A stretch of DNA of 63,366 bases, filler included, from Ministeria vibrans ATCC 50519 (lineage: Eukaryota > Protista > Filasterea), in assembly GCA_943704425.1 (NCBI GenBank). It is 5 parts of 5 records of this genome, joined end to end, with 100 filler letters (N's around TTAATTAATTAA, not from the genome) between each part and the next. Parts side by side here need not be neighbours in the genome. Positions count along the whole stretch, not along the records: positions 15,164 to 44,689 come from CALSCP010001236.1; 4 more parts are not named here. One strand, written 5' to 3'. Positions 1-63,366 of the stretch are shown in pieces. Within the stretch, counting starts at the first letter, position 1; each line of letters starts with the position of its first letter. The notes beneath the pieces are model-generated. The model was not told where the DNA came from, searched no databases, and was given only the letters and a program-made list of their open reading frames with translations. A program made the translations under genes and the position numbers.

Positions 1-72
<72 letters not shown>
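1..72. repeat. (GT)n microsatellite, probably intronic
   Basis: Perfect GT run from base 1, decaying to about 130. Confidence 0.95.
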
Positions 73-73
<1 letters not shown>

Positions 74-179
74 TTTGTGATGTGTATGTGTGTGTGCGAG
101 TGAGTGTGCGTGTGTGTAATGTGTGTGTCTGTTGGGAGTTTCTGTCCCTCACACTTGAATGTTTTTCGTTGCTTTACAG

Positions 180-425
180 GACGAGCGAATACCCCCCGAG
201 CTTAATCCATTCGCTGAAGAAGATGAGGAAAAGGGTGGGGATGTGGTAGAGGATGACAAATTTGAGGCGGAGTTGGTTGCTGCAGCTGAAGCTGTAGAGC
301 GGAATTGTGAAGTGCCGCATGCGAATAACTTCAGTGGAAGTATGGGGTGTGATGGCGTATTGAGTGACTGTGATGAGTCTGCATTGGTCGAGGCGGTCAG
401 AAGATTTGAAGAAAATGTCGAATAA
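180..425 (+). CDS. Terminal exon of an upstream gene (acidic C-terminus, product unknown)
   Basis: Acceptor tttacag at 173-179, then open frame DERIPPELNPF...RRFEENVE* ending TAA at 423-425. Confidence 0.5.
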   Translation, partial: DERIPPELNPFAEEDEEKGGDVVEDDKFEAELVAAAEAVERNCEVPHANNFSGSMGCDGVLSDCDESALVEAVRRFEENVE

Positions 426-565
426 TAAGTGTCAATCAAAATTTTGACTACGAGGATAATTAAATTTTCACCCGTTTTTTCTCTCTCGCTTGCACGTGGA
501 CGGTGCCGTTGGATTTTGTCATTAGGCTGTTTAAATAAACATTTTGGACAGGTCTCCTGCATAGC

Positions 566-2254
566 ATGCCTTCTCGGCGTTTGCGATCCATTTTGGGACT
601 GCTCCTTTTTGTCTGTGTGATCGCTTCCGTTCTCCAATTCTTGTCGCCTTCTCCAGCTGCTCCTGCGCGTGCGCCTGCGTTGCATTCCGCGCGATATCGT
701 CGAAGACCACTGCCGGAGTATCTCCCATGGGACTATTGGTCGCAAGAAGGCAGTCGTGTGTGGTTTAAGCCGGATGCAAACTCATCGCGATACTATTTCG
801 ATCTTCCCAGTGGCTTCCGCCTCACCGACACCCACGTGGACCTTCTCTGGCTGGCCCACTACATTATGTGTCCGTGGGATGACAGATTAAAGCGCGTCAA
901 GAGACGAGACGATCGAAAGGCGAAAGCTGGAAGGTACGATTAGGTTCAGAAATAGCACAGAATAGAACAACCGACTGATCGCGCCCATGTACAGTCGCCC
1001 TGGCCTGGCTTTCTCGGGGGGATTTGATGCTGCCGCTGCCATGGTCTTGATGCCCAACACCACGGCGCTTGTATATATGCGTCGCACAGGATTCAACTCA
1101 TCCATGCGCCATGCCAACCCTGAAATGCTGTTTGACGAGATGGCGCGTCGCGATCGGCCCGTCCTGCAAGTCCCGACCAACTCCGAACTGCTGCGACACG
1201 ACCATTGGTCGTTTAAACCTCCTGGGTTTGCTACAGACTATCACATGATGGTATTGAAACAGGTGTGAGGATGAGCGCGCTGAGCAGACGGCTATTGTCC
1301 TTGTAGGTTCCGCTTCTTCTGCTGGCTGATCACCTCAATCTGGACAGCATTGGCTCGGGAATGAGCCTTGAAAGCACCTACAGAGATGGAGGGAGATACA
1401 GAGTGTTTGATGAGTCGAGTCATTTCCGAAAATGGAAGGTGTTTGACTCCATTCTGCCCTTCTACAATCCCGTAACTGCAAAAGGGACTGCACCTTGAGT
1501 CACGATCAATAATACTAATAATAACGATACTAATTACAATATTTCTCTGTGTTATCATCAGGTGAGTGGCATTTCCGAAGTGGCCAACATGGCCATTGCG
1601 CGGCAGGCGGGTCTTGTCGACCATATCAACTCGTGTCTGCGGAGTTCCGTCAAAGGCGGCAGCTGCGGCAAATGTTACAGAGTACCCTTTGTGTGTTTGT
1701 TTGTTAACGTCTATACGTTCATTGGTAGTAGCTACGTCAATCATTACAATAATATTATGATGTCTATTGCAGTGTTTCCGCAAGAATGCAATGTTAGGAA
1801 GAGTATTCACTGAGCCCATTGCGGAATTATCGCCCACAATCGATAGAGTACTGTCCCATTTGCCTCTCACTGAGTCTCTTCCGTCCATTTATTGGATTCA
1901 ACGCAGCCCAATGAGAAAGTTTATTGAAAAACAGGTGCCAAAAACAAAACGATAAAAAAGTGATCTCAAGTGGTTTTTAGTACCCTCATTTAGTGCCCTT
2001 TCTCCAATACGACGTTGGTGGGCCCTGTGAACGGTACTATCCGCGACCCAACAGATTCATTCCTCTGAAGTACCAGGAGTACCATCGGAATGCACTCGCG
2101 CACTATATTGAGCCCATGACGTACGTCCTTCGAAACTCCTTCCTTCGTGAAGTGGATAGGTCAACGACATTAATTAATATAATTATATATTTTTTATTTT
2201 AGTGCGGAAGATATTCATTCGGTCGAGACGCTTAAGTGCTTTTATTCTAATTGA
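566..2254 (+). CDS. Type II membrane protein with a PP-loop-like (DUF6395-like, bacterial-type) domain; 7 exons
   Basis: Exons ~566-933, 995-1250, 1307-1471, 1562-1681, 1773-1934, 1981-2120, 2203-2254 splice in frame at GT-AG. N-terminal hydrophobic anchor; motifs PGLAFSGGFD, PVSGISEV and SCLR..CGKCYRCFRK. Family name is from recollection only. Confidence 0.65.
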
Positions 2255-2621
2255 TGTGCACTTCTAGCCGAGATGCATAGACTAAAATATTTATACCATT
2301 ATATTAAAACAAACAAATCTTGTACTGTGATCTACCAACTATATATGTACATGTACGAGCGCTCAGTCCGCTCTCAGTCTCGCACTCAGTAATGTCAGTA
2401 CGTATGACGTATGTGCCGACAGCCGAGAAAAACTATCTCTGAGATGAAGATAATATAATTAATTTTATTATTCGTGTTTCACACACTGTTTTACTGGAGT
2501 TTTAATAATCATCGGAAGTCAGAATCAGAAATTGAGATATTTCAGAATTTTCATTCCTTCTCCTTTCTCCTCGTTATCCACCATTGCCGTGACGCTTGCA
2601 CCCCACATCACCGCCCGTGTC

Positions 2622-3640
2622 ATGTCCGCCCTGACCGCAGCCTCGGAAGCCTTCTCGCGCAGCGTCATGTCCAAGTACGACGCAAGTCATGATTTTGCAC
2701 ACATCGAGCGCGTTCGGGCGCTGGCGCTCACTCTGGCCAAGAAGGAGGCGCAGCGCACAGGCCAAGGTACCTGACCAACGACGGTGTGTCCATGCTGAAA
2801 CGGATCCCTCCCCCCCTCCTCTCGCCCAATGCGCAGACATCGACCTGGAAGTGGTCGAGCTGGGCGCACTCATGCATGACATTGGCGATGCGAAATACAC
2901 ACAGAGGTGACACTCACACACACACACACAATAAGTATTATGTAGTTCACGTCACTTGTTATATCATTTGTTAATTATTTGGCGTTAGTGAGACCGAAGG
3001 AGAAGATGCGGTGCGTGCCTTCTTGCAGGAGCAATCGTTTGATCGCATTGATGCAGTCATCGACATAATGCGCAACATTTCGTTTTCGAAAGGTAAATCG
3101 GATGTTCCTTCCCTGCTATGCTCAATCGATTATTCAACCGCAGAGATCACGGGGGGCGCAGCAGCCTCGCCACCTTCAATTGAACTGCAAGTGTGCCAGG
3201 ACGCCGATCGCCTTGATGCCATTGGTGCCATTGGCATTGCGCGCTGTTTGACCTTTGGCGGAGCACGCAATCGGACGCTCTACGATGCGTCGTGCAAGCC
3301 AAAGGATCCGACCGAGATGAGTGCTCAAGAGTACCGCGAGCACCAGAAGACAAGCACGACCATCAATCATTTCTACGAGAAGCTTCTCAAGTACGTGGAA
3401 AATATTGTTATTGTTATTGTTATTATTATTATTATTATTACAATCGTACTATATTTTTATGTGTGCATGTGGTGTATTGGTCTTTGCGGCGCCTGTCATT
3501 GTGGCGTTTATGTATCGCGTCTGTGTAGGATTCGCGATATGATGAAAACGCCGGCTGGAAAGGAAATTGCACAGCAGCGCCACGACTTTATGGAAGAATA
3601 TCTCAAGGTGTTTCATGCCGAGTGCGCTGGAGAGCGATAG
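2622..3640 (+). CDS. HD-domain metal-dependent phosphohydrolase (YpgQ/YedJ-like); multi-exon
   Basis: Motifs [48 protein letters not shown] and RHDFMEEYL across GT-AG joined exons. Confidence 0.9.
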
Positions 3641-3734
3641 ATTTGAGAGTGTATTTTAATGTTTTTTGTTCTTCTTTGTCTCAATGAGCGGCCAAATTGT
3701 TTGACAAATTTTAGACATTTTCCCCAATTTTTTA

Positions 3735-3855
3735 TCAATCACAAACGAAACAAACAGCTCGAAAGTCAAAACTTCTTTCTAAGCTACAGGAGTATTGAGA
3801 GGGAGCGGAGACAGGTTGACTGATGGCCAGACAAGTGACGCGATACGCACCAGAT
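3735..3855. repeat. Dispersed ~120-bp element, copy 1
   Basis: Core 3812-3855 matches 28483-28526 at 41/44 nt; similarity extends back to TCAATCACAAAC. Confidence 0.8.
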
Positions 3856-4835
3856 GCAATACGAACATCATATCTGAGAGGAACATAAGTTCGATATAAG
3901 GCTCCGGCAGCACACGGCCGGCGCTGCGTCAGCACAAGTGCTGGGGCTCTGGTGGGGAAAGCAAGCTCCACTGTCGACCGGGGTGGTACGCGATGAGGCA
4001 CACCTAACTATTCAGATCGTTAACCGACGAGGCGAATGTTTGACAGTGGTTTGACAGTCGTTTGGTGTTGATGCTGTAGCTACGAGGCAGTTGCGATGAT
4101 TCCGATGATCTCCGCTTGTTGCTGATAGTAGAATAAGGCTGAGTTGAGAGGGGCTGACACGTCGTCGTGCATGCAGCTGCAGGCGTCTGTTGAACTTGAG
4201 CTGTTGTCGCTGTTTCATTTTTGTCTTTTTTTTTCTTTGCAGAGCGCTCATTCTGCAGAATGTGGGGCCGGGGCCCGTTTGGAGCCGCTCGGGCCATATT
4301 GTATGGCTACCGAGATGTCTGGTGGGTCGCCGCAGGAAGTGCAACTCGTCCGCATCAAACAGGAAAAATAAATAAATTACATATTCAATTTTCGATCCGA
4401 CAGGAATTTGAAAATTCTGTCACCTCCCAAAAATCGTGACTGGGCCGCAGATTCTTCGTCGACGACTCACTGAAATGATTGAATAACAACAACCCACTCT
4501 CTAGTATAAGACAGATCAATAAAAAATGGCGCTTTTTCATTTGAGACGGATATGGAAAATTCCTACATTCCTATATAAGTATTCGATCGGAATTTGGTCA
4601 TTTTTTGCCTGAAGTGTCTGAACTATGAGAGCATGTCTCTGTTTCTCAACGGTAAATGACAGCAGTAAGCAGAGTGAGTCAGCAGACAGACAGAAATCTC
4701 ATGTCAGACTCGTGAGTGTGTGCTCTGCTCTTTCTTCTTTTCTATTGACTCAGTCTGTCACACTTTAACTCTGTCTCAGGTCAACGATGAAAATTATTTA
4801 ACTCTCAGACCTCAGTAGTTTTTTTTTTTGCTTTG

Positions 4836-7800
4836 ATGGCACCCCCTCCTCGCCTCCCTGTGGTTGCAGCGCAGGCAGTTGGCGGCGGTGCGGCTGCCAA
4901 GCTACGTCCCAAACCACTGTCGTGCTTACACTTTTGCAAGGTACACACAAAACACAGCAAATCACACTCCACCGCCACCGCTGACACTCCGATGGGCATA
5001 GGCGCTCTTTGTCCTTGCGATCACAGGCGTGCTGCTGACCGCGCTTGTGGTGTCACGCCTCAGTGTTATCAGTCTTGCTCGCGCGTCGTCCCTGCCCGCC
5101 AATGCCAATGCGCCCTCTCCGGCGACTCTCCGAGCCTTCTCCGCTGCCATTCCGCACGATCCGTCGCCGCTGATGGCCGCAGGGGCCTTTGGAATGCTCT
5201 CCATCGCCATTCTCTTTCCCAACCTGCTGACCATTGTCTTTGGCACTCTGCGCTGGAGCCACGAAAACGACGTCAATCTCGACACCTTCTCCATCCTATA
5301 CGTACGATGCAGCTTCATCTTCAATCATATCCCAACCTCCACTCCGGTGTTCGTCTCTTTATTGTTTGGTCGATGCTTCTTTCGTCCATTTTCTTTTTTT
5401 TTTCGGCTGTTTTTTTTTTTTTTTTTTTTTTTTTTTGGTAATTATTGTTTTCTATCTTTGCATGGTGACAGACTGACTGACACACTGTCTGACTGTATCA
5501 TTAATAAATAATAAATGGGTAAACTTATTTATGGGTTGTATTCTTCTACTTAAGAAGAATAACAAAACAGAGAGGAGCTGGGGGGGGGGGATTAATCGGA
5601 AATTAATCATTCATCAAAAACAACTAGGTTCTTTTTCGTCCATTTGGCTCCGCCGTCTCATCTGCAACGGTTGTCGATTCGTTTGGACTGGGGTAAATAA
5701 TTGAGGCTATCAGCTTTCTTCTTCAGTCTTGAATCTTCTGAGTTTTAGTCGACTAACTCATGTATCAGCTCTCGATTCGAAAAGTTGAGTACACTCAATT
5801 TCAAAACTGAACTGTAAACCCAAAAATTAATTTTTAACCGCAGACAGGATGACTTGCAAGTCATCCCACATTTCTTCGATTCTTTCGCAGAATCCAGCGT
5901 AGTTGTGCTTTAAACTTGGGTAGTAGTAAGTATAAAGTACCTTGAAAGCAGCACCAGAGTTTGCCACGTCCAGAGTCCCGAGAACATTTTATTTTGGGCA
6001 ATACAATCGACAAGTTCCAACGACCAAAACCAAATTTCCAATCACTCTTTTTTCTCTCACTTCCCCTCTCAAGAAATGCTCGCCAAGTTCTCCCAAATCC
6101 CAAAGTATGCTCGCACTTGCAGCGTGCACGTGCGCGAGATTGATGCCACGGTGCAGGTTGACGTTGAGAAGCGAAGGCTCGAGTGCACCGTCAAGTATGT
6201 GGTGCGTCTGTGCCCGCAACTGTCGCCGCTCGCCTCGGCCGCAGTGCCGCTCAACGAACTGTCGCTGGACGCTGTTGGATTGGTTGACCTGCAACTGGTC
6301 GATGGCCAGGATGCCGTGAGCTACTGGCACTACGACGGCCAACGCGTTCTCCTGCGCTTTGCCAAGTCCGCCGCAGCCCACCCGGCCTTCACGCTGCACT
6401 ACACGGTCGAGCAGCCGCTGGACGGAGTGTACTTCTACGCCCCCGACGAGAGCTACCCTAACCGTCCCTTCCTGGCACTGACTGACCACGAAACAGAGCG
6501 AGCGCGCTACTGGCTCCCGTGCGTCGACGAGCCGCGCGCCCGAGTGCCCGTCATCCACATGCGCTTGCGACGTGACGCGCACCTCACAGCTCTTGCGTCG
6601 GGAAAACTGATCAGCGACACGCTTGTGGAGGACACGACCACCGGCTCCAAGAGCGCAGAGGAGAGTGGCACCGTTGGCGGTGCGTCACAGCAACGCGAAG
6701 CGCACTGGATGCTTGAGTTTCCCTGTGCCACCTACCTGCTTTGTTGGGCCGTCGGTCAACTGCACGAGCATCAACTCCCACCAAAGGGAGAGTTGGCCAT
6801 GTCGTTGTTTGCTGGCTCGACCAAGCTCCTTCAGGACATGTGTCTCAACCTGTCAAAGACCCCGCAAGCCATTGACTTTCTGCAAGACAAGCTCAACTAC
6901 GCCTTCCCCATGCCAAAGTAACGTCTTATTATCATTATAATATTATTTATATGACTGTTTTGGTGGGTGAGGGGGTTTATTATTATTATTATTTTATTCT
7001 ATTTTATTAGAAGAAGAATAGTTAATAATACTAATAATGTTTATTATTATGTTCTGTGTTCTTAGGTACTTCCAAATTGGCGCGCCCTTTCTCTACGGTG
7101 CCATGGAAAGCGTAAGTCTTGTGACGTGGGACACGGGTCTTCTCCCAGACGAGACTGTTCACCAAGGTTGATAAATTATAATCATAATAATAATTAATAA
7201 TAATTATTATTAATAATAATACGTCTTATTATTATTGTTATATTTTATTAATATTATTTTCTTGTAGAGCTCGGACAGTTCTCGGAGCGCATTTGTGTCC
7301 ATGAACTGGCACACTCATACTTTGGCGACGCCATCGTATGCCACAGTTTTGAAGATGCTTGGTTGAAGGAAGCGTTTGCCGTTCAGATGGAGGTAAGTCG
7401 ACACTCGGCCATGGTGCATGTCTCATGTCACTCAGAATGATTAATACTTATACGTCGTCGGGGGGTTGTTTTTTTTTTTCATTTTTATCGTGTGTTTTGC
7501 AGCGCGAATGGCTTTTGTCAGTCGAGGGCCAGGATGAATACGATTATCATGTTTTGTGCTCGGCCAAGTCGTACCGCGCCGAAGTAGCAGGTTCCTACAA
7601 TCGACCAGTCGTGTGCCGGTGCTACACGCACTCGTGGGAACTCTTTGACAAGACGCTCTACGATGGTGGTTCGACGCGTCTACACCAGCTGCGATCACTG
7701 CTTGGCGTCGATATGTACTGGCAGGGCGTGCAGCACTACGTCTCCTCGCACATGTTGAGCACCGCGACGACCAATGACCTCTTCCGCGCCTTTCAGCACG

Positions 7801-10800
7801 TCACACGCGACCACGCCATTGACCTGGCACCCTTCTTCAACGAATGGATTTACGCTTCTGGCTACCCCGAAGTCGACGTGTCTATGCAAGTCGACCCGGC
7901 CGTTTCGACCACCGTGACTTTTACCATGCGATCCTCATCCAAGTTTCACCTTGTCATTCCCGTTGAGGTACAAGAAAAAGAGAAAATAATAATAACAGCT
8001 CTCTTGAATGAATATTAATTATTACTATTATGACACAGGTGACGTTTGAAGACAACACGTCGTACGTCACATATGCAACTGTGTCACCAGCATCGCCCAG
8101 CTGCTCCACCACTTTCTCATTGAGTGTCAATGGCCGTCCAGTGAGCTATGTCGTCGTTGATCCGTCTGGCGATCTTCCTCTCGTGCAATTCTTCTATGAC
8201 AAGAGCACACACGACGAGTCCTCGTTGGCGACGGTCGCACGCACACACAAGCGTCTTTTTGCTCGCATTTCTGCGTACAGTCGACTTCTTGGTAACTCCG
8301 GTGGCTCTTCATGCTCTCCCTCCGCTCTGAAGCTGGTGCGCGAGGCAATTGAACAGGAACAATTCTGGGGTGTCCGCGTCCAAGTTGCGCAAATGCTCGC
8401 CAAGTCAGCCTCCCCAAAGGTAGCGAACACAATTCATTCTAATTGCATCGGAGTACACATAATCAATCATCGTTTTGCCTTTTTCTTCTTCTTCTTCTCT
8501 CGCTCTTCTCAGGCTCATGCGATTTTGCTGGACATGGCAGACCGAGAGACAAGCCCTCGAGCGCAGCGTCTTGTCGTAGGAGCGCTGATCCACACAAGCT
8601 TCCGAACTCGCGAAACTGCTGAGCGTCTGCGCAAACTTCTCGGCACGGATCAGCTGATGCCTCTTGCGCGCGGAGCAGCTTGGCAGGCACTTGGCAAACA
8701 GCAGCAGAGCGAAGATTTTGATTTGCTTGCGAGCGCCATTCGCACCGAATCCGGCTGGCTTGGGCGTGTCAAGCAAGGGGCGCTCTGGGGACTTGCGGAA
8801 ATGGGAGAGCCGCGTGCGCTCGAAATCCTGCTCACCCACTGTGGATACGGAGCGGAACCAGTCGAAGAAGTCCGCGCGGCGGCCGTGCGTGCCACCTGCT
8901 ACTGTGCTCGACTGATCAACTCTGACCTCCCTGCTCGTGTGAACACTGCTTTGCGCGATGCTCTTGTCGATTCCCATCGCCACGTTCGTCGCGCTGCCAT
9001 CAATCAGGCTGCTGTCTCTGGCGACCGCTCTCTCCTCTCCGCCGTTCTTGCCGCTCGCGAGACCTTTGCAGCGCAGGTTTGAAACAAAAAATTAAATGCT
9101 GTGCGTGTTGTGTGCTGTGATTTGTATCGTGATTTGTATCGTGTTGGGGTTCTTTCTTTTTTTTATACCTGTTTTTCAGCTGTTCATCCTGCGTTTCTAA
9201 TTTGTTGTTATTATTCTGTTTTAGTATCTACCTTCGATCGATGCTGACATTGCAAAACTGAAACGCCCCGCCACTTCCGGCCCCGCTGGCGCCAAATAAT
9301 CAGAAACCGAAATGACTTGAGAAAAAAAAATGTTGTTGTTAACGAGTAAAGAATACACTGAAATCAATTCCAATACAAAACAATAACAACAAAATATATT
9401 ATAAATAATTATTATTNNNNNNNNTTTTTTTTTTTTTTTTTTTTTCCCACTCGCTGTCTCACTTTCCATCGTTTTGCTTGTCTGTGCATCTGATATTGCT
9501 TATAGAGTCTGTTTACGGCGGCAGCCGAGACGGCAGGCATGACGCTGCTCTTCTTGGTGGTCTTTCCGGCGTTTTCAGGTCGGGTCGAAGCGTCTGCGAC
9601 CAACTCCGACGTGACCGCCCTGCTCCTTGCCAACGGGCTCAGTCTGCTGCCCTCTGCCTGCGCCATCTTGTACCCACTCACCGCTACCGTTGCATCGACG
9701 TCGAATGCGGCGCCATCGCGGATTCCGTCACGACAAAAATTGGCCAACTCTTTGGCTTTTCTCGTCCAGCTCGGTGCCACGCTGACACTCACCGTCATCA
9801 CCGACATTCCCCATGCCTGGGCCATCCCGTTTGCCTTGATACTCTCTGGTGCCTATCATGTGCGCAATTTCATGTTGACTCCCACACTGAGGCGTCTTGA
9901 ACGACTGCGTCACAAGGTGTGCGTTTGCAACAGCGCCTTCAAACTCGTGCTTGTGCCCGCTGCCTGGCTCCTCATCGGCACTCAATTCTACCACTACAGC
10001 CCGGCACAGTTGTGGCACGGCCTTAGCACCATGGCCCATCTCGAAAATCCAGTCACCACGGTATTCCTGGCTCAGATCACCTCGGGTCTTGTCGCCTACA
10101 TTGCCGGCTGGGTTGCCAGCTCTGTGTGCGCCGAACGTTTCGGCCGTGCCCTACCACTGCTCCTCTCCACCCCCCTGTCGCTACTCTGCCTTTATGGATG
10201 TGCGTCGCCGACCATGCCAGCGTCGTGGCGCTCACTGGGAAACAGTCTCCTCTGGACTTGCACCGACCAGGCCGAGATGCATTCGGTCGACACTCTCGTG
10301 CTCACGTGCGGCGTGCTCCTCTGGCTCTCGTCCATGTGGGTGTCACGACACATTTGGCGTGGCAACCAACGCCCCGTGCCCATCGAGAGTTTTCTCTACG
10401 ACCGCATTGGCTTTCGAGGACCCATCCTCGAACAGGATCTCATGCTCAACCGTCGTCGCTTCGTCCTCAGTTTCACCCTTGACGGTGTCGGTGCGCCGTC
10501 CGCCGCAGGCACATTCATAATCGCCAATGACGAGCCTCTCTTAGCATCGTCGACAGCAAACGCCCCATCTGCGCCACGTGTCACCTTTGACTCCAGTCAT
10601 GATCAACGAAGCTCCACCCCGCTCCAACCGGATCGCACACTTGCCGTCGAAGTGGCTGGTGCAAGCAACTCTGCTGAACCGTCCATAATGGCCGGTGCGT
10701 CCAGTTCCCTTCACGTTCGCGATCGCTCGGCAGTTCCTCCTCCGATCGCTTACTCACCCATTCAACAATGCATATTTTTGTGCACCACTATGTGGCGCGA

Positions 10801-13800
10801 AGAAGAGAACGAGATGCGCCACTACCTGGTATCTATAGCGCGCCTCATGCCCTACATGAAAATGCTCAACCTCGAAGTGCACGTGTGGTTTGATTCGGCC
10901 TTTGAGAAACCCGACATCGAGTTGGTGTCGGGCCCTGGCTCGGCGCGCCGCTCCGCTCGTCACGACAAGCTCAAGGCGAACAAGTTTGTCGAGCAGTTTG
11001 TGCGAGTCGCTATTTCCGAGCTCTCCATTATCACCGCCGACATTTTCACGACGCCATACGGTCAACTGATCAAGTACACCATGGCAAACGGATGCCCATT
11101 GCACTTGCACCTGAAGGAAACGTCACATCTGGTGCACAACAAAAAGCGTTGGTCGCAAGTGCTCTACATGCGTTATGTGCTCTGGCGAGTGAATCGTGAC
11201 GTGTTGCTTGATCCCGCTTCGGCTTTTATTCTTACGACGGACGGCGATGTGACCTTTGAAGTGGACTCCATTCGCGCCCTGCTTGATCTTATCAACTCTA
11301 ACGAGCAGATTGGCGCCGTCTGCTGTCGCGTCCTTCCCGAAGGCGACGGCGTCATTGCTGGCTATCAGCGCTTCGAGTATGCCATTGGTCACTGGTTTCT
11401 TAAGTCGGCCGAGCACGTAAGAAAACAGCCACAATGGTTTATTTTGTTTTTCCCTCTTTCACATGGCTTGTTTTATTCATCCAGCCATCTTATACATTCA
11501 ACTGTCTTATAAATTATCATTTTCACTGTATCTATCCCTAATACTTACTCTCCGTTTTTGTATCGCTTTTCTTTTTAGGTGCTGGGCTCAGTGATGTGCT
11601 GTCCAGGGTGCTTTTCAATGTTTCGCGTGTGTGCAATCGATGGAGACGTGCTTGCCCAGTATGGTCGTCCGACTGACTCGTCGTCCTTCTTCTTGCGCAT
11701 GGACCAGGGCGAGGATCGCTCGCTGTGCACTCTCATTGCCAAGGAAGGTTGGACATTGCAGTACTGTGCGGCCGCCGACTGCCACACATTCTGTCCGACG
11801 TCACTCGATGCCTTCTTTGATCAGCGTCGGCGTTGGATCACGTCGACGCTCATTAACATTTGGGACTTTATTGTGTGCTGGCGGACGCTCACGGCGCGCA
11901 ACGTGAGCGTCTCGTGGCTCTTCATTGTGTACGAGGTCCTCATGCTTGTCTCGTCACTCCTCAGTCCCGGCATGGTCATCCTCCTCATCTCGGGTGGTTT
12001 GCGCTACGCTTTTGTTGGCATCAATCTACCCGCCATCCTCTCGATTCTCTGCATTCTTCCCTTTCTCTATGGTCTCGTGTGCCTCTTTGCCAAGCCGACG
12101 TGGGTCAGTCGTGTCACTCTCGCTTTGACCATCTTCTACACGTTTGCCATGGTTGCCACCACCATTGGAGTCATTGCGCAGATGAAAGACGAACCGCTGG
12201 GTGTTCAGTCTCTCTATGTTTATCTCATTTCGGGCATGTTTGTGGTCGCAGCTGTTTTGCACCCGCGTGAGTTTTTTGATCTTATCTGGGGTATCATTTA
12301 CCTCCTGGCGCTGCCCACTGCCTACCTCTTGCTTGTTATATATTCCATTTGCAACTTGCACAAGACGTCGTGGGGCACACGCGACGCGACCGAGTCAGGG
12401 AACAAGTCGGAAAAGTCGGAAAAGTCAAACGCTCTGGCAAATGGCAGCGGTCGAAAGTCGAAGAAGGATCACCATGCTGGCCATGGGAAGCGACATCGCA
12501 AACGACGCAGCGGACGGAGCCATAGCGCGGGGTATGGGCGACGAACGCGTACGGTGGAGAGCGGTGGCCTCTTTTGTGACATGGGTTGCTGTACCTTTCG
12601 CATGTGTCACGATCAGCAGTACAGGCAGATTCCGGTAGACGACGACACCGACGACGAGTACAGCAGCAGTGGCAGTAGCAGTGATGATGAGGGCAGTGCA
12701 GTCATGAATCGAGGTGACCCTGACACGGCATCTCGACACGTCGGTATCAATGGCTCGAATGGCCACGTCGGCATCAATGGCTCGAATGGCTACGCCGCCC
12801 AGGTTGCCCCTGTGGTGACCTCGTCGTCCACCGCTGTGGACATGTTTTTTAATGATCATGGTGGCTCGGCCCTGCCGTCAATGCCCGCACATGGTACAGG
12901 TACAACCACGTCAAGTGACGCTGACGAGCAGTTCCGTCCACATGATGCCTCACGCGCGCACGCGATGCGCCCACACAGCACTGGTGTTCCTGCGAGCATT
13001 GTGGAGGTGGCGGAGACGAGTCATGAACATGACGAACGAGCTTGCGATGGAGATGGACAGGATGATCTGGATATGGACGAGGTCGATGCGGATGAGGACC
13101 ATGACTTTGAGTCGGTGACGGGCCAGGTAGAGATGATTTCGGTCACGTCGACGTGGGACCCGGCGGCCGAGGTGCACGAAATTGAGTACACCCGACGTCA
13201 TATGGACAGGGTGGACCGTGAACACATGCGTGGAGTGTGCCAACGGATGCGGCCGGGTCGCGACAAGATTGCACCCGAGGCGTTACACTTGCAGCTGGTA
13301 GACATGCGTGTGAACGCGGTGCTGTCGTTGTTCATTCTTAACATGATCTGGGTGATTATGATCCAGGTGTTTGAAGATGAGGTACAGCTGAGGGTGCTCA
13401 ATTCCGACGTGGCCGGTCTTTTCTACCTCTTGCTCTTCTCCGTCATTCTTGTCCTGCAATTCCTCTGCCTGCTTTTTCATCGACTGGGCACTCTTTTGCA
13501 CATTTTTGCCACGTTGCCCTTCTCGCGCGAACGATCGCGTCACGAGTCTCTGGCACCACGTCCGTCCCTGGGTGATGACGTGTGGCCACCACGCGAGCGT
13601 CGTGTTGTGCGTGCTAACGACATTCCCAGCCTCAACGCGCCGGCGAGACGCTCTCAATCGCTCAAATATAAACTTCCTTCTGTGACACAGGCGGTCCGAA
13701 CTCCCGAGCCAGGTGTGGTGGAGCAACCACCAACTCAAGAGCAGTTTCAAGACGACGACGACGACGAGCTGCTGATCCCAAACAGCGCTTTTGATACGCC

Positions 13801-14011
13801 CCTCTCGATGTCCACGGACCATTTTAGTTCTGGTATGAACGTGTCGGACGATGACCCGATGATTCAGTTGGACGATGAACAGAATCAAGTGACCACCGGT
13901 TGGGCGTTAGGGATGGAGGTGGAGGACGAGGAGGAGGAGGAGGATGAGGAGGAGGAGGATGAGGAGGAGGACGAGGACGAGGACAAGGATGATGATAATG
14001 TTGATGAGTAG
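4836..14011 (+). CDS. CHS: Chitin synthase, animal-type (GT2); exons 4836-4940, 5002-5301, 9506-11416, 11579-14011 (~1580 aa)
   Basis: Motifs KKRWSQV, TDGD, YQRFEYAIGHWFLKSAEHVLGSVMCCPGCFS, DQGEDR, QRRRW and SWGTRD. Multi-TM N-terminus. The phase-0 donor at 5302 joins the acceptor at 9505 in frame (DTFSILY|SLFTAAAETAG). The 5' exon assignment is less certain than the core. Confidence 0.9.
6076..9299 (+). CDS. M1 family zinc aminopeptidase with C-terminal HEAT-like repeats; 7 exons
   Basis: ARYWLPCVDEP, GAMES (7097-7111), HELAH-x18-E (7300-7371), LYDGGSTRLHQLR and FFNEWIY. Helical repeats in the C-terminus. Last exon 9225-9299. Confidence 0.9.
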
Positions 14012-14197
14012 TTACACATTAGAATATAATTAAATCATTATAATATAATAATTATTATTATATTTTTACAATAATAATAAGTTTTTATTCAAGAAGTCGC
14101 GCAGAAGCTAATTAATCATTGTTATTAATAATAATAATAATAATAATAAAAATAATTATTATTATTAATTTTATTAGTATTATTATTACCGTTTGCG

Positions 14198-15063
14198 ATG
14201 CGACTTCCTCTTACCTTCGCCTGCCTTCACCTTGCCTGGTTGGTGTCCGTCTCCCTCGCGGTGGTCGCCCCCGAACCGATCGCCCCGGCCCCCAGCGTGG
14301 CCATCCGGCGGGGCGCCAACGACAGCGTTACAGTGATCGCGGACGAGTTGGTCGTGCGCGATCTCGCGGCGTCCTCTGTCGCCTCCGCAGGCCTCGGCAG
14401 TGCGTCGCTCCGTCTCGGCGCCACCTACTTGAACGAGACGCTTCTATTAAGTCTCCTCGAAGCGGCGCAGTCGGTAATGATAAGAGGGAGAACGAACAGT
14501 TAACGACAAACCGAAGAAAAAAAGTAACAATTTTCGCTTGTGGTAGATTGTTGCACTCGAACGAGAAGTAACTGCGCTGCAGAACCAACTGGATAGTTGC
14601 TCGGCATGCCGTGTCCCCGTGCCCACGTTCACATCGCACTGGCAGACAACGGCGCCGGACGAAATCATTGTGTTGCCGCTGACTTCCGACGGCGTCTACA
14701 ACTTTGAGGTGGTCTGGGGCGACGGGAGCGCCCCAGAGCGAGTTACGACACGCCTGGCGAACCACACGTATGCCACGGCAGGGGTGTATCGGGTTGACAT
14801 CACGGGAACCATTGAAGGATTCGCCATGCTGTCGAGCAGCCCAAGTGCTTCCAAAGTGCGCCACTCTTATGATCTTATGTGCTCTCTCTCTTCTGAGTCT
14901 TCTCTTTTTTCCTCTCCAGCTGACGCTCATTTCGTCTTGGGGACCACTGCGACTCGGCAACAGGGGACATTACTTTCGAGGGGCGACCAAGCTGCGCATT
15001 AACGCGACAGATGCGCCTGATCTGTCGGGCACGACCAACATGCAGTTTGCGTTCTACCTCACA
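14198..15063 (+). CDS. Secreted BspA/DUF285-type surface protein with a PKD-like domain; 3' end lost in gap
   Basis: Signal peptide; exons 14198-14473, 14583-14855, 14920-15063; motifs FTSHWQT, YNFEVVWGDG, HTYATAGVYRVDITG, SWGPLRL, ATDAPDLSGTTNM. Confidence 0.75.
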
Positions 15064-15163
15064 NNNNNNNNNNNNNNNNNNNNNNNNNNNNNNNNNNNNN
15101 NNNNNNNTTAATTAATTAANNNNNNNNNNNNNNNNNNNNNNNNNNNNNNNNNNNNNNNNNNNN
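15064..15163. other. Assembly linker (N44-TTAATTAATTAA-N44)
   Basis: Six-frame stop 12-mer embedded in Ns, 100 bp total. Confidence 0.97.
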
Positions 15164-15589
15164 ACAGACTCTCTGGTAAAATCCCTAACAATTTTAACAT
15201 GTCGCAAAAAAAAACAATCCATCCCACACTCAAATCGAGCTCTGCCAACACACCCTTCTCCTGAATCCTGTCGAGGCTATCTCCACGTAGCTTGCACAAG
15301 TGATCCTGTGCAAGACAGGGCGCTGCAACCGTCTGATTTGAGCGTTCACGTGTGTCTCGTGTGAAGCGTGTGACTCGACGTGTTTGCGCCGTCTACCCAT
15401 CGTGCTGCATTGTTGACCTTGTGCATACTCCCACCCACGCGTCTATCACGTTGCTATCGCCACGATTGCAAGTCTTTATCGATCATAGAGTCCAATGTCA
15501 CAGGGAAAAAAAAAAAAAAAAATACGTCTAGAAACGGACTGTTTTCTGATCGCCATCATGATCAACCTCATCGTTGTGCGCGCTGGTGA

Positions 15590-17121
<1,532 letters not shown>

Positions 17122-18344
17122 ACGAAACCCGTTTCTGTGTCATCATAATACAAAAGAACAAGATTTTAATAATAATTTTATTAGTCCCAGGTTTTTCAGC
17201 AGTCATAGCAATGAAACTTGAAGGACATCATTCAACAAAGGTGAAAGAGTATTTAGTGTCACTACTTGATATGAAGAAAGGCTTATTTAAGACAATCCAT
17301 TCTGTAATCACTAATCAGTAATCAGCCATAAACTCATAATTGTTGACTGTTCGCAAAATCCTCTGGATTCACGTGATTTGTCATATACGATAAGAAAGAT
17401 AATCAAATCTACTGATGATTTTTAATTACCTGTTTGTTTCAGACTTTCAGTTTTATCAGTCATAAATCAAAATTGTCGATAAATCCTCCGGATTCACGTA
17501 ATTAGTTAGCTGACGTCGTGTCTTCGAGCTTCTCATTCGTCATCCCAGCTATCTCTGCGACGCTCCCCCTCGCTCCTTCGGTATGTCTTTTGCGGTCAAC
17601 TCACGCTTACCCTCAACTCTCCCGCACATCCACTATTGCCTCGCTCTGTGTCATTCTCCACCTACATCCCGCAAGAACCATCTCCCACATGCGCTTTTAT
17701 GCCTTGGCGGTCACGATTCATCGTCCTCCCGCCTTCATCTCTTAAATTTTTCTTTTCTTCTCCCAAACACACATCCAAACACAAACCTGAAAACCGCCCC
17801 TGGTGCTGCACGATGCCCCCCAGCGCGTGTTTGGGAGTGTACAGCTGTACACTACACTCTCCCCTTCTCAACAGCCGTATCGCTGTTCGTAACACACTTA
17901 AATTTCCCATAGCGTCTTTTATGTTTTATTTTTTTTGTGACTCGTCTGTAACCGCAACATGTACAAAAACGGCATTTGCATCTCTCTCTCGCAACATCGG
18001 CGCCTCTCCTCGATATGGCCACCTTCCAGCTTCCTGCAGCCCGCTGGCTCGCATGTAACTGTCAGCACTAGCTCCCGCGGGAGTTGTTTGAAACGCAAAC
18101 CAGCGTGATAAACACTCTCGATCATCTGCTCTCTCGTCGTCGCCCTTTGCATTTCTACTTCTCTGCCGAGCCCTACCCACTCAGTGTATATGCAGTGCTG
18201 CCATGGCATTCGCCGATTCCCCCGCATGGTCACCTGCAAGCGTTTTTTTCAACGATGGTTTTTGTAGTTTGTCTCTCACTTTGTTTTTCTTTCTCTCTCT
18301 CTGTTTCTTTCTGCTCTAGATTTGATTTGCACTTGAACATTGTG

Positions 18345-21300
18345 ATGAAACTGGCAACAATGCCTTCGATGGGCGTCTCAGTGATGGTCGCCCTTGTCGC
18401 CGCGGTCGTTTTCGTTGGCCCTGCTCAGGCGTGTACCACAGCGGGATGTGACAATGGTGGTACATGCTCCGTTACGTACACTCAAAAGCGGTCTACCGAT
18501 GCCCCGGTCGCCACTAAGACACTCGTCTTCACCAATGTCCCCCTGGCACCCCTCGTACTGGATATCGAATCCATTGCTGATTACAGTACGACGACCGAGC
18601 ACGTCACCCTCAGCGCCCCTGGCTACTCGCAGATATTCTTCCAAACGGGCTCGGATTGCTCAGTCGTCACCGATTCGACAACTCTTACGCTCGCTCAGGT
18701 ACTTGACGAAGCGATAAACCATCTAAGCTATTTCTAATCATTTTTTTTTTGTTGTTCATGTGTTTCTCATTTCCTAGGTCACCGCCATGCGCAGTAGTGC
18801 TGGATCAATTACTTTCACAGCAACGTTCTCCGCGAATGTGCAAGATTTCTGTCCCGGATCCTACATGGACGTGACGCTTTTCGCGGCAACTTGTCTGTGT
18901 ACCACCGGATTTGGCGGTGCCGATTGCTCCACTTATACGGGCTGCGACTCGAGCCCTTGCCAAAATCAGGGTACGTGTAACTCCGTCGCCAACCAGCAGA
19001 TCACCCGCGTCGATGCATACTACACCTCTGCGGGCTCGACTTTTACCTTCACCGCCCCTTATGTGGGCACCAGTGCCGCAACAATCACGGTCACCTCCAA
19101 CGCCGATCTAGGCATTGCCTCTGAAACATTCACTCTCACTGGTGCCGGTGGCTTCTCTTCCGTGTTTTACTCTTCCACCACTTCGGGTTACTCTGATTGC
19201 GGGACAAATATCGAATCGAAAACACTGACAGCTTCTCAGGTAAAATATCAGTACAACACAAGAGGAAAAACAATAATAGTAATACGTCTTTTTCGTTTCA
19301 AAATAGATGGCCTCCATAATTGTGAATGGGCAAATTAGTCTTACGGGGAAATTCTCATCGGCTGTGAACCAAGGCATCTGTACAAACCCCACTGTAACCG
19401 TCAAAATCGAACAGACGCCGGATGCGCTGTGTACCTGTCCTCCCGGCATCCAGGGTGACTTTTGCGAAATTGCGGGTGTCTGCTCGTCGCAACCATGCCA
19501 GAACGGCGCCACCTGCTCATTCACTGCCTCATCTTGGTCGTGTGACTGCCCTGTCGGCTTCACTGGCACAAATTGTGAGACGGACATCGACGAGTGCGCT
19601 TCATCGCCCTGCGCTCATGGCGCTACCTGTACCGACCTGACTGGCCAGTTTTCCTGTGCCTGCATCATTGGCTACACCGGAAACCGCTGTGAGATTGACA
19701 TTGACGAGTGCGCTTCGTCGCCTTGCAGCGCTGGCAGCACCTGCAACAATCACGTCTCCTTTTACAATTGCACGTGTTTACCAGGGGGCACAGGCAGCCA
19801 GTGCGAAACCTTTGACGAATGCTTCTCGTCGCCTTGCTCCAACGGTGGCACTTGCGACACCACATGGAGCTCGCCCGTGATCTCTCGTGCCCAAGTTTAC
19901 GAGCCCACAGTTCTCACGTTCACTTTCACCAACGTACCGCTCGGCCTCAGCCTAACCCTCGAAGCCGAGACCATGGCTGATTTTGGGGCGACATCCGAAT
20001 ACGCCACCATAAACTCAGTGCCGACCAATGCCGGTGCCACCAAAAACATGTTCGCGGTCGGTGCCAGTGATTGTGCCTTGATGAGTGACTCCATGGTGAT
20101 TTCAGCAGCGACGCTCGCCCAAATTCGCAGCTCCACCGGCACCGTGGTCTTCCGCGTCACGTTCCCGACTTCGGTCGACAACATTTGCAATGGTGTAGGT
20201 CAAGACTACCTCACGCTTCAACTCAAGGCATCGGATGACGTCTACGCTTGCACCTGTCCCTCCGAGTATTTTGGAAGCCAATGCGAGACGTTTCTTGGCG
20301 AGTGTGCGTCGCTTCGGTGCGAAAATGGAGCTACCTGCGTCGAGGACGGCAACCAACTGTTCACCAATTGCGTGTGCGCCTCCGGCTTCACCGGTGCCAA
20401 CTGTTCCGTCAACATTGACGACTGCACTTCGTCGCCTTGCAACTTTAATGGCACGTGCGTTGACGGTGTCGACTCGTACACTTGCAGTTGTCCCAGCGGC
20501 ACAACGGGTGCCCACTGTGAGACCGATTTTGACGAGTGCGCCTCCAATCCCTGCCATGCCGCCTCCACCTGTGTCGACGGCATCGGCTCGTTCTCTTGCA
20601 CGTGTCCCTTCGGTTCCACAGGTACCACCTGCACAGAGGTCGACTATTGTGCCTCTTCTCCTTGCTCAAACAGCGGCTCATGCGCTGTGCCATCCTCGTC
20701 ACCCGCTGTTGTCACCATCCCGGGCGCCAACGTTCAATTCAATGCTAACACTTTCACACGAACGGTCACCGGCCTCTTCCCCAACACGCCGTACACACTC
20801 GAAGTTCAAACCGAAATGGATGTCAGTAAGTAGACACCAAACTTTACGCCCCAGATGTAATTGATATTTTTGTATTTTTTTTTTCAGGCTGGCAAACAAC
20901 CCAGTTCATCACGTTTGCATCTAGCGGTGCCTCGCCTGCCTACTCGCACAATTTTTTTGTCTCCAATGCATTCGCCGACTGTTCGTTGCGTACCGAGTCC
21001 CAGACTCTCTCGATTGCACAGATGAGCTCGCTGATGGCCGGCTCGATGACCGAAGCGACACTTTACCTTACCGTTTCCCCCCCTGTTGATGGTAACTGGT
21101 GCACCACTACACAAAACACCATCACAATCACCATGACACCGACAGTCGTGGCCGGTTATGCCTGTACGTGTCTGCCCGTCTACGACGGGCTTCATTGCGA
21201 AACGTTTCTTGGCGAGTGTGCTTCCCAGCCTTGTCAGAACAACGGTAACTGTATCGAGGACGTCAACCGTCTGTTTGACTCGTGCAGCTGCCCTATCGGC

Positions 21301-24300
21301 TTTCTCGGCACCCACTGTGAGACGGACGTGAACGAGTGCTCTTCGTCGCCCTGCATGAACGGAGCAACCTGCCTCGACCAGGCTGGACAGCACAAGTGCA
21401 GCTGTGTCCCTGGGTACACTGGCATTTTCTGTGAGACGGACATTGACGAGTGTGCATCGTCGCCGTGCCAGAACGGTGGGATCTGTGCCGAGGGAATCAA
21501 CCACTTCACCTGCACTTGTCCTCTCGGTGGCAGCGGCTCTCTTTGCCAGTACTTTGACGAGTGTGGCTCGAGCCCGTGCCAGAACGGCGCCACCTGCACT
21601 GACGCGTACCAGCACACCGTGACCGAGGTGGATGTCCCTTACACTGGCAAGACTTTCCATTTTGTGTTTCCGGCCGTCCCGCAAGAATCTATGACGCTCG
21701 AGCTCTCTGCCATTGGTGACTTTGGGCTTGATTCCGAATACGTCATTCTCGATGTGGTGCCCGCCAATGCCGCCAGTAGCCTGCCGCAGAATATCTTTGA
21801 TCTTACGTCAAGCGACTGTCTCTTTATGTCTCACACCCTCGTGTTCACCAGAGATCAAGTAATTGCGATGACCAACAGTGCGGGCAACATTGCTCTCAAG
21901 ACGACGTTCTCCACGGCAGTCAACTTTGACTGCTCCAACCAACAAGACTATGTTAAGCTTGAGATGTACAACACCCCCGTGCCCGGCAGCAGCGGCAATC
22001 GTTGCACTTGCCCCTTTGGCTACACCGGTGAGCTTTGCGAGACGTTCCTTGGCGAATGTGTCTCCGCACCCTGTCTGAACAACGGCACATGTACCTTTGA
22101 GAGCGTCAGCGGCAACTTCACCGGCTGCACGTGCCCAACAGGCCTTGCTGGCTCATTCTGCGAGTCAAACGTGGACGAGTGCGCCTCATCTCCCTGCTCG
22201 AATGGGGCCACTTGCCTCGAGTCAGCCTCTGAACTGGACCTGTATGCGTGCGCTTGTGCGCTCGGCTACACCGGCGTCTTATGCGAGACCGAACTCGACG
22301 AGTGTCTCTCGTCACCCTGCTCCAATGGCGGCACGTGCACTGACGCGGTCGCCGGCTACACGTGTGCCTGCCCCGCTGGTGTGACTGGCGTCGTCTGTCA
22401 GATTTACGATGAGTGCGTGTCGTCACCCTGCTCCAACGGTGGTGTGTGCTCGTCGACAAGCGGCTATTCGTACACCGCACCGCGCCAGTACAACTCGTAT
22501 GGCTCTAATGTGCAAACATTTTTGTTTACGCACATTCCTCCCATTACACCCGCTACATTTGTCATTTCCGTGGAGGTGACGAGCACCGCGTCGCTCAAGG
22601 ACGCCGGCGAGTACATCACCATTACTGGCCCCAACAATTTCACGGTTGACGTGTTCGCCATTGCTAGCACCAAACCCGATTGTTCCGTGCGCACCCAGTC
22701 GCTGCAGATTCCCATCGATGACTTCAAGGCGATGCTTGCCGGTGGCGACTCTGTTTCGTTTAACATCTCGTACACGGGCGTTGCCAATGACGGCCCCTGT
22801 GCGCCCTACACCACCATGAAGCTGCTCGTGGTGCAGCCCGATGTGTATGCGTGTGCCTGTCCCGCAGGCTTCACCGGCCTCCAGTGCGGTGTCGACATTG
22901 ACGAGTGTGGCTCGTCGCCCTGTGAGGGAGTCCACAATCAGTGCACCGACGGCATCGCGTCGTACCAGTGCAATTGTGATATTGGCTACACCGGCTCGAC
23001 TTGCGAGACGAACATTGACGAGTGTGCCTCGTCGCCCTGCTCCAATGGTGCAACCTGCAACGACGCAGTCGATGGTTACTCATGCACATGCGCCAGTGGC
23101 TTTGTTGGCGATCACTGTGGCTCTGAGGTGATTGAGTGTGCCTCGTCGCCCTGCTCCAACGGTGCAACCTGTGTCGATGAAGTCGATGGATTCACTTGCA
23201 CGTGTGCCAGCGGTTTCCTCGGCACACAATGTGAAACGGAGGTCGTTGAGTGTGCATCAAGTCCTTGCTCAAACGGCGCCACGTGTGTCGATGCTGTCGA
23301 CGGCTTCACGTGTGTGTGTGCGGCCGGCTTCACTGCGACCCTATGTGACGTGGACATTGACGAGTGCGCGTCGTCGCCGTGTAGCAATGGGGCTACCTGT
23401 GATAACAACGTGGCCTCGTACGGGTGTACGTGCGCTGCGGGCTTTGCCGGCGCCCAATGTGTGCAAAATGTAAACGAGTGTCTTTCGGATCCCTGCGAAA
23501 ACGGCGCGGCGTGTTCCGACGGTGTCAATAGCTATGCGTGTGGCTGTCTGCCAGGCTACACCGGTGTCCATTGCGAGTCGGAGATTGACGAGTGTGCCTC
23601 GTCGCCGTGCGACCCTGTTGGCGCCAAGCCCTGCATGGATGCTGTCAATGGCTACTCGTGTCCCTGCAACCTTGGCTACACGGGCACACACTGTGAATCG
23701 GAAATCGACGAGTGTGCTTCGTCGCCCTGCACCAACGGTGCCGCCTGTGTCGATGATGTTGACGGATACGCGTGCACATGTGTTTCGGGTTACACCGGTG
23801 TGCACTGTGAGACGGACATTGACGAGTGCCAGTCGACAAGCACGCACGCATGCGACTTGGTGCGCTCACAGTGCTTCAACGAGCCCGGCGCCTACGAATG
23901 TAGCTGCCGAGTGGGCTTTTATGGCGCAGACACCACCAACGCGTACGCCAACTGTACTACGTGTACCAGCATTTCCAAGTGTTTTAGCGGACGCACATCG
24001 TGCTCTACCGCTATGGACAGCACGTGCTCACTATGTTCTATTGGCTACCGCTCTGTCGATCTGACCGGGGGCGAGACGCTGGACGAGTGCGAAAAGCTTG
24101 TGTACAACGACGCGCAGTTGGCACAGATGGTCTCGTTTGCACTGGGCGCCACTCTGAGCACGCTCATGGACAACTTGGCTTTGTTCATCGACATCGTTGT
24201 GCAGCACGTCAACACCTACATGAATGCACAGGCGGCGCTGGGTCGTCGACGCAACACTTGGACCAACGTCAACGCGACCGACGTTGGCGGATTCAGCAGC

Positions 24301-25630
24301 TCGGCCAGTTCCGTCGAATTGGTTGTGAACCAAAACGGCCAGAACGTGCCCGTGTCCGGCTCGGATGTTGCCAGTGCGATGTACGACGGCAACGGCCTGG
24401 CTGACTTTAACGTTATCACATCAGGTCTGGTAACGGACGTCACAACTGCCCCGCAGACGTCGGGACAGGGAAGTGGCTCGGGCGGCATGTCCATCATGCC
24501 CATTGCGGGGGCAGCCGCCGCCATTGCCATTTTGGCCATTATTGTCGCTGTGATCTTCTGGAGAAAGAAGAAGAGTGCCGAGGAGATCCACAAGATTAAC
24601 CAGGGTATTGCCCAGAAGCGCATGAGTGTCTGGGAAGGTAATTCGCAAAGAACAACAATAATCGGTGCAGATAAACGAACGCTGATGGGGGTGTATATGT
24701 CACTTGTCTAGGAATGGTGGAAGATGCTCTGGCGTTGGCACCGCATCACATGTCGTCGCGCGAGTCGGGTGCGGACGAAATGATCTTTATGGGAGACGAA
24801 TCGGACGGCGTGAGTGGCTCCACCGCCGTGAGCAATCCGGCTTTCATGGGCGACCTTTCAGGCATGGATGACGATGACGATGACGACCTGATGGTCATGG
24901 ACTCGGCCCTTGGATTACCGCGCCGTCAGTCGCGCATAATGAACAACGTGGAGCGGCGTGCGCGTGCCGCGTCGCCCGTTGAGTCGAACAACCCCTCCTT
25001 TGAGATCAGCCAGTACGCCGAACCGCACGGCCACCTCGACGACAACATCTACGGTAACGCAGTGGAGTCGTCGGAGACATACGAGAATGTTGCCAACCAC
25101 ATGTATGGTAACAACGAGACAATGGCAAATGAAGAGGCTTCGATGTACGCGGATGTGCCGCCTGCCCTTGATGGAGCAATTGTGGACATCCCCGACGACG
25201 AATTGCTGATTGACGACGACGGAGAGGAGGAGCGCATGGGCGACCTGCGCTCCGAGGCCCGTCAGCTGTACAGCATGGAGCAGACACTCCGCTCGCACTC
25301 ACAGGCTGAGGAAGATGAGGTTCGCGACTCGGCTGCAGAGCAACTCGCGGAGGTCAAACAAAAGAAGGTAAACACTGAAATGAGCCCATTCTTTGTCTCA
25401 TGACGCTGCTATTTTTTTGTTCAGGTACATCTTGTACGTCGAATGTCTTCTCTGAAGCGCATTGAATTGGGCACGTATGTTGGGCCAACGGTAAGAAGCT
25501 AAAAGAGAGCGTTGGTCGATTGAAAGGTGGCACTGATCCGTTTTGCTTTCCTGTGTACCTGTAGATAAAGGAGTCTCAGACGGATGTCGAGCAAAATGAG
25601 TATGAAGAGATTTTCAACGATCTGCTGTGA
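18345..25630 (+). CDS. Single-pass receptor: 27 EGF modules (6 with inserted ~110-aa domains), Cys-rich juxtamembrane segment, TM, Tyr-rich tail; 7 exons
   Basis: Exons 18345-18698, 18778-19239, 19308-20825, 20888-24637, 24712-25367, 25425-25490, 25565-25630 in frame. Signal peptide; DIDEC..PC.NG.TC repeats; TM IAGAAAAIAILAIIVAVIFW followed by RKKK. Confidence 0.88.
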
Positions 25631-25755
25631 GAAATGAAGAGAAATTGTTTATTATTATTTTATTTATAATAATAATTATTATTAATAATAATTTATTTTA
25701 TGATCATTAATATTACTCGTCGAGTCCGGAGTCGTCGTAAGATTTAATATTATCA

Positions 25756-25791
<36 letters not shown>

Positions 25792-25860
25792 TTTATTCAT
25801 TAAAATAATTTAATTAATCAGTTTTATTATTTTGCTTCCTTTCCGTATTAATTTCCTTCA

Positions 25861-26945
25861 ATGAGTTGTGAGCACTTGCGATCTCTTGGTCAGCTTTCGC
25901 TCACTTACTTCCAGCCTACGCATTGTCTCACCTATCTCTCTCCCTTTCAGGCTGCCCCTACATTCGACACCAAGAGCCGTCGTCAGACCTGCCCTGTTGC
26001 CTGTTTGGCCCATCTGCGACGCGCATCAAATTTCTCCACTGGCTCTTGACGAAAATTCTACCCAACCACGCCAAGGAAATTCCCTCGCACGCAGCAGACA
26101 CACAGATGCTTCATCGGACCTTTGTCCAGCTTGGCGTTTGTGACGACGAGGCTGGCATTTGCGAGGGGAGCGCATCGCGGAGTACTCTTGTGACCTTTGT
26201 GGACAATTGCGTGCAGCTCGCGTTGACAGCGCAGCGAGTGCGACAGCACACGCCTGCTGGGCTTGACACGCACGTTTCATGTGCCATGGCTGTGTTGCAA
26301 CGCGTGTGTCGACACGGCAGGGTGCTCTTCCCAACGCAAGCCAGTGACCTGTTCGCGGCGGGTGACGCGCCACACAAGTCGCCAGCCAAGACTACACCGA
26401 ACGATCTCGCCTCACAACAACTACGCTTACAGGAGATGGAACGCGACGCACAGACGCGTGTGGCTCTTTTGCGAGAACAGCAGCGTGAAGGTGAACACGC
26501 AAGCGCACTGGAATCGGGAGACATTGAAGAAACGTTGGCCACTGCGGAGTGGCTTTGTGAGACTCTCCGTGTGTACCAGCGCACCGTCATCGCCCTCTCC
26601 GAGGTGTACAGTCACGACTATCATGCACTTGTGCAAGGCTCGCCCGCTCCTTCGTTGTCCCTGCCTCACGCACAGATTGGCACCGTGTCACATCGGATTG
26701 TCCCCAAACTAGAATCGTTGCATGCACTCACGGAGGCACTCGAGTCGCTCGCACAACAAGCGCAACAACAAGCACAACGACAACAACAACAACAACACCA
26801 ACAACAACAGCAACAACATGATCGTGTGTCTAAAACCGCAAGTTGCCCTGATGAGCAGACACTGGTGCTACTCGCACAGCTCACAGAGCGCACACGCATC
26901 CTTGAGCAGTCTCTGGTGCGTCGTTGCAAGAGTCAACCCGTATGA
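25861..26945 (+). CDS. HAUS7: HAUS augmin subunit 7-like coiled-coil protein; exons 25861-25888, 25951-26945
   Basis: N-terminus LRSLGCPY...LFGPSATRIKFLHWLL resembles the HAUS7/AUG7 N-terminus; coiled-coil and poly-Q C-terminus. Confidence 0.55.
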
Positions 26946-27377
26946 TTTTCGAGGATGGTTGGAAAATCAATCTATGTACATTGTATTTATTGTGTGTGTG
27001 TACGTAAAACAAACCGGAAGAAAGGGAACCTTTTTCTGTCTTTCAAAGAATTTTTTGCTTCAGTTAAAGTGTTAGACTAAAATGGCATTGTGACAGACTT
27101 TGTAGTCTTAAGAAGTAGTAGAACCTAGATAGTCTTATTTACGAGTCTTTAAGACTGATTTTCTAATTATTGCTGAACGTAAACGCTGAAAGCTTGATTA
27201 AGTATCATGTGACCAGACACTGTGAACTGTGAAGTGTGACCTGAGTCACCTGACATTTTCAAGCCTACCCGCCACTCTGATTGAACTCAGACAGATATTT
27301 GACCATTACCCCAATTTTGATTTGGAAATTTCGGTTATTATTATTATTATTTTTTTCTTTTTTTAAATTTATTGATC

Positions 27378-28019
27378 ATGGGAAGTGTCTTCGGCAAAAT
27401 TGACGTTGAAGTGCCACGATACGAAGTGGTTCGCAGCTACGACGGCTGGGAGATCCGCGAATACCCCGCTGCGGTTGGCGCCTCGTACACGTACGTGCCC
27501 AAGACGTCAGACAGCGCCCAATCTGGCGGCGAAGGCTTCCGGCCGCTTGCGCGTTACATCGGTGCCTTCCCTGGGGCTAAGGCGGAGAACATGACGAGAA
27601 GCGGCGAGAGCGAGAAGCCCGCGGCGATCTCCATGACGGCACCCGTGATGACATCGACGGAGAAAGTCAAACCGCAAGCGATCTCGATGACAGCACCCGT
27701 TGTCACCGAGAAGGCCGCACGCTCCGAGACAATGACCTTCATCCTGCCATCCAGCATCACCATTGAGACTGCGCCCACTCCGACAAATGCGGACATTCGC
27801 ATTCACGAAATCGCTCCTCGCCGATTGGCCGTCCTCGAGTTTAGCGGTTCCGCAACGAGTGCGCTCGTCGCCGAACGCACCGACGCACTATTAACCGGCA
27901 TCAAATCTCAAGGTCTGACTCCTGTGGAAAGCGCCGTTGTACAGCTTGCGCAATTCAATCCGCCCTGGACAATTTCCCGTTACCGAACTAATCACGTCTC
28001 AATCGAGCTGGAAAAATGA
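27378..28019 (+). CDS. SOUL heme-binding family protein
   Basis: MGSVFGK..EVPRYEVV, WEIREYP, GFRPLARYI, ISMTAPV (twice), MTFILPS, FNPPWT..RTNHV; intronless. Confidence 0.92.
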   Translation: MGSVFGKIDVEVPRYEVVRSYDGWEIREYPAAVGASYTYVPKTSDSAQSGGEGFRPLARYIGAFPGAKAENMTRSGESEKPAAISMTAPVMTSTEKVKPQAISMTAPVVTEKAARSETMTFILPSSITIETAPTPTNADIRIHEIAPRRLAVLEFSGSATSALVAERTDALLTGIKSQGLTPVESAVVQLAQFNPPWTISRYRTNHVSIELEK

Positions 28020-28404
28020 GATCGCATTTTCCCCAAACAAAAACACTTTCTTGTCATCGTAAACATCTATATAAAATACGTAATACACTTTTGAAGTATT
28101 TGACTACTCACTACAGTCTACAATAGTAAATCACTTATGACTTATCACACCGACGTCACACCGACTTAAGAAGATTATACCTTGTGAAGAAAGCACATCC
28201 TTGAGTCATGATCCGTCAGACCGATTCGCCCCGAGTTTACGCGTTCGACAGCTGTTACAGCTTGACGAGTGAGCTTTTTAGAGCCTCCACTGATGGTGTG
28301 GCGTACCAATGCGATTGCCTCACTGGACAGCGACTGTACTTTTGCTTTTGTTGTTGATCTGGTGGGTGACTATTATTTTAAAGAACGATCAGTCGGATTT
28401 ATAT

Positions 28405-28526
28405 TCAATCACAAACAAAAAGCAAAGAGTTCAGGGGTCAAGACTCAAGACCTTTTAAAGGAGCATCGAAAGGTAGAGGAGGCAGGTTGGCTGATGGGCA
28501 GACAAGTGACGCGATAGGCACCAGAT
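28405..28526. repeat. Dispersed ~120-bp element, copy 2
   Basis: Same orientation as, and similar to, 3735-3855. Confidence 0.8.
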
Positions 28527-29234
28527 AAAAACGCTCTGCCAGCGCAACAATCATAATTTTTAGTAGTAATAATTATTATGATATTTCATATCTTGTCATT
28601 ATAGTGAGTCAGAATAAACTGGAAAGTCGAAACATCAAACATTACTATTATTATTCACATGAGTCTTGAGAGAGATATCTGGGAAGAAACCCTTCCTGCT
28701 CACATTTAGGAGATTTTGATCTCAAGCGATCCTTTTAATGACTGGTCATTGCTTAATGCTTGCCCTCATAATTATGTGATATGGCATATGACCTATTTAA
28801 CCTAATATTTAATTGCAACTGAGTGACGATTAACAAAAGTGACTGTTCACTGTAAAAACGAAGCTATCGCGAAACGAATAAACAATCAAAAAATAATAGT
28901 AACGAAAATCATAATTCATAACAATTATTTTTGCTGAGCAGTTTTCGAGTTAAACTTGTGGGTACGTACAGTTCACGCCCTCGAAGAGATTCACCCAAAG
29001 TCAATTCTGCGACAAAGAACAAATAAGATTTTGTGTTGTGGTTTGCGGCCACAACAGAAAAAAAAAAAAAAAAGAGGACTCCTCACTCGACATTCGCTGT
29101 TTCGCTTGATCCCACGCGCTGCTGTCCACGGCATCAGCGACAGCTGCACGTCTGCTCGCGCCTTGTTCCACCGGCTTACTAACTGGCATTGTGTGTTTGT
29201 CTTACTGTTGGTGACAGCGCTCTCTCTCTCTCTC

Positions 29235-30439
29235 ATGCGTCTCTTGCCGTTTGTCCTGGCGATCTGCGTCCTGTCGACCGTCCCCGCCAGTGCGCAGGTC
29301 GAGGACAACCAATGGACCGTCAAGCTGGGCTCCATCCCCCACACCTGCGCTGGCGAAGGAACGACCGCCAATGGGTAAGCAGCAGAGAGCACGCGAGAGT
29401 GCGTGGGAGTGCAATGTTTGGCGACGCGAGGAAGCACAGAGAGAGAAAAAAAAAGAAGAAAAAACCAAAGCTCCGGACGCATTTCCACTGTACCGCCTGC
29501 CGTCCTGTCCACTGCCGCGCAACCAACGGCAACGCGTCAGCTCTCGACGACCCAAGCGAATCCGTGCCGCTCCCCGGGCCTCTTCCGCTCTTCCGGCGGT
29601 TTGTCCCAGTCAAAGCGTCGCTCTGCATTTTTTTTTTTTTTTTTTTTTTTTGGATGCGTTTGCGCTCGTCAGGTCGAGACCACCAATCCACCATCATGGG
29701 GGAGGGGCGTCTCCCTCTGGACTGCAGCGGCGGGTTGACTTTATCAGTCCTTGCGTTGCCCTAGCGTCTGTCGTCTGGACGTGCAATCCTGAGAGAAAAA
29801 AAGAAAAGGAAAACCACAACAATGTGTTTATGGCGAACCTCTCCCCACCAAACCAAAGCACCGCTGCAAACGCCAGCTTTTCCCTGTTGTTGTCTACTCT
29901 ACTTTATTTCTATGTGAGCCGTTGCGCTTCGTTTGAGAGCCTTTTTTGCTTCGAGTGTGTGTTTAGTTTCACTGGCTAAACGTTTGACGACTCATATCTC
30001 ACTTTTTTCTCTTTCCGCCTCTCTTCTTTCAGGTTGTTCTGCAAGAAGACGTTACACCAGCAAGTGTCCAATACAGATCAGGTCTTTTGGACTGTAAGCC
30101 GATGAGATGCACAAGCAAATAGCGACACTGTATAATCTTGATACCCTCCCAGACACCCCTGGTGGCTTTGGCAAGCCCGGACGCTCCGAACTTCTCGCCT
30201 ACGTGCTTTCCCGATGTTGGCTGCTTTGGTCCATACCCCTACCAAATCACTACAGGTAACCACGATGGGGTTAGTGTTGTTGTTGTATCAATGTTCCAAC
30301 TCTTTCGCTACTTTGTTGTCTACTCTCTCTCATGTCTTCTCTCACTTCTATCACTTTGTTTCTTTCTTCTCTCTCTACCACCTTGTTTCTTTCTCTTCTC
30401 TCTATCACTTTGCTTCTTTCTTCTCTCTCTATCACTTTT

Positions 30440-30491
<52 letters not shown>

Positions 30492-33400
30492 CTCTCTCTT
30501 TCTATCACCTGACACTCCCCCTGTATTACTTTACTTTGTCAGCTCCCACTGAGGGCATGGGTTATTCCCTCACTTTCTCTACGGGTCCTCTGGGGACTGG
30601 AGACGCGTCGAATCTTGTCATTACACAGGTAATAGTCACAAAAATATATTACAATACTGTAACATCTTGTAGGGCGCCACGTCGACTGTGCACATCATGA
30701 TTAAATTCCGAATGGAAACAGTTGGTGTGACCAATTGTGCAACTGTCAATGCCTCGGTGGCCACCGCGTTGGCCGCGCCGACGTCTTCTTGGGCGGGCGA
30801 TTACAACGACGGCACCGCCCTCACCTTGGTTGAGCCTTCCGCATCGACCATTGATGCCTACCAGGCGAGCAATGCTGGCATCACAAAGTACACCACACCC
30901 GCGGGCAACTGTGGGTATTCGGCGAACGTCGTGGCGAAAATCACGGGCTCAGTCACCTTGTCAAACCTTCTCATCGGCGCTCCTTTTGACACACTCTTTG
31001 ACACGTCCGTGATTTACGACTACTTCTACAAGTTTACCAATGCCGAGCTGGGCAACAACTTGTTTGACAGCTCCGTCACCATCTTCTGGCCGCCCGGCGA
31101 AACACCAGGCAGTATCTCCTGGTCGGCTCCGCCGGTGTACCCGGTCCCAGCCTACTTCAACCTGCAGCTCGCCAGTCTGCCCTACACCGGCTCCTGTCCC
31201 AGCGGTGGCACCCTCTCGAGCAGCGGCTACGTTTGCAAGCGACAGGATGGTCGCGACGTGTTTCAGTTGGCCACTCGCATCGCGTGGGAGGGAGAGTACT
31301 CATGCACCGGCGACGTCTGTAGCGGCTCCATGGCCGTGGCCACCACACTACTTCAGGGTGTTGGATTTGAAGCAAACTTTGCCAACAGCAACACTGCCCT
31401 GCAAGTGATCCCCGCGACAAGCGCAACCCCGTGGAATCTTTATCTGCGAATTTTGCTGAGCTCGACCGTGTCATGTGCCGCCTCGCCTGCCTATACCTTG
31501 CCCGCCAGCTCGGCGACTTTGACCCTGACCACAGCCGAGAAGGGCGTGCTCACAAACGTGACGCCTCTCGATACCATCGTTGCACAGCCCGTGTCCGTCT
31601 CGCAGAGTAACCCGGGTGTTGTCTGGGGCGTCTCGCCCGTCAGTGGCTCGAACTGTATCCTCTCCATCGAGCTTACCATTCCCATGGTGGGCCCGGCTAC
31701 GCTCACCAACGTTGAGTTTCGTGCGCCACTCGCGACGTCGCCGTTCTTTGGCCTCTCAGACCCCACTCCCTTCACCTGGACCATGGCCAACCGTGGCATC
31801 TCCTTCCTCGTCGACTCCACCAATACAACTGGTGCGTCGGCGATGACCGTCGACGTGATACCATACCAGCCTCTCGCACGTCTGGGTGGCCGTCCCTCCT
31901 TCACCAAGGGCCAACTCGAGTTGTACGACACCACCACAAGTTCGTATGCCACTGCCTGTATCACCGACCTTACCGTGAGCGATGCCATTGTCGCGTGCCG
32001 CACCATGGGTCTGCCCAGCGCTTCGGCCACCATCAAGAGCTTTGGTGAGGTTCCCAACCTGGGAGCACCCAAGTTTGGCTCGCTCAACTGCGCCGGCAAC
32101 GAAGCCACTATTGCCGATTGCTCCTACGCAAGCGGTAGCGCGTCGGCTAACTGCCTTTCGGCGGGTATCGTTTGCCTGGCGGCCCCTGCCGGGACGACCC
32201 AGGGCGACTTGAGCCTCATTGGTGGCACTACGTCGCGTAACGGCCGACTAGGACTCTGGTACGACGACGAGTGGTCGTCGGTGTGTGCGGAAAATTTCAA
32301 CGATGCTGATGGCATCGTTGCCTGTCGTCAACTCGGCTACACGTCCGTTGAGCAGACTGTCATCACCACCGTGTACACAGGGGGGCAACTGAACACACCC
32401 CCGTCGCTCAATCCTATTGTGCTGCAGGGCATGGACTGTAGCTCAACTCCCTCCGCCGCGACCCTTTTGGGCTGCAATCATGGCACGCTCGGCCAATCGG
32501 GCACCTGCGTGAAGCCTTGGGATGCGATGCTCCAGTGCAACCTGCCGCCCTCCAACGACCCCGTTGTTACTACACTTCTGTCGGAGCAAACCTTTGGCGT
32601 CATCGAGGCACGCATCGACGACCCCAACGCCGCCAACTTGGTCGTGGGATTTATCTGCACGTCGGGCTTCGACAGCAACGCTGCCAAGGTGGTGTGTCGT
32701 GAACATGGCTTACCAACCACTCACGCGCGTTCCGTCAGCTCCTCGGGCACCTTTCCGCTTGGGGTCAACGGAACGATTATCATGAGCAACATTGTGTGCA
32801 CCGGTGTCGAAGATGCTCTCACCGAATGTACCTACAGTCAGTCAGCGGGCACCTGTGTGGGCGAGGCCGACTATGCCGCTGTCGTGTGTACCGACATTCC
32901 TGTGCAGCCTCTTACCGGCACCGAGGCTGACTACTCGCTGCGCTTGGTTGATGGTGTCGCCGGTGTCAGCGGTAGCCTTCAAATGATCGTCTCGGGCACG
33001 TGGGGCCCAGTCTGCGCCCAATTTTGGACACAAGAGCCCACCAAGTTTTCCAATCCCACCGTCGCCTGTCGTCAACTTGGCCTTGGCACCTCGAACGCCG
33101 CTACCATCAACGGATATGGCTCGGCCGCTGCACCCGTCATGGGCGACATTCAATGCGCGGGCACGGAGGCGAGTCTTTTCGCGTGTGATCACCAGCTGCC
33201 GGGTGTCTGCCAGGTGTGGGAGCAGGTTGCGGTCACGTGCGGCGGTTCGACCGTCGCTGCCCTTCCGCCCGCTCCCACCGTCAGTCAGATTCCTTGCAAT
33301 TCACCCTGTGGCGATATTATTCTGGGTGGTGAGGGCGCCACCGCCACGAGCGGGCGCATTCAACCCTTCTACGAGGGTCAAATGGGCACGGTGTGCGCTG

Positions 33401-36400
33401 ACGGCTTTGACATCGAAGATGCCATTGTGGCCTGTCGCCAGCTTGGTATTCCCACCGACTCACCCTCATTTGAATTGGCCGAACCTACCTTTGGTGTGCT
33501 GAACAGCACCATTCCCATTTGGATGGCTGATCTGAGTTGCACCGGAAGCGAGGCTCGTCTGCAGGACTGTCCCTTCTTCGAATGGGGCGTCAACTCGTGT
33601 GCGCACACCGAAGACATTGCCATCTCCTGTGTGTCGCCGTCTACCGCCTCGTATCCGTTTGCTACGGGCGAAACTGGCTCCGTGCGACTTGTGGGAGGTC
33701 CCGATCACACCGAAGGGCGGGTGGAAATCCTCGTGAACAACGTATGGGGCACCGCCTGCAGCCAGGGTTGGCTCTTTGGCGCCCCCGCACCCCAGGTGCT
33801 CTGTCGTCAGCTGGGTCTCAACTGGACGGACGCCATTGGCATTGAGGGCACCTATGCCAACGGCACGGGTCCCATTCAAATGTCGAACACCATGTGTCTC
33901 GGCACCGAATTGACCATTCTCGATTGTCCCCACGACACCGACCCAAAGGCGTGCGAACATCTTCTTGACGTTGGCGTTCAGTGTCGCGGCTCCGACGTGG
34001 CACCCGAGCCTATTCTCACGTACATCCCTCAGGCGTGCTCGCCCATGTCGTCCGCACCGTCGCTGGTTGCGACGCCCAATGAACCCGACGGCACCTTCCG
34101 TCTGGTGGGCTGTACCGAAACCTTTGAGGGAAACCTCGAAATGTCGTACAATGGCACGTGGGGCTCGGTGTGCGACGACGTCGGCTTTGGCATCAACGAC
34201 GGCCGAGCGAACGCGCGTGTGATTTGCAACGCGATGGGACTGCCAAGTAGCGAGGCTATTGCTCTCTCGCTCGCACCATTTCCCTCGCCCTACTTGGTCA
34301 CGCCCGACTTTGTGTTGGATGACGTGGAGTGCTGGGGCAATGAGAACGACGTCATCACGGAGTGTCGTCACTTCCCGCTTGGCTCGTCCGATTGCGCAAG
34401 CAACGAAGTGGTGGGCCTTATGTGCCTCGGCGTCGTCGAGAGCTTTGGTGCCTACGTCGCTCCTTCGTCGCGCGTTCCCGTCGAGAGTACGCTCGCGCCC
34501 ATTGAGACAATTCCGGCAGGGACGCTTCGTTTGGCCGGCGGCGCAAACCCGTCCGAGGGCTACCTCGAGATCCTCCAGGGAGGCTTTTGGGGAACCGTGT
34601 GTGACGACGGCTGGTTTGACGCCAGCGACAACTCCACCAACCCCATCAATGCGCGTGTGGCCTGCTTCCAAATGGGTCTCCCGTCGACCGATGCAACCAT
34701 ATTCACAGCGCAAACGGTGCCCAACTCGGCACAAGAGTTTGGACCGCAGCCCAACACGGCCATCTATCTGGCCAACGTTCAGTGTAACGGCGCTGAGTTT
34801 TCCCTGCTGCAGTGCCAGCACACCAACGGCGATAGCTGCACGCATGAAGAGGACGTGGCACTGCGATGTGGCGGTGAGCTGGAGCCGTCGATTCGTGCGC
34901 CTCTCGTCACCACACCTGGTCCGCTGCAGTCGACCGTCGAGGCGAACCCAACCTTACCAGCGGGCACTGTGCGACTGGTAAATGGCCCGTCGCCTAACAC
35001 CGGCACAGTCGAGGTGGTTCACAACGGACAGTGGGGCACTGTGTGCGGTGACTACGGTTCGCAGGAGAATGCCATCAAGATTGCGCAGGTTATTTGTGAC
35101 CAATTGGGCTTGCCGGCGACACAGGCGCGGATGTTGCAGCCTAACCCGTATCCACCGGTGCAGGACTACCTGCCCATCTGGATCGACGATGCCGTCTGCA
35201 ACGGATTTGAAGCGTCCATCAGCGACTGTCAGCATGCGCCCTTTGGTGTACACGATTGCATCCACGTGGAGGATGCGGCTGTGGAGTGTCTCGGCGAGGT
35301 GTTTCCGTCGGACCGCATGCCGCCGACAACGCAGGCAGCCGAAACGACCTTCTTCGCGCCCGTCGTCACTTTTGGTGTACCAGGCACGCTTCGTCTGGTG
35401 GACGGAGGTCACCCGAGCGAGGGAATTCTCGAGGTGTTCCTGAACAATACCTGGGGCACCGTCTGCGACGATGGTTGGGGTCCTACTCAGGGCGGCTTCT
35501 CGTCGGGCGTCAACGCTGAAATTGTCTGTCACCAGCTTGGCTTTGGTGCCACGGACGCCATGTGGGGCTCGTCGGCGTTGTTTGGAGAGGGTGTGGCTGC
35601 TTCGCTGCTGCTGCCTATCAACCTTCAGGGTGCTGCATGCAACGGTGCCGAGAACGAGCTGATCGAGTGTGCGCCGCTGAACAGTGTGTGTTCGCACTCT
35701 GAAGATGTCGCTGTCAAGTGTGGCGGCGCGGCACTCGCGTCGTTCCGCGAGCCCATTACGACGCAGATTGCGCCTGAGATGACCTCAGTGAAACCCTGTG
35801 TGAACCCCGGCAACAACGGCAATGCTCGCTTGGTGGGCGGCGCCGTTGGCTCCGAGGGTCTCCTTGAGGTGTATTACTGTGGCGAATGGGGCTCGGTGTG
35901 CGACGACGGCTTTAGCAACGAGAACGCCGAAGTTATTTGCAATCAGCTTGGCTTCACCGACTATGTTGCGACCTGGTCGGGCAGTGCTTCGTTTGGTCAG
36001 AGCTCGGGGCCCATCGTGCTGGACGATGTCACTTGTTCGGGACACGAGGCGTCCCTCCTGCAGTGTGTCCACTCGCCCGTGTTCACCACGGACTGCAGTC
36101 ACTCCGAGGATGTCTCCATTGTGTGTACCGTGCCCACGACTCACTTGGGCGCGGCCGAGACCTCAGCAGCGGTCGCGAGCAGCATTCCCGGCACGAGTGG
36201 CTTTCCCGTGCCGAGCGGCACCGAATTTGCCGTGGTCGACTTCCACTTGAACAACTACGCGCCGCAGCAAACGGTGGTGCGTGTGGGTACCCTGGTCACC
36301 TGGGTGAACACCGACTCAACTCTGTCGGGCATTAGCCATCAGATCTTTGAGAATACGGGTTTGTTCACGTCGAAGGTGTTTGCTCCCGGCGAGACGTGGT

Positions 36401-39400
36401 CGTACCTCTTTGAGACGGCCGGCACGTTTCCCTACACGTGTCTGTTGCACCCGCAAACTATGACAGGTAGCGAGATTGTTGTCACGCCTGACGGCACCGT
36501 TGCGTTGGAGGGTTGCAGCTCGAGTCCGTGCCAGAACAGCGGCTTCTGCATCGACCTGGGCGGCAACTCGATTCTGTGCGCGTGTACCAACCCAGACTAC
36601 ACCGGTGCGTTTTGCGAGTCGCTGATTGATCCCTGTGACCCAAACCCATGTCAGGGAGGTGGTACGTGTACATCGACGAGTGCCACCGCGTACACCTGCC
36701 AGTGTCCCAGCGGCTTTGTGGGCGCAGTGTGTTCCATCAATGCGAACGAGTGCACGTCCAACCCGTGCAACAATGGTGTGTGTACGGACGGCGTGGACGG
36801 CTACACATGTACCTGTCACACGGGCTTTACAGGTGCCGGCTGTCTGGAGAACATCGATGACTGTGTCTCGTCGCCATGTGCCAATGGCGGAACGTGCAAC
36901 GACGGCATCAACGAGTATGGTTGTTCCTGCACCCTGGGGTTCCAGGGCACCCATTGCGACCAGCAAGTGATTGAGTGTAGCTCGAACCCCTGCATGAACG
37001 GCGGCACATGCTCCGACGGCACCAACAGCTACACGTGTACGTGTGCCCCTGGATTCACCGGCGTCACATGCGCCGTGGAAGTGATTGAGTGTGGCTCGTC
37101 GCCCTGCCAGAATGGTGCGACTTGTGTCGACAGTGTAAACACCTACACGTGTCAATGTGTGCCCGGCTATGTGGGGCGTCTGTGTGATCAGGACATTGAC
37201 GAGTGTCTGTCGTTGCCGTGTCAGAACGGCGGTACGTGTACCGACGTCGTCAATGGCTTTGCGTGCTCTTGTCCCACCGGCTTTGCCGGCTTCAATTGTG
37301 GTCAGAACATCAACGAGTGTGCGTCGCAGCCCTGCCGCAACGGTGGCACATGCCTCGACGGCATTGACCGATTTACGTGCAACTGTGCCGGCACGGGTTT
37401 TGGTGGTGCGACGTGTGACGCCGCGCAGGATGCCTGCTCGTCGAATCCTTGTTCGAATGCGGCGCAGTGCACGTCGACGCTCGGTGTGTGGTCGTGTGAC
37501 TGTACCAACACGGGTTTCAGTGGCGCAACCTGCAGCGTGGCCGTCAACGAGTGTGCATCCTCGCCGTGCGCCAATGCGGGCACCTGTTTTGACCATGTCA
37601 ATTCGTACGCGTGCGCCTGTGTCTTTGGCTATGCCGGCGCCAACTGTCTGACCAACGTAGACGATTGCGTAAATAGCCCTTGTGCTAACGGTGGTACCTG
37701 TGTGGATGGTATCAATTCGGTCGTATGCACGTGCGCGGCGGGATTCACGGGCACCCTGTGCAACGTCAACATTGACGAGTGTGCATCGTCTCCATGCCAC
37801 AACCAGGGTGTGTGCACGGATGGTAACAACAAATTCACGTGTGACTGTTCCTCGACGGCCTTTGGCGGCACCCTGTGTGACCAGGCGTCGGATGCGTGCT
37901 CGAGCAACCCGTGTCTGAACAGTGGTGTGTGCAGTACGGCTACGGGCAGCTGGCAATGTGATTGCGCCGGTACGGGCTTTACCGGCACGAGCTGTGCGGT
38001 GGACATTGACGAGTGTGCGTCGTCGCCCTGCGAGCATGGCTCGACCTGCTCGAATCTGGTGAATGCATTTGCGTGCATCTGTACCGCAGGTTATGCGGGC
38101 GCGTCGTGCCAAGTGGACGTTGACGAGTGTCTATCGGCACCCTGTCGCAATGTGGGTACCTGCGTGGACGGAGTGAATGGCTTTACGTGTGTGTGCGCGG
38201 CGGGCTTCTCGGGTTCGATGTGTGCCGTGAATGTGGACGAGTGCAACTCCCAGCCGTGTCAGAATGGAGCCGCATGTGTTGATGGAATCGACCGGTTCAC
38301 GTGCAACTGTGCGGGTACCGGTTTTGGCGGTGGACTTTGTGACGTGCAGCAGGACCAGTGTGCGTCACAGCCGTGTGCAAATGGGGGAGCCTGCTCGTCG
38401 GTGGGCCCCACGTACCTGTGCAACTGTGCCAACACTGGGTTTAGCGGCACCAACTGTGAGGTGGACAGCAACGAGTGTGCGTCGCAGCCGTGTCTCAATG
38501 GCGCTACGTGTGTGGACAATGCGAACGCGTGGTCGTGCGTATGCGCGTCGGGCTTTGGCGGAGTGACGTGCGCGCAGGATCTGAACGAGTGCCAGTCGAC
38601 GCCCTGTCGCAACGGCGCGACCTGTGTGGATGCCGTCAATGGCTACTCGTGCACTTGCGTCGCTGGTTTCACAGGATCACTTTGCCAGGCGGACATTGAC
38701 GAGTGTGTGTCGCAGCCGTGCGAGAATGGTGCCACTTGCCAAAATGGTGTGGGTCAGTTTGAGTGTTTCTGCGCCGCTGGTTTTAGCGGCGTGACGTGTG
38801 CGAGCGATAATGACGAGTGTCTGAGCATGCCCTGTCGCAACCAGGGTACGTGTACCGACGTTGCGGGGTCCTTTTCGTGTGCGTGCGTCGTCGGATTTGA
38901 GGGTACACGATGCGAGACGAACACGGACGAGTGTGCAAGTCGACCGTGTGCCAACGATGGCATTTGTAGCGACCAGGTGAACGGATTCACGTGTGTGTGT
39001 GGTGCGGGCTTTACCGGTGTCGTGTGCGAGTCAGAGACGGACGAGTGCGCAGTGGGACCTTGTCACCACGGTGGTACGTGTGTTTTGGGTGCGGGAACGC
39101 AGTTTACGTGTGTGTGCAGCGCCGGCTACACTGGCAGTTTGTGCCAGGTGAACATTGACGATTGTCAGTCGGCGCCGTGTGCGGGTGTGGGCAGTCGCTG
39201 TGACGATGGTGTGGCATCTTACGTGTGTGTGTGTGCAGTCGGCTTGGCGGGCACCAATTGCATGCAGAACGTGGACGAGTGCGCGAGCGCTCCGTGTTTC
39301 AATGGTGGTACCTGCGTGGACGCGCTGAATGGTTTCACATGTACCTGTGCATCGGGATTTTCGGGGATGTTCTGCGACGGAGATGTGAACGAGTGTGCGT

Positions 39401-41660
39401 CGACACCTTGCCGCAATGGTGGTACATGTACGGATGCGGTGAATGATGTGGTGTGCACGTGTGCGGCGGGCTGGACGGGCCAGAGGTGCGCGGCAAGCAT
39501 TGCCGAGTGCTTGTCGGACCCATGCCTGAACGGTGGAACGTGCGTTGATGGGGCCAACGCTTTCACGTGCCTGTGCAAAGGTGGCTACACGGGAGCGCAG
39601 TGCGAGTCAGACGTGAACGAGTGTGCCTCGTCGCCGTGCGCCGCGGGTGCCACCTGTCTCAACATGATCAATGCCTTTTCGTGTACCTGCGTGGCGGGCA
39701 TGACGGGCCCGATGTGTGACGTAGACATTGACGAGTGTGCCTCGTCGCCTTGTATGTCGGGTGGAACGTGCGCGCAACAGTCGGGTGCGCTGAATAGCTA
39801 CGCGTGCACGTGCATGAGTGGCTTTGCGGGAAGCATGTGCGAGACGAACATCAACGATTGTGCGTCGCAACCGTGCGAGAGTGGTGGTATTTGTAATGAT
39901 GGAGTTGACTCATACACGTGCGACTGCAGCCAAGTGGGCCGTGGCGGTACTCATTGCGAGACGGTGATTGACGCGTGTACGTCGAACCCGTGCGACAACG
40001 GCGGCCAGTGCACGGCGACGGGCACGACACTGTTTGTGTGTGCCTGTGGCAACTCGGGCTTCACGGGTGTCACTTGCTCGGATGCCATTGACGAGTGTGC
40101 GTCGACACCGTGCCAGAATGGCGCCAGTTGTGTGGATGGAACGGCATCGCACACATGTGTGTGTGCAGCTGGCTACGAGGGCACGCTGTGCGCGACCAAC
40201 ACCGACGAGTGTGCGTCGACGCCTTGTCTCAATGGCGCGACGTGCACCGACGGTGTTGCCTCGGTGGTGTGCACATGTGCGTCAGGCTTCACGGGCACGA
40301 CGTGCGATGCGAATGTGCTCGAGTGTGCGTCCACGCCATGTCTCAATGGGGGTGTGTGTACTGATGCTGTCGACGGGTTCACGTGTGCATGCCTCTCGGG
40401 CTTCACCGGCATTTTGTGTGCGAACGATGTGGATGAGTGTGCGTCGTCACCGTGTCAGTTTGGTGGCACGTGTACCGACGGAGAGGACAAGTTTACGTGT
40501 GCGTGTACATCGGGACGCATTGGAGTGTCGTGCGAGACGACCATCAATGACTGTGTGTCGAGCCCCTGTCAAAATGGGGGGAATTGTGTGTCCGGTGCGG
40601 CTGGTACGTGGTCGTGCAGCTGTGCTGCGGGCTACACGGGTGCGTCGTGCGAGAACAACATTAACGAGTGTGCCTCGATGCCGTGCGCCAATGGCGGACA
40701 GTGTGCGGACAAAGTGAATGGTTTTACATGTACGTGTGTCGCGGGCTACACGGGCTCGGCGTGTTTGACAAACATAAACGACTGTACGTCGACCCCATGC
40801 CAGAATGGCGGTAGCTGCCAAGATGGCGTTGCGTCGTACACATGTGTGTGTGTCGTTGGCTATGCGGGGACAATGTGTGAGACGGACGTTGATGATTGCG
40901 CCACAGCACAGTGTGCCTCAAGCGCGACGTGCGTGGACGCTGTCAATGCCTATACGTGCACCTGTGCCGCAGGCACGACGGGCACATTGTGTACCGAGGA
41001 TGTGCTCGAGTGTGCGAGCTTCCCGTGTTCCAACGGCGCCACGTGTCATGAAGGTGCCAATACGTTCACGTGCTCCTGTGCAGCGGGTTTTACCGGAGCG
41101 TTGTGCGACGTTAACATTAATGACTGTCTGTCGGTGACGTGCCAGAATGGTGGCACGTGCAACGACGGGCTCACGAGCTTTGTGTGTGCGTGTGCAAACG
41201 GCTACACGGGTTTAAACTGCGAGACGAACATTAACGAGTGTGTGCCACTGCCGTGCAGTAACGGCGGCACGTGCACCGACGGCATTGGTTCGTTTGTGTG
41301 TGCCTGTCGCGAAGGCTTCACCGGCACAAGTTGCTCGGCAGTCATCAACAACTGCCTGTCCAACCCATGTGCGTCGGGTTCGACGTGCACGTCGACTCCC
41401 ACAAGCTACACGTGTGCCTGTGTCGAGGGCAAAATTGGATCCCAATGCGAGCTGGTAGGCGTCAAGTCGACCGGTGGAACCATTCGAGTGGGCAATGTGG
41501 TGGTGACGTTTGATGCGGGCGTGTTCTCGAGCGATGTTCAGGTGGATGTGACTCTCTCGACGCTCCCCGTCAATGCGCAGATCGGTGTCACCGAGACACC
41601 ATCGCCCCAGACTGTTGTTCACATTTCGACCCCGTCCTTTTCGGGTGCATGGTACGACAA

Positions 41661-41743
<83 letters not shown>

Positions 41744-42262
41744 AAGAAACAAAGTGATAGAGAGAGAGAAGGGAGAAAGAAACAAAGTGATAGAGAGAGA
41801 GAAGGGAGAAAGAAACAAAGTGATAGAGAGAGGAGGGAGAAAGAAGCAAAGTGATAGAGAGAGGAGGGAGAATGGGGGAGGGAGGGACGACCGATGATAA
41901 TTACATTGATTGCTAATAATGATTGTGTGTGTGTGGGGGGTTTTTTGTTTGTAATCATTTTTGCGGGTTTAGGGGTGGCAAGGCCAAAGTGACCATTATC
42001 TACACGGCATCGCCCACCAGCGGCACCTCATGGTCCCTGTTTTACTCGACCTCCGAGTCAGGGCCCTACACTGTTGTGTCGAACATCTTTTCGCGACGTC
42101 GTGCGCTTTCCAACTGTATTTCAACGTCAACTGCCGCCTGTGGGTTTGTCTCGGGCTCAGGCTATAGTACAGGCGGTGTGCCCGCCAGCGGCACCTCAAA
42201 CAGTGCAAGTACGCGCAATACTACCCCCACTCCCCTGCAACTCTATCTGATTGACATAATAA

Positions 42263-42299
<37 letters not shown>

Positions 42300-42719
42300 G
42301 TCTGAGCACAGGAATCGTTGTGGGCGTTGTAGTTGCCATTGTTGTTGTGCTTCTGGTTGTGCTGGTGATTGCATTTGTGGTGATGCGCCGTCGCAAGAGT
42401 GCCGGCGTCCAGTTTGGATTGACCCAGGACCAAAGTGCCAGTGTTATCAGTGGCGCAGTGCCAGGTGTTGGTCGCGCTGAGACCCTCCGCGAGAGAAAAG
42501 CCATTCGTCGATGTAAGGGTGGAGAAAGAAGAACGCGCAAACCCGCGGTGTGCACTCATATATTTTATTATTAATTATAATTATTATTTTGTTGCAGCCG
42601 AGACACTCAATTCGTACTCGGGCGCAATCAACCGAACGGCACTCAATGAGGACCGATCACGCGGAGCGACCGAGTTTGAGCTGAGCAATTTGGGAGTGGA
42701 CGCAGAAGTGGACGTTTGA
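29235..42719 (+). CDS. Giant single-pass receptor (~3980 aa): N-terminal unknown region, 11 SRCR, cupredoxin, 43 EGF, ZU5-like, TM, short tail ending EVDV
   Basis: Exons 29235-29374, 30033-30093, 30153-30255, 30543-30629, 30673-41651, 41973-42208, 42300-42512, 42598-42719. Signal peptide; RLVGG...EGRVE..WGTVCDD SRCR motifs; YTCLLHPQTM copper motif; TM GIVVGVVVAIVVVLLVVLVIAFVVM followed by RRRK. Confidence 0.9.
30322..30510. repeat. Intronic CT-rich minisatellite (CTATCACTTTGTTTCTTTC units) plus (CT)n
   Basis: Several imperfect ~25-nt units followed by a CT run. Confidence 0.85.
41664..41865. repeat. Intronic (GA)n plus GAAAGAAACAAAGTGATAG minisatellite; reverse complement of 30322-30510
   Basis: Three near-identical ~32-nt units plus a GAAAGAAGCAAAGTGATAG variant. 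Confidence 0.85.
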
Positions 42720-42879
42720 GGGAGATTGAGAGGGAATGAGTGAATGAGAGACACAACTAAATACTAATAATTATTATGAACGAGAGAAGACATTATTTAT
42801 TACTAATAATGATTATTGATGAACGAGAAACACCAGAGAGTTTACATATTTGGAATATACAATTATGGCGCTACTGCTC

Positions 42880-44186
42880 TTAGTCGTGCAGAGGATGGAG
42901 TGCGTGGTAGAGCACAAGCATGGCATTGGACGCCTCGGCTAAAAGATCATCGACAAAGGCACCCGACTTGGCCGAGATGAAGAGAGAGCGCGCGGAAAAT
43001 TCCTCGGCGAGCGCATCGGCCTCGTCTTGCGTGACGGAACGCCCGTCCAGGTCAATTTTGTTGCCGACAAGCATGATGACAGTGTCGGCGTGCGTCTCGC
43101 GCCGCAGTTCCCCCAGATACGACCGACACGCCGTGAATGACGACCGCTCAGTGACGTCGTAGACCACAAGGATTACAGGCGCCCCCTATATCAGATTTTA
43201 AGAATAATTATTATAATTATTTATAGTGAGGAAGGAGATGTGGGGCAAGTTATTTCATGAGCGCACTGCAACGGTGTTTTTTTACCTTGTAGTACATTTG
43301 CCACATTGCGCGATAGTTCTCCTGGCCAGCGACGTCCCACACGTCGAGGGCAAGGCGAATGCCGTCGGCACAGGGAACAATTTTTCGTTGGAAGCACACG
43401 CCAATGGTGGTTTGGCAGGCGGGATCAAAGCGAGAATGGACAACACGCTCGAGAAGCGACGTCTTTCCCACACCTCCCTGACCCAGAAGCACCATTTTGC
43501 TGACCACATCGCAGACCCCCACGGCATCACCGGCGGGCAAGGCAAAGAGAAACTTGTCCTTGTCGGCGGTGGCTGCACCTGCACCGAGCAGGGGAGCAGC
43601 GACCTCCGAGTCGACGGGTGCCGCCGCATTCACAGCGGTCACATCACGTTTCTTGGCGGCCATTCGTGCGCCTGACATGCCCGCAAGGTTGCACGTCTCT
43701 CGGTGTGCCAGGGCAGTCTCTTGGACGTCCGCAACGGTGCGCAGCCACATGTTAACGCCGTCGTCGTTCTCCGTCGCGAAAATGCGATGGGTTTCGTTGC
43801 CCATCGACTTGCCCGTCGCGTCGCAATGCTCGCAGGTCACTTGAAACGCGTGCGGTTTCCCTGTGTGCTTCTTGGCTCCGAAAACGCGAAAGCGAGCTCG
43901 AAGAAGACCGCCCGCACTGGAAGACGGAGGAGGAAAAAAGAAGAAGAAAAAAAAAGGCACAACACAGAAAGACAAGAAGGAAATGAGGTATCTGACACGG
44001 AGGAGGAGTGGAAGGACGCATGGGAAAGGAGAGAGGGCGTTGGGGCGATGGCTGCTGCGGTGCGTACGAGTCGTAGGATTCGAGAATGCCATCGTCATAC
44101 AGACAAATGTATCGTTTGCGCCACTGCTTCAAATGCTGGCTTTTCTTCAGCAGCGTGGCCTCCAACAGTGTGTTGGAGGACGACAT
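42880..44186 (-). CDS. PH domain-Rab-like small GTPase fusion; 3 exons
   Basis: PH-like LLKKSQHLKQWRKRYICL...HAFQV...FATENDDGVNMWLRTV; G boxes GQGGVGKT, TIG, WDVAGQE, NKID, SAK. Confidence 0.85.
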
Positions 44187-44561
44187 TGAATACACTTGAA
44201 GCAAGCTGCAAGCACTAAATAATTTTTTTAATATTGTCTATTCACTATTGATTATTTTGAAGTTTGAACTTCTTCTTCTTAGAGTTCATGTTATTAGTTA
44301 CTATCAGTCGCAAACGAAATGGACGCCACGCACCGCAGAACCACTCCTCAATCTCTAAGCTACAGATTCGTCGACTATTTTGCTTACGTGGTTATTCATT
44401 CTGAATTTAAATAAAATAGGAATATTAATTTCATCTGGATTCTGCAGAGGCCGAGGCACTTCGTGCAGAAAAATACCCTAGCTAGGTAGGACTATAAAAC
44501 TTCAGAGACAATCGTTCGCATTCTCTCTTTCTTTCTCGTTCTCTTTGTGTGGGCATGTGGT

Positions 44562-44577
44562 GGTGTTAAAAAACACC
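44562..44577 (-). promoter_or_regulatory. Histone mRNA 3' stem-loop
   Basis: Minus strand reads CCAACCT-GGTGTT-TTTT-AACACC-ACCAC: 6-bp stem, 4-nt U loop, 56 nt after the H3 stop. Confidence 0.85.
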
Positions 44578-44633
44578 AGGTTGGTTTGTTGTGAAGCTGA
44601 TGGAGCAGTTGCTGGGAAATCAAAGAACTTGAT

Positions 44634-44689
44634 TTACGCGCGCTCACCACGGATGCGGCGGGCCAGCTGGATGTCCTTGGGCATGATGG
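44634..44689 (-). CDS. H3: Histone H3, C-terminal fragment (rest in gap)
   Basis: Translates IMPKDIQLARRIRGERA*. Confidence 0.95.
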
Positions 44690-44789
44690 NNNNNNNNNNN
44701 NNNNNNNNNNNNNNNNNNNNNNNNNNNNNNNNNTTAATTAATTAANNNNNNNNNNNNNNNNNNNNNNNNNNNNNNNNNNNNNNNNNNNN
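44690..44789. other. Assembly linker
   Basis: N44-TTAATTAATTAA-N44. Confidence 0.97.
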
Positions 44790-44922
<133 letters not shown>

Positions 44923-44975
44923 AAAGAATGAAAATAAAAATAATTATTATTAAATTTTTGGTTTGGATTCGTACT

Positions 44976-46168
44976 CTGGAAACACTCCTTTGACTTTGGC
45001 CAAATACACCTTTTTTAAAGAGTGGCTCTCAATGTCCTGTTGGATTTCACGAGCGGCAGATTTGGTGCGAGCGAGCATAAGAAGACCTATTGGGAACCAT
45101 TGATATAAGAGTTACACTCACTGGGCATTTAACGGATCGAGTTGCACATGTCATTGGGGTCATTTCTCTTATTCCCCCTCCCTTTATCTTTTGTCTGTGT
45201 TGTACCTGACGTAAGACGGTCCAGTCGATGGATCGCTGTAGACAAGAACCATAAAAATAATAAAAAAATTTAATGGATAAAAACACGACACACATTGAGC
45301 CATTACTGTTCAGTTGGTCCAAGCCCATTTCGTCGCGAAGAACCCCCAAAAGAGTATTGTGGCGGAATCGACCGGCCGCATGGATGGGAATGGACGCTGG
45401 CTTGTCCACCACGACATACTTGTCGTCCGAATGCACAATTGTGATCTGTGGCACAAACAGCGAAATGAGTAAATTTCCTTTTTTTTTTTTTTTTTTTTTT
45501 TTTTTTNNNNNNNNNNGAAAAAAATTCGACGAAAAAATTCTCGGCCTTGTCACGCTCGAAGGGGTTCACCTTTCCGTTTCCGATGGTCGGTTCGTGTTTG
45601 TGAGTCAGATGACTGATAGTGTCGCCGTTTTTCAGAATGTGATTTGGCGAAACGCGTTTTCCATTGACCCGAATGCGACCCAACTCAATCGCTTTATCAT
45701 AGTACTCGCGAGGATGCGCCACGAATTCCTCCGAGAACATGTCGATGAGGGTGCGGTTGAACCACCGCCCTTTGGCATGTGCGTTGTATTCGCTCCAGTA
45801 CGGATGAATACATCGCTGACCTGCAAAGTACATAAATTATAACAATATTATTGTGACATTCTCCAGTTGATTTTTTTGTCATTTGTCTCTTGGAAGAGAG
45901 CCGAACCTGAGCGAACAAACCGGACAATTTCATCGCCATTGCTGTTGTCGGATGCTTTGAATTTCTGCAGATGAAATCAATGTGAGTTTGTTGTATAATG
46001 ATAATCATTGTCAAAGATGGGAATCTGTACCTTTGTCTCCTGCTCGATGCGCGCCTCTCTAGCAGGCACTTGGTCTGTCTCAGATGCTCGGCGTTTCAAG
46101 GAGGCCCTCGGTGGCGCAGCTTCAGCGCTGCGCTCCTCAGAGGAGGAGGAAGGACCCGCTTCGCTCAT
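44976..46168 (-). CDS. RPUSD2: RluA-family pseudouridine synthase (RPUSD2/RIB2-like); 3' end lost in gap
   Basis: AKGRW, S4-like GRIRVNG, HKHEP, VVDKPASIPIH..GRFRHNT, catalytic HRLDRLTSG, KVYLAKVKGVFP. Confidence 0.88.
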
Positions 46169-46440
46169 CCCACTGCGACTGCTGGTCCACACCCGTCCAA
46201 TGCGCACCGCCCGCGAAAGAGATCTGAGTAAAATCGCAAACAAGGGGTGTGCTGACTGGTCCTCTCCAGGGCAAACGAGAGGAAGACACAGACAATAGAA
46301 AATTAATGTGATGAGATGTTTTATTCATGTGAATCATGTCATGAAATGCTATGACTCATCGATCGGGAAAATATCTCAAGTTCTGATCTCTCTGACTCTC
46401 TCAATACATTTTCACTTTTGATCCAACTCGTATTCGTGAG

Positions 46441-47659
46441 ATGGCTCTCTTTGAGGAATACGAGAGGCAATTTGCGACGCTCTCGGCGCAGTTGGAAAAG
46501 AGAATCAGCAGTGACTTACCATCACTCAAAGGAGGTACACACTTGCTGTCCACCCCTCGCGCATGCTATTGGTGCGTGTGGTCTTCCTGGCCATTGCCGC
46601 ACCCCGCAGCACGACGATACGCTCGTTGGCAGTTCCCTTCTTTTTTTCATTTCGGGTTTTCGATTTCAAAGTTCGCTCTAATTGAAAATCGACTGATATC
46701 CGCGCTGGACGTTGCGCACACGTCAATGTGCGTCTGTACACTATAGGATGCGCGTTGAATATCGGTGTGTTTAAGTCTAGTTTCGTCAGTGACAGCGATG
46801 GGAAACTTTTTTTTTTTTTCTGCATTTACTATCGCAATTTTGCAATGGCAACTGCCACGCCCCTGGGCGCTCATGCATGCCAGCGTCTGACTGTACTGTG
46901 CAGAGGAACACAAGGCAGCTGTGCGTGCGGCAGAGAAGGACATTGAGGATGCGCTGGAGGTGCTGGAGCAGATGGACCTGGAGCAGCACGACCAGCCGGC
47001 GGCCGACCGGAGGGCCATCAAGGAGCGCATCCAGTCGTACAACCGCACGATTGACCGCCAGAGAGACGACCTGGTAGGGCCTTTGAGAGTGTCTACCCCC
47101 TCCCCTCCCCACCCCCTCCACCCACTCCACCCACTCCTCCCTGACGATGCGTGTGTGTTAGAGGAAAGCGGCCGTGTCGTTTGACAGTGAGGCGGCTCGC
47201 TCAGAGCTGTTTGGCGGTGAGCTGGGGACGACGGCAGACCAGCGAAATGCATTTCGAAGCAACACAGAACGATTGGAGATGACCACAAACCGACTGGATG
47301 ATGGTTACCGGTATCGATGGGATCACGACAATGCAACGGGAGAGCGAAAAAAAAAACAAACGCCTAACTTTCTTTTGTGTGTGTGTGTGTGTGTGCTCTG
47401 CCGTGTGTGTAGAATGGCACTGGAGACAGAAGAGATAGGAATGGGGATTTTAGGCGAGCTGGACACGCAGCGCGAGACGATCATTACGGCGCGTGGGCGT
47501 CTGCGTAACACAGACGGGACACTGCGCAAGTCGATGACGGTCCTGCGCGGCATGATCAAGCGAGCGTACCAGAACAAGGCGCTCATGTTTGTCCTCATGT
47601 TTGCCATTGTGGGTGTGATTGTGCTCATCATTTACATCAAGGTTGTGAAGAAGAAGTAA
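46441..47659 (+). CDS. VTI1: Qb-SNARE Vti1; 4 exons
   Basis: LFEEYERQF, LEQMDLE, ALETEEIGMGILGELDTQRETI, C-terminal TM. Confidence 0.93.
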
Positions 47660-47779
47660 AAGAGGGAGTAGAGAAGTGTTCATTACCATACTCAACTCAT
47701 ACTGACGCTGACCCAACTTTGGCGTGATCAGAAAACCAAAATCACGAAGAAAAAGTCTTCGAATGATCAAACATTTACA

Positions 47780-48184
47780 ATGAAATCCAAACTGCAAACG
47801 TTCACGTACCAGCACCCATGGGAGGTCGTGACGTTTGCGTACCTGCAGCGGTTCCCTTCGCACCCGCGGCTGCCCGTCATGCTGCAGGCCAAGGTCGAGA
47901 AGTACGGCTACGAGCGCGACGGAGAGACGGGCCATCGGGTCTTCCGCATCGAACGCGAAGTGGTCCTCGACGTCGAAGCGCCCGGCTGGCTCAAGCGGTC
48001 GACGGGCGTGCACACGTTCACCTTCTTCCAGCGCACGACCATCGACCCCGCTGCGCGCACCATGGTCATGCACAACCGCAATCGGACCTACGCCGACAAG
48101 GTCACCATCAGCGAAATCTGCATCTACCGCGCCCACGACGACGACCCCGCCTGGACATGGTTTGAGCAGTCTGCCAACTTGGAG
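47780..48184 (+). CDS. PRELI/MSF1-domain protein, 5' exon (possibly SEC14L1-like); truncated by gap
   Basis: TYQHPWEVVTFAYLQRFPSHP, EAPGWLKR, NRTYADKVTISEICIY, WTWFEQSA. Confidence 0.8.
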
Positions 48185-48271
48185 GTACCGCTTCCCCTCC
48201 CCGCCCTCCACATTTCCTCTTTTTCTCTCAATTTGTTTGCGAACTCTTTTTTTTTTTTTTTTTTTTTTTTT

Positions 48272-48371
48272 NNNNNNNNNNNNNNNNNNNNNNNNNNNNN
48301 NNNNNNNNNNNNNNNTTAATTAATTAANNNNNNNNNNNNNNNNNNNNNNNNNNNNNNNNNNNNNNNNNNNN
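48272..48371. other. Assembly linker
   Basis: N44-TTAATTAATTAA-N44. Confidence 0.97.
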
Positions 48372-49889
48372 GTGCGACAGCGTATCCAACAGCTCTCGAC
48401 GGAGGCACCCGACTCCAGAGGGCGCATTCTTCAGCTTCTTGATGGTATGCGTTTTGATGTCTTGCCAGACTCACTCGTCGCCCGAAATTCTTCGCCTAAC
48501 GCTTCTACCTGGACCTCCGACCAGCACCATCACTTGGATCACTTGAACATGTGTCTTTGTTGTCTTTTCCCGTTGCTAGATTGCGGCCTGGTGAACGAGG
48601 TGGTGGAAAGTTTGCGTCTTGACGAGAACGATTTCGAGCCGACACTCCAGTGTCAGACGGAAAGAGCTTCTGTTGCGCCTGGACGAGCCGAGAGTGTATC
48701 TAGTCGCATTGCAGATGTTTTGAAAGGTACAGAATGAACAGGAAAGGCGAGCGAAATCGAGTTGTGATCTTGTGTGTGTGTGTGTGTGTCTGTGCATGTG
48801 TAGCCAACGCCGAGTCCAACAAGCGCCACTTGGTAAGAAGCTGAGCAGGGACCCTCAAGGTGGGTATTGACATTTGTCTAATGTGCAGGTCATTGCTTTG
48901 TCTGGCGGACGCGCTTTCCTCGACGAGCTCACTGAAGTATTGAAAAAGAAAGTTACAAAAATCATTTGAAATGAATGCGTCACCTTTCTTTTTGTGCAGA
49001 GCGATACGTTTGGTGAAAGTGCTCGCGAAAGTGCCTGCGCGATGCTGACCGTCCATATCCACTTTGCGGGTCAGCGAAAGGCCTCCAGACCCACTCTGGT
49101 TGCGTGTGATCCCATTTTTGACGATGTACGGTAGTTGGTGTGTGCGTGTTGAGTGTTGTGAGTGATTCGTTGGTTCGTAGGTGCTTCTGTTTGACATTCC
49201 GTCACGCGACTCAAATGGACAAATGGCAGATGCAGGTGAAGCAAAACAGCACGGCGCGAGACATTTGAGAGAGATATAATGTTTTGTCGCTTAGGTCAAC
49301 TTTTGAGTCTGAATGAAACGGTGTTTGTGTGTGTGACGCGGACGGAGCATACAAGTGACACACAGCAGCGCACACGACTGGTTGCGAGTGCATCGTTTGA
49401 CTGGCGAACGACACTGAGTCGCACGCAGTCACAAGTGCGGCAGACTGTTTCACTTACAGGAACTCACTCCCTCTCGACGTTACCCTTTGGGCTTTTGGAT
49501 CTGACATGTGTAGTTTCACCCGCACTTGCCCTGCCTCTCTCCACCGATGCACTTGCCGCCCAGTTGGATCTGGAGCGCGCTTCTCACTCTGACAGCGAAC
49601 GGTATAGCAATGGGTGTATGTGCGTGTGTGTATGTGTGTGTGGGTGGCACGATTTGACAAATACTAAGACGTATGCCTTTTTTTTACGTTTGTTTCCCTG
49701 CACTTTTGCATAGTTTGTTCCTGTCGTATGCGCGTCAGTGGTGGCGCGACTTTCTTTCCATCCGTCCTTCCCACTCGTCTCGTCTTGTCAAGGTCTTTGC
49801 TCGCTCTCACTCGGCTCTTGCACTTCCTGTCTCGTCCTTTGTGCGTCCCATTGCACTCAATCGTCTCATTGACACTCCCAGAATGGTAA

Positions 49890-49936
<47 letters not shown>

Positions 49937-51495
49937 TTATTTGATAATTAAATTTATATTGTCATTATTAATATTTTTTTACTCTAGGCGGCGCGTTTTG
50001 TGTCATTGATTCCGTTAGAGCGCACTGAGTCTGTTGGTGGAGACTCAAAACAAGAAGAGTGGCTGTAAGAGATTTTAGAGGATTGTGCGTGTGTGTGTGA
50101 TTGAGTGTGAATTATGACTGTTGTTGTCTTTGTTTGGTGTGTTTTGATTGTGTCATTTTGATAGATTGACTTTGATTGAATTGAGTTTGATTGAATTGAG
50201 TTTGATTGAATTGAGTTTGATTCACTAGGGACACGCGTGCGTTTGTGAGTGCGCGCAGGGGCGACATTGAAGAACATGCCATTCTCTTGTGCGGTCTCTT
50301 GTTGGGCTTTGGCCTTCAAGTCAGTATTTTTCCTTATTTCCCGTTCTTTCTTGATCAATAACATTAATCATTATTTTACCTTAGGCATTTGTGAGTGTTG
50401 GGACAAAGAAACATGCAAGTGATGGCACAGAAAAGGCACATTATTGGGTGACAACGGTTGGCGGACCAAACGAAGTCAGAAGAGAAACAAATTGTCTCAT
50501 TCACTCGTCACTCGCGGTCACACTGACTTTTTCTCTCCCCTCTCACTGTTAAGATTGTGTTTTGGGATCCGGTGACGGGCTCTCGTCTAGTCCACTGTGC
50601 GTCTGATTGTGCTGCTGACGATGATTCTGCTGCGGATTTGCCCTACCTCACGCTCTCACTGCTCTTTAATCACCTGGCCTTTTTTGCCAACATTCAAGTC
50701 AGTGATGAAATACGATTCTTTCTCTTGCTCACAATCTTCTTTTTGGTGTCCGTAGCCCTCAAATCGCGTTTCACACTGCGATTTCTCCCTGTATAATTCG
50801 CGCAAATGGAAAGCAATGTCAACCGAGGCACTGCAGTCCGTCTCGTCACACTCTCAGTCCTTCTCTATTCCCCTCTCCCCTCCAACCCTTGTAAGCGCTT
50901 TGATATGGACTGCTCACAAACTCACTGTAACATAATAATTATATTCTTTTAGAATGGTCATGTGTTGGCTGATCAATTGGAGACTGATCTCAAGCAAGCG
51001 TTGCGCTCGCATCGCGCCTCACACAGTCTTGATACGCAGTGGGACGATCGTCTCTCGTTCCTCCTCACACCCGTAACACGCTCCAGACATGTGACGGTCG
51101 TCCACTCATTTTTTTCTTCTTCTTTGCAGGCACTATCTTCGTATGAGTTTGAGCGCACGCATGGTGTGTCGTCAATTGGCAATGAGGAATTTCAACAGGC
51201 GATCAAGGGACACGTCAAGGACGGACACACCTTCAAAGCATTTCCCATTCAATTTGTTCATTGTGATCCGCAGCGGATCATTGCCGTGTGTCGCAAGTAA
51301 GTGATAGGTTTTTGTCTCGGTACACGAGCAAGTGATTGATTGACTCACTCTCGTAGGTCGGTTGCCTTTGATGAGATTGCCCTCCAGCGAGGCGACCAAG
51401 TGCGTCTTGCGCTGCGCTGCGCTGTCACTGTCTTTCCCGAAGACGTCGTTGCCGTCTGGGTCATGTTTGCAGTGTGCTACCGTTCCGTGCTTTGA
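48372..51495 (+). CDS. CEP76: Centrosomal protein of 76 kDa; multi-exon, 5' end lost in gap
   Basis: GGRAFL, LFLSYARQWWRDFLSIRPSHSSRLVKVFA, LIDTPRMAARFV, FQQAIK...TFKAFPIQF, WVMFAVCYRSVL*. Confidence 0.9.
50163..50224. repeat. 15-bp tandem repeat (TTTGATTGAATTGAG) in a CEP76 intron
   Basis: Three perfect units plus partial flanks. Confidence 0.85.
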
Positions 51496-51556
51496 CCAAG
51501 AGTGCACAAGTTCTATTCAAAAATACAAAAATACATATAATTTTACATTGATTCAT

Positions 51557-52899
51557 TCATTCAGCAAGCACTGGAGTTGCATAGTCGAGTTCGAGCGTTT
51601 CGATTTCATTGTCTCTCAGCGCAAAGGTGGCCGTGAACTGGGCAGTGTTGCGACACAGTGGATGACCCTTAACCGATAGAACAAAGGTGCGCTCGGTCGC
51701 TGCATCTGCAAGTATAAAGTGTCGCAAAACAGAGTGAACTGACTACACTCACTGTGCTACAATTTATACAAAGCCACGCATATACAAACATACACACATC
51801 GCAACGTGCACAAAATGCCAAGTGGCAATGGCAACATAGCAACGAACAATATATATATAATATAATAAAATATTAATTATTATTATTATAATTTATATAA
51901 TTAAAATAATTATAATATATATAATATTTTTTTTTTGCAAGTTTATCCAAGCGCACACAAATGTTACCATACAATATACATATAGAGCGTGTATCGTACG
52001 TTGGAGGGTGAGCATGAGAGGAAAAGAGCGCTGAAGGAGCCGTTCGAATTGGGGAAAGGCAGGACTGTCTTGGTGGCGACACGACACGTACACTTGAGTT
52101 GGTGCCGCTCCATCTCCACTGCCAAAAATTGATGTGTTCATCACAAGTCCGTTATTACACCCCTGGGTATCCGCTTACCGAGCCATACGAAGGTAATCAG
52201 CGGCCTCTACAATCATACTGAATGACTTGGCGAGTCGTGCAGCCTCTCGACTCTACAGATTTGTATCATTCATTGCGCACGGAAGGGGCTTGAGCGATAC
52301 TGACGTACTCTGTCTGTCGAGGGAGACCCGCCGCCGCCGCCGCCGCCGCCGGTGCCTGTAGTGGTGTGTGTTTCGAGAGGCACGGGGTCATTTGCGAGAA
52401 TGAGGTCGATGTCGTCGACGAGGAGCAGCGAGGGCGGATTCGGCAAGGGTGCCAAGTGGAGCGAGCAGAAGAAGTGACGCAGACGGACGCCGCTGTCAAT
52501 GTACCTAGAGAGCAATTATATACGGCACTGGCGATGCGGCGTTGGCTGTTTCGTACCGAATGCCAATGCGACCGAGCGTGTTCGGATCGCGCTTGAAACG
52601 ACTTTTTGAAAAGGCCAGCGGAAACGCAGCGCGGAGCTTCTCGCGCGACGAACACACGTACAGCACCGAATTGCCCTGGGAAGCCTCTCTTACTGCCAGG
52701 TTGAACAGAAGCGACGTGCGTCCACTACAACAGACCAAAATCCAAAACGAGTTGTGACTCCAGTGTTGTCTGACCTTCGTTGAGGGCCCATCAGCACAGC
52801 ACCGCTGACACCGGGGTACTCACACTCGGTATGCGCCTTGATAAGCACTCCTTCAAGATCGGGAGAGCCGCATCCCTCAAATAGCGTAGAGATATTCAT
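51557..52899 (-). CDS. SWSAP1: SWSAP1-like RecA/RAD51-paralogue ATPase; multi-exon
   Basis: LMGPQR|SGRTSLLFNLA Walker A, LGRIGIR|Y, LRHFFCSLH, SLLLVDDID Walker B. Confidence 0.7.
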
Positions 52900-53310
52900 T
52901 GTAAATAAAGTGAAGTCAAATCCATGGTGTGATCACCATTCGAATGCATTCACAGACGCTTGCAGTCTCGCTTATCCATGTACCCCCTCCATTAATCTAT
53001 TTGTGTAGACTATCATCGATTAGGGGCTTTTCATGCTCAGATGGAAGCCAACACACATCCCAGAGCCACTAACTGAATCAATCCTTGATCTTGAATATTC
53101 GCTCGAAGAAGACAATAAATACAGCCCATTGATTCATGATGCAGTTATACAATTATCACTTACCAGTTACCACTGAACAACAAGTGAACATGCAAAGAGC
53201 CAAAGACGTGGCCAGACCGCCTTGCAAACTGAACGGAAATTTGAACTTTTGTGTTTTGATGGATTCATCAAAAAAAAGAGGTCGATCGCGAATTAATCAC
53301 AATTATTTTC

Positions 53311-54132
53311 ATGACCACTTCATTAGGGGAAACAGCAAGTGACGAATTTGGGTACAAAGCGTGGTCTGAGGCGCGTAAGCGAGGCGCCGAGGCGTTTGAG
53401 CTGGCCTCTGCGGCGCAATACAAGGAGGCGTCGGCGATGCTGTGCGACGCCATTCTGTCGGGCTATGCCAACGCCCTGGAGGAAATACGGCTGGACCTGC
53501 TGGCCGACACGGTGCACGACTGCATCAAGCATGCTGCTGGGCAGTTGGCGACTCGCGTGTCGTATGCGTTTTTCCTGGCAGCGTCGAATGCGCGCGAGGC
53601 GGCTGTGGAGCTGACTCAAGCAGTGACTGCACTCGACGACGGAGCTGCAAGCGAGACAGACGGGCGGACGAAGCAGCGAGCATCTCTCTTGCGCATGCGT
53701 GGCTGGCTCCACAGCATGTCGGAGCGATGGGCAGACGCACTCACAGACTTGAATGGTGCTCTCGAGGCCAACGACTGTGATCCCATTGCACTTCACTTGC
53801 GCGCCAAAGTGTACGCAGCGACGAAGCGACAGGCTGAGTACGTTGCAGACCTAGAGAGGTATATTGAGGTGGCAGCGCAAGATGTAGCGGGACTTGCAAC
53901 AGTGCATTATGAGTTGATTGTTGCGTTTCCACGACTGAAACGAGGCACACCAGCTGAGGCACTACCACGACTCGAAGCGCTCTTTGCCCGTGCCCAGGCC
54001 ATCGAAGAGGCCCAGCGCCAGGTGTACGGCGACGCATTACAGGGCTCGTCGTCGGAGTTGTTACGAGACGCAGCTCAGCGAATGCTCGAGACAATTCGCA
54101 GTGTTGTCGCGAAAACGAAAACGAAGACGTAG
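53311..54132 (+). CDS. TPR-repeat protein, intronless
   Basis: 273-aa Ala-rich helical ORF; LRMRGWLH...ALTDLNGALE..ALHLRAKVY fits the TPR pattern. Confidence 0.7.
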   Translation: MTTSLGETASDEFGYKAWSEARKRGAEAFELASAAQYKEASAMLCDAILSGYANALEEIRLDLLADTVHDCIKHAAGQLATRVSYAFFLAASNAREAAVELTQAVTALDDGAASETDGRTKQRASLLRMRGWLHSMSERWADALTDLNGALEANDCDPIALHLRAKVYAATKRQAEYVADLERYIEVAAQDVAGLATVHYELIVAFPRLKRGTPAEALPRLEALFARAQAIEEAQRQVYGDALQGSSSELLRDAAQRMLETIRSVVAKTKTKT

Positions 54133-54187
54133 AAAGAAGAAAAAAAAAAGGCAAATAAAAAAGGGATTTGTACAGATGTTAATTGTG

Positions 54188-55140
54188 TCATCTCCTCCAC
54201 GAGTTGAGGCCGGCCATGTTGCGAAGGGTCGTAAACACGCCCTGGACAGTCTCGGGGCGCGCAAGGCCCTGCACGAGTTCCTCAACGTGTCTGCGACTGG
54301 ACCCAATGGTCGCCACGTCGCTCAGTCGACGGTCCACAAAGGCCCATGTGGCGGCAAAGTCGTCTGCACCACTGTCTTGGCACATGTATAGTTCGCTGCT
54401 GGTATACACTCCGGCAAGCAGTGCCCGTTTCGAGTACCAGTTCAACTACACACATTGGGATGAGAAAGATAACAATGGAATGGTGTTCGTGTTGTACGTC
54501 TGTGCTTGTGTCGCCAGCAAGGAACCACATGTCATCGACAAGCTCAGCCAGGTGTTTGAGGCCTTCCGGAGCGTTTTCCGGCATGGCCATCAGTGCGAGA
54601 GCCTAAAAAGTGCAAAAAAATCGTCGCGTGACAGAGATCGAGAGATCGAGAGAGAGAGAGAGAGAGTGGAATGATGAGGGGAATGGTATATATAATCACT
54701 CAATGAGTACGTCAGGAATGTGCTTGATGACGGGCGCGTTGCACTCGAGGCGGTACTTGACAAGGGAGCGAATGCGGACGGGCACCGGTGACCTAGGTAG
54801 GGTGAATGAGGGAGAGAGAGAGATAGAGAGAGACGTACTTTGCAAGCTCTTCTTTTTCGGCAAAATTGTTCATTTTGGAGCGTGATTGGTCGAGGAAAGC
54901 GTGAAGCAAGTCAACAGGCCCCCGCTGCAGAATGCCATGCATGACAGGCGGCATGTCCAGCTTGGCGCAGGCGTCGCGCAACGCCGCATGAGTGAATCCA
55001 TACAACGGGACACTTTCGCTCAGGGCCTTAGTCACCAGTTGACTTCGGATTTCGCTGTCACTTCGCGAGTCCGTCTGGAACAGCCGACACGACACAGTGC
55101 GGCTAGGAAGCAGCGCTGAGGCTCGACGAACAAACAGCAT
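54188..55140 (-). CDS. COQ9: Ubiquinone biosynthesis protein COQ9; 4 exons
   Basis: Mitochondrial-type leader, VPLYGFT, LVDDMWFLAGDTSTD, NWYSKRALLAGVYTSSELYMCQD, TWAFVDRR. Confidence 0.95.
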
Positions 55141-55541
55141 TAAATCAATAAAATTGAAAAAGTGGATAAGTAAACTCTTAACTCTTAGTTTTAAACTCTA
55201 TGCTAAATTGCGAATGTCAGTATGTCACGTCACTCACGTTACACGTAATCACGTATGGCATTGTATTCTGTCTTATTATTATTATTAAATTCTTCTCTTT
55301 CCTCATTTTTTCCTATACCTAATGTCGAAATAAAATGTCGAAAGAGCAACGAATTAACTTGTATACTAGCAAAAGGTATTGAGCAGCGCAAAGGCAAGTA
55401 CAGACTAAGTGACTGGCGCCTGTCTGGCGGGCGGTGAGTCGCTGCTTCATGGTGGTATATAAATAATATATTGTAGGAGAAAAAGCAGTTGTGTATTGTT
55501 ATATAATTACAAAGGGGGTTTGTTTTGTTTGAAGCTTCAAG

Positions 55542-55857
55542 CTACTCCTTCTTGCTGTTCAGGTAGTCGTACATTTCAGACGACGTCCACACCTTGCTCA
55601 CATCGTTCTCTTTCATGTTCTGCCAAGGGAAACTGTGTGGGGGAAAAAATCAGTAAAAGTCGCACTTCTAAAAACGGACAAACTTACGGGTTCTTGGCGT
55701 GGTCCAGGACAAGCTCAGGTTGCTTTCTGAGAATGTGTTGGGTGAAGAAGGCACCGCACGCGAGGGAGTACAGGACACAGCCAACGACAGGCCAAGTTTC
55801 GGGCTTTTGTTTGATGAGTTGGAACATCTTGCCGACTTGCGATGTGAGAGTTGCCAT
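55542..55857 (-). CDS. NDUFA4/B12D-family small mitochondrial membrane protein; 2 exons
   Basis: KQKPETWPVVGCV, one TM, QPELVLDHAKNP|FPWQN; ~86 aa. Confidence 0.75.
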
Positions 55858-56709
55858 GGTGGTAGTAGTAGTTGGTTTAGAAGTAAAGGGTTTAAGGTTG
55901 GTTGCGTGTAGGCCCAAAGGACTCGATGCAAGTTTGAGGTGGGGAAAGAGTGGAAAAAAAGTGAAGAGTGCGAGCTTTTTCTCGCATTTATATTCAGCTC
56001 AGTACAAAGTCGCACTTTCTTGATACGCCTTGTAATGTCTGCAATCACCAATATAAAACTATTATGCAGTGCATGGAAGGAAAAAATCACAAGTTTTACT
56101 AACGAAAATGTGTTGTTGAGGAAAGCGCGAAAAAAATAAAAAGTCGCACTTTTTCGCACTACGTCCCTTGGCGCAATGGCGCCATTGATATAAGAAAGAG
56201 GCGTTGTGAGTGCAATAAATTCATTCATATTCAATATAATCTCTTTTTGCCGTGGAAGCAAGCGTGAGTCAAGCGTCCCTGAGAATATCTGCGAGGATGG
56301 ATGAGCGAAAAAGTAAACAATCAAATTTAAGTCACTGCGAGGGCCCTCAACAGCCGATTATTGTGGCTTTGAGTGAATGATTGTGTAAAACTGTGACTAT
56401 TTGAGGGCTAGCGCGCGCGCGAAAGAGAGAGTGTGTGGTTTGAGTAAGAGATGTTGAAGTCTCCTTCTTGAGTGGTTTCGTTTTTGGATGTTCTTTTTGA
56501 CTGAAAAAGTAAACTCCTGCGTCCACTCCCTCAAGGGTGTACATTAAAACGTGTCAAAGCCAGACAATCTACGACTGCTGTCTGATTGATCACTGTTGTC
56601 TGTCGACTTTCTTATCTGATGTGTGTTTGTGTTTTTACTCTGTAGTTAATTTTATTAACACTTTTAACAGTTCAGTTTCTTTATTACTGTCTTTGACTCT
56701 TCGTGAATA

Positions 56710-58050
56710 ATGTCCCTGGAAGACGCCGTTGGCTCCCTCACCGAACAGCTACTGGCGTGCGTCGAGCAAATATCAGTTGCCAAACAATCCGGTCAAGATG
56801 TACGAATGATTCGAATGATTCGTCTTGTGTTGAGCCCTCTCCTCTCATCCATCGTCACATGATGCCTCTCTTTCCCTCGCAAGCGAGGGTTGCATGCACC
56901 CTCCCCACCCACCATCCCAAACCGTCTATCTTGAGTCTGGTGTGCTCTTCTGTGCGTTTTTTTTTCTTTCTTCTGTTCTTGTCTCTTGTTGGGGAACATA
57001 TCGGGCGCTCATGTTTCGCAGAGCCTCATCCTGTTGGCACCAACCCGTGATTGAGCCGTGCTGACTGTTCGCCGGGGCCCTGTCTTCGCTAGATTTCCGA
57101 TTTGGCCGGAGAGGGGTCGTTGCTGTTCGCTGAGCTCAAGCGCCTCAATCGATCCGCGCACGTGGGCTCGCGAGGCGTGCGTGACGAGACCGACCAGGCC
57201 AAGCATCGCGTCGACAAGTTGAATCTTCGTCTGCAAAACTTGCTTTTTGAGCGAGCACATTTGCACGCAGAAGTGCTCAAGTGTCGACAGTTTCAGTCGC
57301 GCCACGACCAAATCGACCTCATTGGCGAGGAGGAACTGGCCGCCACGGGTGCCGTCATGGCCGACAGTGAGCATGAGCGTCTCCTTGCGCGCCTCAATTG
57401 GGAGCTGGAGGAGCGCGGCGTGCTGAAAGATCGCGTTGTCGAACTCGGTGCACGGAAACAGGCGTTTGTGTCACAGTCAAACGCCGAGCGGGACGTTCTC
57501 GCGAGCCTCCCGGAGAAGCTCCAGTCGGTCATCCAGTCAGTGGAACCGCTGCAAACGGTGCTAGGCGTTCCTCAGCAGGCGACGCGGGCGCGACACGAGA
57601 GCAACGCGCGCAGTCGTCTTCTGCCGCGACCCCTCTTCGTCCTGTTTGCGCAGGCACAGGCGTATGCCGATGCCTTTGAGGCGTCGGACAGCTTTGTCGT
57701 AGAGATTACAGGCGACATTGCGGCAGCGGAGGCCAACGCAGTGCGCGAATCATCGCAAACAACGCCCATGGCCATTGACGAGCACGACGCCACCACCACC
57801 TCTACCATTCCCAGTCTGGAGTCGCGTCGTCGTGAGCTCTTTGAACACCACGACCTGTCCGTCACCATTCAAATGCGCTGTGCCGACTCCGTCTTGGTTT
57901 CCCTATGCTTTGGTTTTGTGCCTCTCTTGGAGGCAGTCACAGTGCGTGTGGCAGTCGACTCTAACACACTCCCCTCTCAACACTCCTCAACCGATCTCTT
58001 TGCAAACACAATGCTCTTCCATTCCCTCTTTCCTTCCGACTCCGGTCTAA
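56710..58050 (+). CDS. THOC5: THO complex subunit 5; exons 56710-56799, 57093-58050; 3' end lost in gap
   Basis: LKRLNR, VDKLNLRLQNLLFERAHLHAEVLKCRQF, HERLLARLNWELEER, LLPRPLFVLF. Confidence 0.9.
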
Positions 58051-58085
58051 GTAAGTCATATGTCAGTGTGTGTGTGTGTTTGTGT

Positions 58086-58123
<38 letters not shown>

Positions 58124-58154
58124 TGTTTGACATTCTTTGTCTTCTCTCCTGTGC

Positions 58155-58254
58155 NNNNNNNNNNNNNNNNNNNNNNNNNNNNNNNNNNNNNNNNNNNNTT
58201 AATTAATTAANNNNNNNNNNNNNNNNNNNNNNNNNNNNNNNNNNNNNNNNNNNN
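58155..58254. other. Assembly linker
   Basis: N44-TTAATTAATTAA-N44. Confidence 0.97.
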
Positions 58255-61200
58255 TCACCCTCATCAATGTTGTCCTCGGCGCGATGCATTCCCACATTGC
58301 CATACATGGGATTCTCCTCCATGTCGCTGGGCACCACCGAGTCAAACTCGGACGCCACCGCGCCACTTAGCGACGACATCGCGGTCAGGGCAAATGCACG
58401 TCGCTCCATTCGCGCACTTCCTGCACCATCAGCACTCTCACGTCGTCGAGACATACGGAACATGTTTCCAATCTTCTGGCGCACCGATGTGCCGTGGTGC
58501 GAGGGAGCACGCTGCAAGGGCAATACTGGCGCAGTTCCATTGAGCGACTGCTCAAACGTGTCCTCGTCCGCCGAACCGTCACGTAGACCTACGGGCACCG
58601 CAGCACGACGACTCGCGCGCACACGTTGCACACCACCACTCATTGTCGACCCAGCATCGCTGCCATTGTGGTCTCCGCTGGGCACGGCCACGTCCACAGG
58701 CTGCAGCGTCGACCAGCGACGTCCAACCGCACGTCGAATCTCGCGCCATGTCTGACCGCGCAGCATAAAGAGAACAAAGAGAAGGAAGCCCTGCGTCGAG
58801 TTAAGAATCACAAAGAGGTACCAGGCCACAAGTCCCGCTCTCAACGCCACAAACGCCATCACCCACGTGAGCGAAAGCGCCACAATTAGCGCCACCGTCA
58901 ACACAATGAGTCGACGGAGGCCCGCATGCGACGAGCTCGAGGCGCCTTTTGTCTTCTCACGAGGCGCAACTGCAGAGGCAAGTTCCGTCTCAGAGGTCGT
59001 CTCGCTGACCACACTCGCAGGGCGAATCTTCGCCTGTTTAGACTTGACCTCGTGTGAAGCTGCATTGACTGAGCGCGACTCTATCAGCCGACGCACCACC
59101 TGAACAATGACAGTCGCGTTGAATATGACCATGAGCGACAGAGGCACCAGTACGGCGCCAATGAGTCCGCCACGCGTCGAAATCCAGCACGCATCTCCCT
59201 CAGCAAGACCAAACACGCGCCCGTTTGTGCCACTGTCCACCAACACAACAATAAGTGCGGCCACAAGAGGCACACCCCAGCCACAGATGATCAGTCGGCG
59301 CAGTGGCGTCGGCGCACCAAACACAGTCACAAGATGGAAGCGCATGTCCCAGGCGACACACATGCTCCAGCACAGCGTTGCTATGAGAAAGTAGTAAATG
59401 AGCGTGCCCATCGCACGACACGTCGTTGTGCCACTGCCCGTCTGTCCAATGCCCGCCAAGAAAAACAGATTCAAAAAGAAAATTGCAAGGGCAAGGTTCA
59501 TCAGAACCTTTTGCGGGCGCAACTTTCGCAGTTTGTCAACGCACACAAAGACTAGCACAATCAGCAGACAGCCCAGCATGGAGAGCGCACACCCAAGATA
59601 GGTGAGTGTCTCCAAGGCAGTCTCGTGCTGCAACGACACCGCCTGCGGCTCAGAGAGTTGATAGCCCGCTAGCAGCGCAAAGGACGTCAAATGGAAACAG
59701 CGACACTGCGTCTGCGTCGCACTCGTCCACAGCAGCTCACAGCCTTCCTCACTCCACTCGAGCGCATCCTCGTCCCAGTACACACACGCACGTGGTGCTG
59801 CAATCTTCACTCGGTGATCAAACGTGAGCAGCACCGCCGTGGCATTGCTCAGGCCTGATACCGACGCATTGCCAGTGTGCAAACCGGCTGTCATCGAGAG
59901 CACGGACGAGTCAATGCGCTCTGTCTCGTTGTCCACGCGCGACACGAGCGGCGAACGCCGAAACTCAACCAGACTCGCGTCAATACAACCACTTGTCGCA
60001 AGCGACGGATGCTGCAAGAGGACCTCGTCAATGAAACCGCGCTGCAGCTCCACCGTGCCCTGTGCTCCCGCATAGCCGTGCTCAAGGTGCGTGCCATTGG
60101 CCGCACGCTGCAGCACCACACGCAGACTCCTGGCACTCAGCTTGGTCTGTTGGTCGCACGCCTCGCGTCGCAGCAATACCTCTGTAAATTTGTGGGCCAG
60201 TGTCGCAATCTTGTTCGACTGTGTGCTCTCATTTCGAAGAGCCTAAACAACAAACATATTAAATCAGGTGCATCATTTTTTACTTTTTTTTGGTTTTGTG
60301 TTTTTGCATCTTACGTCGAGCGATTTGTCTTCAAGAAGCGACCCCAACGACACAAATGTGTTGTCGGTAGCATTGACGGTTGCAGAGGACTCGTTGCTCA
60401 GCGAAAAGTCAATCACTTCGTCGAGTGACTCAAGAATGATCCCAACTGAGCGCGATGCGTCGGTGGTGTTGATCCACTCGGCGTTGTGCGTGACTTGAAC
60501 AAGGCGATTGGTGTTTGCCTCGAGTGTCTCATGTGTCTCCGTGGGAGTCTCCAAGAGTACCTGCAGTAGACAGACGACCGAGTCGAGCGGAGCATTGCCC
60601 ATAAGCTGCGCGCGTCCCCCATTCACCACGGGCCAGTCCACATAGCGCGGAGTGCACAGCTGTGGATTGTTGAACACACGCACCACTCCTGCGACACTCG
60701 CGAGCTGGTTGAGGTCCTCAAGGGTGCGCAACTCGGCATTTGATGCGATTGTAAGATCTCCGCCAATTGTCAAGAGTGACTCGAGACCCGAGAGCGCCTC
60801 AAGTTCCAACCGTACGAGCTCTATGGAACCGCCAAATGCAGTGATGCTACTATTCATCAGAGCAACATTCTGCAGAGCAGCACAACCGTCCAGTGTGACC
60901 CGCGACAACACTACTCCACGAGACACGACGTCGGGCACAAATGTATTTAGAGGTGTGGTGAGCGCACCGAGGCGCTCAAACAGCACTGTGCCCACAACCG
61001 ATGCAACAGGGAATGCATGAATGTGGGTCAGGGCGGCGCAGTCACTCATGCGAACATCTGTTACATTGACCACCGAATCAAATCCACCCACCGTGTGCAG
61101 CACGGCATTGTCTAAGATACTCAACGAAGGAAGCAACACAAGCGACGCAAACGGACAGGCAAGTGTCTGAAGAGCGCCATTGCCACTGACCACAAAGGAC

Positions 61201-63366
61201 TGCACAGACGTCAGACCCGCCAAACCCGTACACACGTCGAGAAGAGCTCCATTGCCATGGATAGTGACCGTGTTTACGTCAGTAAGAGTCGCAATGCCAT
61301 TGAGCGACACAAGCGAGCTCATGTTGGCCGCCGTGAGTGTACTCAGGGAGGTCGTGGTCGGTGCCAAGATAGAGTCGAGGCTTGTAAACACACCAGCGGC
61401 GTCCAAGTATAGCGCATCAGTTACTTCCGTCCCGCCCAGAGCGCTCACATTCGCCAACACATCGTTTTGCACGAGACGCACGGTGTGTGCACTCACAACA
61501 CTGGACAGACCACTGAGCGTGGTCAGGGACGAGCAATGCGACACTTCAAGTGTGCCAGAGATGGTCACTGACACAGAACCGAGTGCCGCGAGTGACACAA
61601 GCAGCGGATTTGCCGTGATGATGAGCGACGGGACCACACCCGCCGAGACTGAGCGACGTCGTCCGCCCCCGACACTACCAAGATGATCCAGTTGAAGTCC
61701 ATTCAATGACACCAACTGGGGATTGTCAGAAATCTCCAGTCCACCCGTGAGGTTCTTGAGCGAACCCAGAGTCGTCAAGTCGGTCAAATTGGTGAGTCCA
61801 CTTAGCACAAGAGTTCCCTCAACTTCTTCAACTCCATTCAGCGCTGCCAATGGGTCCATACCATCCTCGCCATCACGAACGACAAGATCACCAATCACCT
61901 TGCGACATCCACGGTAGGCGGACAAGCGCGCGCGCCACGATGCATAGCCAGAGGGAAGACCACGCGATCCAGAGGCACCGCGACAGTCGCGTTCACAGAG
62001 CGCACCCCACGTATTGGCAAGACAGGCACACTGAAAGGTGAGCGCCGTCACATTGTCCGAACACACGCCGCCATTCTGACAGGGCGACGAAGCACACAGG
62101 GTCGCATCAATCTCACATAGATCCCCAACGAAGTGAGGGCGGCAGGAACAGGCAAACCGATCGAGATTCGGCTGACGACACGTGCCTCCATTCTGACACG
62201 GAGACGACGCACACTCGTTCAAGTCAACCTCGCAACGCAACCCTGTCCAGCCAGCGGCACACGAGCACAAAAAGGAACCAAGTGCCGAAGAATTAGTGGA
62301 GCACACACCACCGTTGATGCACGGCGACGATGCACACTCATCTATGTCCTCACTGCACGACACGCCTGTGCGGCCTACCTCACACCTACACACATATCCA
62401 TCCACAACAGAGGTACACGTCGCCGAGGTGAAGCACGGTGACGAAGCACACTCGTCAATGTCGATTGCGCAATCATCGCCAGTAAACCCACTGACACACT
62501 CGCACGTGTGTGTGCCAACTTGGTCCAGGCAGGTGGCGCCGTTGGAACAGGGCGAAGACGCACACTCATTGAGGTCCGTCTCGCACACGACGCCTGTGTA
62601 GCCAGACGCACAGTCACACTCAAACGGCGAGGAGGGAATCAGGCGAGGCGCAATCTGCAGTCGTCCCGTCATGCTTGGATGAATCTCACACGCGTAGTCG
62701 ATGGTACCCGACCTATTTACAAGTAGACTGTAGTTTTCGCCAACGGCAATGATACCGGAGGCAAGAGTCGCGACCGAAGAGGCATTGCCCAACAAAGTGT
62801 GATTTGTGTCCGAGACAATCCACACCACAGTGTCACCCACCGTAGCGTTGGTCACCACAGGGAAAGGACCACATGCCAAACACCAGGGAATGGTGTGAGT
62901 CACCGGTTGAGACACAAGGGACATACACGTTCCGGCATGTGCACACGGGGTTGACGCGCACTGATTGATCTGTGTCTCACAGAGGTTTCCTGTCGAGTGA
63001 TCATGGCAAGTGCACGTGAACGTGCCTGCACCCAAATTTGCCACGCAACTGCCCTCGTGATGGCACGGCGACGAAACACACGCATCAAACAGTTCGCACA
63101 AGAGACCCGACCCGCCTGGACGACAAGTGCAGTTAAACTCACCGGCACCCAAATGCGGCGTGTCGAAACACGTACCGCCGTCGGTGCATGGTGACGAGGC
63201 ACAGCCACGAATGTCACTCTCGCAAAGTTCCCCAGTGTAGGACTCAGCACACACACACAGGTAACCATCTAATCCGTCGGCACACGTGGCACCATTCTGG
63301 CACGGAGACGACGCACACTCATCCACGTTCAGCTCACAAAGCGCACCCGTATATCCCACAGAACAT
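58255..63366 (-). CDS. Adhesion GPCR: at least 9 EGF (one hosting a cupredoxin), receptor-L domains, GAIN/GPS, 7TM; both ends incomplete; intron ~60182-60314
   Basis: GPS CVYWD...WSEEGC...CRCFHL/TSFALL; TM1 LTYLGCALSMLG, TM3 CRAMGTLIYYF, TM4 GWGVP, ECL2 CWI, TM7 LNSTQGFLLF. Confidence 0.93.

Follow-up and report, generated by a model that had tools for sequence, protein, structure and literature searches.

EGF modules with nested jelly-roll domains in a membrane protein of Ministeria vibrans, a variation on the laminin L4 design

The window analysed here, a stretch of 63,366 nucleotides of Ministeria vibrans DNA, carries a gene of five exons (Table 1) that encodes a signal peptide followed by 27 EGF modules, then a transmembrane helix and finally an acidic tail. 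The product is a type I membrane protein, from a unicellular holozoan-like marine eukaryote. Among named HSP70 sequences the best matches are metazoan, at 70-73% identity, and marker families point to a unicellular holozoan other than a choanoflagellate. Transcript contigs begin at 18319 or upstream of it. The tail, as translated from exon 5, has two NPxF motifs plus YENV/YADV, and has no match in Pfam.

Table 1. Features of the M. vibrans gene (positions are those of the window)
Feature	Coordinates	Strand	Details and basis
Gene	18345-25403	+	Ministeria vibrans; five exons
Exon 1: start codon, signal peptide of 29 aa	18345..18431	+	hydrophobic N-terminus
Split EGF 1	18432..18927	+	Cys spacing, insert alignment
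Split EGF 1, parts	C1-C3 18432-18467; insert 1 18468-18698 + 18778-18891; C4-C6 18892-18927	+	
Intron 1, within insert 1	18699..18777	+	79 nt, GT..AG, phase 0; sequence
Split EGF 2	18943..19465	+	insert 2 at 18979-19239 + 19307-19429; Cys spacing, alignment
Intron 2, within insert 2	19240..19306	+	67 nt, phase 0; sequence
Plain EGFs 3-5	19481..19804	+	Cys spacing; Pfam EGF, hEGF, EGF_CA
Split EGF 6 (modelled unit)	19820..20284	+	insert 3 at 19856-20248
Plain EGFs 7-9	20303..20632	+	Pfam, Cys spacing
Split EGF 10	20648..21198	+	insert 4 at 20684-20825 + 20888-21162; Cys spacing, alignment
Intron 3, within insert 4	20826..20887	+	62 nt, GTAAGT..CAG, phase 1
Plain EGFs 11-13	21217..21546	+	Pfam, Cys spacing
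Split EGF 14	21562..22038	+	insert 5 at 21598-22002; Cys spacing, alignment
Plain EGFs 15-17	22057..22398	+	Pfam, Cys spacing
Split EGF 18	22414..22887	+	insert 6 at 22450-22851; Cys spacing, alignment
Plain EGFs 19-27, mostly calcium-binding type, last atypical	22906..23955	+	Pfam, Cys spacing
Cys-rich stretch and juxtamembrane region, about 130 aa	23956..24489	+	no Pfam match
Transmembrane helix, then basic stop-transfer stretch	24490..24561	+	sequence
Intron 4, inferred, exon 4 to tail exon	24638..24711	+	74 nt, GT..AG, phase 1; sequence only
Exon 5: acidic cytoplasmic tail, then stop codon	24712..25403	+	translation

Exon by exon, the cysteine spacing gives 21 modules with the canonical pattern C-5-C-6-C-9..12-C-2-C-9-C, and six of the 27 (EGF 1, 2, 6, 10, 14 and 18) are split, the C3-C4 gap being replaced by C3-(64..78)-Ca-(38..40)-Cb-(14..24)-C4. 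The inserts are about 115-135 aa each with two cysteines, always lie between Cys3 and Cys4, and from EGF 2 onwards recur with a period of one loaded and three plain EGFs. The linker preceding a split EGF lacks one residue, the inter-EGF Cys gap being 6 as against 7. A preliminary description of this DNA had named the same six modules as split at Cys3-Cys4, and the cysteine spacing bears this out; the span that it gave, 18432-22890, agrees with that from C1 of EGF 1 to C6 of EGF 18 (18432-22887). Its rule that every fourth EGF is loaded holds for this gene and for the C904 and C1933 paralogues; it fails in C1769, a paralogue whose loaded EGFs lie side by side or one apart. Chance is excluded as a source of the arrangement, because all eight cysteines are invariant across 58 intact units of the M. 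vibrans genome and a profile of the insert has at least 86 matches there, with E down to 1e-49.

The six inserts align at 21-34% identity as divergent paralogues with the motifs previously listed for them. Introns 1 and 2 fall in one alignment column, both in phase 0 as had been claimed, and both are absent from transcript contigs, intron 1 being spliced in X1 record 1, X2 record 6 and X6 record 11, and intron 2 in contigs of X1, X2, X6 and X8. Intron 3, at a different position in its insert, is spliced in X1 record 2 and X2 record 6. Split EGF 14 is unbroken in X1 record 3 and X8 records 22-23, and split EGF 18 in X1 record 3. The preliminary description had also taken the inserts to be exonic, and indeed no insert is missing from the transcript contigs, in which only three short introns are spliced out. 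The intron-bearing inserts 1, 2 and 4 were analysed as exon pieces, and the whole-unit model and searches used units 6, 14 and 18.

An alignment-based AF2 model of the split EGF 6 unit has a pLDDT of 92.5 and supersedes a run from the single sequence (pLDDT 46). The insert, which had been suggested to be a beta-sandwich, is predicted to be a compact one, and both EGF halves have pLDDT 82-87; the strands at C3 and C4 span 11-14 and 142-145. The flanking halves are modelled as belonging to one EGF and are scored so by Pfam profiles: in split EGF 6, positions 1-18 of Pfam EGF correspond to residues 1-17 and positions 20-32 of EGF_2 to residues 143-155, and 52 of the 58 split units match Pfam EGF. 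A split unit thus classes as EGF-like (PF00008 and relatives), having C-5-C-6-C before the insert and C-2-C-9-C after it as well as a profile match. Many of the plain EGFs match EGF_CA (PF07645); the split EGFs do not class as calcium-binding by that model, since the insert displaces the C3-x-D/N-x4-F/Y-x-C4 consensus.

The modelled insert falls within the CBM35-like beta-sandwich fold, and CBM35 chains occur among its structural matches. By sequence it does not group with CBM6, CBM35 or CBM36, there being neither a Pfam CBM match (none among the 58 units at E<=1) nor a sequence relative in the PDB, where the insert profile gave chance-level matches only (best E 0.05, an unrelated viral protein). 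ESM Atlas searches with one insert and one bacterial homologue gave sub-threshold leads only (scores <=0.88).

We propose that the inserts belong to an unnamed jelly-roll family with the signature GDLG..E, DC and a second Cys, which all six carry. In the M. vibrans genome nearly all matches sit nested in EGFs, and the paralogues are highly divergent (median best identity 40%), the conserved positions being mainly core and disulfide residues. A matching consensus is obtained from 221 segments of 136 other proteins, and free-standing homologues that share the motif and both cysteines occur in bacterial MAGs, where they are part of giant surface proteins, and in one diatom MAG (on the whole library, E reaches 2e-76 for proteins with several copies and about 5e-11 where there is one). 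The bacterial LRR protein MGA1825508.1 has nine tandem copies of the domain, and KAL3934899.1 from the diatom MAG carries it outside EGF. In these homologues the domain is free or in tandem and never EGF-nested; EGF is present in one of 143 library matches, and that one is a fragment of M. vibrans's own paralogue. The bacterial relatives place the domain beside PPC, dockerin, LRR and CARDB modules. Pfam has no model for the insert family, and NCBIfam covers neither the insert nor its homologues in bacteria. Insert 5, used as query in a word-indexed search for homologues, returned nothing, which means little because the method is length-limited and requires shared 5-mers.

A tiny disulfide-knotted module seldom has another domain nested in it, and the textbook case is the L4 domain, of about 180 aa, in the LE modules of laminin and perlecan. 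Compared with laminin L4 our inserts are shorter, have their own conserved disulfide and motif, are present in six copies per protein, itself membrane-anchored, with at least 86 matches per genome, and have as host a canonical six-Cys EGF and not an eight-Cys LE module. The preliminary description recognised no precedent in animal EGF proteins, but one exists in the L4 domains of laminin alpha and gamma and of perlecan (PMC5338690; Schulze et al. 1995, as given in PMC6266596). These L4 domains have a CBM35-like fold and are inserted at Cys3-Cys4 of an LE module, the same point as in our inserts by cysteine spacing, and in both cases a globular beta-sandwich of the CBM35-like class is held by a host that stays in a tandem EGF-type rod (PMC5338690).

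In perlecan domain III, repeated globular domains are inserted into EGF-like motifs along a stiff rod (PMC6266596, which cites Schulze et al. 1995). However, perlecan is a secreted animal basement-membrane proteoglycan with Laminin_B inserts, a different family from ours, and its domain III alternates L4 and LE where we find one loaded EGF to three plain. In laminin beta, LF is a CBM35-like sandwich that interrupts an EGF-type array without disturbing its packing (PMC5338690), but it follows a truncated LE, lies outside the Cys3-Cys4 loop and carries an additional helical region. The carbohydrate-binding modules CBM6, CBM35 and CBM36 are also counted among the closest known systems. A literature search on split EGF modules gave papers on split-EGFP only. 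The layout is real and expressed, yet it is a variation on the known L4-type design and no new kind; the novelty is in the insert family, the canonical six-Cys host, the period of one loaded and three plain EGFs, and an expansion that is large and lineage-specific. A few LE modules occur elsewhere in the M. vibrans genome.

With the super-repeat real and the product a type I membrane protein, a rod with sideways-displayed domains is a fair picture, and we put at about 60% the probability that this is an EGF rod whose nested jelly rolls are binding modules giving multivalent recognition. The ectodomain would be a rod of 27 EGFs, six of which hold in the Cys3-Cys4 hairpin a jelly-roll beta-sandwich with one internal disulfide. 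Each such EGF would still close around its insert, so that the domain projects sideways off the rod, and the topological solution would be that of L4 in the LE module. In this lineage a single capture into an EGF seems to have been followed by multiplication of the domain, as four-EGF blocks and whole genes were duplicated. The nested domains are most likely binding modules, with glycans the obvious candidate ligands. The preliminary description saw the protein as a putative avidity or pattern receptor. Six regularly spaced copies on a stiff calcium-binding EGF rod would give multivalent binding, and this in turn could serve adhesion or the recognition of particles or prey, perhaps coupled to the tail with its endocytic or phosphotyrosine-type motifs.

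It is possible, though rather unlikely, that the nested domains are architectural, being spacers, kinks or lateral packing elements of a cell coat or matrix as considered for laminin L4 and LF. The fold class and the insertion loop are those of L4, a domain with no known ligand (PMC5338690), and the restriction of conservation mainly to core and disulfide residues is also consistent with such a role. However the divergence of the paralogues fits diversified binding surfaces, and the modules that adjoin the bacterial family members are recognised binding or anchoring modules; neither point is decisive.

That the units are true L4-in-LE of the laminin and perlecan kind, that is divergent members of Laminin_B, is improbable. 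Laminin_B (PF00052) has no match in the exons (E<=0.01), in the 58 units (E<=1) or in the whole genome, EGF_laminin (PF00053) has none in the gene, where the hosts have six cysteines and not eight, the insert, at about 125 aa, is shorter than L4, and the 50 best structural matches of the model include no laminin L4 or LF chain. The identical insertion point would fit this reading, as would the CBM35 chains among the model's matches given the CBM35-like fold of L4 (PMC5338690).

We consider it very improbable that the protein is a Notch-like signalling receptor, with a ligand on the EGF rod triggering juxtamembrane cleavage: in its favour are the long EGF array, the basic RRR site in a juxtamembrane region that matches no family, the lone transmembrane helix and the length of the tail, but Pfam finds no LNR, NOD, ANK or other Notch-specific family in the gene, and the tail is acidic with no recognisable domain. 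There is next to no chance that the inserts are missing from the mature product, either spliced out or in a pseudogene, as only the unusual interruption of the EGFs suggests it, while transcript contigs that keep all inserts and drop three short GT..AG introns refute it at the RNA level, the frames are open, cysteines and core are kept across 58 paralogues, and confidence in the predicted fold is high.

A different jelly-roll family has here, apparently independently, made use of the loop that L4 occupies in LE, in a module of the same kind. The M. vibrans genome has integrin, SH2, Runt and T-box genes and lacks Laminin_B, and apparently independent use of the loop in such a unicellular animal relative thus informs us both on the tolerance of the EGF fold and on how pre-animal lineages built surface proteins. 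We would give little weight to the thought that the nested unit and L4-in-LE are one invention, a bacterial-type CBM35-like jelly roll captured before animals arose; capture at Cys3-Cys4 would then have taken place in a unicellular ancestor of animals, with expansion in the lineage studied here and remodelling into L4/LE in animals. If true, the protist family would be a surviving window on the origin of L4, and possibly on its function. A family missing from Pfam and NCBIfam is now defined, with members in giant surface proteins of many kinds of bacterial origin, and as the genes are expressed in the sea they offer an experimentally approachable system for jelly rolls displayed sideways on EGF rods.

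Behind its signal peptide the protein has an EGF rod bearing six nested jelly rolls; a transmembrane helix and an acidic tail follow. Cysteine spacings were tabulated from separate translations of the four long exons. Of the 27 modules, 21 follow the canonical EGF pattern, C-5-C-6-C-9..12-C-2-C-9-C, and in the other 6 (EGF 1, 2, 6, 10, 14 and 18) the gap between Cys3 and Cys4 is 115-135 residues, and each such gap has two further cysteines and no more, with the arrangement C3-64..78-Ca-38..40-Cb-14..24-C4. The coordinates and module counts of the preliminary description are correct on these exon-wise spacings, and alignment of all six inserts bears out its view of them as paralogues with shared motifs, the pairwise identity being 21-34%. 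Pfam searches of the gene gave EGF families only, with no match for the inserts. Units of this gene that contain an intron were analysed as separate exon pieces.

Exons of the split-EGF gene
Feature	Window position	Strand	Basis
Exon 1	18345-18698	+	sequence
Exon 2	18778-19239	+	sequence
Exon 3	19307-20825	+	sequence
Exon 4	20888-24637	+	sequence
Exon 5, inferred	24712-25403	+	sequence alone

Introns 1 and 2, each in phase 0, occupy a common column when inserts 1 and 2 are aligned, as had been proposed, and intron 3 is phase 1, inside insert 4 at a position unlike that of introns 1 and 2. Contigs of public runs, including seawater and marine metatranscriptomes, were compared with window positions 18300-24290, upstream of intron 4 and the tail, and over that range they lack exactly introns 1-3 and retain the inserts. 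One contig of 3008 nt corresponds to 18319-18696, 18776-19237, 19305-20825 and 20888-21464, the 2-nt offsets of its joins at introns 1 and 2 being the usual AG/AG alignment ambiguity, and a second runs unbroken across 21447-23036. A polyA RNA-Seq library from a marine metagenome also has matching contigs, which cover inserts 3 and 5 too. RNA is the only possible source of spliced contigs, and thus the gene is expressed, with the inserts as part of its exons. Between the window and transcript contigs of four runs there are nine differences, four non-synonymous and five synonymous, all within 18629-19376 in the first 1.05 kb or so of coding sequence (split EGFs 1 and 2, the membrane-distal tip), and none across the other 4.6 kb or so compared. 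Either polymorphism of the tip or a recombination block may explain this clustering.

A profile built from the six inserts matches the 29.7-Mb genome 86 times, on about 20 contigs, with E values down to 1e-49. In the loci examined, 55 of the 64 full-length matches have both EGF half signatures in frame at their flanks, C..PC.NGG.C for the first half and C.C..G..G..C for the second, the remainder being mostly interrupted by introns, gaps or ORF ends. Within its own genome the domain is thus almost exclusively inside EGFs. Alignment of the 58 intact units shows eight invariant cysteines with a mean column identity of 26%. Pfam EGF (profile 1-18) covers the first 17 residues of the unit and EGF_2 (profile 20-32) the last 13, with no recurrent Pfam family in the insert region of the 58 units even at E<=1, and NCBIfam has no model for the insert. 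A quick tree has a split, of support 0.77, that sets apart 56 of the 58 copies together with two outsiders; this is modest support from a short domain, and a single capture followed by expansion would fit.

From EGF 2 on, each loaded EGF of the gene is followed by three plain ones; this period, noted in the preliminary description, also holds in paralogues on contigs C904 and C1933, but not in that on contig C1769, where loaded EGFs are immediate neighbours or one EGF apart. The four-EGF spacing is therefore the outcome of block duplication and not a fixed requirement. The C1769 paralogue (G000:C1769:43400-54000; L033, L034) is an open frame of 3641 aa, within which about 5.56 kb is duplicated in tandem almost exactly, as shown by identically scoring matches that come in pairs 5559 bases apart. 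On C904 (G000:C904:49600-68100; L031, L032) about 25 nested units are clustered in 18.5 kb on one strand, mostly with one loaded and two or three plain EGFs, and they probably belong to a single giant gene or to two.

For split EGF 6, AlphaFold2 gave a pLDDT of 92.5 and a pTM of 0.81 with the 58-unit alignment, and a pLDDT of only 46 from the single sequence. In the model, short strands surround C3 (residues 11-14) and C4 (residues 142-145), and between them is a sandwich of about nine strands and one helix. The strand positions and pLDDT, together with the half-profile matches and cysteine invariance, predict that the EGF closes around the insert with its disulfide pairing. Structure-match scores form a plateau at a level that the tool itself rates as common, and so indicate fold class only, and no PDB chain is a sequence relative of the insert. 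The insert defines a new jelly-roll family that as yet has no name.

When 1.84 billion representatives were searched exhaustively with HMMER for the insert, 143 proteins were found (E<=1e-3), none with an EGF except short fragments of the organism's own genes. Those with a source name come from bacterial MAGs, where they are giant surface or secreted proteins, apart from one diatom MAG protein. One is an LRR protein that carries the domain nine times in tandem; 'subtilisin family', 'choice-of-anchor D' and 'CARDB' proteins from Acidobacteriota, Planctomycetaceae and Polarisedimenticolia are also among them, and others combine the domain with dockerin, beta-helix, PPC or M64 domains. The consensus of 221 segments from 136 proteins (hydrophobic strand, P, GDLG..E, DC, V-D..C) is as in the eukaryotic copies. 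The matches and common consensus show that the insert is a real and widespread domain family, one for which Pfam and NCBIfam have no model. The diatom protein, KAL3934899.1, has four free-standing copies in tandem and no full EGF; the linker after each of the first two copies has a C-x-C pair reminiscent of EGF C4-x-C5.

The preliminary description recognised no animal counterpart for this architecture, but there is a direct precedent in the L4 domain of laminin and perlecan, which lies between Cys3 and Cys4 of a laminin-type EGF (LE) module (PMC5338690). A passage in PMC6266596, citing Schulze et al., has the same device repeated along the rod in perlecan domain III. The design principle itself is thus already known. 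The present units resemble L4-in-LE in working principle, yet are not members: the Laminin_B profile, which represents L4, has no match in the gene, the 58 units or the whole genome; the host is a six-cysteine EGF and not an eight-cysteine LE module; the insert is shorter than L4 and has a disulfide of its own; and we count its free-standing bacterial relatives against membership.

SH2 is matched at least 25 times in the genome, which also contains three integrin-beta genes, a few LE modules, and Runt and T-box genes; a search of it for light-harvesting proteins found none. Its best named HSP70 hits are metazoan, with identities of 70-73%. Given the lineages in which such families occur, the organism is probably a unicellular holozoan outside the choanoflagellates. 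Upstream of the EGF gene is a multi-exon adenosylhomocysteinase gene (15600-17121, +), and a 3.2-kb ENA metagenome contig keeps the order of this gene and the first two EGF-gene exons, with a few residues differing. A SOUL haem-binding family gene (27372-28019, +; Pfam E 3e-33) and an ORF with a GxxGxGKT P-loop motif (43250-44098, -) look like ordinary neighbours. At 30688-41757 (+) one uninterrupted reading frame of 3689 aa encodes 11 SRCR domains followed by at least 40 EGF modules, none of them split; since it enters a (GA)n microsatellite, translated as ERERER, the true 3' end of the gene is probably spliced or elsewhere.

The juxtamembrane region that follows the last EGF (23956-24489, about 180 aa) has an extra cysteine-rich stretch, an RRR site and no Pfam match. 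The tail (24562-25403) is about 255 aa, 25 from exon 4 and 230 from exon 5, joined across a putative 74-nt intron (24638-24711) predicted from sequence. This tail is highly acidic and includes seven consecutive Asp residues, two NPxF motifs and the motifs YENV/YADV.

The main alternative to a binding function is that the nested domains have a purely architectural role, which to our knowledge nobody has ruled out even for laminin L4. The fold class and the bacterial company of the domain suggest instead that the sandwiches are binding modules. Arrays of cbEGF modules are stiff rods, and by analogy the present rod would be stiff, with loaded EGFs four modules apart placing the sandwiches, by our own estimate, about 10 nm apart. 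The protein would then be a multivalent adhesion or recognition receptor, and the NPxF and YENV/YADV motifs of its tail could link it to endocytosis or phosphotyrosine signalling.

Follow-up and report, generated by a model that had tools for sequence, protein, structure and literature searches.

A cupredoxin domain with a predicted type-1 copper site nested within an EGF repeat of a predicted adhesion GPCR from Ministeria vibrans

Known settings of cupredoxins and of domains nested in EGF-like modules

Adhesion GPCRs owe their definition to the binding partners of their ectodomains and, to our knowledge and in the literature we searched, no metal redox centre is known among the domains that make up those ectodomains. 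In the laminins, L4 domains sit between Cys3 and Cys4 of the LE modules (PMC5338690). The receptor-binding domain of the ephrins has been proposed to derive from monodomain cupredoxins (PMC6485061), and the plant phytocyanins (stellacyanin, uclacyanin, plantacyanin, and the early-nodulin-like proteins, ENODL) are blue-copper domains that carry glycans and in many cases are tethered to the membrane at the cell surface (PMC10048054, PMC3184959). The adhesion GPCRs of choanoflagellates, filastereans, and animals combine EGF, LRR, and receptor-L regions with a GAIN/GPS region bearing an HL|T site and a 7tm_2 domain, and the main text of a survey of choanoflagellate GPCRs makes no mention of cupredoxin or copper (PMC12716839). 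An adhesion GPCR of the choanoflagellate S. rosetta is reported to have been edited by CRISPR (bioRxiv 10.64898/2026.06.27.734982). We found no description of a cupredoxin in an adhesion GPCR in the full-text literature, where the two terms meet only in a review that discusses ephrins.

Here, we describe a gene from M. vibrans ATCC 50519 that combines the two. The gene was found in a window of 63,366 nucleotides (the whole stretch of DNA that was analysed, in which five parts of the genome are joined with filler). A sequence-only reading of this window had proposed that a blue-copper-type domain lies inside an EGF of an adhesion GPCR, at the Cys3/Cys4 site, and this proposal is confirmed by the reading frame, the cysteine spacing, the Pfam matches, and the homology of the inserted segment to cupredoxins. 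The receptor shares with its choanoflagellate, filasterean, and animal counterparts the domain types listed above, with the GAIN/GPS region represented by its GPS motif. With laminin LE/L4 it shares an EGF-like module that houses a passenger in its Cys3-Cys4 interval; however, the laminin host is an 8-cysteine LE module, whereas the host here is a 6-cysteine EGF, and the L4 passenger is CBM35-like, has no metal redox centre, and belongs to a matrix protein, whereas the passenger here is a cupredoxin in a GPCR. The likeness to laminin is best regarded as an analogy of architecture and not as membership. Because of the laminin L4 precedent, the idea that the Cys3/Cys4 hairpin serves as a reusable socket is less novel than the sequence-only reading had held, and it is the combination of cupredoxin and adhesion GPCR for which we found no report in the literature searched.

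As in the ephrins, a cupredoxin fold is displayed on a cell-surface signalling protein within the animal lineage and its relatives. Ephrins, however, lack the copper ligands and possess disulfides of their own, whereas the ligands of the M. vibrans insert are intact and its sequence is much closer to those of bacterial blue-copper proteins. The glycosylated cell-surface blue-copper domains of the phytocyanins find a parallel in an insert that carries N-glycosylation sequons, but phytocyanins belong to the Cu_bind_like subfamily and are either stand-alone or fused to arabinogalactan regions, being neither nested within an EGF nor part of a GPCR.

The host gene and its split EGF repeat

The gene occupies 58255..63366 on the minus strand, as do all of the features described below, and is partial, since both of its ends are cut by the edges of the sequence piece. 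It was delineated from open reading frames and Pfam matches, with the two exons searched separately rather than as a joined, spliced protein. Exon 1 (60315..63366) extends up to the piece edge as a 1015-codon open frame that ends ...KSLD before a GT, and encodes the EGF array, the cupredoxin, a receptor-L/LRR region, and the N-terminal part of the juxtamembrane region. Pfam matches the EGF array with an E-value of 5.6e-48 and the Recep_L_domain with 8.4e-10. There follows a 72-nt intron (60243..60314; GTAAGA...TTTAG), recognised from its sequence, from a spliced contig (contig 25 of run X6, below), and from its position, which matches that in a relative's gene. Exon 2 (58255..60242), which was defined by translation and Pfam and runs off the piece, encodes the GPS, seven transmembrane helices, and a cytoplasmic tail. 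The GPS (PF01825, E 5.8e-13; 59670..59705) reads C-R-C-F-H-L-T-S-F-A-L-L, in which 59685-59693 encode the consensus HL|T cleavage site, and is the part of the GAIN region that is matched by Pfam. The transmembrane domain is of the secretin/adhesion class (7tm_2, PF00002, E 8.9e-29; 58782..59618) and matches profile positions 3-249 of 250.

The order on the minus strand is, in summary, EGF array, receptor-L/LRR region, 72-nt intron, GPS, and 7tm_2. We found a nearly full-length class B 7tm_2 profile, a GPS with its HL|T site directly ahead of the first transmembrane helix, and a long N-terminal fragment made up of adhesion-type repeats, with no fewer than nine EGFs as well as a Recep_L_domain/LRR region; as judged from these sequence features, the host gene is a multidomain adhesion GPCR. 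The relative's gene mentioned above (P0151, on contig L018) has 60% identity to exon 2 and, at the end of exon 1, 66%, with the intron in the same position. No orthologue spanning the insert region was found in the search with exon 2, and the 2.8-kb contig of L018 ends before the EGF region. The gene's DNA recurs in seawater, algal, and biofilm metagenomes, and its host is a marine protist that probably belongs to the Holozoa.

In the frame read from 63359, upstream EGF repeats (residues 1-133; 62961..63359) and five downstream EGF repeats (residues 260-458; 61986..62582), both assigned from Pfam and cysteine spacing, flank the repeat that is split (residues 134-259), which the sequence-only reading had placed, correctly to within one base, at 62583-62961. 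A listing of the cysteines in all repeats of exon 1 shows that the eight other EGFs of the open reading frame conform to C-x4-C-x5-C-x8-12-C-x-C-x8-C. The split repeat is spaced as its sisters are, save for 102 residues between Cys3 and Cys4, and because the eight sister EGFs have 8-12 residues there, we conclude that an insertion of ~92 residues lies in the Cys3-Cys4 hairpin. The N-terminal half of the split EGF, C-ASTP-C-AHAGT-C (residues 134-145; 62925..62960), supplies Cys1-Cys3 (C134, C139, C145) at the spacing of the other eight EGFs. The C-terminal half, C-D-C-ASGYTGVV-C (62583..62618), supplies Cys4-Cys6 (C248, C250, C259) and was assigned from its match to positions 17-30 of the Pfam EGF profile and from its spacing. 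The split repeat therefore has all six EGF cysteines in the spacing C-x4-C-x5-C ... C-x-C-x8-C, and F246 provides the aromatic residue that most of the other EGFs also have two positions ahead of Cys4.

Two linkers join the halves to the domain that they enclose. After Cys3, seven residues (MSLVSQP; 62904..62924) precede model residue 8, where the alignment to plastocyanin residue 1 starts, and ten residues (PRLIPSSPFE; 62619..62648), read from the sequence, lead back to the EGF. In an AF2 model of the nested construct, the EGF halves have pLDDT values of 39-64 and are unreliable, and two extra cysteines within the insert, C160 and C163, permit alternative disulfide pairings. When paralogous EGFs were added to a MAFFT alignment, the EGF Y-x-C-x-C was wrongly paired with the cupredoxin Y-x-C-x-I-H.

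Identity, fold and transcription of the inserted domain

The motifs GDTVVW, NHTL, and YACEIHPSM, from which a cupredoxin had originally been surmised, were all found in the translation. Using phmmer, we compared the insert (101 residues, Cys3 to Cys4) with the PDB and obtained amicyanin at an E-value of 1.2e-5, with the predicted ligands aligned to the amicyanin ligands. The match to the NCBIfam amicyanin model (TIGR02657) has an E-value of 1.5e-6 but scores 28.5 bits against an equivalog cut-off of 110.2, and that to Pfam Copper-bind (PF00127) scores 18.3 bits, under the gathering cut-off of 21.2; Cupredoxin_1 (PF13473) was not reported for the insert in the Pfam scan. A HMMER search of 1.84 billion representative proteins produced 1,694 matches at E<=1e-3, 214 of them at E<=1e-10, with a best single-domain score of 47 bits. 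These matches lie well outside what chance would produce. Of the best 150 of the 1,694 matches, 146 look, from their cysteine content, N-terminal sequence, and EGF pattern, like bacterial multi-repeat proteins with C-x2-H-x2-M in each repeat. The other four of these 150, among them two cysteine-rich giants of ~3,000-3,700 residues, are without the exact C-x2-H-x2-M spacing; an EGF pattern was found in none of the best 150 of the 1,694 (above about 65 bits). All eight of the top matches that were sampled by Pfam are Copper-bind/Cupredoxin_1 proteins and, because of these matches to family members, the homology of the insert to Copper-bind/Cupredoxin_1 holds below the Pfam cut-off.

The nearest relatives of the insert are bacterial, at 30-42% identity, and those that are named belong to the Chloroflexota and Verrucomicrobiota. 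A scan of JGI metagenomes returned 17 loci, all of them small prokaryotic cupredoxins (32-50% identity), around none of which was an EGF context found. The decapeptide CEIHPSMTGR is identical in the insert and in two prokaryotic cupredoxins, L006 and L015. Since IHPSMTGR was among the search patterns, so that identity of the ligand loop in the JGI loci is partly a selection effect, we did not count it as a sign of constraint. Word-indexed protein searches with the insert alone, or with residues 131-262 of exon 1, revealed no eukaryotic or EGF-embedded relative, a result to which the length window of these searches gives little weight; the ESM Atlas yielded nothing beyond an uninformative chordate EGF cluster (0.75).

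Structure prediction, which the sequence-only reading had suggested as a check, bore out the assignment. Modelled alone by AF2 with an alignment (A5) of 16 single-domain prokaryotic relatives, the insert forms eight strands at a mean pLDDT of 86.9, and its model residues 7-93 match whole plastocyanins (chain residues 1-99) and amicyanin with VIA-align Z scores of 10.0-10.7. In the nested construct, the cupredoxin core has a pLDDT >90, and Foldseek aligns the model to amicyanin 2gb2 with an E-value of 5.5e-5 and an rmsd of 1.8 Å over 74 columns. Because the match to whole plastocyanins and amicyanin runs over the whole domain, we consider the cupredoxin domain to be complete; based on AF2, VIA-align, and Foldseek, its eight strands span residues 153-237 (62649..62903). 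By homology, fold, and ligands, the insert is a member of the cupredoxin superfamily, despite its sub-threshold Pfam score.

With amicyanin (~30% identity) and the Copper-bind and Cupredoxin_1 families, the insert has in common an eight-strand Greek-key fold and His/Cys-x2-His-x2-Met at homologous positions, and it keeps the bacterial Copper-bind family motifs G-x-T-V-x-W, H-T, S-G, and Y-x-C-x-x-H-P-x-M-x-G. Unlike amicyanin, it is housed in an EGF repeat of a eukaryotic protein rather than being a free periplasmic electron carrier; it also has an extra C-x-x-C and five N-x-S/T sequons, and is without the methylamine dehydrogenase context. To judge by these sequence comparisons, the insert is of bacterial ancestry and amicyanin-like, the resemblance lying in the type of ligand loop, and it is not an amicyanin orthologue.

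Contigs from four public runs of four different studies (X1, X6, X11, and X14, of which X11 and X14 are environmental) were placed on the piece. Contig 25 of X6 joins 60241 to 60314, with 60242-60313, the predicted 72-nt intron, removed, and the depth of X6 within the intron is zero; X6 is therefore RNA with little DNA carry-over. Contig 28 of the same run covers 62331-63310 colinearly and with zero differences and, because this spliced-RNA run reads straight through the insert, we conclude that the mature transcript retains the cupredoxin between the EGF halves. Both insert junctions are covered in all four runs. The depth over the insert equals a single covering contig, and we therefore take the insert to be single-copy at 90% likeness; the adjacent EGF bins draw many paralogous contigs. 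GC3 is 0.58 in the insert versus 0.57-0.64 in the rest of the gene, and the GC at each codon position resembles that of the host gene. We also considered that the segment might be an assembly chimera, a contaminant, a retained intron, or a very recent, unameliorated transfer; all of these are unlikely given the contigs at both junctions and the codon GC.

The predicted copper site and its possible roles

The predicted first copper ligand, His187 (62799..62801), lies within the sequon N186-H-T and aligns to the ligand histidine of amicyanin, and the predicted ligand loop, C224-E-I-H227-P-S-M230 (62670..62690), aligns to the C-T-P-H-P-F-M of amicyanin. In 300 bacterial repeats, the column of H187 is 100% His, that of C224 98% Cys, that of H227 99% His, and that of M230 98% Met. 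The insert also keeps P167, G175, W180, T188, S201, G202, G207, G218, Y222, P228, and G232; these residues and the ligands match columns that are 82-100% conserved in the 300 repeats. All four type-1 copper ligands, and most of the second-shell residues of the family, are thus retained. The ligand set as originally read from the sequence stands, inasmuch as all four ligands are present, but its label of amicyanin/plastocyanin does not, as C-x2-H-x2-M is the spacing of amicyanin; that of plastocyanin is C-x2-H-x4-M.

Other features set the insert apart from its bacterial relatives. Hydrophobic residues have taken over four positions at which the family is 79-90% conserved (N182V, T190L, F199L, and D200A). 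An extra pair of cysteines, C160-L-A-C163 (62871..62882), is located in the loop between cupredoxin strands 1 and 2 and has no counterpart in the family; none of the 300 bacterial repeats has a cysteine in the C160 or C163 column, the latter being an inserted column, and in alignment A5 the two cysteines replace a family I and F. There are five N-x-S/T sequons in the 101 residues of the insert versus three in 354 EGF residues, and the N186-H187-T188 sequon would put a glycan beside the predicted copper ligand.

We consider it probable, at roughly 0.6, that the insert is a structurally real, nested cupredoxin that serves as a copper-loaded distal docking module, a figure that mostly reflects the structural identity of the domain. 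The two chain ends of a cupredoxin both sit at the pole opposite the copper site, so that the linkers can close on the EGF hairpin with the predicted copper site and the exposed His227 facing outward. An amicyanin-like domain of bacterial ancestry would have been inserted at the tip of the hairpin between Cys3 and Cys4 in one EGF, and the EGF stalk would hold it such that the predicted copper site and the His227 patch point outwards. Secreted eukaryotic cuproproteins are usually loaded within the secretory pathway, and the cupredoxin may be loaded with copper there. It might then act as the distal ligand-docking module of the receptor, where a partner that docks on the His227 patch would exert a pull on the N-terminal fragment, bringing about the usual GPS/tethered-agonist triggering. 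Gating of the docking by the Cu(I)/Cu(II) state would be a further, less likely step. The short C-x2-H-x2-M loop is of the kind found in amicyanin, whose exposed histidine, in the reduced protein, becomes protonated and flips around neutral pH, and a flip of His227 would be the most concrete route from redox state to a changed binding surface. The sub-threshold Pfam score, the four changed positions, and the N186-H187-T188 sequon were counted against copper docking, as were the exon 2 search, which revealed no orthologue spanning the insert, and the low pLDDT of the EGF halves.

The main rival, which we regard as distinctly less probable, is that the insert is a scaffold only, that is, a copper-free β-sandwich adhesion module comparable to the ephrins and the plant early-nodulin-like proteins. 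Such a fate has a precedent, in that the receptor-binding domains of ephrins are cell-surface cupredoxin folds that have lost copper binding (PMC6485061), and the replacement of four family-conserved positions and the gain of five N-glycosylation sequons in 101 residues are in keeping with it. However, ephrins and ENODLs have lost the ligands, whereas in the insert the four ligands and the Y-x-C-x-x-H-P-x-M-x-G loop are intact. With the rest of the domain diverged to <=~42% identity, GC3 host-like, and the ligands still in place, a long residence with the site preserved is suggested. For a scaffold, the persistence of the ligands would have to be put down to too recent an acquisition or to a stabilising effect that they also have on the apo fold.

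That the ectodomain senses external copper or ambient redox state, and thereby regulates G-protein signalling, as the sequence-only reading had proposed, seems doubtful to us; it is less likely than a docking role and should be treated as a possibility, not as the default. In its favour are an intact predicted type-1 site on an extracellular signalling receptor, the short amicyanin-type loop with its redox- and pH-linked histidine flip, and the extra C-x-x-C, which by homology is positioned in the loop that helps to form the exposed-His patch of plastocyanin. Type-1 sites, however, are rigid, coordinatively saturated electron-transfer centres that barely change whether the metal is absent (apo) or present (holo), as Cu(I) or as Cu(II), and it is for this reason that we rate sensing low. 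Both apo-pseudoazurin (1pzc) and apo-plastocyanin (2pcy) are among the structural matches of the insert, alongside holo forms. Moreover, secreted cuproproteins are normally loaded in the Golgi, and any coupling to the GAIN domain, ~600 residues away from the cupredoxin, would be hypothetical. A more speculative suggestion, and an improbable one, is that the type-1 centre and the adjacent, lineage-specific C-x-x-C might together constitute a redox switch on the outer tip of the receptor, in which case the gene would be a living example of the step that has been proposed for the origin of ephrins.

It is highly improbable that the insert is an artefact, whether as bacterial DNA joined to the gene in assembly or as a segment that is left unspliced or is not translated: its closest relatives are all prokaryotic, and no eukaryotic protein with such a domain was found in the word-indexed searches, the best 150 HMMER matches, or the ESM Atlas, but the insert is in frame and free of stops within the 1015-codon exon, is flanked exactly by EGF half-motifs, has host-like GC at its codon positions, and has its junctions in contigs of four runs from four studies, one of them demonstrably of spliced RNA.

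A predicted copper-competent cupredoxin on an adhesion GPCR represents a directly testable metalloprotein module in GPCR signalling, and is relevant to the proposed origin of ephrins from cupredoxins that were moved onto cell-surface proteins. The Cys3-Cys4 hairpin of the EGF, which is used by laminin L4, here accepts a quite different passenger in a unicellular lineage. If the redox switch were true, a protist close to animals would read the redox or copper status of its surroundings through a metalloprotein ectodomain, and a bacterial-type, copper-competent cupredoxin would have been recruited to a cell-surface receptor before the loss of its metal, as has been proposed for the ephrins.

Contig depth over the EGF array

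The segments of the receptor gene at 62017-62529 and 63214-63366 had a summed contig depth 5- to 20-fold above that of the remaining gene in all four public runs mapped, and many spurious contig "joints" fell in the same two segments. EGF repeats of the C-A-S-S-P-C type form a large, near-identical family in this genome; the bins covering the cupredoxin showed single-copy contig depth. One contig from the environmental run X14 (contig 23, 62396-62675) carried 17 differences, clustered at 62426-62494 in the EGF directly downstream of the insert, and the X14 contigs adjoining it carried none. These differences probably arose because the assembled contig took in sequence of an EGF paralogue or of a variant strain.

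The cytoplasmic tail and a related gene

C-terminal to the 7TM region, the gene encodes a long cytoplasmic tail rich in Arg, Ser, and Ala (58255-58780, minus strand), which continues past the edge of the piece and, in the part within it, had no Pfam match. Metagenome data also contain a scaffold of a related organism (L018:1-2810) whose gene shares 60% identity with exon 2 and 66% with the end of exon 1, and has an intron (GTAAGA...TGTTAG) at the same codon position as in the gene studied here; the scaffold stops short of the EGF region, where any cupredoxin of this relative would lie.

Sequons, cysteines, and the ligand loop of the insert

Five N-x-S/T sequons (N171, N186, N192, N209, and N215) lie within the 101-residue insert (62622-62924, minus strand), compared with three in 354 EGF residues, and one of them, N186-H187-T188, contains a predicted copper ligand, H187. 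Such enrichment may have arisen as a domain of bacterial type became adapted to passage through the eukaryotic secretory pathway. The loop joining cupredoxin strands 1 and 2 also holds a C-L-A-C pair (C160 and C163; 62871-62882, minus strand), in whose columns no cysteine occurred among 300 aligned bacterial repeats. The pair could form a local disulfide, provide a C163-C248 staple to the EGF cysteine, or constitute a second metal or redox motif.

In two alignments of the insert with added paralogous EGFs (A3 and A4), MAFFT repeatedly placed the ligand loop of the cupredoxin, Y-x-C-x-I-H-P-S-M-T-G, opposite the Y-x-C-x-C-x4-T-G motif of the EGFs. The likeness is superficial, and could misdirect automated domain calls in similarly nested proteins.
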